Program-made: the position numbers and the translations under genes
Shown: positions 1 through 41,992 of the stretch, piece after piece
Position numbering within the stretch: the first letter of the stretch is position 1
Layout: each line of letters opens with the position of its first letter
The notes under the pieces: generated by a model
Seen by the model: the letters and a program-made list of their open reading frames with translations, nothing else
Told to the model about the DNA's origin: nothing
The model's database searches: none
Source: a virus
DNA length: 41,992 nt
Virus record (IMG/VR): IMGVR_UViG_3300033753_000082
Reading direction: 5' to 3' (one strand)

Positions 1-127
1 CTTCCTGTGTCTCTGCCCACACAACCGCCAGGAGAGACCGCCGCTACGGACTCCAGCCTGGTGAGTACGACGCGATGCTAGCTCGGCAAGGTGGCCGCTG
101 CTACATCTGCGGGGCTACTCCCTCTCG
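1..127. repeat. Terminal overlap copy 1 (identical to 41866-41992); circular-closure signature
   Basis: Read directly: 1-127 (cttcctgtgtctctgcc...tactccctctcg) recurs base for base at 41866-41992; unit length 41,865 bp. Confidence 0.97.
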
Positions 128-374
128 ACCGCTAGTAGTCGACCACGACCACCGTACGGGTGCGGTGCGAGCGCTCCTCTGTCATCACTGCAACGTGACA
201 CTGGGTCACGCGCTGGAGTCGACAGAGATCCTACGACGCGCCGTGCTCTACCTCGAAGGGAACCTACGGGAGGCTCCGGACCGCTTCCTGGGTGACCTGA
301 CGGTCAAGGACCTGCGCCGTAGGCTCCGCAAGGCGAGCGGAGTGCTCTACAAGGCGCGTGGTCCCGCAGGATGA
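3..374 (+). CDS. Recombination endonuclease VII, C-terminal part of a CDS that starts at GTG 41787 and wraps across the junction (150 aa in total)
   Basis: Frame of ORF 75..374 is open back to base 3 and continuous with 41787..41992. Motifs GGRCYICG...VVDHDHRTG...LLCHHCNVTLG match the Endo VII zinc/catalytic pattern. Confidence 0.85.
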   Translation, partial: SCVSAHTTARRDRRYGLQPGEYDAMLARQGGRCYICGATPSRPLVVDHDHRTGAVRALLCHHCNVTLGHALESTEILRRAVLYLEGNLREAPDRFLGDLTVKDLRRRLRKASGVLYKARGPAG

Positions 375-412
375 CGCGGGGAGCGCAATCCTGGAAAGTT
401 AAGCCGCTAGGG

Positions 413-441
413 TTGCGCTCCCTTGCGCTTTGATATAGAGT
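413..441 (+). promoter_or_regulatory. Sigma-70-type early promoter (TTGCGC-17-TAGAGT)
   Basis: -35 at 413-418, 17-bp spacer, -10 at 436-441; NGTTG units at 397/411/439/453; followed by GAGGAGG and ATG 468. Confidence 0.55.
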
Positions 442-467
442 TGACGCATCGAAGTTGAGGAGGGAAG

Positions 468-1004
468 ATGTTCATCGAGACTAGGAACGACCTGGACGAA
501 TACATGGACAAGCTGTCCGAGCGCCTGTACGAGATCGCCGCTCCTGCGATCACCCCGGAGCAGCTTCGTGCTGTCTGGGAGACGCTCCGCTTGGTTGGCG
601 ACGTCACAACTGACCTGTTTAACCGACTACAAAAGGAGCGTGACCGTGCTCTGGCCGCCGAGTCGGCTCGCGAGGTCTGCGCTAGGGCTCTTCAGCGGGC
701 GAGCGCTGAGAGCGAGGAGCTTCGTGAGATCCGTGATCGGCTAAGTGACGAGCTTGCCGACATGCGACGCGAGCGCGACGGTAAGCCGGCTAAGGGCCGG
801 GACTGTGAGCTTGGCGAGAGCCAGCCTACCGACCTCGGTCTGCGTGTGCAGAACTACTACAAGGAGGGGCAGCTTCGGGACATTGCAGCAGAGGCTGAGC
901 GCGCCTTGCAGACCATAGAGATGCTCCGTCACGACGTCGGCCCGAACGGCCTGGTGGATTTGTTGGAGCGTCGAGTTAGGTTCATTAAGGGTATGGCTGA
1001 GTAG
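468..1004 (+). CDS. Hypothetical protein, coiled-coil rich
   Basis: ORF with RBS GAGGAGGG 4 nt upstream; E/R/L-rich heptad-like sequence; no family recognised. Confidence 0.8.
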   Translation: MFIETRNDLDEYMDKLSERLYEIAAPAITPEQLRAVWETLRLVGDVTTDLFNRLQKERDRALAAESAREVCARALQRASAESEELREIRDRLSDELADMRRERDGKPAKGRDCELGESQPTDLGLRVQNYYKEGQLRDIAAEAERALQTIEMLRHDVGPNGLVDLLERRVRFIKGMAE

Positions 1005-1015
1005 TTGGAGTACTG

Positions 1016-1288
1016 ATGACCTGGCGTCCGTCGCTTTACCTAGTGAGTGCCCCGTACCGTGTAATTGGATGGAGGCGTGACCCCGACAGCGGTGACTACG
1101 TAGCCGAGTGCGATATGGAGTTTCGAGCCGCGACTCTGAGCGAGGCCCTGTCGCGGTTTTTCGCCGGGTGGTTTCCGAAGCCGTCTAGTCAGGTGACGGT
1201 CTACGAGTACGGAGAAGACGAGTGGGGCCGCCACTGGTCCCCCATGCTTGAGATCGAGATCGACCACGCAAAGGAGTTTGAGTACTGA
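1016..1288 (+). CDS. Hypothetical protein
   Basis: 90-aa ORF tightly packed after the previous gene; weak RBS (TGGAG). Confidence 0.7.
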   Translation: MTWRPSLYLVSAPYRVIGWRRDPDSGDYVAECDMEFRAATLSEALSRFFAGWFPKPSSQVTVYEYGEDEWGRHWSPMLEIEIDHAKEFEY

Positions 1289-1318
1289 TGAGGTACGACC
1301 GAAACGAGGGGCTGAACA

Positions 1319-1999
1319 ATGACTGACTTGGTGACTGAGGTTCTGGCTCGTGCGCTGCGCAACGCCTGGGAGCGTATCGATGCGCTTCGTGAGGAGTTGG
1401 CTCAGGCTCGCAGGACGGCAGCCGACGCTGAGGAGTCTGCGCAGTATTCGGACGAATCGTACGCTAAATTGTCTCGTGACTACGCGCAGCTTAAGGACGA
1501 TCTAGCTACGGCCAGGCGTAATCTTGCTGAGCTGGAGCGTGACCTGGCCGCTTACCGGTCGGCTCGTGACGAGTTGCGCAGTAAGCTATATGACGCTCAG
1601 GCTGAGAACGATCGACTGTCGGATCGGGTGGATCAACTGGAAGACTACCTGGCCGATGCTCGCGGCGTGAATGAGCGTCTGTCGTCAGAGATTGCTGAGG
1701 CTCGGGACGCGCTGGAGTACTACAAGGGTCTGCGTGACGCGGCGGAGGAGGAGGTTCGTAGGCTCCGAGACGAGCTTGATGATCGCACGTTGCTTACTGA
1801 GGCTTGCCGGGCGTCGCGTATCGAGCGTGGCGTGAGGGCACTTGTTGACTACGCATTCACGCGTGCTACGTCGGCAGCGGCTGACGGTGACGATGACGTT
1901 TACATGGCCTATGACGACATGCAGCTACGTCTAGAGGACGTGCTTAGGCTGGACGACTATACGAACCCTGACTCGGTCATCGCGAAGCTGACGGAGTGA
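1319..1999 (+). CDS. Hypothetical protein, long coiled coil
   Basis: 226-aa ORF, RBS GAGGGG; repeated LAxARxxL/ELRD heptads. Confidence 0.8.
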   Translation: MTDLVTEVLARALRNAWERIDALREELAQARRTAADAEESAQYSDESYAKLSRDYAQLKDDLATARRNLAELERDLAAYRSARDELRSKLYDAQAENDRLSDRVDQLEDYLADARGVNERLSSEIAEARDALEYYKGLRDAAEEEVRRLRDELDDRTLLTEACRASRIERGVRALVDYAFTRATSAAADGDDDVYMAYDDMQLRLEDVLRLDDYTNPDSVIAKLTE

Positions 2000-2092
2000 G
2001 GAGTGCCGGCCGATGACAAGTGTGCGTCGGCGATGCTGACGCTGATGGACTGTTGGGTGAAATAGGGGACCGCAGACGAGGAGGAGTCTGAC

Positions 2093-2452
2093 ATGTCATG
2101 CGCCGAGATTGAGCCTGGTGTGGTTGTGTGCCGGGCCGGCGTCAAGGAGATCCTGCGGCGCATCACCGTCTGCCCGACGTGCAAGCGGCGGCGCCGCGTG
2201 GTGGATGTGACTCCGGAGAACCTGTACGTCGCTCCGTGGATGACATGCCTCGCCTGCGGCGACTCGTGGGATCTGGAGGGACTCCACACGCGCCCATCCG
2301 AGCCTGGCTGGAGGGAGAAGGCCAAGTCGAGGGCGCGTGAGTACTGGAACAACGCGTTCACGTTGACGCCCGAGCAGGAGGCAGAGTGGATGCGCCGGTG
2401 GTTCGGCATCGAGGTTGACCCCGCCGAGCTGCGGAAGGCTAAGGGGCTGTGA
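2093..2452 (+). CDS. Hypothetical zinc-ribbon protein
   Basis: RBS GAGGAGGAG; CPTC...CLAC cysteine pairs. Confidence 0.75.
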   Translation: MSCAEIEPGVVVCRAGVKEILRRITVCPTCKRRRRVVDVTPENLYVAPWMTCLACGDSWDLEGLHTRPSEPGWREKAKSRAREYWNNAFTLTPEQEAEWMRRWFGIEVDPAELRKAKGL

Positions 2453-2456
2453 CTCG

Positions 2457-2657
2457 ATGAGTGGTGAGGTGGACAGCGTTGAGGCTGTCGAACTAACCGA
2501 GGAGCAGGGCAAGGCCCTCTTCGATAAGCGATGCCGGAAGCTTCTAGGTGTCGGCGCGGAGGAGTTCCTGCGGGAGTACGACGCGGGAACCGCGAAGGAC
2601 CACTGGGACCTCGACAAGGTAATCGAGCTGGGGATGCTTATCCCCTTCTACCGGTAG
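2457..2657 (+). CDS. Hypothetical protein
   Basis: Internal ATG of ORF 2415..2657, chosen because it lies just after the upstream stop (2450-2452); RBS AAGGGG. Confidence 0.65.
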   Translation: MSGEVDSVEAVELTEEQGKALFDKRCRKLLGVGAEEFLREYDAGTAKDHWDLDKVIELGMLIPFYR

Positions 2658-2666
2658 GGAGAACTG

Positions 2667-2813
2667 ATGACTGACAGCGGATACCGCCACTACTACAGCG
2701 ACTCCGACTTCCGGTGCAGCTTCTGTGGAGGCCATTACTCCGACTATTGCTGCGACGCCGCCGAGGTTCCGGACTGGCTGGATGAGGAGACGAGTGATGA
2801 CGGTGACAGCTAA
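2667..2813 (+). CDS. Hypothetical Cys-rich micro-protein (48 aa), not in the ORF track
   Basis: ATG 2667 preceded by GGGAGA; translated by hand to MTDSGYRHYYSDSDFRCSFCGGHYSDYCCDAAEVPDWLDEETSDDGDS*. Confidence 0.5.
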   Translation: MTDSGYRHYYSDSDFRCSFCGGHYSDYCCDAAEVPDWLDEETSDDGDS

Positions 2814-2946
2814 GCGCCTTCCTCGCCGAGTCTGCCCGGAGTGCGGTTGCGCCGTGTTCGAGTACTACCGCCGCTCGTGGACGAACGACGGGGACGTGGA
2901 GCCGGCCGCGAGTTGCACGAGCCCTGACTGTGATTTTTGGTACTGA
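2797..2946 (+). CDS. Hypothetical zinc-ribbon micro-protein (49 aa)
   Basis: Internal ATG of ORF 2725..2946 with GAGGAG 7 nt upstream; CPEC...CTSPDC. Confidence 0.55.
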   Translation: MTVTAKRLPRRVCPECGCAVFEYYRRSWTNDGDVEPAASCTSPDCDFWY

Positions 2947-2956
2947 GGAGGATGCT

Positions 2957-3175
2957 ATGGGTGACGAGACCAAGGGTGGCACAAACTTTGTGGCGTTCCT
3001 GCTGGAGAAGATTGGTGTGGACCCTCGCCATGTTCCGGTGGGTGGCGTGACGTTTACGCCGCTGGTTTTCACTACTGAGGACTATATCTGCGTCGAGTGG
3101 AAGGGTGAGTATTGGATTCCTATCCGCGAGTTTAACGACATCGTACGTGAGTACGGGCTTAGCGAGCGCAAGTGA
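2957..3175 (+). CDS. Hypothetical protein
   Basis: Internal ATG of ORF 2930..3175 with GAGGAGGA RBS. Confidence 0.7.
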   Translation: MGDETKGGTNFVAFLLEKIGVDPRHVPVGGVTFTPLVFTTEDYICVEWKGEYWIPIREFNDIVREYGLSERK

Positions 3176-3216
3176 CCGGTAACGACGTCGCGAGGAGGAT
3201 CTTCTAGCTAAGGAAA

Positions 3217-3242
3217 GGGGAGGGGCGACGCTGCCCCTCCCC
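3217..3242. terminator. Bidirectional intrinsic terminator between convergent genes
   Basis: 10-bp perfect stem GGGGAGGGGC/GCCCCTCCCC, 6-nt loop; T-rich tail on the minus-strand reading (TTTCCTT). Confidence 0.75.
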
Positions 3243-3259
3243 TTCGCCCTTCGCAGGGG

Positions 3260-3814
3260 TCACTGCCTATACAGGGCTGGGTCGTGCGAGAATGAGGGCG
3301 ATGCTTCGACCGTGATCTCTTTGGTGCCCTTGGGGAGCCAGTAGGACCATGCCATGGTCACAGTCTTGCCCGGTCGAAGTTGGTTTAGTGTAGTTCCGCA
3401 GTCCACCCCCTCTCCAAAGCACTCCGCGTCTAGCTCGGTGTCGTCCGCTAGGACGGTCATCGTGGCTAGCGACGGATCCATCGTCTTGTCCCCGTTGTTA
3501 CGTATGGTCATGGTGATCTTTACCGGATCCGCGTCGTCGGGGACGTCCATGTAAGAGGCGTACTCTTCCCAGGTCTCCCCCTTGTGGGGGCGGTCTAGGA
3601 CTTCGGGTCCGCTGACGGTGATCTCAACTCCGTCGTCGTAGACGTACGGCTGGCCAAACTTGATGTCTTCCTTGGTGTCCGACGCTTTGGCATCCACAGA
3701 GCCTGACTGTGTCGGCGTGGGCCTCGGTGTCTCCTGACCGGGCTCTCCGGACACGCTGTCGCACGCGGCGAGAGGCAGGAGCAGTACAGCGGCGGCCGCT
3801 AGGGCCTTGCGCAT
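3260..3814 (-). CDS. Secreted lipoprotein, Ig-like (DUF4352-like) domain; candidate lysogeny-expressed moron
   Basis: Start at internal ATG (CAT 3812-3814) with AGGGGGG RBS; signal peptide MRKALAAAAVLLLPLAAC has a lipobox; beta-rich C-terminal domain. Confidence 0.8.
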   Translation of the reverse strand: MRKALAAAAVLLLPLAACDSVSGEPGQETPRPTPTQSGSVDAKASDTKEDIKFGQPYVYDDGVEITVSGPEVLDRPHKGETWEEYASYMDVPDDADPVKITMTIRNNGDKTMDPSLATMTVLADDTELDAECFGEGVDCGTTLNQLRPGKTVTMAWSYWLPKGTKEITVEASPSFSHDPALYRQ

Positions 3815-3994
3815 GTTCCCCCCTATTGGTAGGTAGCTTGGTGCGAGCGGAGCGGCCAGGAACCGTGGATGGGGCCCGTGTCGACCGGCCGCCCCGCTCG
3901 TAGCATTACTGTATGGCCTATGTCTTCCTATGTCTAGGCATGTATCAGTACGTACAGTAACATCGTTGGCCCCACGCGTCTTAGGCTCGTCCCC

Positions 3995-4237
3995 ATGGGG
4001 CCCAACGAGATCAAGCACAACGCGCCTACGCCGCCATACGTGCAGCTAGCGGCGATCCTGCGTAGTCGGGTCGAGCGTGGGGACTGGCGTCCTGGTGAGC
4101 CGATCGCGAGCGAGCTACGTCTGACCGAGGAGTACGGCGTCTCTCGTGGGACGGTGCGCCGCGCCATCGCTGTCTTGGTGGACGAGGGAGTCTTGTTCGT
4201 TGTTCCGCATCGTGGGACGTACGTAGCGGAGCGTTAG
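3995..4237 (+). CDS. GntR-family winged-helix DNA-binding protein, HTH domain only (80 aa)
   Basis: PYVQLAAILRSRVERGDWRPGEPIASELRLTEEYGVSRGTVRRAIAVLVDEGVL matches the GntR N-terminal domain pattern; no effector domain. Confidence 0.8.
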   Translation: MGPNEIKHNAPTPPYVQLAAILRSRVERGDWRPGEPIASELRLTEEYGVSRGTVRRAIAVLVDEGVLFVVPHRGTYVAER

Positions 4238-4243
4238 TCGCTC

Positions 4244-4280
4244 GAAGCTTCGGGGCCCTCGGGGAAGCTCGGGGGCCCTC
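4244..4280 (+). repeat. Tandem 17-nt repeat GAAGCT(TC/CG)GGGGCCCTC x2 (period 20), possible weak terminator
   Basis: 4244-4260 and 4264-4280 match at 15/17; the GGGCCC cores are self-complementary. Confidence 0.5.
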
Positions 4281-4297
4281 TCTTATGCCCTCTCAAA

Positions 4298-4344
4298 AGT
4301 TGCACCTGTAGAGTTGCACGAATGAAGTTGAGGTGCTACAGTTG
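4298..4344 (+). promoter_or_regulatory. Early promoter within four perfect AGTTG units at 14-bp phase (best fit TTGCAC 4314-4319, 17-bp spacer, TACAGT 4337-4342)
   Basis: AGTTG at 4298, 4312, 4326, 4340; downstream GAGGAGGAAGG and ATG 4382. Confidence 0.6.
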
Positions 4345-4381
4345 AGGCATGCCGCGAGGGACGCGGCAGTGAGGAGGAAGG

Positions 4382-4693
4382 ATGAGGATTCCGAGGATCA
4401 CCGAGATCCCTGTCGACCCTGGAGACGCTCCTGTGTCGGAGGGGAACGGTGTCCTGACCGTCAGCATCTCCCGAGACGGGGCGGGCTGGAACATAACTGC
4501 GGTGAACGCGGCTCGGAAGGTCAACGGGAGACCTAGCACTTACGAAGCCAGGATCGCGGCTTGCACGTGTAACCGCGAGGCGTGCCCCTGCGATCGGGGG
4601 CCTAACTCTGGAGAGTGCCGCAACAAGTGCCACCGCTGGCACGCGGAGAAGGTTTTGAAGCTGGCTAACCGTATTGCCAGGTCGTATAGATGA
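4382..4693 (+). CDS. Hypothetical Cys-rich protein
   Basis: Strong RBS GAGGAGGAAGG; CTCNREACPCD...ECRNKCHRWH. Confidence 0.8.
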   Translation: MRIPRITEIPVDPGDAPVSEGNGVLTVSISRDGAGWNITAVNAARKVNGRPSTYEARIAACTCNREACPCDRGPNSGECRNKCHRWHAEKVLKLANRIARSYR

Positions 4694-4702
4694 GGAGGAA
4701 TA

Positions 4703-4939
4703 GTGTCTGAGAATCCCGTGACTGAGGTTGCCCTGACAGAGCAAGAGCGCGAGGCTGAGGCGGCGCGATTCATCCTGGACGCGATTTCGGAGCTTCCGTA
4801 TCTGCAGAAGCTGTCTGTGCTCGCGCAGGCTCGCTCGCTTCTGGAGTCCGAGAGAGTCAAGGACGTGATGCGGGTCGTCCGTGGCGATGGTGACAGGTTC
4901 GCGGACGCTCTGAACGAACACATTAACCGACGGTACTGA
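4703..4939 (+). CDS. Hypothetical protein
   Basis: GTG start with GAGGAGGA RBS. Confidence 0.75.
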   Translation: MSENPVTEVALTEQEREAEAARFILDAISELPYLQKLSVLAQARSLLESERVKDVMRVVRGDGDRFADALNEHINRRY

Positions 4940-4968
4940 TACACCAACGTTTGAGGAGGCTATCTAAC

Positions 4969-5190
4969 ATGATCACTAAGACTACTTCTGTGCGCCGCTC
5001 GCCCCGCTCGTCCACGGAGAAGTTGACCCCGTACGGCTTGGCTAAGGCTCGTGTGCGTGACTACATGCGGGACAACTTGCTGGCTAACGGTGTGATTACT
5101 CGCTCTGAGTACGAGGCGGCGTTGGGGGCTTTGAACCTGGCCGCTACGCACATGCGGAACATGGACAAGGCTCGGGAGGCCGCGTCCTAG
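4969..5190 (+). CDS. Hypothetical protein
   Basis: Internal ATG of ORF 4951..5190 preceded by GAGGAGG. Confidence 0.7.
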   Translation: MITKTTSVRRSPRSSTEKLTPYGLAKARVRDYMRDNLLANGVITRSEYEAALGALNLAATHMRNMDKAREAAS

Positions 5191-5210
5191 ATATGGAGGC
5201 GGACGACTGA

Positions 5211-5243
5211 GAGGAGAGGGGAGTCGGGAGGCCCCCTCTCCTC
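5211..5243 (+). terminator. Intrinsic terminator
   Basis: Stem GAGGAGAGGGG/CCCCTCTCCTC (11 bp), 11-nt loop, then TTCCTGCC. Confidence 0.65.
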
Positions 5244-5258
5244 TTCCTGCCTGCGGAG

Positions 5259-5287
5259 TTGACACACGCAAGTTGATATGCCATAGT
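5259..5287 (+). promoter_or_regulatory. Early promoter TTGACA-17-CATAGT; predicted leaderless start at ATG 5294
   Basis: -35 at 5259-5264, -10 at 5282-5287; AGTTG/AGTTG/AGTTA at 5257/5271/5285; ATG lies 7 nt after the -10 with no RBS. Confidence 0.7.
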
Positions 5288-5293
5288 TAAGTC

Positions 5294-5692
5294 ATGACGA
5301 TGAGCTACCGAGTTAAGGGCACCACAGAGGACGTCACCCGCTGCGAACTGTGCGGCAAGGAAGACCTTCGGAAGACCGTGGTCTTGGCGGTGCTGGACGC
5401 GGACGGAAACGAGGAGCAGGTTGCCTACTACGGGACCGACTGCGCCGCGAAGGTGACTGGCCGCCGGGCCGCTCGCATCGCCATGGAGGCCGCTGAGGCG
5501 GATTCGTCTCGGGCGCGTCAGGTTGCTTGGGCTCGTGAGGTTCTGGAGGTCTACGGGCCGATCGAGCACGCAAGCGCTTGGGAGAAGGCGCGGGTCTTCA
5601 TCAGCCGTAACCCTGAGCTGTTCGGAAGGGTCAATGGGTCCGAGGAGGTTGACCGGCTCCTGCGGGAGGCGCGGGCGGTCCTTGCGGCGTGA
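5294..5692 (+). CDS. Hypothetical protein (CELCG zinc knuckle near the N-terminus)
   Basis: 132-aa ORF bracketed by paralogous terminator-promoter cassettes; no SD, consistent with a leaderless mRNA. Confidence 0.75.
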   Translation: MTMSYRVKGTTEDVTRCELCGKEDLRKTVVLAVLDADGNEEQVAYYGTDCAAKVTGRRAARIAMEAAEADSSRARQVAWAREVLEVYGPIEHASAWEKARVFISRNPELFGRVNGSEEVDRLLREARAVLAA

Positions 5693-5699
5693 CGGAGTC

Positions 5700-5723
5700 A
5701 GGGGGAGTCGGGAGGCTCCCCCT
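5700..5723 (+). terminator. Intrinsic terminator
   Basis: Stem AGGGGGAG/CTCCCCCT, loop TCGGGAGG, T-rich tail TCCTCTTTG; paralogous to 5211-5243. Confidence 0.65.
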
Positions 5724-5745
5724 TCCTCTTTGCCCTCCTGCAGAG

Positions 5746-5774
5746 TTGACGCGCTGGAGTTGGGGCACTAGAGT
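5746..5774 (+). promoter_or_regulatory. Early promoter TTGACG-17-TAGAGT
   Basis: AGTTG at 5744/5758/5772; followed by GAGGAGGAAG and ATG 5802. Confidence 0.7.
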
Positions 5775-5801
5775 TGAGGTACAACGGATGAGGAGGAAGA
5801 C

Positions 5802-5990
5802 ATGGAGATCCGCGAGGGTGACGTTCTGATTGACCGGACTTGGTACCGCCGCTACCGCGTTCAGCGGCTCGCTAGGCGGTACGGGCAGGACGGCGCGTAC
5901 CTGATTCCTGAGACGATCACGGCCGGGGATGGCTACGGATCTAAGTGGTATCCGATGTCGTCCGTTCTGATGTTCGAAAAGGTCAGCTAG
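5802..5990 (+). CDS. Hypothetical protein
   Basis: 62-aa ORF with strong RBS. Confidence 0.7.
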   Translation: MEIREGDVLIDRTWYRRYRVQRLARRYGQDGAYLIPETITAGDGYGSKWYPMSSVLMFEKVS

Positions 5991-6003
5991 AGGAGGGGCA
6001 TCA

Positions 6004-6111
6004 GTGCCTGAGGAGGGTGGACCGGTGTTTGTGGGCCTGCTGATTCTGCTTGTTGTGTTTCTGATGGGCGTCCTGCTGGGCGTCGTGGTTGGCATCTGGG
6101 TTGCGTCGTGA
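6004..6111 (+). CDS. Single-pass membrane micro-protein (35 aa), not in the ORF track
   Basis: GTG 6004 lies 8 nt after GAGGAGG; hand translation VPEEGGPVFVGLLILLVVFLMGVLLGVVVGIWVAS*. Confidence 0.5.
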   Translation: MPEEGGPVFVGLLILLVVFLMGVLLGVVVGIWVAS

Positions 6112-6127
6112 GGGGAAGTGAGGAGCG

Positions 6128-6484
6128 ATGGCTAAGGACGTGAGGTACCTGACGATCCGGGTCGAGCTAGAGCGCACCGGTGGCGAGCCGGCGGACCCGT
6201 TCGACGTGGCGAACGAGCTTATGCACAGGGTGAAAGCTGTCGATCAGGTCGTGGTGACGGCGCTGGACGACTACGGCTACCCGGAGCGGACGTCCGTCTA
6301 CACAGTCAAGGGCGCGGTCCTGCACAGCTTCTATGAGGAGTACGACCGAGAGGAGCCCGACGGCGTACGGGTCACTCCCGAGGGCGAGCGCATTTACACG
6401 TGGAGCGTGGACGAGCGGGGAGTGCCGTACTTCACGATCGAGACTGACGGGACGGTCGTTCAGTACGGGGAGGGGACCAAATGA
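6128..6484 (+). CDS. Hypothetical protein
   Basis: RBS GTGAGGAG; ATGA overlap with the next gene. Confidence 0.8.
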   Translation: MAKDVRYLTIRVELERTGGEPADPFDVANELMHRVKAVDQVVVTALDDYGYPERTSVYTVKGAVLHSFYEEYDREEPDGVRVTPEGERIYTWSVDERGVPYFTIETDGTVVQYGEGTK

Positions 6485-6849
6485 GCGATGAGATGGGACG
6501 CGCCTTTGCGGAGGCTGAGGACGAGCTTCGCTCGCGGTTTGAGGGCATGAGGATAGTCCTTCGCAAGGCGGACGGGACCGAGGTTGACGTTACGGAGGCC
6601 GTGATCGTCGCTTACGACGTCGCGGTGAACAGTATGGACCTGGGATCGGGCTTCCTGGAGACCTGGGAGGTTCACGAGCTTCGGATCCTCGGTGACGAGA
6701 TGGGCGCAGAGCCGTTCCGATACCCCCGAGACCGCTGCGATCGGTGCGGGCACGAACGACAGGACCACTATGGCGACAAGTGCATGCGCATGCTCGCGGA
6801 CTGCCGCTGCGAGGGTTGGCAGTTTGCGGAGGGGGGAGAGATTCCGTAA
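6481..6849 (+). CDS. Hypothetical Cys/His-rich protein
   Basis: ATGA-coupled start; RCDRCGHERQDHYGDKCMRMLADCRCEGW. Confidence 0.8.
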   Translation: MSDEMGRAFAEAEDELRSRFEGMRIVLRKADGTEVDVTEAVIVAYDVAVNSMDLGSGFLETWEVHELRILGDEMGAEPFRYPRDRCDRCGHERQDHYGDKCMRMLADCRCEGWQFAEGGEIP

Positions 6850-6881
6850 CAGACTCGTTATCAAAAGTTGGGCTCCTGGAC

Positions 6882-6910
6882 TTGCGCTACCAACGTTGGT
6901 GCCCTATAGT
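6882..6910 (+). promoter_or_regulatory. Early promoter TTGCGC-17-TATAGT
   Basis: AGTTG/ACTTG/CGTTG/AGTTA at 6866/6880/6894/6908; ATAGTTAAG shared with two other promoters. Confidence 0.65.
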
Positions 6911-6950
6911 TAAGACATCAGCGGTTGACAAGAGAACAGAGGAGGCCGAG

Positions 6951-7142
6951 ATGGAGCCCTTCGGTGACGAGTGGAGCAAGTCCCAGGAGACCTGCCCGGC
7001 GTGCGGCGGCCACGAGGTTTGGGAGACGGTCAGCCTGAACTTCGGGAACCTGGTTGCCTACTGCGACACCTGCGACACCGAGTGGAACATCACCCAGCCG
7101 GACTACAAGGAGATCGTCCGGGAGTCGCGGCGGGGGTACTGA
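6951..7142 (+). CDS. Hypothetical zinc-ribbon protein (63 aa)
   Basis: Internal ATG of ORF 6744..7142 with GAGGAGG RBS; CPACGG...CDTCD. Confidence 0.7.
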   Translation: MEPFGDEWSKSQETCPACGGHEVWETVSLNFGNLVAYCDTCDTEWNITQPDYKEIVRESRRGY

Positions 7143-7146
7143 GAGA

Positions 7147-7170
7147 GAGGGGGGTCAGATCGACCCCCTC
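7147..7170 (+). terminator. Intrinsic terminator
   Basis: Stem GAGGGGGGTC/GACCCCCTC, then TTCATCATTT. Confidence 0.6.
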
Positions 7171-7191
7171 TTCATCATTTGAGGAGGATGA

Positions 7192-9039
7192 GTGAAGCAC
7201 TACGAGATCGAAGACATCGGCGTAGTCCATCTGCTAGAGCCCGGCGACAGTACGCGGGCGGTTGAGAGCCTGCTGCATGACGATACGCGGCCGGTGGCGT
7301 TTGATACGGAGACGAGCGGGATCAATGTCTACGCGGCCGACTTTGAGTTGCGCCTATGCCAGTTCGGGACGACGGATGAAGCGTTCGTGTGGCGGCCGAG
7401 GCACTTCCCCGAGTTGTCGCGGCTCGTCACCACGACGCGGCCGGTATGGTACTGGAACGCGGAGTTTGACACTCGCACCCTGTCGCGCGTCGCCGGCATC
7501 CCTCTTCACGAGCTTTGGTGCTACGTCATGGACGCGCAGATACTTGCGAGGCTGATTGACCCGCGTGGTCAGAAGGACGGCGGTATCGGCCACACGCTTG
7601 ACGCTTGGGCCGACCACGAGCTTGGTCTGACCGCGAAGGATGAGGCCAAGCGCGCCATGATGGAGGCGGGTAAGCGCTACAAGATCCGCAAACAGGCTGA
7701 CGTCTGGGCGAAGATCCCTGACGATGACGAGACCTACGTGCGCTACGCGGGTCAGGACGTGATGCTCGCGTCGCGTCTCGGCGTGGAGCTGTCTAGGCAG
7801 ATTGAGGAGTTGGATCTTGTAGACATCGCGAGCAAGCAGCACGCGGTAGCGTACTGCTACGCGGACATGACACACCGGGGGTGGAAGATTGACCGCCCGT
7901 ACGCTGAGGAGGCGATCCGGAAGTACGAGAGCGTCTTTGCTGAGAAGGAAGCCGAGCTGGCCGGCTACGGTATCCGGCCGACGGCCACGGGGAACTACTC
8001 CACGAGCCGTGACGGCTTGATCGAAAAGTTCACCGAGTTGGGCGTCCAGTTCAAGGAGGTTACGAGCACGGGCGCGCCGAAGATGGACGATGCGGTGTTG
8101 TCCGCCATCGCGAGCAAGCGAGATGACGAGGCGGCATTGATCGCTCGGACGGTGCTAGAGGCGCGTCGGGCGCAGAAGGTTGCCGGGCAGCTCCGGGGGT
8201 ACCTTGACGCGGCGGACCCGCGAGACAGGGTTCACCCGAACCTGACCCCGCTAGGGACTCACACTGGCCGCACGTCGTGCTCGAATCCGAACCTGCAGAA
8301 CCCGGACAAGGAAGCCGTGGAGGTGCGGGGCGTGTTCGTGGCCGAGGATGATGACCACGTGATCATCTCCTCTGATCTGAAGTCGGTGGAGTGGCGTACG
8401 GCGGCCATCGTCACCGGGGATGAGAACATGAAGCGCATCTTCGCGGAGGGTGGCGATATTCACGCGGAGACTGCGCAGAGGTTCTACGGCCGTGCGTTTG
8501 AGGAGGCTGACCCCGAGCTACGACAGAAGATGCGTGACGGCGGCGTGTACGAGGGCGAGCGTCTACCGAGCATGAAGCAGGTGGGCCTGGCCAAGTTGTA
8601 CGGCTCGGGGGCCCGAGGGTGTGCAGAGAATACGGGCCTGCCTGAGCGTGTCGTACGACGCGTCTACGACGCCATCGACCGAGCGTACCCTGGCATCCGT
8701 GCGTACATGCAATCGGCTGAAGAGGAGATCGACGGCCCTACGAGGGTGCGGCTCCGCAGCGGACGGTACGCGATCGTGGACCGGGCCTACAAGAAGCTCA
8801 ACGCCGAGTCTCAGGGCTTCGCGGCAGACTTGCTCATGGAGGCGGTCTTGCGGATCTATGAGGCGGGGCTGGGTGAGCACCTTCGCTTGCCGGTCCACGA
8901 TGAGCTTCTGTTCAGCGTCCCGAAGGACGAGGCGGAGGCCTTCATGGACAAGATCAAGGGTCTGATGGAGTCGCACGTTGACGGTGTGGACATCCTGACC
9001 GACCCGAAGGTGTGCGGGTACCGCTGGCGTAAGGTGTAG
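7192..9039 (+). CDS. Family A DNA polymerase (Pol I-like) with 3'-5' exonuclease domain
   Basis: FDTETSG (Exo I), HTGRTSCSNPNLQN, KQVGLAKLYGSG (motif B), LPVHDELLF (motif C); GTG start with GAGGAGGA RBS. Confidence 0.95.
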   Translation: MKHYEIEDIGVVHLLEPGDSTRAVESLLHDDTRPVAFDTETSGINVYAADFELRLCQFGTTDEAFVWRPRHFPELSRLVTTTRPVWYWNAEFDTRTLSRVAGIPLHELWCYVMDAQILARLIDPRGQKDGGIGHTLDAWADHELGLTAKDEAKRAMMEAGKRYKIRKQADVWAKIPDDDETYVRYAGQDVMLASRLGVELSRQIEELDLVDIASKQHAVAYCYADMTHRGWKIDRPYAEEAIRKYESVFAEKEAELAGYGIRPTATGNYSTSRDGLIEKFTELGVQFKEVTSTGAPKMDDAVLSAIASKRDDEAALIARTVLEARRAQKVAGQLRGYLDAADPRDRVHPNLTPLGTHTGRTSCSNPNLQNPDKEAVEVRGVFVAEDDDHVIISSDLKSVEWRTAAIVTGDENMKRIFAEGGDIHAETAQRFYGRAFEEADPELRQKMRDGGVYEGERLPSMKQVGLAKLYGSGARGCAENTGLPERVVRRVYDAIDRAYPGIRAYMQSAEEEIDGPTRVRLRSGRYAIVDRAYKKLNAESQGFAADLLMEAVLRIYEAGLGEHLRLPVHDELLFSVPKDEAEAFMDKIKGLMESHVDGVDILTDPKVCGYRWRKV

Positions 9040-9052
9040 CCCATGAGACGAG

Positions 9053-9079
9053 AGGCCCCCGGCCAAGCGCTGGGGGCCT
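9053..9079 (+). terminator. Intrinsic terminator after the polymerase gene
   Basis: Stem AGGCCCCC/GGGGGCCT followed by TTTCGTCGTTTC. Confidence 0.75.
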
Positions 9080-9183
9080 TTCGTCGTTTCTAGACGATCT
9101 TCCGACAGACGCGGATTCGGCGCACTACTAGACCTGAGCGACCTGCAAAAACGCAGGTGAGCACACCGGATACAGGTCGAGAT

Positions 9184-9225
9184 CTTTTAATCCGCGGGTT
9201 CTGGGTTCGATCCCCAGGCGGCCCA
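9184..9225 (+). other. attP core: 3' half of a tRNA-Lys(UUU) (anticodon loop to discriminator)
   Basis: CTTTTAA loop, TCCGC, 5-nt variable, T-arm CTGGG-TTCGATC-CCCAG, acceptor strand GCGGCCC, A. No matching 5' half upstream. Lies directly upstream of the integrase. Confidence 0.7.
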
Positions 9226-9303
9226 CGACCTGCGAAAACGCCCCTGAGGCCCTGAGCACACCTAGTGGACAGACGCGGACTGGATGGGGTACGATCCCCG
9301 GCC

Positions 9304-10200
9304 ATGGGTGCCGATCTGTCCGAGTTGCTCGATGACTGGGTGATCCATCTCAGGGCCACGGGGAAGCGGCCTAGGACGATAGATGCCTACCGCCAGGTTG
9401 CCGATGACTTCCTCGCGCACCTGCGCCGTGAGGGTCTACCGACCGAAGCCGACCGACTTCGCATGGCGCACGTGGAGCACTACCTAGCGTCGCTGTCGGC
9501 GCGGGTGAGTCCGGGCACTGTGGCGAAGTCGTACCGCCACCTTCAGCAGTTGTGCCGCTGGTTGACCGAGGAGGGTGAGGTCTCCCGCAACCCCATGGAG
9601 CGCATGAAGCCGCCCAGGGTGCCCCCGCAACCGGTCCCGGTGCTGTCCAGTGAGGACATCGGCCGGGTCCTGAGCGTGTGCAAGGGGGCCGGCTTCGAGC
9701 AACGTCGCGACATGGCCATTTTCAGGATTTTGCTCGATACCGGCATGCGCTCAGCGGAACTTCTGGGCATGACTACTGAGGACGTCGACCGCCACCAACA
9801 GGTGTGCTGGGTGATGGGCAAGGGTGGCCGGGGACGCGTCGTGCCGTTCGGGGCGAAAGCCGCCGAGGCTCTGTCGCGGTATCTTCGGGAGCGCTCGAAG
9901 CATCCCCGGGCGGCCACGACTGACGCACTGTGGATCGGCCACAGAGGCCCGCTGACGGACTCTGGGCTGAGGCAGATGATGGAGCGCAGAGGCCGAGAGG
10001 CCGGCGTCCCGGGACTCCATCCGCACCGCTGGCGGCACACGTTCGCTCACCTGTGGTTGGCTGGCGGTGGCCAGGAGCAGGACCTTATGAACCTCGCAGG
10101 GTGGCGGAGTCGTGAGATGGTGGCTCGCTACGGGGCCTCAGCGGCCACGATGCGTGCTCATCAGGCGCACCGAAGACTATCTCTGGGCGACAAGTTTTAG
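9304..10200 (+). CDS. int: Tyrosine integrase (XerC/D-like, SAM-like N-terminal domain)
   Basis: HPHRWRHTFAH (HxxR box) and GWRSREMVARYGA (catalytic Y); N-terminal LSELLDDWVIHLRATGKRPRTIDAYRQ. ORF track starts at GTG 9265; ATG 9304 preferred, start uncertain. Confidence 0.9.
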   Translation: MGADLSELLDDWVIHLRATGKRPRTIDAYRQVADDFLAHLRREGLPTEADRLRMAHVEHYLASLSARVSPGTVAKSYRHLQQLCRWLTEEGEVSRNPMERMKPPRVPPQPVPVLSSEDIGRVLSVCKGAGFEQRRDMAIFRILLDTGMRSAELLGMTTEDVDRHQQVCWVMGKGGRGRVVPFGAKAAEALSRYLRERSKHPRAATTDALWIGHRGPLTDSGLRQMMERRGREAGVPGLHPHRWRHTFAHLWLAGGGQEQDLMNLAGWRSREMVARYGASAATMRAHQAHRRLSLGDKF

Positions 10201-10213
10201 GCCTAACTTACGT

Positions 10214-10242
10214 TTGACAACTAGCGTCCACTACGGTACAGT
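10214..10242 (+). promoter_or_regulatory. Promoter TTGACA-17-TACAGT
   Basis: Near-consensus hexamers with a 17-bp spacer, 19 nt before ATG 10261. Confidence 0.65.
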
Positions 10243-10260
10243 AACTCCGGCGCGCCAACT

Positions 10261-10551
10261 ATGGCGCTTAACGGATTGGAGGTTACTGTGGACGCTAGGA
10301 CACATGCTCGTGTCGCCGCGTTGACGCGGTGGGCTCGTGAGGAGGATCCCCGAGCGGCTACGGCCAAGGCGCGTGACGCCTTCTGGCAGCGCTTTATTGA
10401 TGAGGCTGATCCGGCTGGTGTGTTGCCGGAGCGGGAGCGTGTTGTGCGAGCGGAGCGCCTTCGCAAGGCGCACTTCGCGAAGCTAGCTGCCAGGGCCCGC
10501 GAGGCTAAGCGGCTTCGTAGGGAGCAGCGTGTCCGAGCCCGAGCCCGCTAA
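10261..10551 (+). CDS. Hypothetical basic protein
   Basis: 96-aa ORF downstream of a consensus promoter; Arg/Ala-rich C-terminal helix. Confidence 0.65.
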   Translation: MALNGLEVTVDARTHARVAALTRWAREEDPRAATAKARDAFWQRFIDEADPAGVLPERERVVRAERLRKAHFAKLAARAREAKRLRREQRVRARAR

Positions 10552-10819
10552 CTGCCCAAGGTGCGGGCGGGCGGTGCTGAGCGGCACGGTCGAGGGGATC
10601 TACCCGATGGTGCTCGACCCTCGCGAGGTTCCGCACGCCGACGCGCTTGTCTTGCATCGCTATGGGATCCCTATAGTCCAGCTTCTGATTAAGGATCGTG
10701 GCCGGGGTCCGCAGGTCATCATGTCGCGGATGTTCTGGCCGTATGAGGAGCAAGCTAACGATGAATGGGTGACGCTCATTCCGCATGGGTGCGCGTGGCC
10801 TGGAAAGTGGGGAAAGTGA
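10529..10819 (+). CDS. Hypothetical protein (CPRCG zinc knuckle)
   Basis: GTG start with GGGAG RBS. Confidence 0.65.
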   Translation: MSEPEPANCPRCGRAVLSGTVEGIYPMVLDPREVPHADALVLHRYGIPIVQLLIKDRGRGPQVIMSRMFWPYEEQANDEWVTLIPHGCAWPGKWGK

Positions 10820-11403
10820 TTGAGTCTGAGATCATCCCGTGCCTTCGTTGCGGGAAGCCGTATGACAGGCTTCGTGGGAACGGGCATTTTTGCGGGGAGT
10901 GCTTGGTCATCGTTAAGCGTGAGGCTATGCGTGAGATTCAGCGGGAGAGAAGGGAGCGTGCGCGGCACTTAATCGAGGATACGAAGGCCGTTGCGGACTG
11001 GCTTCCGGACATCGATGAAGAGCGTCTAGAGGAAATTGGGCTCGCCACAGAGAACGGCGATCCGTCTTTGGTGCTCGACAGGCCACCGCCCGGAGCGCTG
11101 ACTCCGTACGGGCCTGAGGAGGGGTATTCGACGTTTTTTGAGGATCTGCGAGGGGAGCTTAAACAGCTTAGGAGCGAGGCAGCCGAGCATCCTTGGTGGA
11201 AGGCTAATCCGCATGTGTTCTACGAGGTGCACGACCCGACGAAGGCCGCCGTGTATCTGCACAAGCTAGGCGCTAGGTGCGGGGATCAAATGGGAACGTA
11301 CGCGGGCTATATGCGCCATTACAGGGCGGGGGAAATGGCGTGTCCGGCGTGCATGGCGGCTAAGCGAGAGCGGTCGAAAGTTGAGAGAGCGAGTTACGCT
11401 TAA
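10816..11403 (+). CDS. Hypothetical protein with an N-terminal zinc ribbon and a C-terminal GT-x-AGY-x-RH-x-R-x-GE-x2-C-x2-C module
   Basis: GTGA overlap with the previous stop; CLRCG...CGEC; C-terminal module resembles the Endo VII N-terminus. Confidence 0.7.
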   Translation: MIESEIIPCLRCGKPYDRLRGNGHFCGECLVIVKREAMREIQRERRERARHLIEDTKAVADWLPDIDEERLEEIGLATENGDPSLVLDRPPPGALTPYGPEEGYSTFFEDLRGELKQLRSEAAEHPWWKANPHVFYEVHDPTKAAVYLHKLGARCGDQMGTYAGYMRHYRAGEMACPACMAAKRERSKVERASYA

Positions 11404-11680
11404 ACCGCTCCTGACCTGCGATTAGTTTACCTTAAGACACTATATGAAGTGCCCGGGGGCGATCGATGCTCCTAATGAGTAAATCGCCCGGGCTAAGGTT
11501 TTGACAGGCCCTGTACCAGCCGGGCCAGCATAGCGTCTGGAGTAGACTGCTGGCAGGGCCGATAATCCTCGTGCGCAGCGTAGCAAGGCCGGAACCGGGA
11601 AACCGGATCCCTCCACCCTTAGTCGGTGGTTGTGGTCCTACGTGCGCACGGACTTATGCGTTTGGCAGTAGCGAAACGAA

Positions 11681-11723
11681 GTGTGCCCGGTAGCCTTCCG
11701 GACGGTGGGCGAGCCGGGCACGC
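11681..11723 (+). terminator. Terminator/attenuator-like hairpin ahead of a small ORF
   Basis: 10-bp stem GTGTGCCCGG/CCGGGCACGC (one G-U), then GCTTTTCGCC; 29 nt before ATG 11752. Confidence 0.5.
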
Positions 11724-11751
11724 GCTTTTCGCCTCGTCAATAGGGAAGGGA

Positions 11752-11964
11752 ATGGTGCCTGTGCATTTCACTATCTATTGGCGGGGCGAGGAACTGTTTT
11801 CGATCGGCATCACCCGCGACACCGCTCCCGAAAGCGTCGCGATTGGCGACGTATCTTCGATGTATCTCCCCGTCCCTGACTCGCTTACGGAGCAGCATGA
11901 GGAGGAATGGGAAGAGGAGGCTAGGACCAATCCTGAGCCTCCACGTCGCAGGGTTGGTTTTTGA
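11752..11964 (+). CDS. Hypothetical protein (70 aa)
   Basis: Internal ATG of ORF 11626..11964 with AGGGAAGGGA RBS; the upstream part of the ORF overlaps strong hairpins. Confidence 0.5.
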   Translation: MVPVHFTIYWRGEELFSIGITRDTAPESVAIGDVSSMYLPVPDSLTEQHEEEWEEEARTNPEPPRRRVGF

Positions 11965-11977
11965 GTAGTAGCAGTTT

Positions 11978-12063
11978 AGGCGGAGGGTCGACGGTAGACG
12001 TCGGGCGTGGCTTCCTCCTCACCACGCCGAGCGGTTGAGCTAAGCTCCTGCTCCCCTCCGCCT
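11978..12063. terminator. Compound hairpin element between convergent genes
   Basis: Outer stem AGGCGGAGGG/CCCTCCGCCT encloses CGACG/CGTCG and GGCGTGG/CCACGCC hairpins; TTTTCTCC tail on the + strand. Confidence 0.6.
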
Positions 12064-12072
12064 TTTCTCCGC

Positions 12073-12225
12073 TTACCCGTGAGCCGCTAAACAGCGGATC
12101 GCGACGCGGACCGCGACTAGGCCCCCCTTACGCTCTCCGACGATAAGCATCGTGCTAGGGTCTTCCCCCGGTAGGATGTCCACGACCTTGGGTACAGGTT
12201 GCTTAGATTGCGCGCCGTCGTCCAT
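12073..12225 (-). CDS. Hypothetical protein (50 aa), leftward
   Basis: Internal ATG (CAT 12223-12225) with AGGGAGGGAA RBS. Confidence 0.5.
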   Translation of the reverse strand: MDDGAQSKQPVPKVVDILPGEDPSTMLIVGERKGGLVAVRVAIRCLAAHG

Positions 12226-12328
12226 AAGTTCCCTCCCTGCGAAGAGCGTCCTCCTGACCCCCGTTAGGGGCACCCTACTACCGGGTACCCCCAAACCGGT
12301 GGATTTGAGGGAACTTGGCGCGCCTTAG

Positions 12329-12691
12329 TTACTTGCGACGGTTGCGATGTGTCCGAGTCCCAGTCTCCATCGGAGGCCGCGCTCGGAAGCGGATCGTGAC
12401 CTTCCCGCCGGGCCGCTCCTCTTGCTGGATCGTGAGCCGCACGTCCTCGTCTAGCTCATAGCTGACGTAGCGCGCCGAGGCACGGAGCTTCGACACGGTT
12501 TCCTTGGCCGCCCAGGCAGGTACGGTTAGCTCGCGTCCCTCGCCTGTTTGGTAGCTCTCCCTGACGTGCGGGTCAAGCGCGGGGACCGGCTTGGGGCCGG
12601 TAGCGCGTCGACGACGCTTGATCTCCTCAACTGGCTTGATCGCTACGCGTTGTAGGAGCTTGTCTACATCGTACGTGTTGCCCGCAGCCAT
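12329..12691 (-). CDS. Hypothetical basic protein (120 aa), leftward; candidate lysogeny-phase gene
   Basis: RBS GGAGGCAGCA before the ATG; one of three genes on the minus strand; no HTH recognised. Confidence 0.7.
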   Translation of the reverse strand: MAAGNTYDVDKLLQRVAIKPVEEIKRRRRATGPKPVPALDPHVRESYQTGEGRELTVPAWAAKETVSKLRASARYVSYELDEDVRLTIQQEERPGGKVTIRFRARPPMETGTRTHRNRRK

Positions 12692-12888
12692 TGCTGCCTC
12701 CTAGTCCCTCTTCCCTAGTTCGAGCACAAGACTAGGGCAGCTTAGCACGCACTCACCAGTTGCGTCTCAGAACACGGACGCCCCGCCCCCGTCGCAGGCC
12801 AGGGGCGGGACGCCTGTCGATCACTGTAGCGAGCGCTCCCAATCACGTCCAGTCACGGCGGGAGTGTCGCAGAGAGGAGCCCTATCGG

Positions 12889-13770
12889 ATGCCTAGCTAC
12901 TGGTGGCCGAAGGCCGAGCGTGTCCCCGTGGCGCTCCGAGCGTCGCAAGAGCGCACGATCCGCCCCGCCGGACTAGTACTGCACACTGCCGTTTCTAACT
13001 CGTCTCGCCTCGTCCCGAGCGGGGAGGTCCGCTGGCACTTCTACGTCAACCGCGAGGGTAAGGCCTACCAATTCTTCCCTGTCAACCGCCCCGCTGCCGC
13101 GCAGTTGGACGGTAACTACTGGACTGAGAGCGGAGTTGGCCACGGATTCATCAGCGTAGAGACCTGGGATGGCGCGGGGACTAGTGTCTGGCCGGACTAC
13201 AACAAGAACCCTAGCGGCGGACCCGCGTGGACTGATGCTCAGGTGAGGACCATCGCGGAGCTTGCCGCATGGCTGCACACCGAGCACGGAGTGCCGCTCG
13301 TGAAGGCCACCGCCCCGCGTGGTCGTGGAATCGGCTATCACCGACAGTTTACCAACACCAAGCCGTACAAGTGGAATTCATCCCACGCTTGCCCGGGCAC
13401 CAGGCGCATTAACCAGGTCCCCGGAATCATTGCCCGCGCCCAGGAGATCGCCAAGGGCGGCTCCGCTTCCCGACCCTCGGAGGATGACGAATTGGCTTCC
13501 GCTAAGGACGAGATTCTTAAGGCTATCGCCGACGCCCGAAAGGCTCTCGGCGAGCGTCACAACACGCGCCGCAAGGAGTACGAGGCCCTTCTGAAAAACA
13601 TTCAGGAGAATGAGCAGCACCTGATTTATCAGCGCGAGCACTTGGTTAAGCCGCTCGCGGCCGAGGTTGCCGAGCTTAAGGCTCAGCTTGCCGAGATTAA
13701 GTCCAAGCTGGACGACGCTAAGTGCCAGGGTCAGGGTAAGACCGGCCCACTCCCGCGTACCGCTGAGTGA
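12889..13770 (+). CDS. Endolysin: N-acetylmuramoyl-L-alanine amidase (amidase_2/PGRP-like) with a coiled-coil C-terminus
   Basis: LVLHTA, WHFYVNREGKAYQ, ISVETW, GIGYH, SSHACPG match the amidase_2 pattern. Start at internal ATG with AGAGAGGAG RBS. The ORF-track start 12760 adds an Arg-rich non-coding-looking extension. Confidence 0.8.
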   Translation: MPSYWWPKAERVPVALRASQERTIRPAGLVLHTAVSNSSRLVPSGEVRWHFYVNREGKAYQFFPVNRPAAAQLDGNYWTESGVGHGFISVETWDGAGTSVWPDYNKNPSGGPAWTDAQVRTIAELAAWLHTEHGVPLVKATAPRGRGIGYHRQFTNTKPYKWNSSHACPGTRRINQVPGIIARAQEIAKGGSASRPSEDDELASAKDEILKAIADARKALGERHNTRRKEYEALLKNIQENEQHLIYQREHLVKPLAAEVAELKAQLAEIKSKLDDAKCQGQGKTGPLPRTAE

Positions 13771-13777
13771 GTCTGAC

Positions 13778-13999
13778 ATGGACGAGAAGGTTCACAAGAT
13801 TGCGCTTCTGTGGGACGCGCTTAGGCCGGTCAGGAAGGCCCTCGGAAGCTTCCTCGTGGTCCTGCTGGCGATGCTGGCAGACAGCCTCGCGGACGAGAAG
13901 CTGACGGTCTCCGAAGTTCTTGAAGCTGTCGTGGCCGGGCTCGTGGCCGCTGGTGTCGTCTACGTTGTGCCCAACGTTCCTCGTAAGCACTCGAAGTGA
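13778..13999 (+). CDS. Putative holin (two TM helices, basic C-terminus)
   Basis: Directly after the lysin; TM segments ALGSFLVVLLAMLA and VVAGLVAAGVVYVV; C-terminal PRKHSK. Confidence 0.55.
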   Translation: MDEKVHKIALLWDALRPVRKALGSFLVVLLAMLADSLADEKLTVSEVLEAVVAGLVAAGVVYVVPNVPRKHSK

Positions 14000-14009
14000 G
14001 TATGGGGTG

Positions 14010-14052
14010 GGGGGAGTGAGTTTCGCGGATCGATCGCGATCGTCACTCCCCC
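14010..14052 (+). terminator. Hairpin after the lysis cassette
   Basis: Stem GGGGGAGTGA/TCACTCCCCC (10 bp); loop contains the 12-bp palindrome CGATCGCGATCG; no T-tail. Confidence 0.5.
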
Positions 14053-14168
14053 GTCTCTGAATAGTACCCCCGATGCTTAGCGCGTGGGTGCGGAAAAGAA
14101 AATACCCCCGCGTTTCGAGCGACTGGGCCATAGATCTTCGAGTGCCCCCGCGAAGGGAACTGCCCCCA
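14046..14168 (+). repeat. Array of five C5 motifs (CTCCCCCG, TACCCCCG x2, TGCCCCCG, TGCCCCCA)
   Basis: Starts at 14046, 14065, 14103, 14143, 14161; inverted copies (TGGGGGT, CGGGGGTA, TAGGGGGCC) at 14538-14572 on the other side of the HNH gene. Confidence 0.55.
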
Positions 14169-14515
14169 TGAACATTGACTACCTACCGTCGCAGGGTGAC
14201 CGTTCAGGAATCATCAGGAGTTCGTGGTCGGGTACGCGAGGTACTTTCCCAAAGTCTGTGCGACAGAGAATCCTTGAGCGCTATCCGACCTGCAACTGGC
14301 CCGGCTGCGAAAAGCCTTCGGAAGTCGCTGACCACATTGTTCCTTGGGCCGAGGCGGTTCGTTTGGGTTGGGATGTTGACGAGATCAACGACATCAGCAA
14401 CGGTCAAGGCTTGTGCAACGAACATCACGAAGTAAAAACTAAAGAAGAAAGATTAAGAGGAATAAAGCGTAAGTCACGAACACGCGAGCGCGAGCGTCAT
14501 CCCGGTTTGCTGTGA
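14168..14515 (+). CDS. HNH endonuclease
   Basis: ADHIVPW...NGQGLCNEHHEVKT is an HNH motif; internal ATG of ORF 14084..14515; AT-rich 3' end. Confidence 0.85.
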   Translation: MNIDYLPSQGDRSGIIRSSWSGTRGTFPKSVRQRILERYPTCNWPGCEKPSEVADHIVPWAEAVRLGWDVDEINDISNGQGLCNEHHEVKTKEERLRGIKRKSRTRERERHPGLL

Positions 14516-14659
14516 CTTTCTGTGACTTCTGAGAGGGTGGGGGTTACCCTCCGTCACCGGGGGTAGGGGGCCAACGACCGGCATAGCCATTCACGGTGTG
14601 TACGGGCAGAGACCATTTTGTTATCAGTTTGTTATTTCCCCGGTAAACAGTGAGGAGTC

Positions 14660-16750
14660 ATGGCTTCACATGAAGTTTTGATTGACGGCGTTCGGTACGT
14701 TCCGGCTACCGGGGACCGGACGCCCGGACGAATCGGAATTGGCGTCACCACGAGGAACCGCCGCGAAGTCTTCGCGGAAACGATCGAGCACATTCGGAAG
14801 TTCGCTCCCGATGGCGCGGCGATCGTCGTAGTGGACGACGCTAGCGACGATCCGGTGCCGGACGCCACTTATCGATTCCTCGGGCAAGCTGGAATCGCTA
14901 GGGCCAAGAACAAGTGCATTGAGCTTCTGGCCGACGCTGGCTGCGAGCACTTTTTCCTCTTTGATGACGACTGTTACCCCATCGCGGACGGATGGTGGCG
15001 TCCGTACGTAGAGAGTGATGAGCCTCACCTGATGTACGCGTGGGGCGATGAATACTTCCGTACGGACAAGCTCGTTGGGTATCTGTGGCCCAAGGGTTGC
15101 ATGCTCTATGTGGAGCGACGCGTCCTTGAACGCGTCGGCGGCCTTGACCCGGTTTTCGGCGTCTGGGGCCTGGAGCACATGTCGTGGAGCGACCGTATCC
15201 ATAACGCGGGCTTAACGACGTGTCGCTATCAGGACGTTCCGGGAAGCGAGAAGCTATTCCTGTCGAAGGACCGCGAGCAGCCCGACTTCCCCTCGTCCGT
15301 ACCGCTGGAGACGCGGCTTATCGCTAACGTGCGCGCTGCTGAGCGATACCGCGACTCTGACGCGTTCGTGCCCTACCGCGATACGCCAGCGGATCGTGAC
15401 CGCGTGGCGCTGTCTATCCTTGTTCCGTCGGTAGCGTCCCGCCGCTCGTCCTTCTTGCCCAAGATCATGGACGAGCTATACGGGCAGCATGAAGCGCTGC
15501 CTCCTGAGGATCGTCGACGTGTTGAAATCCTAGTCTTGACCGATGCTGAGGGCCTGGACCTCGGGACCAAGCGGAACAAGATGGTTGCCCTGGCGGAGGG
15601 TGAGTACGTCGCGTTCGTAGACGACGATGACAGGATCGCGCCTGACTACCTCCGTTCGCTGCTTGACGCGACGGAGTACGGAACAGACGTAATCACGTTC
15701 CGGGCAGAGGTGCGAATCAACGGCGGCCGCCCGAAGCTATGCGTCTATTCGGCGGAATGGGACGCGGACGAAAACACGGAGGCGGAGTTTCGCCGGATTC
15801 CGAACCACCTAGCCGCTGTCCGCCGCGAACTCGCGCTACGGACTCCGTTCCCGAGACTCAACAAATCTGAGGACTCGTCCTACGCGAAACAGCTTAAACC
15901 GCTGCTACAGTCCGAGCACCATATACCTCGAATTCTCTACTACTACGACTTCAACACCAAGACGACAGTTGCTCAGCGACAGTCGGACATTGAGCGGGTT
16001 CAGAAGCCGGTCGTGGACGTTGTGATCCTGTCGAAGGCGTCTACGGACGAGCTTCGCGAGATGACCGAGCGCACGATTGAAACGTGCCTCTCTGGTGCTG
16101 GCGGCCACCCGCTCAACATTATTGTGCTGGAGCAGGAGCCTGGAATCAGGTACCGAAACGCCATTACGATTCACCGGCCGGGCGAGTTCGCATATAACAA
16201 ATTTGCTAACGAGGGTATTAGAACTGGTTCGGCCCCGTGGATCCTCGTAGCGAACTCTGACCTGGAGTTCGGAGACGGATGGTTGGATCCGCTGCTGAAG
16301 ACCAGGCACCCGCTGATGTCCCCGGTCAGCTCGACCGAGCCGCGCCAGGCCCGGCTCACGCGGGCGGAATCCGGCTACGAGAATGGCAAGCACTTTTCCG
16401 GATGGTGCTTCATGATTTCTCGTGAGCTGTGGGAAAAGTTCGGCGGCCTGGATGAGGACTTCATTTTCTGGTGTGCTGACGACTCGGTTATTGAGCAGGC
16501 CAAGCGTCACGGTATCCGGCCGCTCGTGGTGCCCGCCTCGAAGGTCAAGCACTTGATTTCGAAGACGGTCGGCGGCAGGGGACACACGGCTAATGACCCC
16601 ATGGATGGGGATTTGACCTGGGCGATGGTGGAGCTTTTCAACGCCAAGTTCGGCGCTAACAAGTTTCTGAACGACCAACGCTATATTCAGTGGCGAAAGG
16701 CCAACCCGGAAAAGGTTCGAGAGATCAGGGAGCGTTTCAAAGATGGCTAG
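14660..16750 (+). CDS. Multidomain glycosyltransferase: three tandem GT-A (GT2-like) domains, 696 aa
   Basis: Three Rossmann-like starts (IGIGVTTRNR.., LSILVPSVASR.., VDVVILSKAS..), each followed by an acidic DxD-type motif (FDDDCYP, FVDDDDRI, ANSDLEF). Confidence 0.8.
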   Translation: MASHEVLIDGVRYVPATGDRTPGRIGIGVTTRNRREVFAETIEHIRKFAPDGAAIVVVDDASDDPVPDATYRFLGQAGIARAKNKCIELLADAGCEHFFLFDDDCYPIADGWWRPYVESDEPHLMYAWGDEYFRTDKLVGYLWPKGCMLYVERRVLERVGGLDPVFGVWGLEHMSWSDRIHNAGLTTCRYQDVPGSEKLFLSKDREQPDFPSSVPLETRLIANVRAAERYRDSDAFVPYRDTPADRDRVALSILVPSVASRRSSFLPKIMDELYGQHEALPPEDRRRVEILVLTDAEGLDLGTKRNKMVALAEGEYVAFVDDDDRIAPDYLRSLLDATEYGTDVITFRAEVRINGGRPKLCVYSAEWDADENTEAEFRRIPNHLAAVRRELALRTPFPRLNKSEDSSYAKQLKPLLQSEHHIPRILYYYDFNTKTTVAQRQSDIERVQKPVVDVVILSKASTDELREMTERTIETCLSGAGGHPLNIIVLEQEPGIRYRNAITIHRPGEFAYNKFANEGIRTGSAPWILVANSDLEFGDGWLDPLLKTRHPLMSPVSSTEPRQARLTRAESGYENGKHFSGWCFMISRELWEKFGGLDEDFIFWCADDSVIEQAKRHGIRPLVVPASKVKHLISKTVGGRGHTANDPMDGDLTWAMVELFNAKFGANKFLNDQRYIQWRKANPEKVREIRERFKDG

Positions 16751-17501
16751 AGTGTCGGTTATCGTTCCTTGGTCTCACGGGTGTCCGCACAGAGAAGCCG
16801 CTTTCGACTACATCGTGCGGCGTTGGCGCAGGCTGTCAATGCCTCTCGAAGTAGGCCACCCTAGCGGGGACACCTGGTGCAAGGCCGAGGCGGTGACCGA
16901 CGCGCTCAGCCGCTCAGACGCTGACATTCTCGTTATCGCTGACGCGGACGTCTGGACGCCGGGCGTACGCAAGGCTATTAAGAAGGTTGAAAGCGGCGCT
17001 CCCTGGGCGATTCCTCACCGCACCGTCTACCGATTGTCGCGGCTCTCGACCAAGCGTGTCCTGAGCGGCTCAGCGCTGGACGAGAGCCTTCCGACGGACG
17101 AGGAGCCGTACGTAGGGATCGAGGGAGGCGGAATCGTCGTTCTCCCTCGATCCACGTACCTCTCAGTCCCGCTTGACCCACGATTCCGGGGGTGGGGGCA
17201 AGAGGATGAGTCCTGGGCGCTAGCGCTTCGGACTCTAGTCGGGGAGCCGTGGCGCGGAGCTGATCCGCTGTTTCACCTGTGGCACCCACCGCAGAAGCGG
17301 CTTAACCGACGATTTGGTAGCCACGAGTCACGAGATCTTTTCAACCGTTACCGGCTTGCTAGCGGCCGGCCAGACATGATGTCCGATCTGCTTACCATCC
17401 CTAGAGAGGAGGTGCGACGTGGCAAGAGGGACGCTTCACGCCCCGAAAGAGAACAGACGACGCCGCAACGCACCTACTCACGACAAAATCCTGCTCAGTA
17501 G
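16743..17501 (+). CDS. Glycosyltransferase (GT-A; galactosyltransferase C-terminal-like GWGQEDE motif)
   Basis: VSVIVPW..., ILVIADADVW (DxD), RFRGWGQEDESWALAL; start overlaps the previous stop. Confidence 0.7.
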   Translation: MARVSVIVPWSHGCPHREAAFDYIVRRWRRLSMPLEVGHPSGDTWCKAEAVTDALSRSDADILVIADADVWTPGVRKAIKKVESGAPWAIPHRTVYRLSRLSTKRVLSGSALDESLPTDEEPYVGIEGGGIVVLPRSTYLSVPLDPRFRGWGQEDESWALALRTLVGEPWRGADPLFHLWHPPQKRLNRRFGSHESRDLFNRYRLASGRPDMMSDLLTIPREEVRRGKRDASRPEREQTTPQRTYSRQNPAQ

Positions 17502-17841
17502 GGATGGTGAGGTCCGTGGACCGGAGCTTTCTGAGCTTACAAACCGCGATGACTGGCACCCGCTAGTCGTGAAATGGTACGAGACCTGGCGCCGCTCTCC
17601 GCAGGCTCAGGCGTTCGAGTCTACGGATTGGATGCGGCTCGGCATCCTGGCACCGCTCGTGGAGCGCTACGCGCTGAGGCCTTCTGCCTCTGCGCTTTCG
17701 GAGATTCGCCAGAACGAGGAACGTCTGGGCGCGACGGTCGTCGACCGCATGCGCGCTCGAATGATTGTCGAGGAATCAGAGGACGCGCAAGTTCTGTCGC
17801 TCGTGAAGAAGCCTAGTGCAGCGGAGCTATTTGAGGATTAG
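17419..17841 (+). CDS. Terminase small subunit (putative)
   Basis: Position directly upstream of the large terminase; basic N-terminus ARGTLHAPKENRRRRNAP; GTG start 6 nt after GAGAGGAGG. Confidence 0.65.
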   Translation: MARGTLHAPKENRRRRNAPTHDKILLSRDGEVRGPELSELTNRDDWHPLVVKWYETWRRSPQAQAFESTDWMRLGILAPLVERYALRPSASALSEIRQNEERLGATVVDRMRARMIVEESEDAQVLSLVKKPSAAELFED

Positions 17842-17853
17842 GGAGGGGGAGCG

Positions 17854-19503
17854 TTGACGGTTTCCCCCATTGTCACTGTCCCCGACTTCGTTGAGCACGC
17901 GCACGAGGTTAAGACTCTGGGCCTTGAACTTATCCGCTGGATCCAAACCTACCTCGTACAACCGGATGGCGACAACGCAGGTGGCCCGTTCCGCCTGACG
18001 AGGGAGCAGAAGAACTTTCTATGCTGGTTCTACGCGGTGGACGAGCGGGGTCGGTTCAAGTACCGACGCGCCGTGCTGCGTCGCTCGAAGGGTTGGGGTA
18101 AGTCTCCGTTCCTCGGAGCTATCTGCATCGCGGAACTGTGTGGCCCCGTCCGGTTTAGCCACTGGGACGATGACGGAGATCCCGTTGGCATGCCACACCC
18201 GATGCCTTGGGTGAACCTGGCCGGCGTCTCGGAGACGCAGACGCAGAACACCATGACTGTCATTCTCTCGATGCTGGAGAATGCCCCGCTCCTTGACGTC
18301 GTGGACCTGGACGTCGGCCTTACGCGGATCTACACACCGGGCGGTGGCCGGCTTGTCCCAATCACCGCGTCGTCCAGCACGCAGGAAGGCGCTCGTCCCT
18401 CGTTCGCTGTCTTGGACGAGACGCACCACTGGACCGAGAGCAACGGAGGATGGAAGCTCGCTCGGGTCATTCGACGGAACCTCGCGAAGGCTCGCGACGG
18501 CTCGGCGCGCTCGATCGAGACTACGAACGCGCACGCCCCCGGCGAGGAGAGCGTTGCGGAGGCCTCGTATCAGGATTACCTAGCGATTCAGGAGGGACGA
18601 ACGCGGGCCGCTGGATTGCTGTACGACTCCCGTGAGGCTCCGTCTGACATCGACCTCTCGGACCCCGAGCGGCTGATGGAAGGGCTAAAGGCAGCCTACG
18701 GAGACGCGCACTGGGTCGACCTAGAGCGCATCCGTGAAGAGGTTTACGACCCTTCGACTCCGCCAGAGGAATCTCGCCGATTCTACCTGAACCAAATCGT
18801 CGCGGCCGCTGACTCGTGGGTGGCTCCGCACGAGTGGGACGCGAACGAGAATCCGGATCTTCCGCCGCTTAAGTTCGCCACCCCTGGCAAATGGCGTGAC
18901 GGCGACACAGTGACGCTGGGATTCGACGGGGGTCTCACTGACGACTCGTCCGCGCTCGTGGCCATGCGCGTCTCGGACGGAGCGCCGTTCCTCCTCGGAC
19001 TCTGGGAAAAGCCGGCAGGGCCACAGGGGAACGGATGGATAGTAGACAAGTCGGAAGTTCGGGACACGGTAGACCACGCCTTTGCGACGTTAGACGTGGT
19101 TGCGTTTTTCTCTGACGTCGCCTACTGGGAAACCGACGTGGACATGTGGCGTGACGAGTACGCCGAGCGGCTACTGGTGAAGGCCACGACGCGTCATGCA
19201 ATCGCGTGGGACATGCGCGCTCATCAGGCGGAGACAGTGCGAGCTACCGAGGCGCTAAACCGGGCGATCGTTGACGGTGAGCTTCCGCACAACGGGGACC
19301 CGAGGCTACGTCGCCATGTTTTGAACGCGCGCCGTCGACCTAACCGTTGGGGAATGTCCTTCGGGAAGGAGACGAGAGAGTCAACGAAAAAGGTTGACGC
19401 GCTCGCGGCAATGCTTCTGGCTCGAATGGCGCGGACAAAGGTTTTGGCTGAGGGAGTTTTGTCCAAGAGGCGCGGCCGAGTCGGTCGCCTCGTTGGTTTC
19501 TAA
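17854..19503 (+). CDS. Terminase large subunit
   Basis: Walker A-like RSKGWGKSPF, Walker B-like FAVLDETHHW, nuclease-domain length and position; TTG start after GGGAGG. Confidence 0.9.
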   Translation: MTVSPIVTVPDFVEHAHEVKTLGLELIRWIQTYLVQPDGDNAGGPFRLTREQKNFLCWFYAVDERGRFKYRRAVLRRSKGWGKSPFLGAICIAELCGPVRFSHWDDDGDPVGMPHPMPWVNLAGVSETQTQNTMTVILSMLENAPLLDVVDLDVGLTRIYTPGGGRLVPITASSSTQEGARPSFAVLDETHHWTESNGGWKLARVIRRNLAKARDGSARSIETTNAHAPGEESVAEASYQDYLAIQEGRTRAAGLLYDSREAPSDIDLSDPERLMEGLKAAYGDAHWVDLERIREEVYDPSTPPEESRRFYLNQIVAAADSWVAPHEWDANENPDLPPLKFATPGKWRDGDTVTLGFDGGLTDDSSALVAMRVSDGAPFLLGLWEKPAGPQGNGWIVDKSEVRDTVDHAFATLDVVAFFSDVAYWETDVDMWRDEYAERLLVKATTRHAIAWDMRAHQAETVRATEALNRAIVDGELPHNGDPRLRRHVLNARRRPNRWGMSFGKETRESTKKVDALAAMLLARMARTKVLAEGVLSKRRGRVGRLVGF

Positions 19504-19517
19504 GAGGAGCATTCAAC

Positions 19518-20930
19518 ATGCCTATGTCTTCTGCCGACGCGGTGCGCCTGGCGAATGATCTAATCGATAAGCACAATTCTCGACTAATGCCGGACGCGCT
19601 TATCGGCAAGATCCAGCGCTACCTTCGCGGCGACCATGACCTTCCTTACATGCCCAAGGGGGCGAAGGTCGAGTATAAGAGGCTGGCGGAGAAGTCCATT
19701 ACGAACTGGCTCCCGCTGATCCCAGACACGTTCGCCAAGGGTCTGTTCGTTGACGGATACCGCCCCGCCAACACCAACGAAAACTCTCCCGCGTGGGAGT
19801 ACTGGCAAGCGAACGGCATGGACGCCCGGCAGGTCGTGGCGCATCGCGGAGCGTTGGAGTACGGAACGTCTTACGTGCTCGTCCTTCCGGGAAAGCCTTA
19901 CCCGGTTATCCGGCCAATTCCCGCAACCAAATGTCTCGGCTTCTACGAGGATGACGACGCGGACTGGCCAGAGTACGGGATTATTGACCGTGGACGAGCC
20001 ATGGACGGCTCGCGGCTTTACGACCTTCTGGACAAGGAAGCCGTTTACCGGATCGTGAAGCCCACGGGCAACGCTGACACGACAGTTTCCAGCGTCGAGT
20101 ACCACCGGCTAGGCGTTACCCCGCTCGTGCGATTCCGTGACCGGTTGGACGGAGATGCTGTCGGCGTGGTGGCTCCGTTGATCCGAATTCAGGACAGGAT
20201 CAATGAGATTGTCTTCACGCTGATGATCGCCTTGCAGTATGGAGCATTCCGCCAGCGGTGGGCGGCAGGACTGGTGATCCCAGTTGACGAGGAAGAGACG
20301 CTTCCCGACGGCTCACCTAACCCAAACTACGGACGGCCGGTCGAGCCGTTCAAAGCCGCTGTCGACAGGTTGTGGGTGACTGATAACCCCGACGCTAAGT
20401 TTGGCGAATTTGGCCAGACTGACGTTCGGGGGCACTTGGACTCGTACACGTCCACGGTTAAGACGCTGGCCAGCGTTTCGCAGATTTCGCCTATGGTGCT
20501 CATGGGCGATCTGGTGAACCTTTCCGCTGAGGCGCTTGCCGCTGCCACGGATACCACGCAGCGCAAAATCAACGAGTACGAGACGCTGTTTGGTGAGTCG
20601 TGGGAACAGATGTTCCGCCTCGCCTCGCTCGCCGCTGGAGACATGCGCGGCGCGTCTGACATGTCCGCTCAAGTGCGCTGGCGTGACACAGAGGCCCGCT
20701 CGCTGGCACAGACAGTGGACGCGCTTGGGAAGATGGCTCAAATGCTCATGATCCCCGTTGAGGAGCTTTGGAGCCGGATTCCGGGGGTCACTGAGCAGGA
20801 CGTCCAGCGCTGGCGGGAAGCGGCTCGTAGCGCCGACGGTCTAGCCGCTCTCGCTGAGGCCCTGACTCGTCAGTCGCAACCGACCCTAGAGCTGACTCAG
20901 GAGACGGAGCCGGGCGGAACGGGGGCCTGA
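19518..20930 (+). CDS. Portal protein (SPP1 gp6-like)
   Basis: 470 aa immediately after the terminase; typical size and order. Confidence 0.85.
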   Translation: MPMSSADAVRLANDLIDKHNSRLMPDALIGKIQRYLRGDHDLPYMPKGAKVEYKRLAEKSITNWLPLIPDTFAKGLFVDGYRPANTNENSPAWEYWQANGMDARQVVAHRGALEYGTSYVLVLPGKPYPVIRPIPATKCLGFYEDDDADWPEYGIIDRGRAMDGSRLYDLLDKEAVYRIVKPTGNADTTVSSVEYHRLGVTPLVRFRDRLDGDAVGVVAPLIRIQDRINEIVFTLMIALQYGAFRQRWAAGLVIPVDEEETLPDGSPNPNYGRPVEPFKAAVDRLWVTDNPDAKFGEFGQTDVRGHLDSYTSTVKTLASVSQISPMVLMGDLVNLSAEALAAATDTTQRKINEYETLFGESWEQMFRLASLAAGDMRGASDMSAQVRWRDTEARSLAQTVDALGKMAQMLMIPVEELWSRIPGVTEQDVQRWREAARSADGLAALAEALTRQSQPTLELTQETEPGGTGA

Positions 20931-20931
20931 C

Positions 20932-21684
20932 GTGGCTAAGACGCTTGCAGGCACCCAACTAACCGAGGCGCATAGGATCGCGCAACTGAACATCACCCGA
21001 GAAGCGCTGCGGGACACGCTAGCTGTATGGCCTCTCTTGGATCCGAGAGAGCTGGACGCTACGTTTCCACGCTACGCAGAGGTAATGACAACGCTCCTGG
21101 CTAGCCATAAGCAACGCTCGGCATTCCTGGCGGCCGAATACATTCGAGCCTTCCGCAGGGCGGAGGGTCTTACTAGTGACGTGGACGTCAAAATCCTAGA
21201 TGATCTGGCCAGGCGCCAGGCTCTTACGACGCTCCTCGTCACCGGTCCGATCACGACCAAAGTCGCAACGCGTGACGGCTTGCCGCCAGAGGAAGCTGCT
21301 CAAAAGGCGCTAGAGGCGACGCTGGGCGAAGTGACCCGGATCGTCCTGCAAGGCGGCCGAGACACGATTATAGAGACAGTTCGCGAGGATCGGGAAGCGA
21401 TCGGATGGGCGCGCATTACCGACGCTGACCCGTGCGCCTTTTGCGCCATGCTCGCTAGCCGAGGAGCTGTCTACAAGGAAGACACTGTCGGTTTCGAGGC
21501 TCACCGCAACTGTGGCTGTTCGGTGGAGCCGGTTTACGACCCTGACCACTTGCTTCCAGAGCAATCGAAGAAATGGGAACAGCTTTGGAAGGACTCGACT
21601 GAGGGTCACAAGGGGCAGGACGCGATTAACGCGTTCCGCCGCGCAGTTTACGCGCAAAGAAAGTCCGCACAATCCGCTGAGTAG
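20932..21684 (+). CDS. MuF/SPP1 gp7-like head morphogenesis (minor capsid) protein
   Basis: DADPCAFCAMLASRG...HRNCGCSVEPV resembles the conserved gp7/MuF Cys-His motif; follows the portal. Confidence 0.7.
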   Translation: MAKTLAGTQLTEAHRIAQLNITREALRDTLAVWPLLDPRELDATFPRYAEVMTTLLASHKQRSAFLAAEYIRAFRRAEGLTSDVDVKILDDLARRQALTTLLVTGPITTKVATRDGLPPEEAAQKALEATLGEVTRIVLQGGRDTIIETVREDREAIGWARITDADPCAFCAMLASRGAVYKEDTVGFEAHRNCGCSVEPVYDPDHLLPEQSKKWEQLWKDSTEGHKGQDAINAFRRAVYAQRKSAQSAE

Positions 21685-21725
21685 GACAGGTGCCTACTCA
21701 CAAACCGTCCCAGGAGGATGGACCG

Positions 21726-22301
21726 ATGGCCGATGGCCGGATGGATACACCTATGCCCGAGAACGACGTCGACAGTGCCGTGACTAGTCCGGACACTGCC
21801 GAGGCTCCGGGCGAAACCGCTTCCTCTGAGATCGTCGAGACCCCCGCTGAGGACAAGGCTCCGAAGTGGGATGGTGAGTTTGATCCTGAGCGCGCTGCGA
21901 AGCTCGTTGCGAATCTGCGTAGCGAAAAGGACGAGCTTAAGCGTGAGCTGGCTGAGCTTAAGAAGGCGCTCAGCGAGCGTGAGGAAGTTGGGAAGTCTGA
22001 GCTTGCGCAGCTTCGGGAGCGCGCCGAGAAGGCCGAAAAGGAGCTTGCGCAGCTTAAGACTCAATCGTTTATCGCCTCTGCACTCCGCGAGCACGGCTTG
22101 TCTGAGGATTTGTCCGAGTTCGTAAGCGGAGGGTCAGAGGAGGAAATTAAGGCGAAGGTTGCCAAGCTTGCGGAAAAGCTAGGACCCACGCCGGCGGTTC
22201 CGGGAAAGCCGAAGCCGAAGCTTGTCCCCGGCGAGGGCTCCGAGGCGGCTCCTGATTTCGATCCCGAGGCCATCGCCGCCAAGATCCGCAAGCGGCTCTA
22301 G
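21726..22301 (+). CDS. Scaffolding protein
   Basis: Acidic, coiled-coil (KDELKRELAELKKALSEREE...), directly upstream of the capsid gene; start at ATG 8 nt after AGGAGGA. Confidence 0.7.
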   Translation: MADGRMDTPMPENDVDSAVTSPDTAEAPGETASSEIVETPAEDKAPKWDGEFDPERAAKLVANLRSEKDELKRELAELKKALSEREEVGKSELAQLRERAEKAEKELAQLKTQSFIASALREHGLSEDLSEFVSGGSEEEIKAKVAKLAEKLGPTPAVPGKPKPKLVPGEGSEAAPDFDPEAIAAKIRKRL

Positions 22302-22333
22302 TTTATCCTCCGTGAAAGGACACTCACGCCAAA

Positions 22334-23266
22334 ATGGCTAACACCAACAGCCCATACACTCCTGAGCAGATCGCCCGAGTTGCGCTGTCGCTTGTTCGTG
22401 GTGACCTTGTTCTGTCCCGCACTGTTAACCGTGACTACGAGGCCGAGTTTACCGGTGGCGTTGGTTTCTCGGTTAACGTCCGGAAGCCTGCGACGCTGAC
22501 CGCTCGGGAGCAGGAGCTTCGTGGGAAGAACGTCTCTTACGGCTCCGGCATCACCACTGACAGGTTCTCTGAGACTGTCGTTCCGGTGTCGCTGGACAAG
22601 ATGATTTACAGCGCTATCGACGTCTCGGACGAGGACCTGACGCTCAACCTGGAGGACTTCTCTCGCCAGGTGCTGGCTCCGCAGATCACCGCCGTTGCCG
22701 AGGGTTGTGAGAACGCGGTTGTGGCCGAGATGCAGAGCCTCACTGAGGACGATTACCTTAGCAACACGTACGACGCTGAGAATCCGCACAAGACGTTTGT
22801 CGCGGCTCGCAAGGAGCTTCGTGACCTGCGCGTCCCCGCTAGCAACCTGTACGCGGCGGTCGGTACTGGAGTTTACGCTGACCTGCTCAACTCGCAGGCC
22901 CTCCGCAGCGTCGCGGAGAGCGGCAGTGACGACGCTCTTGCCGACGCGACTGTCGGCCGGCTCCACGGGTTCACCGTGATTGAGTGCAACCGGCTTGACG
23001 AAAACGAGATGATTTTCTACCATCGCGACGCTTTCACTCTGGCGGTTCGCGCTCCTCGCGTTCCTGAGGGTGTCGCGTTCGGCGCGTCGGTTTCCGGCGA
23101 CGGCTTCGCGATGCGGTACATCCGCGACTACGACTCCTCGCTTCTGGCTGACCGCTCCGTCGTTTCGACGATCATCGGCACTCAGGCCATGACTGTCGTT
23201 CGCCAGGACGACGGCTCTGAGGTTACCCCGGCTATCCGCGTTCTGGTTCCTGAGGACGGCTCCTGA
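22334..23266 (+). CDS. Major capsid protein
   Basis: 310 aa, position after the scaffold, followed by connector genes. Confidence 0.85.
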   Translation: MANTNSPYTPEQIARVALSLVRGDLVLSRTVNRDYEAEFTGGVGFSVNVRKPATLTAREQELRGKNVSYGSGITTDRFSETVVPVSLDKMIYSAIDVSDEDLTLNLEDFSRQVLAPQITAVAEGCENAVVAEMQSLTEDDYLSNTYDAENPHKTFVAARKELRDLRVPASNLYAAVGTGVYADLLNSQALRSVAESGSDDALADATVGRLHGFTVIECNRLDENEMIFYHRDAFTLAVRAPRVPEGVAFGASVSGDGFAMRYIRDYDSSLLADRSVVSTIIGTQAMTVVRQDDGSEVTPAIRVLVPEDGS

Positions 23267-23296
23267 CGATTCCCCTAGGGCAATGGAGGTGAGCTA

Positions 23297-23749
23297 ATGG
23301 ACGAGCTGCCGCCGCTCGCCTCCATTGCAGCCTTTGAGAAGCGGCTCGGTCTTGCCCCCGGATCCTTGCAGGGGGCGGACCGAGTCCGCGCCGAGGCTGC
23401 GTTGGAGGATGCCTCCGCTCTCGTTCGGTCGGAGGCTGGCAAGTCATGGGTGGACGAGGAAGGGAACGTCACAGCCCCGCCAGCGGTTGTCACGGTCACG
23501 CTAAAGGCCGCCCGCCGCGAGTACATGAATCCGAACGGTTTTCAGTCGGAGCAAACGGGCCCGTTCATGTACACGCTGCCGCGTGGCGAAACCGGTGTAT
23601 ACCTCACCGAACCGGAAAAGAAGATCGTGAGGCGCGCCGCTGGGAAGCTCGGTATCGGGACTATTACGACTCCGAGCGCCTATACAGACCCGCTGCCGTT
23701 CCCGACCGGGACTCGTCTCCCTAAGGATCCGCCGCTCTGGGAGGTGTAA
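23297..23749 (+). CDS. Head-to-tail adaptor/connector protein
   Basis: Order and pattern (AEAALEDASALV...NPNGFQSEQTGPFMY) typical of gp6/gp15-like connectors. Confidence 0.7.
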   Translation: MDELPPLASIAAFEKRLGLAPGSLQGADRVRAEAALEDASALVRSEAGKSWVDEEGNVTAPPAVVTVTLKAARREYMNPNGFQSEQTGPFMYTLPRGETGVYLTEPEKKIVRRAAGKLGIGTITTPSAYTDPLPFPTGTRLPKDPPLWEV

Positions 23750-24081
23750 TGATCGGGGAGACGGTAACCATCCTGGCTAGGACGCAGACAGGAGCTGACC
23801 GCTACGGAAAGCCTATTTACGAGTGGCCGGAGCCTGGGACGCAGGTTCACGGTTGCGCTATCGCCCCTCGAACCTCCGAGGAGCCTGACCAAATCGCGAG
23901 AGCTTCTGTCTACGAGGGGCTGTCGATCTACATGCCCCCGGGCGTCTCTGTGGGCCCTCACGACAGAATCGTTGTCCGTGGAATCGTCTACGAGGTAGAC
24001 GGGGATCCTGGAGACTGGCGTAGTCCCTACAGCGCGTTTCCTCGCGGCGTGGTTGTGAACGTCAAACGCTGGGAGGGATGA
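23749..24081 (+). CDS. Head closure / head-tail joining protein
   Basis: 110 aa, TAATG overlap; DRYGKP...HGCAIAPRTSEE...YEVDGDPGDWRSP pattern. Confidence 0.7.
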   Translation: MIGETVTILARTQTGADRYGKPIYEWPEPGTQVHGCAIAPRTSEEPDQIARASVYEGLSIYMPPGVSVGPHDRIVVRGIVYEVDGDPGDWRSPYSAFPRGVVVNVKRWEG

Positions 24082-24084
24082 GCC

Positions 24085-24363
24085 GTGGCCAAGGTGAAGG
24101 TGAAGCTGAATAGCCCGGGCGTCAAGTCACTCCTGAATTCTAAGGGAGTTGAGAATCACCTACTCGATCTCGCAAAGAAGGTCGAGACGCAGGCCAAGGC
24201 CACGGCCCCGGTCCGCAGCGGCTCTTACCGCGACTCGATCAGGTCGTTTACGGAGCACACCGACCGCGCCGTAGCTCGGGTGATCGCTGACGTGGACTAC
24301 TCCCTGGCGCTGGAGGCCGGGACCGGAAACCTGACGAAGGCACTCGACGCGGCGGGGAGGTAG
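24085..24363 (+). CDS. HK97 gp10-like neck/tail completion protein
   Basis: N-terminus KVKLNSPGVKSLLNS...APVRSGSYRDSI resembles the gp10 family. Confidence 0.7.
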   Translation: MAKVKVKLNSPGVKSLLNSKGVENHLLDLAKKVETQAKATAPVRSGSYRDSIRSFTEHTDRAVARVIADVDYSLALEAGTGNLTKALDAAGR

Positions 24364-24366
24364 CAA

Positions 24367-24771
24367 GTGGCAGAGCTTGTCATCTTCCCCGACGCTGAGG
24401 CTTGGGCGTGTCAGTACCTGTCCGAGCGTCTTGGGCAGATCTCCGAGCCATACACGGCCGATGTCTACGTGTCGAACGAGGTCCCGACGACGCGAGCGCC
24501 GCGAATGGTGATAGTCCGCCGCGACGGTGGCCAGCGGCTGGACGTAGCCCGCGAGGTTGCCCGCCTGGGCGTCCGCGTCTTCGCCCCGTCCGACGAAGAA
24601 GTATCGGATCTAACTCAGATGGTGCGCGCTCTTCTTGCAGCGTCTGTCGGAGAGGGACCGGTCCGGCGGCACGTCGAAATCGCTGGGCCGTCTCGCATTC
24701 TCGAAGCGTCGCGCCATCCGGTCAGATTTTTCACAGTTGAGCTTACTGTCAGGGGAACATCTTATGGCTGA
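24367..24771 (+). CDS. Tail terminator protein
   Basis: 134 aa immediately before the major tail protein; pattern typical of actinophage tail terminators. Confidence 0.65.
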   Translation: MAELVIFPDAEAWACQYLSERLGQISEPYTADVYVSNEVPTTRAPRMVIVRRDGGQRLDVAREVARLGVRVFAPSDEEVSDLTQMVRALLAASVGEGPVRRHVEIAGPSRILEASRHPVRFFTVELTVRGTSYG

Positions 24772-25306
24772 TTCGAGCCTTGTTGACGTTGCCGTTACCG
24801 GCATCGTCGCCTATGCGGAAACCTCGGAGCCCGCGCCGGTTGACGCAGACACCCCGCTTTCCGAGAACTGGCGGGACGTCGGCTACATTTCCGAGGACGG
24901 AATTACCGAGGCGCGTGAGCGCTCAACGACCAACATTATCGCGTGGCAGAACGCCGAGGTTGTGCGGACGGTTACTACCGAGTCCAGCATGACCGTTTCG
25001 TTTACGATGATCGAGACCAACCCTAACAGCCTCGCGCTGTACTACGGTGCCGAGGTTGCCCCGGACGGTTCGATCGAGATTAACCCTGCCAACTCTGGCG
25101 GGCGTCGCTCGTTTGTCATTGACTACATCGACGGTGACAAGGTTGTTCGCCTTTACATTCCAGAAGGCGAGCTTACCGAGACTGGTGAGCAGACGCTGAC
25201 GTCTGGCGGTGCTGTCGGCTACGAGGTGACGATTACCGGCTACCCGTCGACGCTGGGTTACACGGCTAAGAAATGGTACTCGGCCTTGGCCGGTACCGGT
25301 AGCTAA
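24764..25306 (+). CDS. Major tail (tube) protein
   Basis: Internal ATG with AGGGGAA RBS and 8-nt overlap with the previous gene; followed by a strong hairpin and chaperone genes. Confidence 0.8.
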   Translation: MADSSLVDVAVTGIVAYAETSEPAPVDADTPLSENWRDVGYISEDGITEARERSTTNIIAWQNAEVVRTVTTESSMTVSFTMIETNPNSLALYYGAEVAPDGSIEINPANSGGRRSFVIDYIDGDKVVRLYIPEGELTETGEQTLTSGGAVGYEVTITGYPSTLGYTAKKWYSALAGTGS

Positions 25307-25314
25307 GTCTCAGG

Positions 25315-25344
25315 GGGACCGGTGAATGTGCGGGCACCGGTCCC
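25315..25344 (+). terminator. Hairpin after the major tail gene (partial terminator/attenuator)
   Basis: Perfect 10-bp stem GGGACCGGTG/CACCGGTCCC, 10-nt loop. Confidence 0.6.
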
Positions 25345-25391
25345 TCTCCCTCGCTTCCCGCACGTCCTGACCGCACACAGGAGGAAACCAA

Positions 25392-25691
25392 ATGTCGAAT
25401 TCCCGCAAGTCCGCTCTCCGTGGAACCGCGACCGAGCGAGAGGCTACTCGGGAGCTTTTCGAGTTTGACTGGAACGGCGCTACGTACTCCCTGCTCCCCG
25501 CGACCGAGATTCCGGCCGGTGTCTTCCGCAAGGTGGCTCGGATGGACAACGAGCTGGAGGCCATGTTCACGATCATTGAGGCGGTGGCGGACGAGGACGC
25601 ACTGTCGGCTTTGGACGAGATGCCTCTTGCCGAGTTCGGCGAGGTCTTCAAGCGCTGGCAGGAGCACTCCGGAGCGGGCCTGGGGGAATAA
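25392..25691 (+). CDS. Tail assembly chaperone (G-like, short product)
   Basis: Position between the tube and tape measure genes; acidic 99-aa protein. Confidence 0.8.
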   Translation: MSNSRKSALRGTATEREATRELFEFDWNGATYSLLPATEIPAGVFRKVARMDNELEAMFTIIEAVADEDALSALDEMPLAEFGEVFKRWQEHSGAGLGE

Positions 25692-26080
25692 TCACGCTCC
25701 TCATGCTTATTGAAGAGCATGAGGCAGCGTTTATCTATGACTGGCGCACGCGATTTGGCCTCCCGCTTCGAAGCGTCTTTGACGGGACGCTGACGTGGCA
25801 CGAGGCGTGGCAGCTTACTCAGGAGCTTTTCAAGGATCCTTCGTCGCACGTGGCCGCAGCCGTCTCTGGCATGCGTCATCCGTGGACGTATGAGTCGGCT
25901 ATCCTCGCGGACACGTTTGACTTGCTCGTTGCGGCCAACACCGAGGAAAAATCGCGTGGCCAGATTAAGCCGTACCCGAGGCCGTTCAGCAAGCGGACGG
26001 AAGGCGAAAGGTCGAAACGGCCTAATGCTTCTCAGATGGAAATACGTAAGGCTCTCGCTGCGCGAGGGCACCAAGTCTAG
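25392..26080 (+). CDS. Tail assembly chaperone, -1 frameshift fusion (G-T-like long product)
   Basis: The -1 frame is stop-free from at least 25622 through ORF 25703..26080; G5AA run (25682-25688) sits just before the stop TAA 25689-25691. Confidence 0.65.
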
Positions 26081-26091
26081 GGAGGTGACGA

Positions 26092-28584
26092 ATGGCGGAA
26101 GGGACCGAAGTCGCTAAGGCATTCGTCACCCTTATCCCGTCGTTCAGGGGCGGCAAAAAGCGGATTGAGAACGAGCTAGGCGGAATCATAGTCGGAGGCT
26201 CGAAGAAGGGCGGCCGAGCTGGCGGTGTCGCCGCTGCCGCCGCTATTGGCGCGGGTCTGAAAAAGGGCGGTCTAGCAGTCACCGCCGCCGCTATCGGTGT
26301 TCTAGGCGTAGCCCTGCAAAAGGGCTTCAGTCGTTTAACCGCGATCGAGGACGCTCAGTCAAAGCTCACAGGTCTAGGCCACAGCGCAAAGACGGTTGAA
26401 ACAATCATGACCAACGCGCTGAACGCTGTACGGGGCACAGCGTTCGGCCTAGACGAAGCGGCTACTATCGCCGCTAGCGTCGTGGCCGCTGGCGTCAAGC
26501 CGGGGCAGGAGTTAGAGAAAACACTCAAGCTCGTTGCCGACGCGGCCACCATAGCGGGTACCTCACTAGGTGACATGGGCTCTATCTTCAACCAGGTTGC
26601 GGCCGGTAACCGGTTGACGATGGAGGAAGTCAACCGTCTCTCTGACCGAGGAATCCCGATCCTCCAGATGCTGGGTAAAGAGTTCGGGGTGACCGCCCTC
26701 GAAGCCCGCAAGATGGTTGAGGAAGGGGAGGTTGACTTTAAGGAATTTCGCAAGGTCATTGAGGAAAACATGGCCGGTGCGGCCTTGGAGTCCGGAGAGA
26801 CGACGCGAGGTGCTTTCGCTAACGTCGGCGCGGCCCTAGCCAGGTTCGGAGCGGCGCTCCTGTCCGGCGTATTCCCGCACCTAAAGACCGTCTTCAACGG
26901 GATGATCACCCTCATTGACAACGCCACGGCGAAGGTCGGCCCGTTCGTTGACGCGGTGAGCAAGCGGATAGGCGCAGCATTCCAGGCAGCGCTTCCGTAC
27001 GTTCAGGCATTCATCCGTGGGTTCCAAGGATTCACCGCCAGTGGCGGTGGGCCGTTCGTTGTGTTCGTGAACGCCGGTAACAAGGTGCGCCAGGTCCTTG
27101 ACAGGATACTCCCAGCCCTGTCATCGGTCAGTAACACGGCGCGCTCCACGCTACTACCTACGCTGGTCGGGCTCGGCCGGACTCTGCTTCCGCTGGCTAG
27201 CTCAATCCTGAGCGCATTTGGTCGAGTCGCTCCCGCCGTCGCCAAGGTGGCCGCCGCTATCGGCCGTTTTATCGGGGCCATTTTGCCCCCGATTATGAGC
27301 CTTGCTCGGCAAGTTGTTCAGATCCTAGCTCCGGCGTTTCGTCAGATCGGCCTAATCGTCGCAAACGAGGTTGCCCCGAACCTCGTTAAACTACTGGACG
27401 CGCTAGCCCCGATCGCTAAATGGATCGTTGAGCGCATGGCGCCGGTGGTTGTATCGGCCCTTAAAGGCATCGTTGAGGCCGTTAAGGGCGGGCTTGAGGT
27501 TCTAAGCGGCGTAATTAAGGTCTTTGTTGGTATCTTTACGCTAGACTGGGACACGGCTTGGAGCGGTATCAAGCAAATCTTCAGCGGCGCGCTCACGGCC
27601 ATTGTTGGCGTTGTGAAGAACGGCTTCAACATTATTAAGGAGACGTTTAACAGCGCCGTCGAGGCAATCACGTCCATCGTGGGTGCGCTTGGTACGCGGA
27701 TCACGATCCTGATCACTAAGCTGTGGGCTGGAATCAAGAGTAACTTCCAGAGCAGCATTAACGCGACCATTCAGTTCTGGGCTAATTTCTTCGCTAAGGC
27801 GCTTTCCATCGCCAAATCTACGTGGAACTCGATCAAGGCCGCGTTCACCTCTGCGCTTAACTCGGTAAAAAGTGCGGTAAGCTCCGGACTTAACTCTGTT
27901 GTATCGTTCTTCCGTAGCTCGTTCTCCAGCGCTAAGCAAGTTACATCGTCCGCGTGGAACTCTATCCGCTCCGCCATTTCTAGCGCGGCGTCCGGGGCGG
28001 TCGAGCGCATCCGTAGCGCGTGGAACACCGCCAAGACCGCGACGTCGAACGCATGGAACTCAATTAAGGCTGCGCTCAGGAGCGCCATTGACGGATTGCT
28101 TGGCGTCCTGCGGGGGCTTCCCGGCAGGATCAAATCGGCGGTCGGTGACCTGAGCGGTGTGCTGTTCGAGGCCGGACGATCTATCATCCGAGGGCTCATC
28201 CGAGGAATTGAAAACATGATCGGAGCGCTCCGCAGCAAGCTTAAGAGCGTCACGGACATGATCCCCAAGGTTAAGGGACCGCTCCCCGTCGACCTTAAGC
28301 TGCTTGAACCGGCCGGCAAGGCCATCATGACCGGCCTTATTCGAGGTATCGAGGAGCGAGCCGCTGACCTACGCCGGACGCTAGTGTCGATTACTCGGGA
28401 CATCCCGGGTATGAGTGGGGGACTCGATCTCCGCAACCTCGAACGCTACAAGCTGGGCGCGGCGGCTGTTGGCGGTGGCGATACGTACATCTTCAACGGT
28501 CGCAACCTTGACATCAACGAGCGCACCATCGGCCCGATCATCTACGGCCAGAGATTGCGTGCGAGGGTTAGGAGGCCTAGATAA
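26092..28584 (+). CDS. Tape measure protein
   Basis: 830 aa, Ala/Gly/Ser-rich helical, TM-like segments, 11-residue-phased W repeats; canonical position. Confidence 0.9.
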   Translation: MAEGTEVAKAFVTLIPSFRGGKKRIENELGGIIVGGSKKGGRAGGVAAAAAIGAGLKKGGLAVTAAAIGVLGVALQKGFSRLTAIEDAQSKLTGLGHSAKTVETIMTNALNAVRGTAFGLDEAATIAASVVAAGVKPGQELEKTLKLVADAATIAGTSLGDMGSIFNQVAAGNRLTMEEVNRLSDRGIPILQMLGKEFGVTALEARKMVEEGEVDFKEFRKVIEENMAGAALESGETTRGAFANVGAALARFGAALLSGVFPHLKTVFNGMITLIDNATAKVGPFVDAVSKRIGAAFQAALPYVQAFIRGFQGFTASGGGPFVVFVNAGNKVRQVLDRILPALSSVSNTARSTLLPTLVGLGRTLLPLASSILSAFGRVAPAVAKVAAAIGRFIGAILPPIMSLARQVVQILAPAFRQIGLIVANEVAPNLVKLLDALAPIAKWIVERMAPVVVSALKGIVEAVKGGLEVLSGVIKVFVGIFTLDWDTAWSGIKQIFSGALTAIVGVVKNGFNIIKETFNSAVEAITSIVGALGTRITILITKLWAGIKSNFQSSINATIQFWANFFAKALSIAKSTWNSIKAAFTSALNSVKSAVSSGLNSVVSFFRSSFSSAKQVTSSAWNSIRSAISSAASGAVERIRSAWNTAKTATSNAWNSIKAALRSAIDGLLGVLRGLPGRIKSAVGDLSGVLFEAGRSIIRGLIRGIENMIGALRSKLKSVTDMIPKVKGPLPVDLKLLEPAGKAIMTGLIRGIEERAADLRRTLVSITRDIPGMSGGLDLRNLERYKLGAAAVGGGDTYIFNGRNLDINERTIGPIIYGQRLRARVRRPR

Positions 28585-29541
28585 ATGCCTTTGCTCGTTC
28601 CTCGTTCCGTTCCGGAACCTACCCAACCACCGACTACGCCAGAGCCGCCGCCTAGTAGCGCTTTCGCTATCGGCGCTACGTGGACAGCTCCGGACGGGAC
28701 GACCCTCGATCTTATGGACCAGGGTTCGGAAACGGGCATCATGATTCGCGGCGACGGGGTAGCGGGATTCGGTGCGGTTCCTCGTGAGGTCACCCGAATC
28801 CCGCTACCCGCCGGCGGATCTCAGGTCCGTTGGTCCCGGGCGGACGAACGCATCATCACGCTGCCGCTGATGATCTACGCACCAACGCCGACGGAGTTCC
28901 TGACTCTCAGGCGCAGAGTGACTCGTGCGTTCACTCAGACGACCCCATCGGCCGGTATCCCGCAGCCAGGGACGCTTCGCATCACGCGGCCCGACGGCAC
29001 GTGGCGCGAGATCTCCGGGGTCTACCTGTCAGGCCTGGACTGGGAAGACCAAGCGCTTCAGGGTGCCGTCTACGACCTTCTTGTCATTCAGCTACTGTGC
29101 GAGCCGTGGTGGCGCGGCGATACGGTCGTTGAGCTTGAATTTGGTTACGCCGCCCCCCGCGACTACCTAAACCCGTACGAGACGGTGAGCCCTGACAGGA
29201 CGCTAGGCGAGGCCAGCGTCACCATCCTCGGTGACGTGGACGCGTTGCCGATCTGGACGATCACTGGCCCAGCTACGTCTGTAACCGTCCGCTACCCGGG
29301 ACTCGGCCCAGGCTGGACGTTCGGCCAGATCGACCCCGGGGAGACGATCACCATCAACGTCGAAAACTCCACGGTCACGGACAACACTGGAGCTAACCGT
29401 ATCGGGAACATCGCGTGGCCGACGTCTCGGCTGTTCACGCTTCACCCCGGCCGTAACAATCTGCTCCTCTCCATCACCGGGGGAGCGGATGGGCAATCCA
29501 GCATCCGGCTTAGCTACCGGCCGAGATGGGAGACAGCATGA
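28585..29541 (+). CDS. Distal tail (Dit-like) minor tail protein
   Basis: First gene after the tape measure; size and order. Confidence 0.7.
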   Translation: MPLLVPRSVPEPTQPPTTPEPPPSSAFAIGATWTAPDGTTLDLMDQGSETGIMIRGDGVAGFGAVPREVTRIPLPAGGSQVRWSRADERIITLPLMIYAPTPTEFLTLRRRVTRAFTQTTPSAGIPQPGTLRITRPDGTWREISGVYLSGLDWEDQALQGAVYDLLVIQLLCEPWWRGDTVVELEFGYAAPRDYLNPYETVSPDRTLGEASVTILGDVDALPIWTITGPATSVTVRYPGLGPGWTFGQIDPGETITINVENSTVTDNTGANRIGNIAWPTSRLFTLHPGRNNLLLSITGGADGQSSIRLSYRPRWETA

Positions 29542-30695
29542 GATGGACGCTTCTAGCTCGGGACGCGTCTAGGCGCATTGTCGGCGTTATTCCGGCCGGC
29601 TCGTTCAAGCTCACGCTGCGACACAACGAAGTCGGATCCTGGACGCTGAGCGTCCCACGCGAGCTAACTCCCGAAGGGTGGCCAGAACCCGGCTCCGGGC
29701 TTATCTTCCTCCGAGAGGGTAAAGTCGTTGCATCCGGAAACGTGGATGAAGAGACTTTCTCGTGGTCCGCAGACTCGACCGGCGACAGCGGCGGTACCGG
29801 GAAGTGGGAGCTAACCGGTGACACTGACCTCGGCCGCATCGCATACCGGATCGTCTACCCAAGCCACAACCGGCCCTGGAGTCAACAGAACATCGAAGCC
29901 CATTTCGAGAGCACGGACTACGCGAACACACTTCTAAGGCGTCTCGTCAGTCGACAGGCCGGGCCTGACGCGCTCCCAAGCCGGCGTGTACAGGGTCTGT
30001 ACCTTCGCCAGGGTGAGCCTCAGCTTGGGGACCAGTTTACGGCGAAGTTACGGTTTACCCCCCTCCTAGAGGCCATGCGATCGATCGCGCTCACCGGAGG
30101 CGGCCTCGCCTTTGACATCGTCGACGATTTGGCCGGCGGACTGGAGTTCCGTACTTGGCAGCCGGCGGACCGATCGAACGTTGCGCAATTCGGCGTTGAG
30201 ATCGGTAACGTCGTGAACCTCAATGTACGGCGTAGCTCGCCAGTGTGCACGGCTGCGCTAGTCGCGGCGCAAGGTGAGGGCACTGATCGGTTCACGTATG
30301 AACAGTCCGACGATGACGCGGTGGCGCGTTGGGGGCGTCGAGAAATGTTCATCGATCAGCGGCAGGCCGGAGATGCGGAAATAGACGTCATCACCCAAGC
30401 CGCTGATGAGGCCTTAGCGGAGAACGGCGAGCAGACGTCCGTATCGGCCGAAATCATCGATACGCCGACCGTGCAATGGGGCAGAGACTACGGACTCGGA
30501 GACAAGGTTTCTGTGTTGACTCCGTTCGGGCAAGTCTCTGACCTAGTTCGAGAGGTAGATATCGAGGTTGACGAGGGCGGCGTGGAAACCATCCGCTCTG
30601 TCATCGGCACCGTTGACCCAATGACTGACGATCCTCTGGCCGCCACTGTTGAGAAGCTTATGGCTAGAATTTCGCAACTTGAAAGGGCTCTATAG
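29538..30695 (+). CDS. Minor tail protein (Tal/Gp37-like baseplate hub)
   Basis: ATGA overlap start; second gene after the tape measure. Confidence 0.7.
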   Translation: MRWTLLARDASRRIVGVIPAGSFKLTLRHNEVGSWTLSVPRELTPEGWPEPGSGLIFLREGKVVASGNVDEETFSWSADSTGDSGGTGKWELTGDTDLGRIAYRIVYPSHNRPWSQQNIEAHFESTDYANTLLRRLVSRQAGPDALPSRRVQGLYLRQGEPQLGDQFTAKLRFTPLLEAMRSIALTGGGLAFDIVDDLAGGLEFRTWQPADRSNVAQFGVEIGNVVNLNVRRSSPVCTAALVAAQGEGTDRFTYEQSDDDAVARWGRREMFIDQRQAGDAEIDVITQAADEALAENGEQTSVSAEIIDTPTVQWGRDYGLGDKVSVLTPFGQVSDLVREVDIEVDEGGVETIRSVIGTVDPMTDDPLAATVEKLMARISQLERAL

Positions 30696-31556
30696 ATGGC
30701 TGTTGATTTGTGGCCATACTCGCAGCGGGAGAGCGGACGGGTAACAGACCTTGAGCACGAGGCGCTTTGGACGCCGATCGCTGACGGCATCCTCCCCGGA
30801 GAGTCGTCAACCGCTCTCCGAGTCTCGGTTGCCGGCGGCTCGTGGACGGTTAACCCTGGCCGAATTCACATCGCTGGACACGTTCTAAACGTCACGGAGC
30901 CTGAGACTGGTGCTGTTCCTCCGCCTGCGTCGCTGACTCGTCACTGCGTCGTTGCCGCATACGTCGACAGAACCTCCTCACCGTGGACATACGGAATCCG
31001 GCTCATCCAAGGAGGCCCGGGAGGTACGCGTCCGATTCCTCAGCGGTCCCGGACCGGCCGCTACGAGGTTGCTTTGGGGACGTTCACCGTCAGTCCGTCT
31101 GGTGCCGTGAGCGCTGTCACTGATGACCGGATCTTCCTGTCCCCGGCCGGCGTCGCGCTTCCACCGTCCAAGCAAGTCGCCGACTCGACCGATTTCAACT
31201 GGTCCAGTGACCAGTGGTCGAACGGTGACCCCGTTGTAGGTACCGAATTCGTAGCCCCACCGTCAGGCAAGGTGAAGGTGGAAGTCTTCTATTACGGTCA
31301 GGGCACGAGTAATGCGTTGCTCGTGACGGCCTTTTCCATCCGGCAAGGTAGCTCCGCTGGTCCGGTCATCTACAACAACACTACGTATGACGGCCCTATC
31401 CTCTCGTCCAACGCCGCTCAGACTGTCTCAAAGATCGTGTCCGGCCTGACTCCGTGGCAGACGTACTACATCCGGCTCGCGCACCGGTCGACACAGAACG
31501 GCGTTCCGGTTGTGATTCGTCACCGTCGACTGTCTGTCGAACCGCTGGTTAGCTAG
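30696..31556 (+). CDS. Minor tail protein
   Basis: Order in the tail-tip module. Confidence 0.65.
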   Translation: MAVDLWPYSQRESGRVTDLEHEALWTPIADGILPGESSTALRVSVAGGSWTVNPGRIHIAGHVLNVTEPETGAVPPPASLTRHCVVAAYVDRTSSPWTYGIRLIQGGPGGTRPIPQRSRTGRYEVALGTFTVSPSGAVSAVTDDRIFLSPAGVALPPSKQVADSTDFNWSSDQWSNGDPVVGTEFVAPPSGKVKVEVFYYGQGTSNALLVTAFSIRQGSSAGPVIYNNTTYDGPILSSNAAQTVSKIVSGLTPWQTYYIRLAHRSTQNGVPVVIRHRRLSVEPLVS

Positions 31557-31568
31557 GAGGCTTAGCAC

Positions 31569-32375
31569 ATGGCACGTTACGAGTTTGGCGGGGTCATGGC
31601 CGCATGGATCGTTTCTACGGTGCCGGGAGATCCTGAGGGTACCGAATTCGTCACCCTGCCAGCCGGGCCCACCACGTTGGAAATCTACGACGCGCCCGAT
31701 GGAGAGCTGGTCGCGGACTTCATTGACGAGAATGGCAACCCGACCGCAGAGATCACGATCCCGGACGGTGACCCGTACATCCCTCGATTCCAAGGACCGG
31801 ACGGCGCAGAGTCGCTCTGGGTTCAGGCCGCGAACGGACGCTGGCTTCCGCTGCCGCGATGGGACGACGGATCGGGCGCGGGCGGCGACCCCGACACGGT
31901 GAAGCTGAGCGGCGGGAACGTCTACGAATACGAGGAGTCCAACGTCGGTCCGTGGCTCGTTGTCCGGAAGCCCGACGACAATTCAGACTCAACCGACTGG
32001 CCCAACATGCTGGAGTTCCAGTACTGGGACAACTCCACGAACCGGTACAGGCTCGGCTTCCACCTCAATGAAAAGATGCTGCTCCGAGTCCGGGGCGTCA
32101 CGCCGAATGACGTAGCGGTTCGGTTTATGGCGCACCCGAACCTGAACGCTCAGTGGCCGGTTATGGAGGTCACTAAGGACAACAACGCGGAGAAAGTCTT
32201 CCAGGTCTTCGAGCGTCAGGTGACCTCGCACGTCGGCGTTCAGGTTCCTTTCCTCGTGAACCCGCAGGGCGAGCGGCTCTACTTCGGCACGGCCGATCCG
32301 GCCACGGACCCCGCGTACGCGGACTACCGTCCGAACGTCGGCGACGTGTGGCTTGACTTCAACGGGGAGGCGTGA
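31569..32375 (+). CDS. Minor tail protein (possible receptor-binding)
   Basis: Order in the tail-tip module; RBS AGGAGG. Confidence 0.6.
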   Translation: MARYEFGGVMAAWIVSTVPGDPEGTEFVTLPAGPTTLEIYDAPDGELVADFIDENGNPTAEITIPDGDPYIPRFQGPDGAESLWVQAANGRWLPLPRWDDGSGAGGDPDTVKLSGGNVYEYEESNVGPWLVVRKPDDNSDSTDWPNMLEFQYWDNSTNRYRLGFHLNEKMLLRVRGVTPNDVAVRFMAHPNLNAQWPVMEVTKDNNAEKVFQVFERQVTSHVGVQVPFLVNPQGERLYFGTADPATDPAYADYRPNVGDVWLDFNGEA

Positions 32376-33094
32376 CAGTGGCTCTGGAGTTTCGTAGCGC
32401 GGCCGCTGGAGAGGACACCGGTGACTTCGCCGAGGTCACCGTTCCATCGGACGTTGAACCAGGTGACTTGCTCATCGCTGTTGTCTCGGTCAACAGCAAT
32501 ATCTACGAGACCTGGACTCCGGACGGTTGGGTTGCCCTGCAGGCGGGTATCGCCGGTAGCTCGTGGGGCGGCCTGTACATGCGCAGGGCCGAAGCTGGCG
32601 ATGCTGACAGAATTTTCCAGTTCCCGTCGACAGCTACCGGCGGCTCCGCCAAGGAAATTGTGTCGCTCGCCGCGTACTACTCGGACACCCCGAACAAGTA
32701 CGCGGCGGTAGGTTCGTCGGCCGTTCGTCTTGAGTCTTCGTCATCAGCGGACCACAACATTCCTGACATCGACGTTGAGGAGCTTCCCTGCATCGTCGTT
32801 ACCGGCATCGCCAAAAAGGGCTCTACCGTAACCACGCTTACGCCGCCATCAGGTTTCACCCTTCGCGGTACGCCCGCGATCACCGGAGGATCGTCGAATA
32901 ATGGCACCGCGATCGCAGACCAAGCGGCAGAAAGCACCGGAACGGTCTCCGGAGTGTGGAGCACTGGTGTAGCGAACCGGGCGGCTCAAACATTCTCCCT
33001 CACCATCGTTGAGGCGGACGCGCCGGTTATTCCGCCGCTCCCGAAGCCAGTTATGCGGCGCTGGAACGGTGTTTCGTGGTCGCTAATTGGCTAA
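32372..33094 (+). CDS. Minor tail protein (possible receptor-binding)
   Basis: GTGA overlap; last gene of the tail-tip module. Confidence 0.6.
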   Translation: MTVALEFRSAAAGEDTGDFAEVTVPSDVEPGDLLIAVVSVNSNIYETWTPDGWVALQAGIAGSSWGGLYMRRAEAGDADRIFQFPSTATGGSAKEIVSLAAYYSDTPNKYAAVGSSAVRLESSSSADHNIPDIDVEELPCIVVTGIAKKGSTVTTLTPPSGFTLRGTPAITGGSSNNGTAIADQAAESTGTVSGVWSTGVANRAAQTFSLTIVEADAPVIPPLPKPVMRRWNGVSWSLIG

Positions 33095-33115
33095 TAGCTT
33101 TCCTCTTTTGAGGAG

Positions 33116-33520
33116 ATGAAAGGCATGTTTTCAGACGCAGAACTAAACCAGCTAGCTAGTAGGCGAGCCCTCCGGACGCTCGCTTACGTCATGCTGGCTG
33201 TAGCGGGTGTCTGCGCCTTTTTCGTGGCGCCAAGGACTCTAAACTCAGTCATTGGTCTCATGACCTGGGCCTGGGCTGCCTTCCTACTAGTGGGAGGCAC
33301 CTTGAGCGCCGTCGGATCGATCTTCGATCGCTGGATTGGTGAGTTCGCAGGCATCCCGCTTCTGACGAGCGCGCTTGCTGTCTACGGAACGGCACTTATA
33401 ACCGCAGGGCGGACGGCCGCCGCTGGTGCGGTTGGTTGCCTCATGTGGGCACTGGCGCTCTCACTTTTCGGCCGCTGGCGAGATGTACGGGGACTCGTCA
33501 CGGCCGCCCCCACCAAGTAG
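33116..33520 (+). CDS. Integral membrane protein (about 4 TM helices)
   Basis: Hydrophobic segments LAYVMLAVAGVCAFFV, LMTWAWAAFLLVGGTL, IPLLTSALAVYGTALI, GAVGCLMWALALSLF. Confidence 0.7.
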   Translation: MKGMFSDAELNQLASRRALRTLAYVMLAVAGVCAFFVAPRTLNSVIGLMTWAWAAFLLVGGTLSAVGSIFDRWIGEFAGIPLLTSALAVYGTALITAGRTAAAGAVGCLMWALALSLFGRWRDVRGLVTAAPTK

Positions 33521-33550
33521 GCCCTAGACGAGACGCAGGCGGTTCTAGGC

Positions 33551-33835
33551 ATGGACATTGACGTGGAGACGTTACTAACTCTCCTACTCGGCGCAGGTGG
33601 GGCGGGATTCCTCTCCGCTCTGTTCTCCGGCATCCGTGCCCTCCAGCGAGGCGTGGCCAGCCGCACTCGCGAGGGCATAGCTGACTTGGCCCGGTGGCGG
33701 GACGAGGCCAACGACGCGAGAGAGCGGGCGGAGCGCAGCCGCGATGCGTGGCGGATGTACGCGGCTCAGCTTGAGTACCAGATCCTCAGCTCTGGCGGGA
33801 CCCTTCCACCAGGTGCGACTCGGCCTGAGGACTGA
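33551..33835 (+). CDS. Membrane-anchored coiled-coil protein (N-terminal TM)
   Basis: LLTLLLGAGGAGFLSALFSGI followed by a charged helix. Confidence 0.65.
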   Translation: MDIDVETLLTLLLGAGGAGFLSALFSGIRALQRGVASRTREGIADLARWRDEANDARERAERSRDAWRMYAAQLEYQILSSGGTLPPGATRPED

Positions 33836-33852
33836 CCCTCCCTCCTCTAAAC

Positions 33853-33894
33853 AAAAGGCCCTCGGGGCTCGGTGACGAGCCTCGGGGGCCTTTT
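33853..33894. terminator. Strong bidirectional intrinsic terminator ending the late operon
   Basis: 15-bp stem GGCCCTCGGGGCTCG/CGAGCCTCGGGGGCC (two G-U), GTGA loop, flanked by AAAA and TTTTGTGTTTT. Confidence 0.9.
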
Positions 33895-34101
33895 GTGTTT
33901 TAGGTCACATCCTAGAACGCTCTCTAACGGCCTAACGCGGGCGTCCGAGGGTGATTTCCCTTGGCTGACTTACGGACCGCTTAGCAAGCGCTTACCTGTG
34001 TTTCCGCAGGTAAGGAGGCCTTGACGTGTCCGAGTTGGCGTTGTTCGTTGGTGTCCGTAAGTTCGTGACCCAACCGTTACCAAATTCCTTGCTCTCCCGA
34101 C

Positions 34102-34130
34102 TTGCACGACGTGAGTTGGCATGCCATAGT
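34102..34130 (+). promoter_or_regulatory. Early promoter TTGCAC-17-CATAGT
   Basis: ACTTG/AGTTG/AGTTA at 34100/34114/34128; ATAGTTAAG shared with the promoters at 5283 and 6906. Confidence 0.65.
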
Positions 34131-34319
34131 TAAGCCATCACCCGGACGGGATGAAGTTCCGGGAAGCAGATTGACAACCGAATGAGCGCGGCTCCCGCAC
34201 AGGGTGGGGTGGCTCCCAAAGAGCACCGGTCCTGGCTTTGCCCGGCCCCGATGGCGGAGTGGCTTACGCGACACCTTAGACACACAGACTTCGCCCCTGC
34301 GCCTTGCGTGGGGGCACTT

Positions 34320-34398
34320 GGGGCCGACTTGGTGTCGACAGCGCTCTACGGCCGCACGCGGCAAGCGCTGGAAGAGGGTTCAACTCCCTCCGGCTCCA
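34320..34398 (+). ncRNA. tmRNA-like tRNA-like domain without an mRNA-like domain (TLD-only mini-tmRNA candidate)
   Basis: Acceptor GGGGCCG/CGGCTCC (7 bp, G3:U70) plus discriminator A. T-arm GAGGG-TTCAACT-CCCTC. 5' strand followed by AC-TTGGTGTCGAC. A 6-bp AGCGCT/AGCGCT helix capped by a GC hairpin replaces the D and anticodon arms. Confidence 0.55.
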
Positions 34399-34427
34399 CG
34401 CAACCAACTAACACTTAGGAGGCACCA

Positions 34428-34745
34428 ATGGTCGTAGAGACCGCCACCTACACCCACACCTACTACACACTCACGGGTGAGGCTCGCGTCTATGAGCTGA
34501 GCTTCCCCTTCACCTACTACGCCGTCTACGGGGACGAGCACCGGACGGAGAAAGGCGAAACAAACTACATCGTCGCCATCTCCGCCCCTCGCCTCCGTGG
34601 AGGCGAACACACGACGCGCACCTTCCCGGCGGACCGTGACGGCAACGTCCTGGTCTGGGAGGCAGCGTCGACCATCCCACACATTGCACACGCCGAGTCC
34701 GTGAGGGACCTCGGATACGTGCCCATCGGTGACCCCGGGGACTGA
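34428..34745 (+). CDS. Hypothetical protein
   Basis: Strong RBS TTAGGAGG; 105-aa ORF. Confidence 0.8.
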   Translation: MVVETATYTHTYYTLTGEARVYELSFPFTYYAVYGDEHRTEKGETNYIVAISAPRLRGGEHTTRTFPADRDGNVLVWEAASTIPHIAHAESVRDLGYVPIGDPGD

Positions 34746-34756
34746 CCCTCGGGGCT

Positions 34757-34794
34757 AGCGGCCCTCGCACCTGGCAACGGGTGCGGGGGCCGCT
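34757..34794 (+). terminator. Intrinsic terminator
   Basis: 15-bp stem AGCGGCCCTCGCACC/GGTGCGGGGGCCGCT (one G-U), then CTTTAGG. Confidence 0.7.
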
Positions 34795-34842
34795 CTTTAG
34801 GCGCCCAACGTAACGACGGTCCACTACCTAACAGGACACCCC

Positions 34843-35028
34843 ATGAACTACAACCACTACACAGACGCTGACGGCTACTCCTGGACACCGTACCTAGTCA
34901 TGGCATGCGGGCACTGCGAATACGGGATGCCACATCTAATCCGCTCTGACGGCCAGTACGTCATGTGCGCGTGGTGCAAGCACGTGGACGAGATGCACGT
35001 CGACACATACGCCAGGAGGATCTCATGA
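34843..35028 (+). CDS. Hypothetical zinc-finger protein (61 aa)
   Basis: CGHC...CAWCKH; weak RBS. Confidence 0.6.
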   Translation: MNYNHYTDADGYSWTPYLVMACGHCEYGMPHLIRSDGQYVMCAWCKHVDEMHVDTYARRIS

Positions 35029-35123
35029 AGTCGCTCGGATACGCAATCTACGGAATTACCTTCGCGGCGGTTGCCGCCATCGTTCTATGGTTCCCGGCAA
35101 TCATCGGCCGGGCGACTTTCTGA
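35025..35123 (+). CDS. Single-pass membrane micro-protein (32 aa), not in the ORF track
   Basis: ATGA overlap with the previous stop, AGGAGGA 4 nt upstream; MKSLGYAIYGITFAAVAAIVLWFPAIIGRATF*. Confidence 0.55.
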   Translation: MKSLGYAIYGITFAAVAAIVLWFPAIIGRATF

Positions 35124-35133
35124 GAGGGCAGAC

Positions 35134-35280
35134 GTGGAACCCGTGATCCCAGTCGCGAGCACCTTAGACATGATGCCCGGCGTCCGTCCAGACGAGATCG
35201 TTCTTATCTGGCAAACGACGTCAGGACAGCTTGTGTCCGCAGTCACGACGATCACCGAAATCTCAGGAGAGGAAATCTAA
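35134..35280 (+). CDS. Hypothetical protein (48 aa)
   Basis: GTG within ORF 35071..35280 after GAGAGGG; start uncertain. Confidence 0.45.
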   Translation: MEPVIPVASTLDMMPGVRPDEIVLIWQTTSGQLVSAVTTITEISGEEI

Positions 35281-35501
35281 TGCTGACCCATGTTCCGAGT
35301 GCAGGGTTCGCTACCCAGTGCCCACGCTGCCGACGCTTCAACGGGTGGTACCCATACGAGGCCGCTGCTGAACACGCGGCCGCTGACGCTGGCTGGCACG
35401 CGCTACCTGATTACCAATGGATATGCCCTGGCTGCAAAAAGGAGACAGACGTCCTGTGCTATTGCTGCGGGGAATCTGAGTACGAAAACAACTGCGAGTG
35501 A
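35280..35501 (+). CDS. Hypothetical zinc-ribbon protein
   Basis: TAATG overlap; CPRC...CPGC...CYCCG. Confidence 0.7.
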   Translation: MLTHVPSAGFATQCPRCRRFNGWYPYEAAAEHAAADAGWHALPDYQWICPGCKKETDVLCYCCGESEYENNCE

Positions 35502-35510
35502 GGAGGTCTA

Positions 35511-36095
35511 ATGCTTATCGGGCTGACCGGCTATGCGCGGGTTGGTAAGGATACCGCAGGACGGATCCTGGCGGAGAGGTACGGACTCAAGCGGTATGCC
35601 TTCGCAGACAAGCTGCGGGAGTTTGTGTATTACCTCAATCCGCTAGTTATCGCTAGGGATGACAATTGTCTCGCACCTCTGCGTGAGGTGGTTGACCTGT
35701 ATGGGTGGGACGAGGTTAAAGATCGTTTCCCGCTGGCTCGCGCCTATTTACAGGATGTTGGGGTCTGGTTTCGGAAGAATGTTGAGGAGGATTATTGGGT
35801 CAGGATCGTTGCCCAGAACTGGCTTCTGGACGGTAAACCTAACGCGGTGATTACTGACGTCCGTTTCCCTAACGAGGTTTCGTGGGTGCGGAGTAACCAG
35901 GGTGTCATCGTACGTGTCAACCGGGACGGGTACGGACCGGTTAACGGACACGAGTCAGAGAAGGCTCACGAGCTTCCCTGCGATCTTGAGATCACAAACC
36001 CCGGATCGCTAGATGGGTTTACCGCTGAGCTTTCCAAGGTGTTTCCAAAGATTAGGGACATCGCGTTCACGAGGTTGGTTGATGCGTCGTATTGA
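35511..36095 (+). CDS. Deoxynucleoside monophosphate kinase-like P-loop kinase
   Basis: P-loop GLTGYARVGKDT at the N-terminus, ITDVRFPNE, HESE; strong RBS GAGGAGG. Confidence 0.7.
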   Translation: MLIGLTGYARVGKDTAGRILAERYGLKRYAFADKLREFVYYLNPLVIARDDNCLAPLREVVDLYGWDEVKDRFPLARAYLQDVGVWFRKNVEEDYWVRIVAQNWLLDGKPNAVITDVRFPNEVSWVRSNQGVIVRVNRDGYGPVNGHESEKAHELPCDLEITNPGSLDGFTAELSKVFPKIRDIAFTRLVDASY

Positions 36096-36393
36096 TACAG
36101 ACTCTACGGACCCATACCTTGCCCGGTTTCAGGAGCGCTGCCGCGCCTATGCGGCGGCTCTCGTCCCGTATTCAGAGGACGATGTTATTTGGGACGCCGG
36201 GATGACCTTCCTGGATCTGGGAGAATTCGCTGAAGGTGTCGTTAGGCACCTGGACGGAATTAACCTCGTCCTCAAGACGAAATACCCGGACGCTGAGAGG
36301 CCCGAAATTGCGACGGCCGACTATCTGATTGGCGCCAAGGACGCGCTTGAGCAAGTGTTGAGGAATCTGATTCTCAAGCCTGAGGAGGATTGA
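36082..36393 (+). CDS. Hypothetical protein
   Basis: Internal ATG of ORF 36013..36393, giving a 14-nt overlap with the kinase gene. Confidence 0.65.
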   Translation: MRRIDTDSTDPYLARFQERCRAYAAALVPYSEDDVIWDAGMTFLDLGEFAEGVVRHLDGINLVLKTKYPDAERPEIATADYLIGAKDALEQVLRNLILKPEED

Positions 36394-36501
36394 GTGGTGA
36401 TTGAGGTTTCGCTTGACGAGCTTATTGAACATGGGTTCGATATTGAGGACCCGTTAGCTGAGGCTGAGTTTCGGGCCGTTGAGAACCGCATGAGCTACTG
36501 A
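36394..36501 (+). CDS. Hypothetical acidic micro-protein (35 aa), not in the ORF track
   Basis: GTG after GAGGAGGA; hand translation VVIEVSLDELIEHGFDIEDPLAEAEFRAVENRMSY*. Confidence 0.45.
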   Translation: MVIEVSLDELIEHGFDIEDPLAEAEFRAVENRMSY

Positions 36502-36513
36502 GGAGGATGACGA

Positions 36514-37359
36514 GTGACTCTCCCCGCACTGGCGCGGCATAGGCAGGGTGGCGGCCGCGTCTACACCCATCCGCTGACTGACGAGCAAGTTCCATCGGTG
36601 ACGACTATCACCGGGTACAAGGACAAATCCAAGGCGCTTATCGGATGGGCGGTCAAGCACACTGCCAACGCCGCTATCGCTCGGTTTGAGGAACTTGTGA
36701 AGCTGGCAGAGGAGGACCCGCAGTACGCACTGAGAATCCTAACGCGAGAGTACGGCACCAAGACCGCTCGTGAGCGCGCCGCTCGGGAGCTTAAGAACGC
36801 CCGCTACGAGGCGAAGGTTCCCGGTACAGAACTGTCTCCGAGCGACTTGGGGACTGAGATCCACCAAGCAATTGAGGACGACATTAACGGTCGGACTCCG
36901 ATGCTCCCGAAGGGAGGCGAGGGATATTTCCGTCAGTGGCGGGCTTTCCAGAACCGGTTCAACGTGGACTGGCAGCTCACTGAGGTAACGGTGTGGAATC
37001 GGACTCTCGGATACGCCGGGACGCTCGACCTCGGCGGAGTGTTCCGCAACGGCAAGTTCTATCTGATTGACATTAAGACTGGCAATGGCGTCTACCCCGA
37101 GTACGCGATGCAGCTAGAGGCGCTATCGCGGGCAGAATTCATTCTGACTACAGAAGGAGAGGAACTGCCCATTCCGCAGATTCACGCTATGGGGATTCTG
37201 CACCTGCAACCAGACTTCTGGGAGCTTCACGAGGTCAAGCGCAACGAGCAAACCTGGCGTGCTTTCCTCGGGCTTCTAGAGGTTCGGAGATGGGACGAGC
37301 GCGACGCGTCGCTAGTGCTCGGTGCTCGGGTCAAGGGAAGCGCTGAGGAGGCAGCATGA
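36514..37359 (+). CDS. PD-(D/E)XK exonuclease (RecB/Cas4-like)
   Basis: GYAGTLD...YLIDIKTG...YPEYAMQLEA fits the D...(D/E)xK...QxxxY nuclease motifs; GTG start after GAGGAGGA. Confidence 0.7.
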   Translation: MTLPALARHRQGGGRVYTHPLTDEQVPSVTTITGYKDKSKALIGWAVKHTANAAIARFEELVKLAEEDPQYALRILTREYGTKTARERAARELKNARYEAKVPGTELSPSDLGTEIHQAIEDDINGRTPMLPKGGEGYFRQWRAFQNRFNVDWQLTEVTVWNRTLGYAGTLDLGGVFRNGKFYLIDIKTGNGVYPEYAMQLEALSRAEFILTTEGEELPIPQIHAMGILHLQPDFWELHEVKRNEQTWRAFLGLLEVRRWDERDASLVLGARVKGSAEEAA

Positions 37360-37538
37360 CAAGGCAAGTCGCTTGGTCTAGCGGCGGATACAACTACGGA
37401 GTCGCCTACCACAAGGGCACAGTGGCGGTAATCCAAAACAAAGACGGCCGCGAGATTGGTCGGATCGTCCTCCCACCAGATGACGCTCGCTACCTGGCCC
37501 AGTGGATCGCGAAGGTTTCCGAGGAGGATGGTGCCTAG
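37356..37538 (+). CDS. Hypothetical protein
   Basis: ATGA overlap start; 60 aa. Confidence 0.65.
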   Translation: MTRQVAWSSGGYNYGVAYHKGTVAVIQNKDGREIGRIVLPPDDARYLAQWIAKVSEEDGA

Positions 37539-37968
37539 CCTCGGATTCTTTGTCCCCGGCGTACCGGTACAACAAGGAAGCAAGGTAGCGGGAAAGAGGC
37601 GAGACGGGAAGCTCTATCTGCGCGAGTCGGCTAAGGGTCACAAGGCCTGGCGCAGGGCCGTTAAAGAGGCTGCGGAGGCTGCGCTACTGGCGAGCGATGA
37701 ATGGGAGGCCGGCTATGACGGTCCCGTGGAGCTTTCCCTAACGTTCTACTTCCCCGTAATATCGTCGGGCCGATACTGGAAAACTACGGCTCCCGATCTG
37801 TCAAAATTAGTCCGAGCTATTGAGGACTCACTAACAGACGCGGGTGTCTACCGGGACGACTCGCGAATCGTCCGATACCGAGACGTGGAAAAAGTCCACG
37901 GGCCTATAACCGGCGCGAGCATTCGCGTTCGGGCCATCGAAACCGCTAAGGAAGAGGAGACAAACTAA
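37528..37968 (+). CDS. rusA: RusA-family Holliday junction resolvase
   Basis: FFVPGVPVQQGSK and PDLSKLVRAIEDSLTDAGVYRDDSRIV match the RusA signature; exact start (ATG 37528 or GTG 37531) uncertain. Confidence 0.85.
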   Translation: MVPSLGFFVPGVPVQQGSKVAGKRRDGKLYLRESAKGHKAWRRAVKEAAEAALLASDEWEAGYDGPVELSLTFYFPVISSGRYWKTTAPDLSKLVRAIEDSLTDAGVYRDDSRIVRYRDVEKVHGPITGASIRVRAIETAKEEETN

Positions 37969-38408
37969 TGGGGATGCTGGACAAGCTGATGAGCGAGACC
38001 GCCGACGCTGCGCCGACGGGCGGCCTGTTGGACAGGCTTGAGCAGGGCTCCAACGTGGAGTCTACCAAGTGGCAGCCTCACAAGGAGCCGTCGCAGCCTA
38101 AGGGCATCGAGGGGAAGGTCGTTGACGCGTACGAGATTGACGGGGAGTACGCAGACCCGGCCACCGGTGAGATCCCTCGTATCCCGTGCCTGATCATCGC
38201 GGGCGTTGACGGCACCACGTGGGGCGTCCGGGGGTACCACAAGATCCTCCGCGAGGAGATCAAGAAGAAGTCCCCGACCGTCGGTGACACGATCGCGATC
38301 CTCTACGTCGGAGAGAAGAAGTCGCAGGTTCGCGGCCGCAAGCCAGCGCACGTCTACCGCGTCGCGGTGGCGAAGGCTGCTCCGAACGACGGCGGTCCTG
38401 GGTTCTAG
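37968..38408 (+). CDS. Hypothetical protein
   Basis: TAATG overlap; 146 aa. Confidence 0.75.
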   Translation: MGMLDKLMSETADAAPTGGLLDRLEQGSNVESTKWQPHKEPSQPKGIEGKVVDAYEIDGEYADPATGEIPRIPCLIIAGVDGTTWGVRGYHKILREEIKKKSPTVGDTIAILYVGEKKSQVRGRKPAHVYRVAVAKAAPNDGGPGF

Positions 38409-38424
38409 TCGCTAACCAATCTGG

Positions 38425-38452
38425 GGCAGGGGGCCGACGCTGGCTCCCTGCC
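38425..38452 (+). terminator. Intrinsic terminator
   Basis: 11-bp stem GGCAGGGGGCC/GGCTCCCTGCC (one G-U), then TCTTTTTGG. Confidence 0.85.
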
Positions 38453-38483
38453 TCTTTTTGGTGGGCGAAAGTGAGGAGAAAAC

Positions 38484-38972
38484 ATGCTGCAAGTGACTAG
38501 AGCTTGGTGTTACGGAGTGGCCAGGGAACGGGTGGAGGACGAGTATCTACGCCAAGACCTGGCGCAGGAGGCGTTTATTGCCGCGTGGCAGGCGAGCCAG
38601 AAGGGCCTCGGCGGTGGTGCGCAGGCCAAGAAAGCACGCTGGAGGATTTCAGATCTTCTGCGTGGGGAGGCCACCTGGTTTGGTTCGACTGGCGGCCATG
38701 GTGTAACCCACGCAAAACCGGTTTATGTTTCTGACTATTCGTTGTGGAAGGACGAGTCTGTGTCGGCCGTTGATCTAGACACCCGCTTGGATATTCAGCG
38801 GGCAATGAAAAAGCTTTCACCCACACACCGGAGGATAGTCTACCTGAGGGTTTGGGAAGACAAGACGCTGAGTCAAATCGCAGAGATCATGGGTCCTGGC
38901 TGGCGGCGGCTGGACAAGATTCGCAAGCACTGGGAAGACGCTATTTCTACGTTGCGAGAGGAGTTGGCGTGA
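38484..38972 (+). CDS. Phage-encoded ECF-like sigma factor (regions 2 and 4)
   Basis: DLAQEAFIAAWQ (region 2-like) and LSPTHRRIVYLRVWEDKTLSQIAEIMG (region 4 HTH). Confidence 0.75.
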   Translation: MLQVTRAWCYGVARERVEDEYLRQDLAQEAFIAAWQASQKGLGGGAQAKKARWRISDLLRGEATWFGSTGGHGVTHAKPVYVSDYSLWKDESVSAVDLDTRLDIQRAMKKLSPTHRRIVYLRVWEDKTLSQIAEIMGPGWRRLDKIRKHWEDAISTLREELA

Positions 38973-39151
38973 AGGTTTTCATCCGGGATGGCGACTCGTG
39001 GCGATTCGTCCCAGGGCCGGCGGATCTGGCAGGGAAGCGTGGCGACCTGTTGGTAGTTGGCGAGGCGGACGAGGCAACCGCTAGCCGCTGGGCGGCTGAG
39101 ATCGGCATCGCGGTTGCCCTGGGTGCGAACGTGTTTAGAGAGGAGGGCTAG
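38969..39151 (+). CDS. Hypothetical protein (60 aa)
   Basis: GTGA overlap with the sigma stop, RBS GAGAGGAG. Confidence 0.6.
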   Translation: MKVFIRDGDSWRFVPGPADLAGKRGDLLVVGEADEATASRWAAEIGIAVALGANVFREEG

Positions 39152-41790
39152 TGAGGGTACCTGACGTTAGAGGCCTCTCCCTAGAGGACGCGGTGCGCGC
39201 CTACTGTGCGGAGGGTTGGTACCTGCTCCCGATCCGCTCTGGCAAGCACGCTGGGTCGGCGGTCGGTAGCGGGTGGCCGGAGAAAAGCTCACGCGACGCT
39301 GAGACGGTGCTCAGATTGCTCCGCGAGACGAGGGCTGAGGGTATCGCGCTTCACGTCGGGCGGAGCGGACTCGTGGCGTTCGATGTAGACACCCCGGAGG
39401 CGCTTCCAGAGGGGCTGCGAGCGGACCTGTCCAAGGCTCCACATCAGGGTACGCGGCCGTCGTCCCCGGGACGGGGGCACTACCTGTTCGACGCTGGCGG
39501 AGTGACGTACTCAAACTCCCTCGGGTCGTTGCCTAAGGGCTGGGGCGACATCCGGGGGAAGAACGGGATCATCGTCCTGGCTCCGACTCCGCACTCGAAG
39601 GAAGGCGGAGAGTACCGCTGGGTTCGGGTGGGTGATATTCCTCCGCTTCCGGCGCACCTAGCTCGTGCGCTGACTCCGGCAACTGACAAAGCGGACGCGG
39701 CGAGCGTGCCAGAGGTGCGGGAATTCTTCGCGGCGTACACGAGCGGCGACTCCGAGGGTATTGATAAGTACGTCCGCCGGTTCCGAGAGGCCGTGGCAGC
39801 CGGTCAGTCGCGCCACGAAGCCATGGTCCCGATTCTGGCGGAGGCGATGAAGGCAGCGAGGGGAGGTCAGTTCAGCGCAGAGGAAGCGGCTCAGCGTCTG
39901 TTCGATGAGTTTGCTAAGGCTCTGGCAGGGGAGAGAGACGCTGGCAGAGAGTTCGAAGGGATGTTGGCGTGGGCGGTTGGTCAAGCAAACAGAGAGGAGG
40001 TGAGCGTGCTGGAGGCACTGTCGAAGGCGGGCGAGGATCCTATGCCGGAGCCGTCGTCGAATGAGCACATGCTGGAGCTTGGTGCGGCTCGCACGCACGT
40101 AGGCTCGGCGCTCCGGCTCGCTGAGAGGTTTAAGGGCCGGTTCGCGTGGAGCCCACAAACCAAATGGTACGCGTGGGATGAGAAGCGCGGCCGCTGGGTG
40201 GAGGACGCTGAGCACCTGGTCCGAAAGGCCATTGCGACCGAGCTACCCGAGACCATTTGGGAGGAGATTAAGCAGCTAACTAGCTTGAATGTTGACCCTA
40301 AGGAGGTTGGTAAGTTCCGGAAGTATTGGGTTGACTCGCAGTCAGTCTCCCACCAGCGGGCAGTCTTGGATCTTCTCCAGACCATGCTTTTGGTGGACTG
40401 GCGGGAGTTTGACTCGGATCTCAACAAGCTCACGGTCGGGAACGGTACACTGCACTTCGACCGTGGCGAAGTGACGCTTAGGCCCCACAACCCGGCTGAC
40501 ATGATCACCCGTGGGACCGATGTCAACTACAACCCAAACGCCAGGGCTCCGTTCTGGGAGGCGACGCTAGAGCGATTCCTTCCGGACCCCGAGGTGCGGG
40601 CGTTCCTACAGCGCTTCGCGGGCTCCATCCTCGTAGGAGGTGGCGTCAGAGAGCAGATCATCCCCATCATGTTCGGAACCGGTGCGAACGGCAAGAGCAC
40701 GTTCGTTACCGGTATCCGGGCGGCTCTCGGGGATGAGCTTGCTCTGGAGGTAGACCCTGGGACACTCCGTCCGGACCACCGGTCAGGTAGCAACCCGTCA
40801 CCAGACAAACTTCGTCTGCGTGGTGCTCGATACGTGTACGCGGTCGAGGCTACCGGGGAGCTGGACGCTCAGTTCCTGAAGCGTCTGTCCGGCGGTGAGG
40901 AGATCGTTGCTCGTGGACTGCACCAGAAGACGATCAGTTTCAAACCGCAGTTCACGCTGACGATCATTGCCAACGAGGAGCCGGAGTTCAATGACGCTTC
41001 CGAGGGTCTCTGGCGTCGCATCAAGCGGATCCCGTTCGAGGTGCGGATCCCTGATGAGGAACGGATCGAGATCACGGAAGTTGAGCGGCTCATGCGGGAG
41101 CAGGCCGAGGGCATCCTCGCGTGGTGCGTGGAGGGATACAAACAGTACGCCCGCATGGGGCTTACCCCTCCCGCGTGCGTGGAGATCTCGTCCGCCCGGA
41201 TGCGCAACGACGCGGACCCTGTTAGGCGGTTTGTGACTGAGTTTTTCCGCAAGGTTGAGGGTTCCGTTGTCAAGCCAGCGGATGCGTTCAAGGCATGGAA
41301 GGAATGGGTTCGAGAGGAAGAGCCGGACTCGGAGCAGGCAAAGTGGGGAGCTACCAAATGGAAGCAACATGTTAGCGGGCTCCTAAACCTTCCCCACGAC
41401 GGTCGAGCGACCGTAGACGGAAAGCGGGTGCGCGGGTGGGTCGGTTACCGACTAGAAGCGGAGTCCATTGACGACGACGCGAGCGAGCCGGAGCGGGCCA
41501 CGCCTGACGCCCCTTCTAGCGCGGGACAAAAGGACAAAAATTTTGTCCCGAACGCTGTATTCCCTAAAAGTGGTGGGGACATTTCCAGGGGCAATACCGA
41601 AAGGACAGAAATTTCTGTCCGTTCTGTCCCGACGGAGGGCGAGGAGCCGGAGCAGGCGGAGCGGAAGCCGGTAGCGACGTTGCCGGAGACGCCCCGTGGG
41701 CTGCCTCCCACCGTCGACTTCCGGACGGGGAAGCCGTCGACCGCCGACGCGGCTTGGCGGAGGCTGTACCGGAAGGCGGGGGCTGAGTGA
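39151..41790 (+). CDS. Bifunctional primase-polymerase (prim-pol) fused to a P4/D5-type SF3 helicase
   Basis: N-terminal GWYLLPIRSGKH...GLVAFDVDTPE...GHYLF...DIRGKNGIIVLAPTPH; C-terminal Walker A FGTGANGKST with the preceding FLQRFAGSIL pattern. Confidence 0.9.
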   Translation: MRVPDVRGLSLEDAVRAYCAEGWYLLPIRSGKHAGSAVGSGWPEKSSRDAETVLRLLRETRAEGIALHVGRSGLVAFDVDTPEALPEGLRADLSKAPHQGTRPSSPGRGHYLFDAGGVTYSNSLGSLPKGWGDIRGKNGIIVLAPTPHSKEGGEYRWVRVGDIPPLPAHLARALTPATDKADAASVPEVREFFAAYTSGDSEGIDKYVRRFREAVAAGQSRHEAMVPILAEAMKAARGGQFSAEEAAQRLFDEFAKALAGERDAGREFEGMLAWAVGQANREEVSVLEALSKAGEDPMPEPSSNEHMLELGAARTHVGSALRLAERFKGRFAWSPQTKWYAWDEKRGRWVEDAEHLVRKAIATELPETIWEEIKQLTSLNVDPKEVGKFRKYWVDSQSVSHQRAVLDLLQTMLLVDWREFDSDLNKLTVGNGTLHFDRGEVTLRPHNPADMITRGTDVNYNPNARAPFWEATLERFLPDPEVRAFLQRFAGSILVGGGVREQIIPIMFGTGANGKSTFVTGIRAALGDELALEVDPGTLRPDHRSGSNPSPDKLRLRGARYVYAVEATGELDAQFLKRLSGGEEIVARGLHQKTISFKPQFTLTIIANEEPEFNDASEGLWRRIKRIPFEVRIPDEERIEITEVERLMREQAEGILAWCVEGYKQYARMGLTPPACVEISSARMRNDADPVRRFVTEFFRKVEGSVVKPADAFKAWKEWVREEEPDSEQAKWGATKWKQHVSGLLNLPHDGRATVDGKRVRGWVGYRLEAESIDDDASEPERATPDAPSSAGQKDKNFVPNAVFPKSGGDISRGNTERTEISVRSVPTEGEEPEQAERKPVATLPETPRGLPPTVDFRTGKPSTADAAWRRLYRKAGAE
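41523..41630. repeat. AT-rich cluster of GGACA/TGTCC motifs with two palindromes; candidate replication origin inside the helicase gene
   Basis: GGACA at 41524, 41532, 41577, 41603; TGTCC at 41544, 41616, 41625. Palindromes GGACAAAAATTTTGTCC (41532-41548) and the perfect GGACAGAAATTTCTGTCC (41603-41620). Confidence 0.5.
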
Positions 41791-41992
41791 CCGCTGAGAC
41801 GGTCGACGTCTGCGGTACGGAGGCGGGCTATACGAGGCACAGGAGGCGTGGGGAGACACCCTGCGCTTCCTGTGTCTCTGCCCACACAACCGCCAGGAGA
41901 GACCGCCGCTACGGACTCCAGCCTGGTGAGTACGACGCGATGCTAGCTCGGCAAGGTGGCCGCTGCTACATCTGCGGGGCTACTCCCTCTCG
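41787..41992 (+). CDS. Endonuclease VII, N-terminal part (continues at base 3 after circular closure)
   Basis: GTGA overlap with the primase-helicase stop; VTAETVDVCGTEAGYTRHRRRGETPCASC... runs without stops into the duplicated 127 bp. Confidence 0.8.
   Translation, partial: MTAETVDVCGTEAGYTRHRRRGETPCASCVSAHTTARRDRRYGLQPGEYDAMLARQGGRCYICGATPS
41866..41992. repeat. Terminal overlap copy 2 (identical to 1-127)
   Basis: Read directly; see copy 1. Confidence 0.97.

What the first reader, a model, noticed from the sequence alone, without database searches (positions are those of the whole stretch)
14660..17501. Four glycosyltransferase catalytic domains (a triple GT-A fusion plus a fourth GT) inserted between HNH and the terminase
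The 696-aa product contains three consecutive GT2-like GT-A folds, each with its own nucleotide-binding start and acidic DxD-type motif (FDDDCYP, FVDDDDRI, ANSDLEF). The next gene adds a galactosyltransferase-like domain (ADADVW, GWGQEDE). They sit at the head of the late operon.

The codon usage looks visibly AT-richer than neighbouring genes, judged by eye and not computed. An AT-rich spacer with a TTTGTTAT direct repeat (14617-14635) precedes them, suggesting horizontal acquisition.

Some mycobacteriophages carry GT operons that glycosylate capsid and tail-tube proteins (established, from memory). A single polypeptide with three GT domains capable of building a multi-sugar glycan would be unusual. 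Targets could equally be host cell-wall polymers (receptor masking).
Basis: partly seen in the sequence, partly recalled or inferred. Interest (0 to 1): 0.65.

Follow-up and report, generated by a model that had tools for sequence, protein, structure and literature searches.

The report
Phage virion glycosylation gene cassette
A temperate actinobacterial phage carries, as the first two genes of its late operon, four sugar-transferring enzyme domains (three fused in one protein) that most likely decorate the C-terminal serine of its capsid and tail-tube proteins, a known kind of system in an unusual fused form that appears to be far more widespread among phages than reported.

Summary
The two ORFs exist as described: 14660-16750 (696 aa, three GT-A modules) and 16743-17501 (252 aa, β4GalT-like GT-A). 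All four acidic motifs are invariant in 40-44 homologs, so none looks degenerate. The pair sits between HNH and TerS, where GT-less relatives have their cos junction, and probably forms genes 1-2 of the left arm.

Not confirmed: the genes are not AT-richer (GC3 0.719 and 0.664 vs 0.696±0.062). The TTTGTTAT repeat is real but looks like an ancestral left-end element.

The triple fusion is absent from 50,697 isolated phage records but not unique: about 40 full-length protein clusters, including prophages of Leclercia, Erwinia and Rhizobium. More often the same three modules are split across adjacent genes.

Module 2 and the 252-aa protein are homologs of Che8 gp108 and gp109, from a phage with proven virion glycosylation. 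Capsid and tail-tube proteins end in ...DGS and ...TGS, as in Che8 (...TGS, ...DGS). In 17 of 19 independent capsid or tail-tube lineages next to these GTs the protein ends in Ser/Thr (baseline 14%), and GT-less relatives do not.

Best explanation: late, cytoplasmic O-glycosylation of capsid and tail-tube C-termini (confidence about 0.65). It is a new variant of a known kind, and no glycan has been demonstrated.

The parts
14084..14515 (+). HNH endonuclease. It is the last gene of the right arm in this lineage and has the lowest GC3 in the window (0.549).
   Evidence: PHROG HNH families, E 2e-14. Soondubu has HNH as its last gene. GC3.
14516..14659 (.). Spacer of 144 nt. It contains the probable physical genome end (cos) at about 14584|14585, a CTGTGACTT x2 repeat (14510-14529, straddling the HNH stop), the TTTGTTAT x2 repeat (14617-14635) and the GAGGAG RBS (14652-14657).
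   Evidence: Sequence read. An independent contig (L010, 96% identical) starts exactly at 14585. The junction GCAT|AGC matches the right end (...GGGGCAT) and left end (AGCGCC...) of Soondubu and the left end of Cappuccino.
14660..15394 (+). GT module 1 (aa 1-245) of the 696-aa protein. Nucleotide-binding VVVDDAS (aa 56-62), DxD in FDDDCYP (aa 101-107), and a ppGalNAc-T/beta4GalT-like GGLDPVFGVWGLEH (aa 160-173).
   Evidence: Pfam GT2 23.9 bits (cut-off 23.3) and Glyco_transf_7C. phrog_1579/2456. 55% identical to stand-alone GTs of mycobacteriophages whose GT lies near the right genome end, as in Che8. 43% to LittleE gp18 and 40% to JonJames gp25. D59, D60 and D102-D104 invariant in 40 homologs.
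15395..15994 (+). GT module 2 (aa 246-445). VLTDAE (aa 292-297) and DDDD in FVDDDDRI (aa 319-326). Homolog of the N-terminal GT domain of Che8 gp108.
   Evidence: Pfam GT2 35.8 bits. 41% identical to Che8 gp108 aa 10-194, E 2e-39. 50% to LittleE gp15. D295 and D321-D324 invariant. PDB profile hits to PglI, GalT1 and SpsA.
15995..16750 (+). GT module 3 (aa 446-696, then stop). An N-x-D variant of the DxD motif (ANSDLEF, aa 531-537) and GGLDEDFIFWCADD (aa 595-608). The most divergent module.
   Evidence: Pfam GT2 18.9 bits, below the cut-off. phrog_22332 E 5e-57. 44% to the C-terminal half of LittleE gp17. hhalign against module 1 gives E 3.4e-4 over 150 columns and aligns FDDD with ANsD. N532, D534, D598 and D607 invariant.
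16743..17501 (+). Fourth GT (252 aa): a stand-alone GT-A with DxD (ADADVW, aa 66-71) and WGQEDE (aa 151-156). It is a distant homolog of Che8 gp109. Its disordered C-terminal tail overlaps the TerS start.
   Evidence: phrog_1721 'galactosyl transferase', E 5e-12. Che8 gp109 24% identity, E 2e-9. AlphaFold pLDDT 91.7. Foldseek best match beta-1,4-GalT1, E 1e-7. D67, D69, E154, D155, H178 and H181 invariant in 44 homologs.
17419..17841 (+). Terminase small subunit. It is translationally close-packed with the GT genes, with a GAGGAGG RBS inside the 3' end of the 252-aa gene.
   Evidence: Pfam Terminase_7, E 1e-37. Junction sequence.
17854..19503 (+). Terminase large subunit. It places the phage near Arthrobacter and Curtobacterium siphoviruses.
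   Evidence: phrog_9, E 2e-84. 68% aa identity to Arthrobacter phage Soondubu TerL.
22334..23266 (+). Major capsid protein, a predicted glycan acceptor. Its C-terminus is ...VPEDGS.
   Evidence: phrog_283. C-terminus read. Che8 capsid ends ...NKTGS. GT-less relatives end ...EPVA and ...ASGE.
24764..25306 (+). Major tail (tail tube) protein, 180 aa, a predicted glycan acceptor. Its C-terminus is ...LAGTGS.
   Evidence: phrog_117, E 4e-46. C-terminus. Che8 tail tube ends ...YSDGS. GT-less relatives end ...PVTA and ...VSPE. These are the only two real genes in the window that end in GS.

Best explanation
The two genes form a virion-glycosylation cassette. They are transcribed and translated with the terminase genes at the head of the late operon. 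They produce two soluble cytoplasmic enzymes carrying four GT-A catalytic domains that use host nucleotide-sugars. Acting in sequence, these domains attach and extend an O-linked oligosaccharide of up to about four transfer steps. The acceptor is the C-terminal Ser of the major capsid protein (...DGS-COOH) and of the tail-tube protein (...TGS-COOH), so the assembled head and tail are coated with glycan.

SHOWN: the domains, their conservation, their homology to the Che8 GTs, their position, the absence of membrane segments, and the C-terminal Ser/Thr signature with its co-occurrence with these GTs.

INFERRED: that glycan is actually attached, which residue carries it, which sugars are used, and the order of the four domains. 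Which domain primes the protein is unknown. The window has no homolog of Che8 gp110, the GT that a secondary source calls essential in Che8. Module 2 is the only module shared by all the compared systems.
For: (1) Four GT-A domains with invariant catalytic-type motifs.

(2) Homology to GTs of Che8, a phage with glycosylated virions: module 2 is 41% identical to the gp108 N-domain, and the 252-aa protein matches gp109 at E 2e-9. Glycans at the C-termini of capsid and tail-tube subunits of mycobacteriophages are reported by Freeman et al. 2023, as summarised in PMC12619734 and PMC12363180.

(3) Che8 capsid and tail tube end ...TGS and ...DGS. The window's end ...DGS and ...TGS.

(4) In unrelated phages carrying the same GT set, the capsid and tail tube are the genes that end this way. 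In L011 they end ...PAGS and ...VAGS, the only 2 of 31 genes ending in GS. In the Leclercia prophage they end ...GATS and ...QPTS.

(5) Of ten ORFs picked by their C-terminus alone, the eight that PHROGs recognises are major head or major tail proteins; the other two had no PHROG match.

(6) Survey of fetched loci: 18 of 20 capsid and 29 of 30 tail-tube homologs end in S/T, against 251 of 1743 other ORFs. By independent lineage this is 17 of 19, binomial P 6e-13.

(7) The GT-less relatives Soondubu and Cappuccino lack the signature.

(8) Within the window's own capsid family, capsid and tail-tube termini co-vary in 9 of 9 loci.

(9) The position immediately upstream of the terminase genes is conserved in actinophages, an enterobacterial prophage and metagenomic phages.

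(10) Neither protein has a membrane segment, and the genes overlap.
Against: No glycan has been observed; everything here is sequence inference.

The window lacks a Che8 gp110-like GT (tblastn E > 0.09), so the priming step has no assigned enzyme.

The converse test was only partly met. Of three further phages whose capsid and tail tube end in S, one (L132) has a GT next to TerS, and it is of the unrelated GT4 fold. Two (L133, L134) show no GT in the roughly 20 kb that could be read. One phage without the signature (L135) has a GT2-TPR gene next to TerS.

Module 3 has N-x-D rather than D-x-D and scores below Pfam's GT2 cut-off.

The best whole-chain fold matches are polysaccharide polymerases (K4CP, heparosan synthase), which would equally fit glycan polymer synthesis.

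The primary paper could not be read, so gene-level details for Che8 come from secondary sources and memory.
Confidence: 0.65

Rival explanations
1. Host cell-envelope modification. The GTs alter a wall polysaccharide, teichoic-acid-like polymer or glycolipid of the actinobacterial host, masking the receptor (superinfection exclusion) or changing the serotype of lysogens.
For: The phage is temperate: tyrosine integrase at 9265-10200. GT2-type domains commonly build wall polymers. The best fold matches include the polysaccharide polymerases K4CP and heparosan synthase 2. JGI names some homologs 'glycosyltransferase involved in cell wall biosynthesis'.
Against: Neither protein has a membrane segment (max hydropathy 0.98). 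The window has no flippase, GtrA/GtrB-type partner or polyprenol-linked machinery. The genes are embedded in the late operon, overlapping TerS, not near the integrase or immunity region. No promoter-like site was found upstream, although the scan covers only sigma-70-type consensus. The same position is kept in many unrelated phages. This hypothesis does not explain the capsid and tail-tube C-terminal signature.
Confidence: 0.12
2. Glycosylation of other proteins: minor virion proteins (for example tail fibres or portal) or host proteins, rather than, or in addition to, the capsid and tail-tube C-termini.
For: In a large group of low-GC phages with the same GT set, a 734-1022-aa protein downstream of the tape measure also ends ...IEPTT, so there may be more than two acceptors. 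ppGalNAc-transferases, which modify internal Ser/Thr, are among the best fold matches.
Against: In the window only the capsid and tail-tube genes end in GS. No other recurring signature was seen. In Che8 the reported sites are the capsid and tail-tube C-termini.
Confidence: 0.1
3. DNA glycosylation. The GTs add sugars to modified bases of phage DNA to evade restriction.
For: Phage GTs often do this. Module 1 has a weak hit to the TET-associated glycosyltransferase family (PF20691, 16.1 bits). A dNMP kinase is encoded at 35511-36095.
Against: The TAGT hit is far below the 27.5-bit cut-off. The annotated window has no TET/JBP, thymidylate-synthase-like hydroxymethylase or other base-modifying gene. 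Homology is to the protein-glycosylating Che8 set. Four sequential GT domains are not typical of DNA mono- or di-glycosylation.
Confidence: 0.04
4. Synthesis of a free or secreted polysaccharide during infection, as a multi-domain polymerase like K4CP or the chlorovirus hyaluronan synthase system.
For: The best whole-chain fold matches are dual-GT-A polymerases.
Against: Identity to those enzymes is only 10-16%. There is no export machinery and no membrane anchor. This hypothesis does not explain the C-terminal signature.
Confidence: 0.04

Closest known systems
Mycobacteriophage Che8 virion-glycosylation genes 108-110 (Freeman et al. 2023, Cell Host Microbe 31:1216; read only through secondary sources)
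   Same: Phage-encoded soluble GT-A enzymes. Module 2 is 41% identical to the gp108 N-domain, and the 252-aa protein matches gp109 (E 2e-9). Capsid and tail tube share a C-terminal [T/D]-G-S. The genes lie next to the HNH/cos/terminase junction: Che8 has them at the right end just before HNH, and the window has them just after the cos end.
   Different: The window has no gp110 homolog. Modules 1 and 3 have no clear Che8 counterpart; module 3 shows only a weak 26% match to gp109. Three domains are fused in one chain. The window also lacks the C-terminal half of gp108, which has no GT-module match and which I take to be methyltransferase-like from memory (not tested). The host lineage is Micrococcales-type, not Mycobacterium.
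Split versions of the same GT set in isolated actinophages: LittleE/Omega (cluster J) gp15, gp17, gp18; Gordonia phages Yvonnetastic/JonJames gp25 + gp27; Forza gp93
   Same: The same three modules at 40-50% identity: module 1 to LittleE gp18 and JonJames gp25; module 2 to LittleE gp15; modules 2+3 to JonJames gp27. JonJames has them directly upstream of TerS, with an HNH between them.
   Different: There they are two or three separate genes, in other orders, sometimes interleaved with a Ser/Thr kinase or HNH. None of the 50,697 phage records has all three in one ORF.
Triple-fusion orthologs in prophages and metagenomic phages (Leclercia adecarboxylata, Erwinia endophytica, Serratia ficaria, Rhizobium/Shinella, Luteimicrobium, Propionimicrobium)
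   Same: The same 1-2-3 fused architecture of about 680 aa at 47-96% identity over at least 95% of the length. The same position upstream of the terminase. In the two lineages read (the Leclercia prophage L012 and its relative L019, and the metagenomic phage L011), capsid and tail tube end in S.
   Different: The partner gene differs. In L011 and L012 the fusion is followed by a Che8-gp110-like GT (41% and 34% identity), not by the gp109-like GT found in the window and in L013. The hosts are Gram-negative in several cases.
Bifunctional dual-GT-A glycosaminoglycan polymerases (E. coli K4 chondroitin polymerase K4CP, PDB 2Z86; Pasteurella heparosan synthase 2, PDB 8VH7)
   Same: Several GT-A (GT2-type) catalytic domains in tandem in one soluble chain. 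They are the best whole-chain structural matches (E 1e-15 and 5e-12).
   Different: Only 10-16% identity. They have two domains, not three. They build polymers by alternating transfers, and nothing here indicates polymerisation.
Polypeptide GalNAc-transferases (GT27) and beta-1,4-galactosyltransferases (GT7)
   Same: GT-A fold with a C-terminal WG-x-E/D motif. Modules 1 and 3 and the 252-aa protein hit Pfam Glyco_transf_7C weakly. The 252-aa model best matches beta4GalT1. ppGalNAc-T2 is among the top hits for the fusion.
   Different: Very low identity (14-18%). No lectin domain and no membrane anchor. Family membership was not established.

Membership tests
GT-A fold glycosyltransferase (GT2-like), applied to each of the four domains | Rossmann-like alpha/beta/alpha GT-A fold | tested here: met
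   AlphaFold models have pLDDT 86.4 (fusion) and 91.7 (252 aa). Foldseek top hits are all GT-A enzymes at probability 1.00. The per-module mapping of the fold hits was not given by the tool. Module 3 is supported additionally by hhalign against module 1, E 3.4e-4.
GT-A fold glycosyltransferase (GT2-like), applied to each of the four domains | DxD-type metal/nucleotide-sugar binding motif, conserved | tested here: met
   Module 1 D102-D104, module 2 D321-D324 and the 252-aa protein D67/D69 are invariant. Module 3 has the variant N532-x-D534, also invariant in 40 sequences. It is conserved, but its catalytic competence is unproven.
GT-A fold glycosyltransferase (GT2-like), applied to each of the four domains | Score above Pfam's GT2 (PF00535) gathering threshold for the domain on its own | tested here: inconclusive
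   Module 1 scores 23.9 and module 2 scores 35.8 against a cut-off of 23.3, so both are met. Module 3 scores 18.9 and the 252-aa protein 11.8, so neither is met. No CAZy/dbCAN assignment could be run.
GT-A fold glycosyltransferase (GT2-like), applied to each of the four domains | Glycosyl transfer activity | not testable with these tools
   This needs an enzyme assay.
Phage virion O-glycosylation system (Che8 type) | Phage-encoded homologs of the Che8 GTs gp108, gp109 and gp110 | tested here: inconclusive
   A gp108 N-domain homolog is present (41%). A gp109 homolog is present but distant (24%, E 2e-9). A gp110 homolog is absent, although gp110-like genes follow the same fusion in L011 and L012.
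Phage virion O-glycosylation system (Che8 type) | Acceptor sites at the C-termini of the major capsid and tail-tube subunits | tested here: met
   This was tested at sequence level only. Both proteins end in [D/T]-G-S, as in Che8. The signature is absent from GT-less relatives and is enriched in 17 of 19 lineages with these GTs.
Phage virion O-glycosylation system (Che8 type) | Glycan physically present on virion proteins and dependent on the phage GTs | not testable with these tools
   This needs mass spectrometry or glycostaining of virions from wild-type and deletion phage.
Lysogenic-conversion Gtr-type O-antigen/wall glycosylation cassette | Membrane-bound bactoprenol GT (GtrB-like) plus flippase (GtrA) plus a serotype-specific membrane GT | tested here: not met
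   Neither protein has a transmembrane segment. No such partners exist in the window. GtrB is only a distant fold hit, rank 50.
TET-associated DNA glycosyltransferase (TAGT, PF20691) | Family score above threshold and an adjacent TET/JBP dioxygenase | tested here: not met
   The score is 16.1 bits against a 27.5 cut-off. No TET/JBP-like gene was found.
Dual-GT-A glycosaminoglycan polymerase (K4CP / heparosan synthase) | Sequence-level family membership and alternating polymerase activity | tested here: not met
   There is structural resemblance only: 10-16% identity and a weak profile hit at E 4e-5 spanning two modules. Activity is not testable.

The most novel reading that the evidence does not exclude
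Virion glycosylation is not an actinophage peculiarity. A portable set of three GT-A modules (fused or split), plus a variable fourth GT, moves between phages of Actinomycetota, Enterobacterales, Rhizobiales and low-GC (33-40% GC) hosts that are probably Bacteroidota. Wherever it lands, the major capsid and tail-tube proteins carry a C-terminal small-residue-Ser/Thr 'tag' that serves as the acceptor or recognition signal. If so, the tag would be a simple sequence predictor of glycosylated virions, and the fused enzyme would be a self-contained glycan assembly line.
Probability: 0.45. Interest if true: 0.75.

Novelty: new variant of a known kind. Interest (0 to 1): 0.55.

Why it matters
Phage-encoded glycosylation of virions has been demonstrated only in a few mycobacteriophages, where it shields particles from antibodies. 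This window offers three things:

- **A compact form of the machinery.** Three catalytic domains sit in one polypeptide with a fourth next door, all with host-independent signatures. This is convenient for biochemical dissection: one mutation per DxD motif should give a ladder of truncated glycans.
- **Comparative evidence for much wider distribution.** The same gene set and the same C-terminal signature occur in prophages of Gram-negative bacteria and in abundant low-GC metagenomic phages.

If confirmed, this would change the view that virion glycosylation is rare outside actinophages. It would also allow glycosylated phages to be predicted from sequence alone.

Tried and rejected
(1) Megablast of 14000-18000 against 50,697 phage records found no match, so the phage itself is not in the collection.

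(2) The primary paper (PMC10527164) is not held. Six literature searches found only secondary statements, and nothing on a C-terminal motif or on distribution outside actinophages.

(3) I first read the related-loci output as about 45 triple fusions. Checking reading frames showed only 7 of 50 are single ORFs; 41 are a mod2+3 gene followed by a mod1 gene. I corrected the claim.

(4) The sigma-70 promoter scan found nothing upstream of the GTs, and terminator-like hits were at the chance level. This is uninformative for an actinobacterial phage.

(5) Spacer similarity to relatives by blastn-short gave only 7-12-nt matches. The cos inference rests on the contig end and the GCAT|AGC junction, not on alignment.

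(6) The internal-duplication hypothesis for the three modules is rejected. Profile-profile E-values between modules are weak (0.13 to 3e-4), while each module is 40-55% identical to a different stand-alone phage GT. They are three distinct lineages fused.

(7) The within-family converse test (S-ending capsid predicts a GT nearby) was only partly successful.

(8) The fold search does not report which residues align, so fold hits could not be assigned to modules.


Full report
1. WHAT IS THERE

The window is a circularly assembled phage genome. Its first and last 127 bases are identical, giving about 41,865 bp at 60.9% GC.

The finding's two ORFs are real: 14660-16750 (696 aa) and 16743-17501 (252 aa). 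Both are on the + strand and overlap by 8 nt, ATGGCTAG.

- Upstream lie an Amidase_2 endolysin (12760-13770), a small holin-like ORF and an HNH endonuclease (14084-14515).
- Downstream come TerS (17419-17841, Pfam Terminase_7, E 1e-37), TerL, portal, protease, scaffold, major capsid, connectors, tail tube, chaperones, tape measure and minor tail genes.
- The rest of the genome encodes DNA polymerase I, primase/helicase, exonuclease, RusA, a dNMP kinase, a WhiB-like protein and a tyrosine integrase, so the phage is temperate.
- By TerL (68% aa identity), its nearest isolated relatives are Arthrobacter and Curtobacterium siphoviruses of 40-45 kb. No phage record matches at the nucleotide level.

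2. THE FOUR DOMAINS

Pfam finds three separate GT2 stretches in the 696-aa protein. PHROGs resolves three glycosyltransferase families over aa 5-240, 250-442 and 450-679, plus one family that spans the last two.

Scanned on their own:
- Module 1 scores 23.9 bits and module 2 scores 35.8 bits for PF00535 (cut-off 23.3).
- Module 3 reaches only 18.9 bits.

An AlphaFold model built on 40 full-length homologs has mean pLDDT 86.4. It shows three alpha/beta modules separated by low-confidence linkers near residue 245 and at residues 434-445. Its best PDB matches are multi-GT-A enzymes (K4 chondroitin polymerase at E 1e-15, heparosan synthase 2), polypeptide GalNAc-transferases and collagen LH3.

- Module 1: D59/D60 and D102-D104.
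- Module 2: D295 and D321-D324.
- Module 3: N532/D534, D598 and D607.

Module 3 therefore carries a conserved N-x-D variant rather than a decayed motif. A profile-profile alignment places it on the FDDD of module 1 (E 3.4e-4 over 150 columns).

The modules are not recent duplicates of one another. Each is 40-55% identical to a different stand-alone phage GT.

The 252-aa protein belongs to a family of more than 760 proteins. Most are labelled 'hypothetical', with no precomputed Pfam domain. Its model is confident (pLDDT 91.7) and best matches beta-1,4-galactosyltransferase 1 (E 1e-7). D67, D69, E154, D155, H178 and H181 are invariant.

Neither protein has a membrane segment.

3. WHAT DID NOT HOLD

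The genes are not AT-richer than their neighbours. GC3 is 0.719 and 0.664, against 0.696+-0.062 for 39 genes. The HNH gene is the real outlier.

The TTTGTTAT x2 repeat is real, but it is conserved in a 96%-identical relative. GT-less relatives carry TTTGT-type motifs at the equivalent place upstream of TerS.

That relative's contig (L010) starts exactly at window 14585. The window reads ...CCGGCAT|AGCCATTC... there. Soondubu's right end reads ...GGGGCAT and its left end AGCGCC..., and Cappuccino's left end also begins AGCGCC.... I infer that the cos end lies at about 14584/14585, so the two GT genes are genes 1 and 2 of the left arm. The repeat is then more likely an ancestral left-end element (a TerS-binding or late-regulatory site) than an acquisition scar.

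In Soondubu and Cappuccino, TerS is gene 1; in Soondubu the last gene is HNH. Neither has a GT in the stretches read. The pair is therefore an insertion at the genome-end junction. That conclusion rests on synteny, not composition.

4. HOW UNUSUAL IS THE FUSION?

Among 50,697 isolated phage records, none has the three modules in one gene. The best cases cover 80-87% of the query in two or three pieces from separate genes: LittleE and other Omega-type phages, JonJames and Yvonnetastic.

A mod2+3 gene is common in Gordonia phages and in Omega. Module 1 alone is common in mycobacteriophages whose GT lies near the right genome end, as in Che8.

In the 5.8-billion-protein collection, however, about 40 clusters are full-length fusions of about 680 aa, at 47-96% identity and at least 94% coverage. 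They include proteins from Shinella, Rhizobium, Leclercia, Serratia, Erwinia and Propionimicrobium genomes.

Of the 50 fetched loci that contain all three modules:
- 7 are true single-ORF fusions.
- 41 (GC 0.32-0.40) have a mod2+3 gene followed by an overlapping mod1 gene.
- 1 (Yvonnetastic) has mod1 followed by mod2+3.
- 1 has a mod3 gene followed by a mod1 gene.

I had at first over-counted fusions and corrected this. The three modules behave as a set that travels together, and the fusion is one recurrent, minority arrangement of it.

The fourth gene varies. The window and L013 have the gp109-like GT (58% identity between them). L011 and the Leclercia prophage (L012) instead have a Che8-gp110-like GT (41% and 34% identity).

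The position is conserved, directly upstream of the terminase genes. This holds in JonJames, in two unrelated metagenomic actinophages and in a Leclercia prophage with a Q-antiterminator, holins and a GH19 endolysin upstream.

5. WHAT IT MOST LIKELY DOES

Module 2 is 41% identical to the N-terminal GT domain of Che8 gp108. The 252-aa protein is a distant homolog of Che8 gp109.

Che8 is one of the mycobacteriophages in which phage-encoded GTs attach O-linked glycans to the C-termini of the capsid and tail-tube subunits. This comes from Freeman et al. 2023, as summarised in PMC12619734, PMC12363180 and PMC11256854. The primary paper was not available.

Reading the C-termini:

| Phage | Capsid ends | Tail tube ends |
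|---|---|---|
| Che8 | ...NKTGS | ...YSDGS |
| Window | ...PEDGS | ...AGTGS |
| Soondubu (no GT) | ...EPVA | ...PVTA |
| Cappuccino (no GT) | ...ASGE | ...VSPE |

These are the only two real genes in the window that end in GS.

The pattern generalises:
- In L011, a different capsid and terminase type, the capsid ends ...VPAGS and the tail tube ...VVAGS. They are the only 2 of 31 genes ending in GS.
- In the Leclercia prophage they end ...TGATS and ...AQPTS.
- I picked ten ORFs in other loci by C-terminus alone. The eight that PHROGs recognises are major head or major tail proteins, in phages of 33% to 60% GC; two had no PHROG match.

In a phmmer survey of all fetched loci, 18 of 20 capsid and 29 of 30 tail-tube homologs end in Ser/Thr, against 14.4% of 1,743 other ORFs (Fisher P 1e-34). 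Collapsed to independent lineages at 40% identity, this is 9 of 10 capsid and 8 of 9 tail-tube lineages (binomial P 6e-13).

Within the window's own capsid family, 24 of 120 homologs end in S/T. Capsid and tail-tube termini co-vary in 9 of 9 loci read.

I therefore conclude that the cassette most likely glycosylates the C-terminal Ser of the capsid and tail-tube proteins in the cytoplasm, late in infection, using host nucleotide-sugars. No sugar-nucleotide genes are present.

6. LIMITS

No glycan has been seen. The priming enzyme is unassigned: a secondary source calls Che8 gp110 essential, and the window has no gp110 homolog. Module 2 is the only module common to all the systems compared, which makes it a candidate, but this is inference.

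The converse prediction was only partly borne out:
- L132, with an S-ending capsid and tail tube, has a GT next to TerS, but of the GT4 fold.
- L133 and L134, also S-ending, show no GT in the part of the contig that could be read.
- L135, without the signature, has a GT2-TPR gene beside a glycine-rich protein.

So not every phage GT next to a terminase uses this tag, and the tag may be served by other GT families.

7. RIVALS

- **Host-envelope modification** is disfavoured. There are no membrane segments and no flippase or polyprenol-linked partners. The genes are embedded in the late operon, and this hypothesis does not explain the tag.
- **DNA glycosylation** is disfavoured by the absence of any base-modifying gene and by a far sub-threshold TAGT score.
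- **Polymer synthesis** rests only on 10-16%-identity fold matches.
- **Additional protein acceptors** remain possible. In the low-GC group, a 734-1022-aa protein after the tape measure also ends ...IEPTT.

8. VERDICT

The feature is a new fused variant of a known kind of system (phage virion glycosylation).

It is a C-terminal Ser/Thr signature on capsid and tail-tube proteins that tracks this GT set across bacterial phyla. I could not find this described in the searchable literature, though the primary paper was not readable.

Noticed in passing
window 1-127 and 41866-41992: The first and last 127 bases are identical. The window is therefore a circularised assembly of a complete genome of about 41,865 bp.
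   Followed up: partly
window 14584-14585: This is the probable physical genome end (cos). An independent 96%-identical contig starts exactly here. The junction GCAT|AGC matches the right end (...GGGGCAT) and left end (AGCGCC...) of Arthrobacter phage Soondubu and the left end of Curtobacterium phage Cappuccino.
   Followed up: partly
window 14510-14529: A second direct repeat, CTGTGACTT x2 with a 1-nt spacer, straddles the stop codon of the HNH gene. Its function is unknown.
   Followed up: no
window 14084-14515: The HNH endonuclease gene has the lowest GC3 of the 39 genes measured (0.549 against a mean of 0.696). It, rather than the GT genes, is the compositional outlier.
   Followed up: no
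window 16743-17501 and its family (P0121-P0240): The 252-aa protein belongs to a family of more than 760 proteins. Nearly all are labelled 'hypothetical' and have no precomputed Pfam domain, many from Streptomyces, Nocardia and Micromonospora-type genomes. The model (pLDDT 91.7) is a clear GT-A with an invariant DxD, so this is an unannotated GT family.
   Followed up: partly
L013 2797-6029 (Logan ERR7250480, 41,624-bp contig): A related phage has a ClpP-like protease gene and a 531-aa VldE-like (pseudo-glycosyltransferase, GT20-like) gene between its GT pair and TerS. This suggests that the slot at the left genome end collects sugar-related cargo.
   Followed up: no
L046 9379-11583, L064 19144-21372 and relatives (low-GC IMG/VR contigs): In the low-GC phage group, a 734-1022-aa protein just after the tape measure also ends in ...IEPTT or ...PIETT, like the tail tube (...VIPT). 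It has no PHROG match and may be a third glycan acceptor.
   Followed up: no
L132 670-2740 and L135 2195-4275: Two phages of the window's capsid family have a glycine-rich-domain protein (Pfam Gly_rich_2) followed by a GT directly upstream of TerS. The GT is GT4 in L132 and GT2+TPR in L135. This is a different GT cassette in the same genomic slot.
   Followed up: no
L012 8736-9883 (Leclercia adecarboxylata GCA_027497565.1 prophage): An IS3-type transposase gene lies immediately upstream of the triple-fusion GT in this enterobacterial prophage. A trypsin-like protease gene sits between it and the lysis genes.
   Followed up: no
window 12760-13770: The endolysin (Amidase_2 domain, aa 70-213) has a long C-terminal coiled-coil-like region (aa ~235-325). 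It lies at the far right of the genome just before HNH, not after the tail genes.
   Followed up: no
L001 4589-5092 (mycobacteriophage LittleE gene 16): A Ser/Thr-kinase-domain gene sits between the GT genes of LittleE and Squint. Records disagree on whether LittleE gene 17 is a methyltransferase or a glycosyltransferase. Its C-terminal half is 44% identical to module 3.
   Followed up: partly

Follow-up and report, generated by a model that had tools for sequence, protein, structure and literature searches.

The window (the whole stretch of viral DNA analyzed, 41,992 nucleotides of IMG/VR record IMGVR_UViG_3300033753_000082) carries, at positions 34320 to 34398 of the plus strand, a 79-nt gene for a tmRNA that consists only of a tRNA-like domain (TLD). 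As judged from its sequence, the element belongs to a covarying family of phage TLDs that includes the published element of phage DS6A, and its RNA probably acts as an alanyl-chargeable, SmpB-binding, dominant-negative competitor of host tmRNA that is made from the early transcript. Trans-translation is the main pathway of ribosome rescue and nonstop-protein quality control in bacteria, and some actinobacteria cannot live without it. A phage gene mimicking only the entry module of this pathway would be a compact natural inhibitor or diverter of it.

Every sequence feature noted in the initial annotation was found at the base level, and all lie on the plus strand. The 5' acceptor strand GGGGCCG (34320 to 34326) pairs at 7 of 7 positions with CGGCUCC, which occupies exactly 34391 to 34397 and is followed by the discriminator, A34398 (3' acceptor strand with discriminator, 34391 to 34398). 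G3 (34322) and U70 (34395) form a wobble, and G34322:U34395 together with A34398 is the identity set of AlaRS (PMC3968760). There is neither a D-arm nor an anticodon arm. The stemless D-loop analogue ACUUGGUGUCGAC (34327 to 34339) contains GG at 34331 to 34332 and UCGAC at 34335 to 34339 and lines up with the tmRNA consensus GAucuGGaUUCGAC in the alignment to the Rfam tmRNA model (RF00023); a reduced, stemless D-loop with conserved GG and UCGAC is a property of the TLD (PMC3968760). The equivalent of helix 2a (34339 to 34370) consists of C34339-G34370 plus the strands AGCGCU/AGCGCU (34340 to 34345 and 34364 to 34369), giving 7 bp, an internal loop, and the small GC hairpin GCCG-CACG-CGGC at 34351 to 34362. 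This helix folds in isolation, and the 30-nt insert is a simple hairpin standing where ∼310 nt of pseudoknots and tag open reading frame (ORF) normally sit. With G34370, the GAA spacer (34371 to 34373) forms GGAA (34370 to 34373), the counterpart of tmRNA GGAC in the RF00023 alignment, and G34371 and A34372 lie opposite A34338 and G34337 (G.A and A.G in the Rfam model). The T-arm GAGGG-UUCAACU-CCCUC (34374 to 34390), placed by the same alignment, has a 5-bp stem and a 7-nt loop and fits the TLD pattern GUUCRANUC. The 3'-terminal CCA is not encoded, as had been stated, and CGC follows A34398; the mature RNA predicted from RF00023 and a family model is 79 nt, with CCA added posttranscriptionally.

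Covariance models place the element far beyond chance. RF00023 gives it 55.2 bits (E = 9e-22; gathering score, 47) when 95 nt are scanned with relaxed speed filters, and the alignment spans model positions 1 to 372 of 374, with 310 model positions reduced to 18 nt. A leave-one-out family model (R2), built from the DS6A element and 28 viral-contig elements with the window element excluded, gives 73.4 bits (E = 1.9e-13) over the full length with exactly these ends, and its second-best match in the whole window reaches 11.7 bits. Thus, both the Rfam tmRNA model and the family models score the element far above background, as the initial annotation had proposed to check. Under Rfam default filters, a gathering scan of the whole window and an E-value scan covering 331 nt yielded, for tmRNA, nothing beyond a 17-nt match in the T-arm; this default-mode miss is a filter artifact, and eight other family members clear the gathering score in default mode. 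ARAGORN, the second program proposed, reported no gene on the window, neither tRNA nor tmRNA, and no tag peptide in the element. This result is uninformative about the element, because ARAGORN also overlooks the published DS6A copy, which Rfam default filters miss as well, and 66 of 69 family members; its three calls that overlap family members are spurious extensions. Phages commonly carry elements of the TLD-only class, and standard annotation tools fail to detect them.

The element has in common with canonical tmRNA (SsrA, RF00023) the acceptor stem, G3:U70, A73, the stemless D-loop, the GAC/GGA base of helix 2, and the T-arm, and both halves of its TLD align to the ends of the model. Its 3' 23-mer is identical in full-length tmRNAs, with tag ORFs, of Bacteroidota, Planctomycetota, and Clostridia, and full-length tmRNAs also have the 5' GGGGCCGA..GG..UCGAC motif of the element. 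Unlike canonical tmRNA, the element has no resume codon, tag ORF, or stop codon (only 18 nt lie between the strands of helix 2a in the RF00023 alignment), and pseudoknots PK1 to PK4 are absent, with 310 model positions deleted. Complete trans-translation is therefore impossible for this RNA. The original interpretation, a tmRNA TLD in which a short hairpin replaces the tag and pseudoknot region, is supported by RF00023, by the comparison with full-length tmRNAs, and by a covarying family of at least 70 members.

Related RNA classes fit less well. G3:U70, A73, and the T-arm are also found in tRNA-Ala and alanine minihelices, and the 3' 23-mer is identical to that of some tRNA-Ala(GGC) genes, but the element, unlike tRNA-Ala, lacks a D-stem, an anticodon arm, and an anticodon. 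True tRNA-Ala genes score 33 to 37 bits on the family model, versus 73 to 81 bits for the window element. A tRNA-Ala gene was rejected: ARAGORN called 0 genes, there is no D-stem or anticodon loop, and the tmRNA model outscores the tRNA model on the element in Rfam clan competition. In two-piece (permuted) tmRNA, the acceptor strands are on separate RNAs, whereas the element has both on one 79-nt, hairpin-closed RNA; this class was also rejected, and its model (RF04321, tmRNA_permuted) gave only a truncated match of 17.7 bits. The mitochondrial tmRNA model (RF02544) had no significant match to the element among those listed in the Rfam scans.

The closest described counterpart is the “TLD only” tmRNA of mycobacteriophage DS6A (tmRNA Website tmID 11587, Phage__Mycobacterium.9; Mao et al. 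2009, as cited in PMC4131195 and PMC11915505), which was also reported by Hudson et al. 2014. Like the window element, it is encoded by an actinophage and measures ∼80 nt; the two are 69% identical overall. The GGGGCCG/CGGCUCC acceptor stem, G3:U70, A73, and the UCGAC D-loop analogue are identical, neither encodes CCA, and each has a single central helix whose inner hairpin, CCGCACGCGG, is the same in both. The position also matches, the DS6A copy following the last late gene and preceding the first early/replication gene, but the phage backbones differ (TerL and portal proteins are only 34 to 36% identical). The spacer is GGAA in the window element and GCAC in DS6A, and the RF00023 scores are 55.2 and 34.7 bits, respectively; of the two TLDs, that of the window is the more canonical. 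On sequence grounds, then, it is a second actinophage example of the barely studied DS6A kind and is closer to the tmRNA consensus than DS6A itself. The initial annotation knew of no described TLD-only tmRNA gene, which was wrong given the published DS6A element and the known CDS-less organellar tmRNAs.

Selection on the RNA is evident from homologues. A narrow search yielded at least 70 different homologues on viral or metagenomic contigs (32 to 68% GC), and all three helices covary across them, which answers the proposal that the helices be examined for covariation. Paired cells make up 98 to 98.5% of the family, versus 39 to 55% when the partners are slid, and covariation is 0.66 to 0.68, versus 0.12 to 0.13 in shuffles (0 of 500 reach the family value). 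The central helix was part of no search pattern or filter used to collect the family; it is 94 to 96% paired, with double compensatory changes at five of six pairs. The closing pair of helix 2 is C:G in 70 of 70 members, and the next five pairs covary, with up to six pair types. Acceptor pairs 5 and 6 covary with four to six pair types, and the T-stem covaries at four of five pairs. The inner hairpin CCGCAYGCGG is common to the window element, DS6A, and several other members, and the A at position 53 of the element, in the spacer region, is invariant (30 of 30 members). The GG of the D-loop, which was not specified in the search pattern as UCGAC was, is kept in at least 90% of members. Five members have stops in all three forward frames. 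CCA is not encoded in 43 of 67 members or in the DS6A element.

The alanine identity elements are the most rigid part of the family. In an unbiased recount, the 3:70 pair was G:U in 67 of 67 members and never G:C, and all 67 had A as the discriminator, although neither position 70 nor position 73 had been set in the search pattern. Across the family, G3:U70 is present in 70 of 70 members. An RNA that did no more than soak up SmpB would have no need of G3:U70 and A73, both of which are nonetheless invariant. This invariance hints at action on the ribosome as part of the function and sharpens the question of whether such an RNA is a sponge or acts on the ribosome.

The family is sporadic and mobile among unrelated phages. 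Many members are found in tRNA gene arrays or at unrelated genome positions, and two contigs carry two copies each. Same-strand tRNA genes abut the element in several phages, at distances of 1, 9, and 14 nt in L001, L009, and L037, which suggests tRNA-like expression. No neighboring protein family recurs in more than 4 of 69 loci; with no recurrent phage partner protein, the element must work via host factors. A narrow, window-specific pattern had 0 matches in metagenomes, and a search of viral contigs with the two flanking genes found no related loci. BLASTN against GenBank phages retrieved no relative of the element region, and short BLASTN matches fall only on the 3' ends of tRNA-Ala and ssrA. 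The closest cultured relatives of the phage, Arthrobacter phages JasmineDragon and DrManhattan, have the gene order in common but not the element, which is therefore dispensable for this phage type.

Variants of the phage provide a second measure of constraint. In two diverged variants, the element has 0 and 1 substitutions over 79 nt, while upstream noncoding DNA is 3 to 38% diverged; the sole natural change converts the T-loop to the family consensus, UUCGACU. These variants bear on the idea that the stretch is not an RNA gene but an attP core, an excision remnant of host tmRNA or tRNA-Ala, a tRNA pseudogene, or part of ORF 34182-34418, an idea that we consider scarcely credible. Phages often carry ssrA or tRNA 3' ends as attP, this phage encodes a tyrosine integrase, and ORF 34182-34418 is open across the element. 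However, the element contains a perfectly paired 5' half of the TLD, which an attP core would not need, and random decay is incompatible with the 70 contigs that carry compact, covarying homologues. The attP core was rejected on the complete 5' half, on the integrase being 25 kb away, and on the 3' 23-mer, which occurs in no Micrococcales genome or tmRNA among species representatives, a result that also bears on capture from a host tmRNA. The integrase has its own tRNA-3'-end-like sequence 37 nt upstream (9170 to 9228). The coding reading was rejected as well, since an in-frame stop occurs at codon 18 of ORF 34182-34418 in two natural variants while the RNA is unchanged or has 1 substitution. 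Nonsynonymous and synonymous changes in this ORF number 6:1 and 4:1 in the two variants, and the ORF has no Pfam match and was never called as a gene. The initial annotation had reasoned that conservation of the ORF rather than the helices would count against an RNA; the helices are kept, and the ORF is broken in two variants.

The element lies between the late and early genes. Upstream, the late operon (tail and membrane-protein genes) ends in an intrinsic terminator with a 20-bp stem and a U tract (33852 to 33905, plus strand), and in variants L189 and L190 a hairpin of different sequence with a T tract stands at the same place. Downstream, an AGGAGG ribosome binding site (RBS; 34417 to 34422) precedes the co-oriented first early gene (34428 to 34745; 34417 to 34745 with the RBS, plus strand), which encodes 105 amino acids of no known family. 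This gene is called on all six contigs and differs only synonymously in the variants, and no gene is called in the 590-nt gap. The element had been placed 30 nt before the RBS, but the actual distances from its end are 18 nt to the RBS and 29 nt to the ATG at 34428. A putative early promoter, TTGCAC-17 nt-CATAGT preceded by TGn (34102 to 34130, plus strand), was also proposed in the initial annotation. A sigma-70 consensus scan found no promoter at 34102 to 34130, but TGnCATAGT is invariant and the spacer length fixed in two diverged variants in which five spacer bases have changed, and divergence among variants falls from ∼24% to ∼7% at this site.

This leader position could also reflect a cis-acting processing signal, comparable to mascRNA/MALAT1, in which RNase P and a 3' endonuclease trim the early leader and set the 5' end of the early mRNA and the released RNA is a by-product. 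The location 29 nt upstream of the first early gene, the like placement of the DS6A copy at the junction of late and replication genes, and an end-to-end alignment to the mascRNA model (22 bits) are in keeping with such a role. We nevertheless regard it as very improbable: an acceptor/T-arm minihelix is sufficient for RNase P and RNase Z, which leaves the invariant G3:U70, A73, GG..UCGAC, and GAC/GGA base unexplained, and many family members lie in tRNA arrays or at unrelated positions, with two copies on two contigs.

Competition with host tmRNA accounts for these features as follows. The element would be transcribed with the early genes, as suggested by its position, with the late-operon terminator on its upstream side and the first early gene starting 29 nt beyond its end, and would be excised like a tRNA, by RNase P at G34320 and by 3' cleavage after A34398. 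The host CCA-adding enzyme would supply CCA, and host AlaRS would charge the RNA with alanine, given the invariant G3:U70 and A73. The RNA would then bind host SmpB and EF-Tu, as suggested by the conserved D-loop analogue, T-loop, and GAC/GGA helix base and by published artificial TLDs and DS6A; SmpB binding needs the D-loop/T-loop interaction (PMC3968760). By competing with host tmRNA for SmpB and stalled ribosomes, it may block or divert normal trans-translation during infection, i.e., tagging for proteolysis, termination at the stop codon of the tag, and the coupled decay of nonstop mRNA. In E. coli, the DS6A TLD-only tmRNA inhibits tmRNA (Mao et al. 2009, as cited in PMC4131195 and PMC11915505).

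Natural and engineered RNAs of the same design are informative here. CDS-less tmRNAs occur in jakobid mitochondria (RF02544) and, as ∼65-bp forms, in Mallomonadaceae plastids, according to PMC11915505 and Jacob et al. 2004 as cited there; like the element, they are little more than a TLD and have no tag reading frame. These are, however, the organelle's own vertically inherited tmRNA, with a cognate imported SmpB, whereas the phage element is an extra copy. It enters a cell that already has a full tmRNA, and competition is therefore expected. An artificial TLD (5' 25 nt and 3' 34 nt of the Thermus thermophilus RNA joined by a UUCG tetraloop) cocrystallizes with SmpB (PDB 2CZJ; PMC3929946), and polyalanine is made without a template when a TLD fragment and SmpB are combined (Shimizu and Ueda 2006, as cited in PMC3929946). 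In the engineered and phage RNAs alike, both halves of the TLD are closed by a short hairpin, but the former are artificial, and the central arm of the element is longer, comprising a 7-bp helix, an internal loop, and a 4-bp tetraloop hairpin, partly conserved in the family.

The same biochemistry could serve the phage differently. As a tag-less rescue RNA, an alanyl-TLD with SmpB and EF-Tu would enter ribosomes stalled on broken mRNAs (e.g., from a host RNase or toxin) and accept the nascent chain, which would be released by drop-off, peptidyl-tRNA hydrolase, or an ArfB-type factor without a degradation tag; alternatively, repeated rounds might add a short alanine tail. Such a role is rather unlikely in our assessment, although several observations fit it. 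All 67 members recounted have G3:U70 and A73, which argues that charging, and hence ribosome action, is selected; peptidyl transfer, translocation, and polyalanine synthesis without a template are ascribed to the TLD fragment with SmpB in the account given by PMC3929946; and natural tmRNAs with Ala-Ala-only tags exist (PMC11915505). Conversely, the TLD has no stop codon for termination, G3:U70 might persist simply through stabilization of the RNA by AlaRS or EF-Tu binding, and the sole experiment on this class reported in PMC11915505 and PMC4131195 (DS6A in E. coli) showed inhibition of tmRNA and not complementation. The decoy and tag-less rescue functions suggested in the initial annotation are reasonable and match the proposals for DS6A, and for this phage either may apply.

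The sporadic distribution and mobility of the element among unrelated phages resemble those of counterdefense genes, and the RNA might be a decoy for a host defense or RNA decay factor that recognizes tmRNA or tRNA, with the SmpB-like domains of CoCoNuT restriction systems and RNase R as candidates. CoCoNuT types II and III-A carry SmpB-like OB folds predicted to bind tmRNA (PMC11090510). SsrA is the most frequent bacterial target of RtcB (PMC11090510), and DS6A also codes for an RtcB-like ligase. Fragments of t(m)RNA function within an RNase R-binding anti-CRISPR complex (PMC11662646). These links are purely associative, no co-occurring phage protein partner was found at 69 loci, and we think this explanation improbable. 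We know of no defense system that is triggered or blocked by a TLD. Competition with host tmRNA is the reading that we continue to favor.

To our knowledge, the TLD-only class is represented by one published example and a single heterologous experiment. The family described here is widespread, its structure is strongly selected, and the programs with which phage tRNA and tmRNA genes are annotated overlook it systematically. An ARAGORN-based survey reported tmRNA in 2.3% of phages (PMC9004378), and such surveys leave TLD-only elements uncounted. For annotation, a family-specific covariance model, or the unfiltered Rfam tmRNA model applied to intergenic regions, is needed. We also raise, tentatively and with some doubt, a broader possibility: TLD-only tmRNAs could be a large, overlooked class (at least 70 distinct members, hosts of 32 to 68% GC) of translation-hijacking RNAs that are charged and catalytic on stalled ribosomes and not passive SmpB sponges, as the strict invariance of the alanine identity elements suggests. 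If so, tagging could be aborted, or tag-free or alanine-only ends added, and host protein quality control would thereby be rewired in infection.

The initial annotation also pointed to an upstream CGGCCCC (34243 to 34249) as an alternative partner of the 5' acceptor strand. This sequence is present and competes for that strand: in a 241-nt context, the minimum-energy fold pairs the two, a point against the proposed role of the element, but the fold is no better than that of shuffles (z = −0.48). The isolated element folds with a z of −2.5 relative to shuffles.

The 79-nt element at 34320-34398 (+) is genuine and was correctly interpreted in the initial annotation, although its kind is already known, and we regard it as very probably a tmRNA homologue that keeps only a tRNA-like domain (TLD). 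Its 5' acceptor strand, GGGGCCG (34320-34326), pairs over 7 bp, G3:U70 included, with CGGCTCC (34391-34397), directly followed by discriminator A34398. ACTTGGTGTCGAC stands directly 3' of the 5' strand, the T-arm GAGGG-TTCAACT-CCCTC occupies 34374-34390, and a central helix (AGCGCT 34340-34345 with AGCGCT 34364-34369) encloses a small GCCG-CACG-CGGC hairpin. The proposed acceptor stem, G3:U70, T-arm, central helix and lack of an encoded CCA were each found in the sequence of 33900-34800, and the isolated 79-mer folds into the TLD shape (−37.9 kcal/mol; z = −2.5 versus shuffles). Two further proposals stood in part. The element does lie upstream of the first early gene, but with AGGAGG 18 nt and ATG 29 nt downstream rather than a ribosome-binding site 30 nt away. 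Pairing of CGGCCCC (34243-34249) with 34320-34326 appears in the predicted minimum-energy fold of the 241-nt context, but with z = −0.48, and may reflect either a different fold of the precursor or GC-rich sequence pairing by chance.

The likeness to tmRNA holds in direct comparison with genome-derived full-length tmRNAs. The 3' 23-mer of the element has 22 matches in species-representative bacterial genomes; two are tRNA-Ala(GGC) genes, and many are full-length tmRNAs with tag peptides (ARAGORN) from Bacteroidota, Planctomycetota, and Clostridia. The latter have 5' ends such as GGGGCCGACCGGTTTCGAC and GGGGCCGTACTTGGAATCGAC and 3' ends reading GGAC-GAGGGTTCAACTCCCTC-CGGCTCCA, and the window element reads GGGGCCGACTTGGTGTCGAC ... 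GGAA-GAGGGTTCAACTCCCTC-CGGCTCCA. Both of its halves are canonical TLD halves, but the ∼320-350 nt that lie between them in canonical tmRNA are missing.

Standard tools overlook the element. ARAGORN called no gene on the window, Rfam at gathering thresholds gave no match in the whole window, and an E-value Rfam scan of 331 nt matched tmRNA only over the 17-nt T-arm, while a generic tRNA-like mascRNA model matched end to end. Infernal filters relax when the scan is cut down to 95 nt around the element, and in this comparison, which the initial annotation had suggested, the curated tmRNA model RF00023 passed its gathering threshold of 47 with 55.2 bits (E = 9e-22; model positions 1-372 of 374); the earlier Rfam misses are therefore filter artefacts. 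The alignment takes in the acceptor stem, a stemless D-loop analogue (GAucuGGaUUCGAC), the helix 2 base (GAC opposite GGA), the T-arm, and the discriminator, with 18 nt in place of 310 model positions, i.e., the entire tag-coding and pseudoknot region.

The claim that no TLD-only tmRNA gene had been described does not stand, as Hudson, Lau and Williams 2014 (PMC4131195) list “Mycobacterium phage DS6A (TLD only)”, and no other phage example is named in the literature searched; CDS-less tmRNAs also exist in mitochondria and two plastids (PMC11915505). The DS6A element was located at JN698994 28478-28557, between gp33 and gp34, a junction equivalent to that occupied by the window element, and has the same acceptor stem and CCGCACGCGG inner hairpin, with 69% identity overall. 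On the family model it reaches 77 bits, compared with only 34.7 bits on RF00023, which makes the window element the more canonical TLD of the two. The inner hairpin recurs as CCGC-AYG-CGG, with an A-rich internal loop (AAGA/AAAA) ahead of it, in the window (34350-34363), DS6A, and seven other loci (L012, L014, L018, L025, L027, L031, and L037); it is kept beyond the needs of a simple closing hairpin and may be left over from the helix 2b/PK1 region or serve as a protein contact. DS6A gp76 (49300-50502) is an RtcB-like RNA ligase, and no RtcB homologue was noticed in the window; SsrA is reported as the most frequent bacterial substrate of RtcB (PMC11090510).

No GenBank phage is a DNA-level relative of the window phage, and no relatives of the genes neighboring the element were found in viral contigs; homologues were therefore sought by architecture, with a pattern limited to the 5' strand GGGGCNGA, UCGAC, a short gap, and the T-loop core. 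This pattern, which left the 3' acceptor strand and positions 70 and 73 free, matched 40 viral contigs and at least 119 metagenome contigs. Among the matches listed, 67 of 127 distinct sequences have a perfect 7-bp acceptor stem and 5-bp T-stem. All 67 have G:U at the 3:70 pair, with no instance of the more stable G:C, and A as discriminator; the other matches look accidental. Covariation among homologues, a check proposed at the outset, supports all three helices. Thirty distinct members aligned with MAFFT have 98% of cells paired, versus 39 to 54% with partners slid by 1 to 3 columns, and the covariation score of 0.656 (0.124 for shuffles) was reached by 0 of 500 shuffles; RNAalifold independently predicted the same helices. 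The central helix, absent from every search pattern and filter, is 94% paired in these 30 sequences, with double compensatory changes at five of six pairs and up to six pair types. When 70 members were aligned to a model, pairing was 98.5%, G3:U70 held in 70/70, and covariation was 0.683 versus 0.127.

The concern that covariance models might score the element no better than shuffled sequence was not borne out: a leave-one-out family model built without the window sequence placed it at exactly 34320-34398 (73.4 bits; E = 1.9e-13), versus 11.7 bits for the next best match in the 42-kb window. Forty metagenome members unused in building the family model R1 score 58 to 82 bits on it, and true tRNA-Ala genes score 33 to 37 bits on the family model. 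The GC content of member contigs spans 32 to 68%. Two metagenome contigs carry two same-strand copies ∼80-700 nt apart (L143, 5064-5143 and 5859-5937; L149, 6792-6862 and 6942-7023). ARAGORN is blind to the DS6A element and to 66 of 69 collected homologous loci, and its three calls overlapping family members are spurious; eight other members reach the tmRNA gathering score in default Rfam mode. Spurious ARAGORN “tmRNA*” calls with invented tag peptides occur at L029 and L116, and Rfam's default speed filters lose a true 55-bit tmRNA match inside longer sequence; both matter to phage genome annotators. Three findings go beyond the literature searched: how large and widespread the family is, that ARAGORN and default Rfam filtering miss this class, and that its charging determinants are invariant.

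The window is a complete-looking ∼42-kb actinophage contig (61% GC; JGI 3300033802 Ga0373398_001380) whose portal shares 57 to 60% identity with Arthrobacter phage portals. Terminase, portal, tape-measure, and tail genes extend to 33094 and two small membrane-type genes to 33835; directly after the last late gene is a very strong intrinsic terminator (33852-33905 [+]; 20-bp stem and U tract), and ∼415 nt of noncoding DNA (33906-34319 [+]) separate it from the element. Small early genes, then dNMP kinase, exonuclease, and primase genes, lie directly downstream, and the element is therefore co-oriented with, and directly ahead of, the early genes. The same phage is present in several samples, with two diverged variants (L189 and L190). 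These hold a hairpin of different sequence and a T tract at the terminator's place, so its structure is conserved; 33975-34100 and all from ∼34100 onward are also well conserved, but 33906-33970 is not. The early promoter proposed at 34102-34130 fails a sigma-70 consensus scan, but TGnCATAGT (34122-34130) and its 17-nt spacing to TTG(C/T)(A/G)C are conserved in the variants, which fits a putative promoter.

A coding explanation was also considered, as the ORF at 34182-34418 spans the element. It was rejected as a gene: it lacks any Pfam match, is called on none of six contigs carrying the locus, and has an in-frame stop at codon 18 in both variants. Homologues conserving this ORF rather than the helices would have undermined the RNA reading, but its nonsynonymous to synonymous changes are 6:1 and 4:1 in the variants, and the gene downstream of the element has synonymous changes only. 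Across the element, every forward frame contains stops in five family members, which also counts against a protein. A pseudogene reading was rejected as well, since the compact, covarying homologues of 70 contigs rule out random decay. In the two variants, upstream noncoding DNA diverges by 38%, 24%, 7%, and 3 to 6% in successive segments; the element has 0/79 and 1/79 changes, the sole one (A34382G) turning the T-loop into the family consensus UUCGACU. This gradient may partly reflect a mosaic boundary rather than RNA selection alone, because the downstream gene is also nearly identical.

Several lines of evidence led us to reject an attP reading of the element. First, the TLD 5' half is present. 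Second, the tyrosine integrase gene (9265-10200) is 25 kb away and is itself preceded, 37 nt upstream, by a sequence resembling a tRNA 3' end (9170-9228). Third, the 3' end of the element occurs in no Micrococcales genome among the species-representative genomes scanned. The sequence at 9170-9228 (+), with an anticodon-loop-like CTTTTAA, the T-arm CTGGG-TTCGATC-CCCAG (9201-9217), and GCGGCCC-A, is probably an attP core used in integration at a tRNA gene of the host, perhaps tRNA-Lys(UUU), and could identify the host.

Other family members occupy different positions, several within or beside same-strand tRNA arrays (1, 9, and 14 nt from a tRNA in L001, L009, and L037); a same-strand tRNA lies within 100 nt in 5 of 69 loci and anywhere in the locus in 21. 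No protein family recurrently adjoins the element (maximum, 4/69 loci), and it is absent from the two closest cultured relatives despite a gene order common with the window. Its behavior is that of a self-contained accessory RNA gene, horizontally mobile and dependent on host factors.

In tmRNA, charging by AlaRS is set by G3·U70 together with the A discriminator, SmpB binding at the TLD elbow and stemless D-loop requires the D-loop/T-loop interaction, and RNase P makes the 5' end (PMC3968760, PMC3929946). An artificial TLD (5' 25 nt + UUCG + 3' 34 nt) cocrystallizes with SmpB, and a TLD fragment with SmpB gives template-free polyalanine synthesis (PMC3968760, PMC3929946); an isolated TLD can therefore be charged and delivered, accept a peptide, and translocate. 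All sequence determinants matching tmRNA charging, SmpB binding, and processing are present in the window RNA, which favors a competitor. The RNA would be cut out of the early transcript, receive CCA, be alanylated, and bind SmpB and EF-Tu; by occupying SmpB and stalled ribosomes it would block or divert the host tagging and release pathway. This course of events is reasonably probable. The main rival, in which the same RNA acts as a tag-less rescuer, appears rather unlikely. Since the published inhibition of E. coli tmRNA by the DS6A element was reportedly independent of chargeability, the invariance of the alanine identity set speaks for some action on the ribosome rather than for a pure sponge. 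Lesser alternatives to the competitor are a mere processing signal and a decoy for tmRNA-recognizing defense or decay factors, e.g., CoCoNuT systems, which carry SmpB-like domains (PMC11090510), or RNase R (PMC11662646).

Related features occur in other tRNA-like sequences. ARAGORN assigns a 77-nt tRNA in Actinomycetes and Thermoleophilia MAGs (L044, 6172-6248; L045, 2073-2148 [−]; L059, 7144-7219) to tRNA-Stop (anticodon UUA). Its acceptor stem and T-arm are those of the window element, with G3:U70 and A73; this tRNA may act as an ochre suppressor that inserts alanine, and a phage or prophage may carry it. Short sequences (∼68-78 nt) in Melainabacteria (L052, 2472-2549; L060, 3217-3294) and Phycisphaerales (L046, 53-120 [−]; L053, 4531-4599; L062, 6439-6507), uncalled by ARAGORN, have a G3:U70 acceptor stem and identical T-arm without UCGAC and may be other reduced tmRNA/tRNA-like forms or pieces of permuted tmRNA genes.
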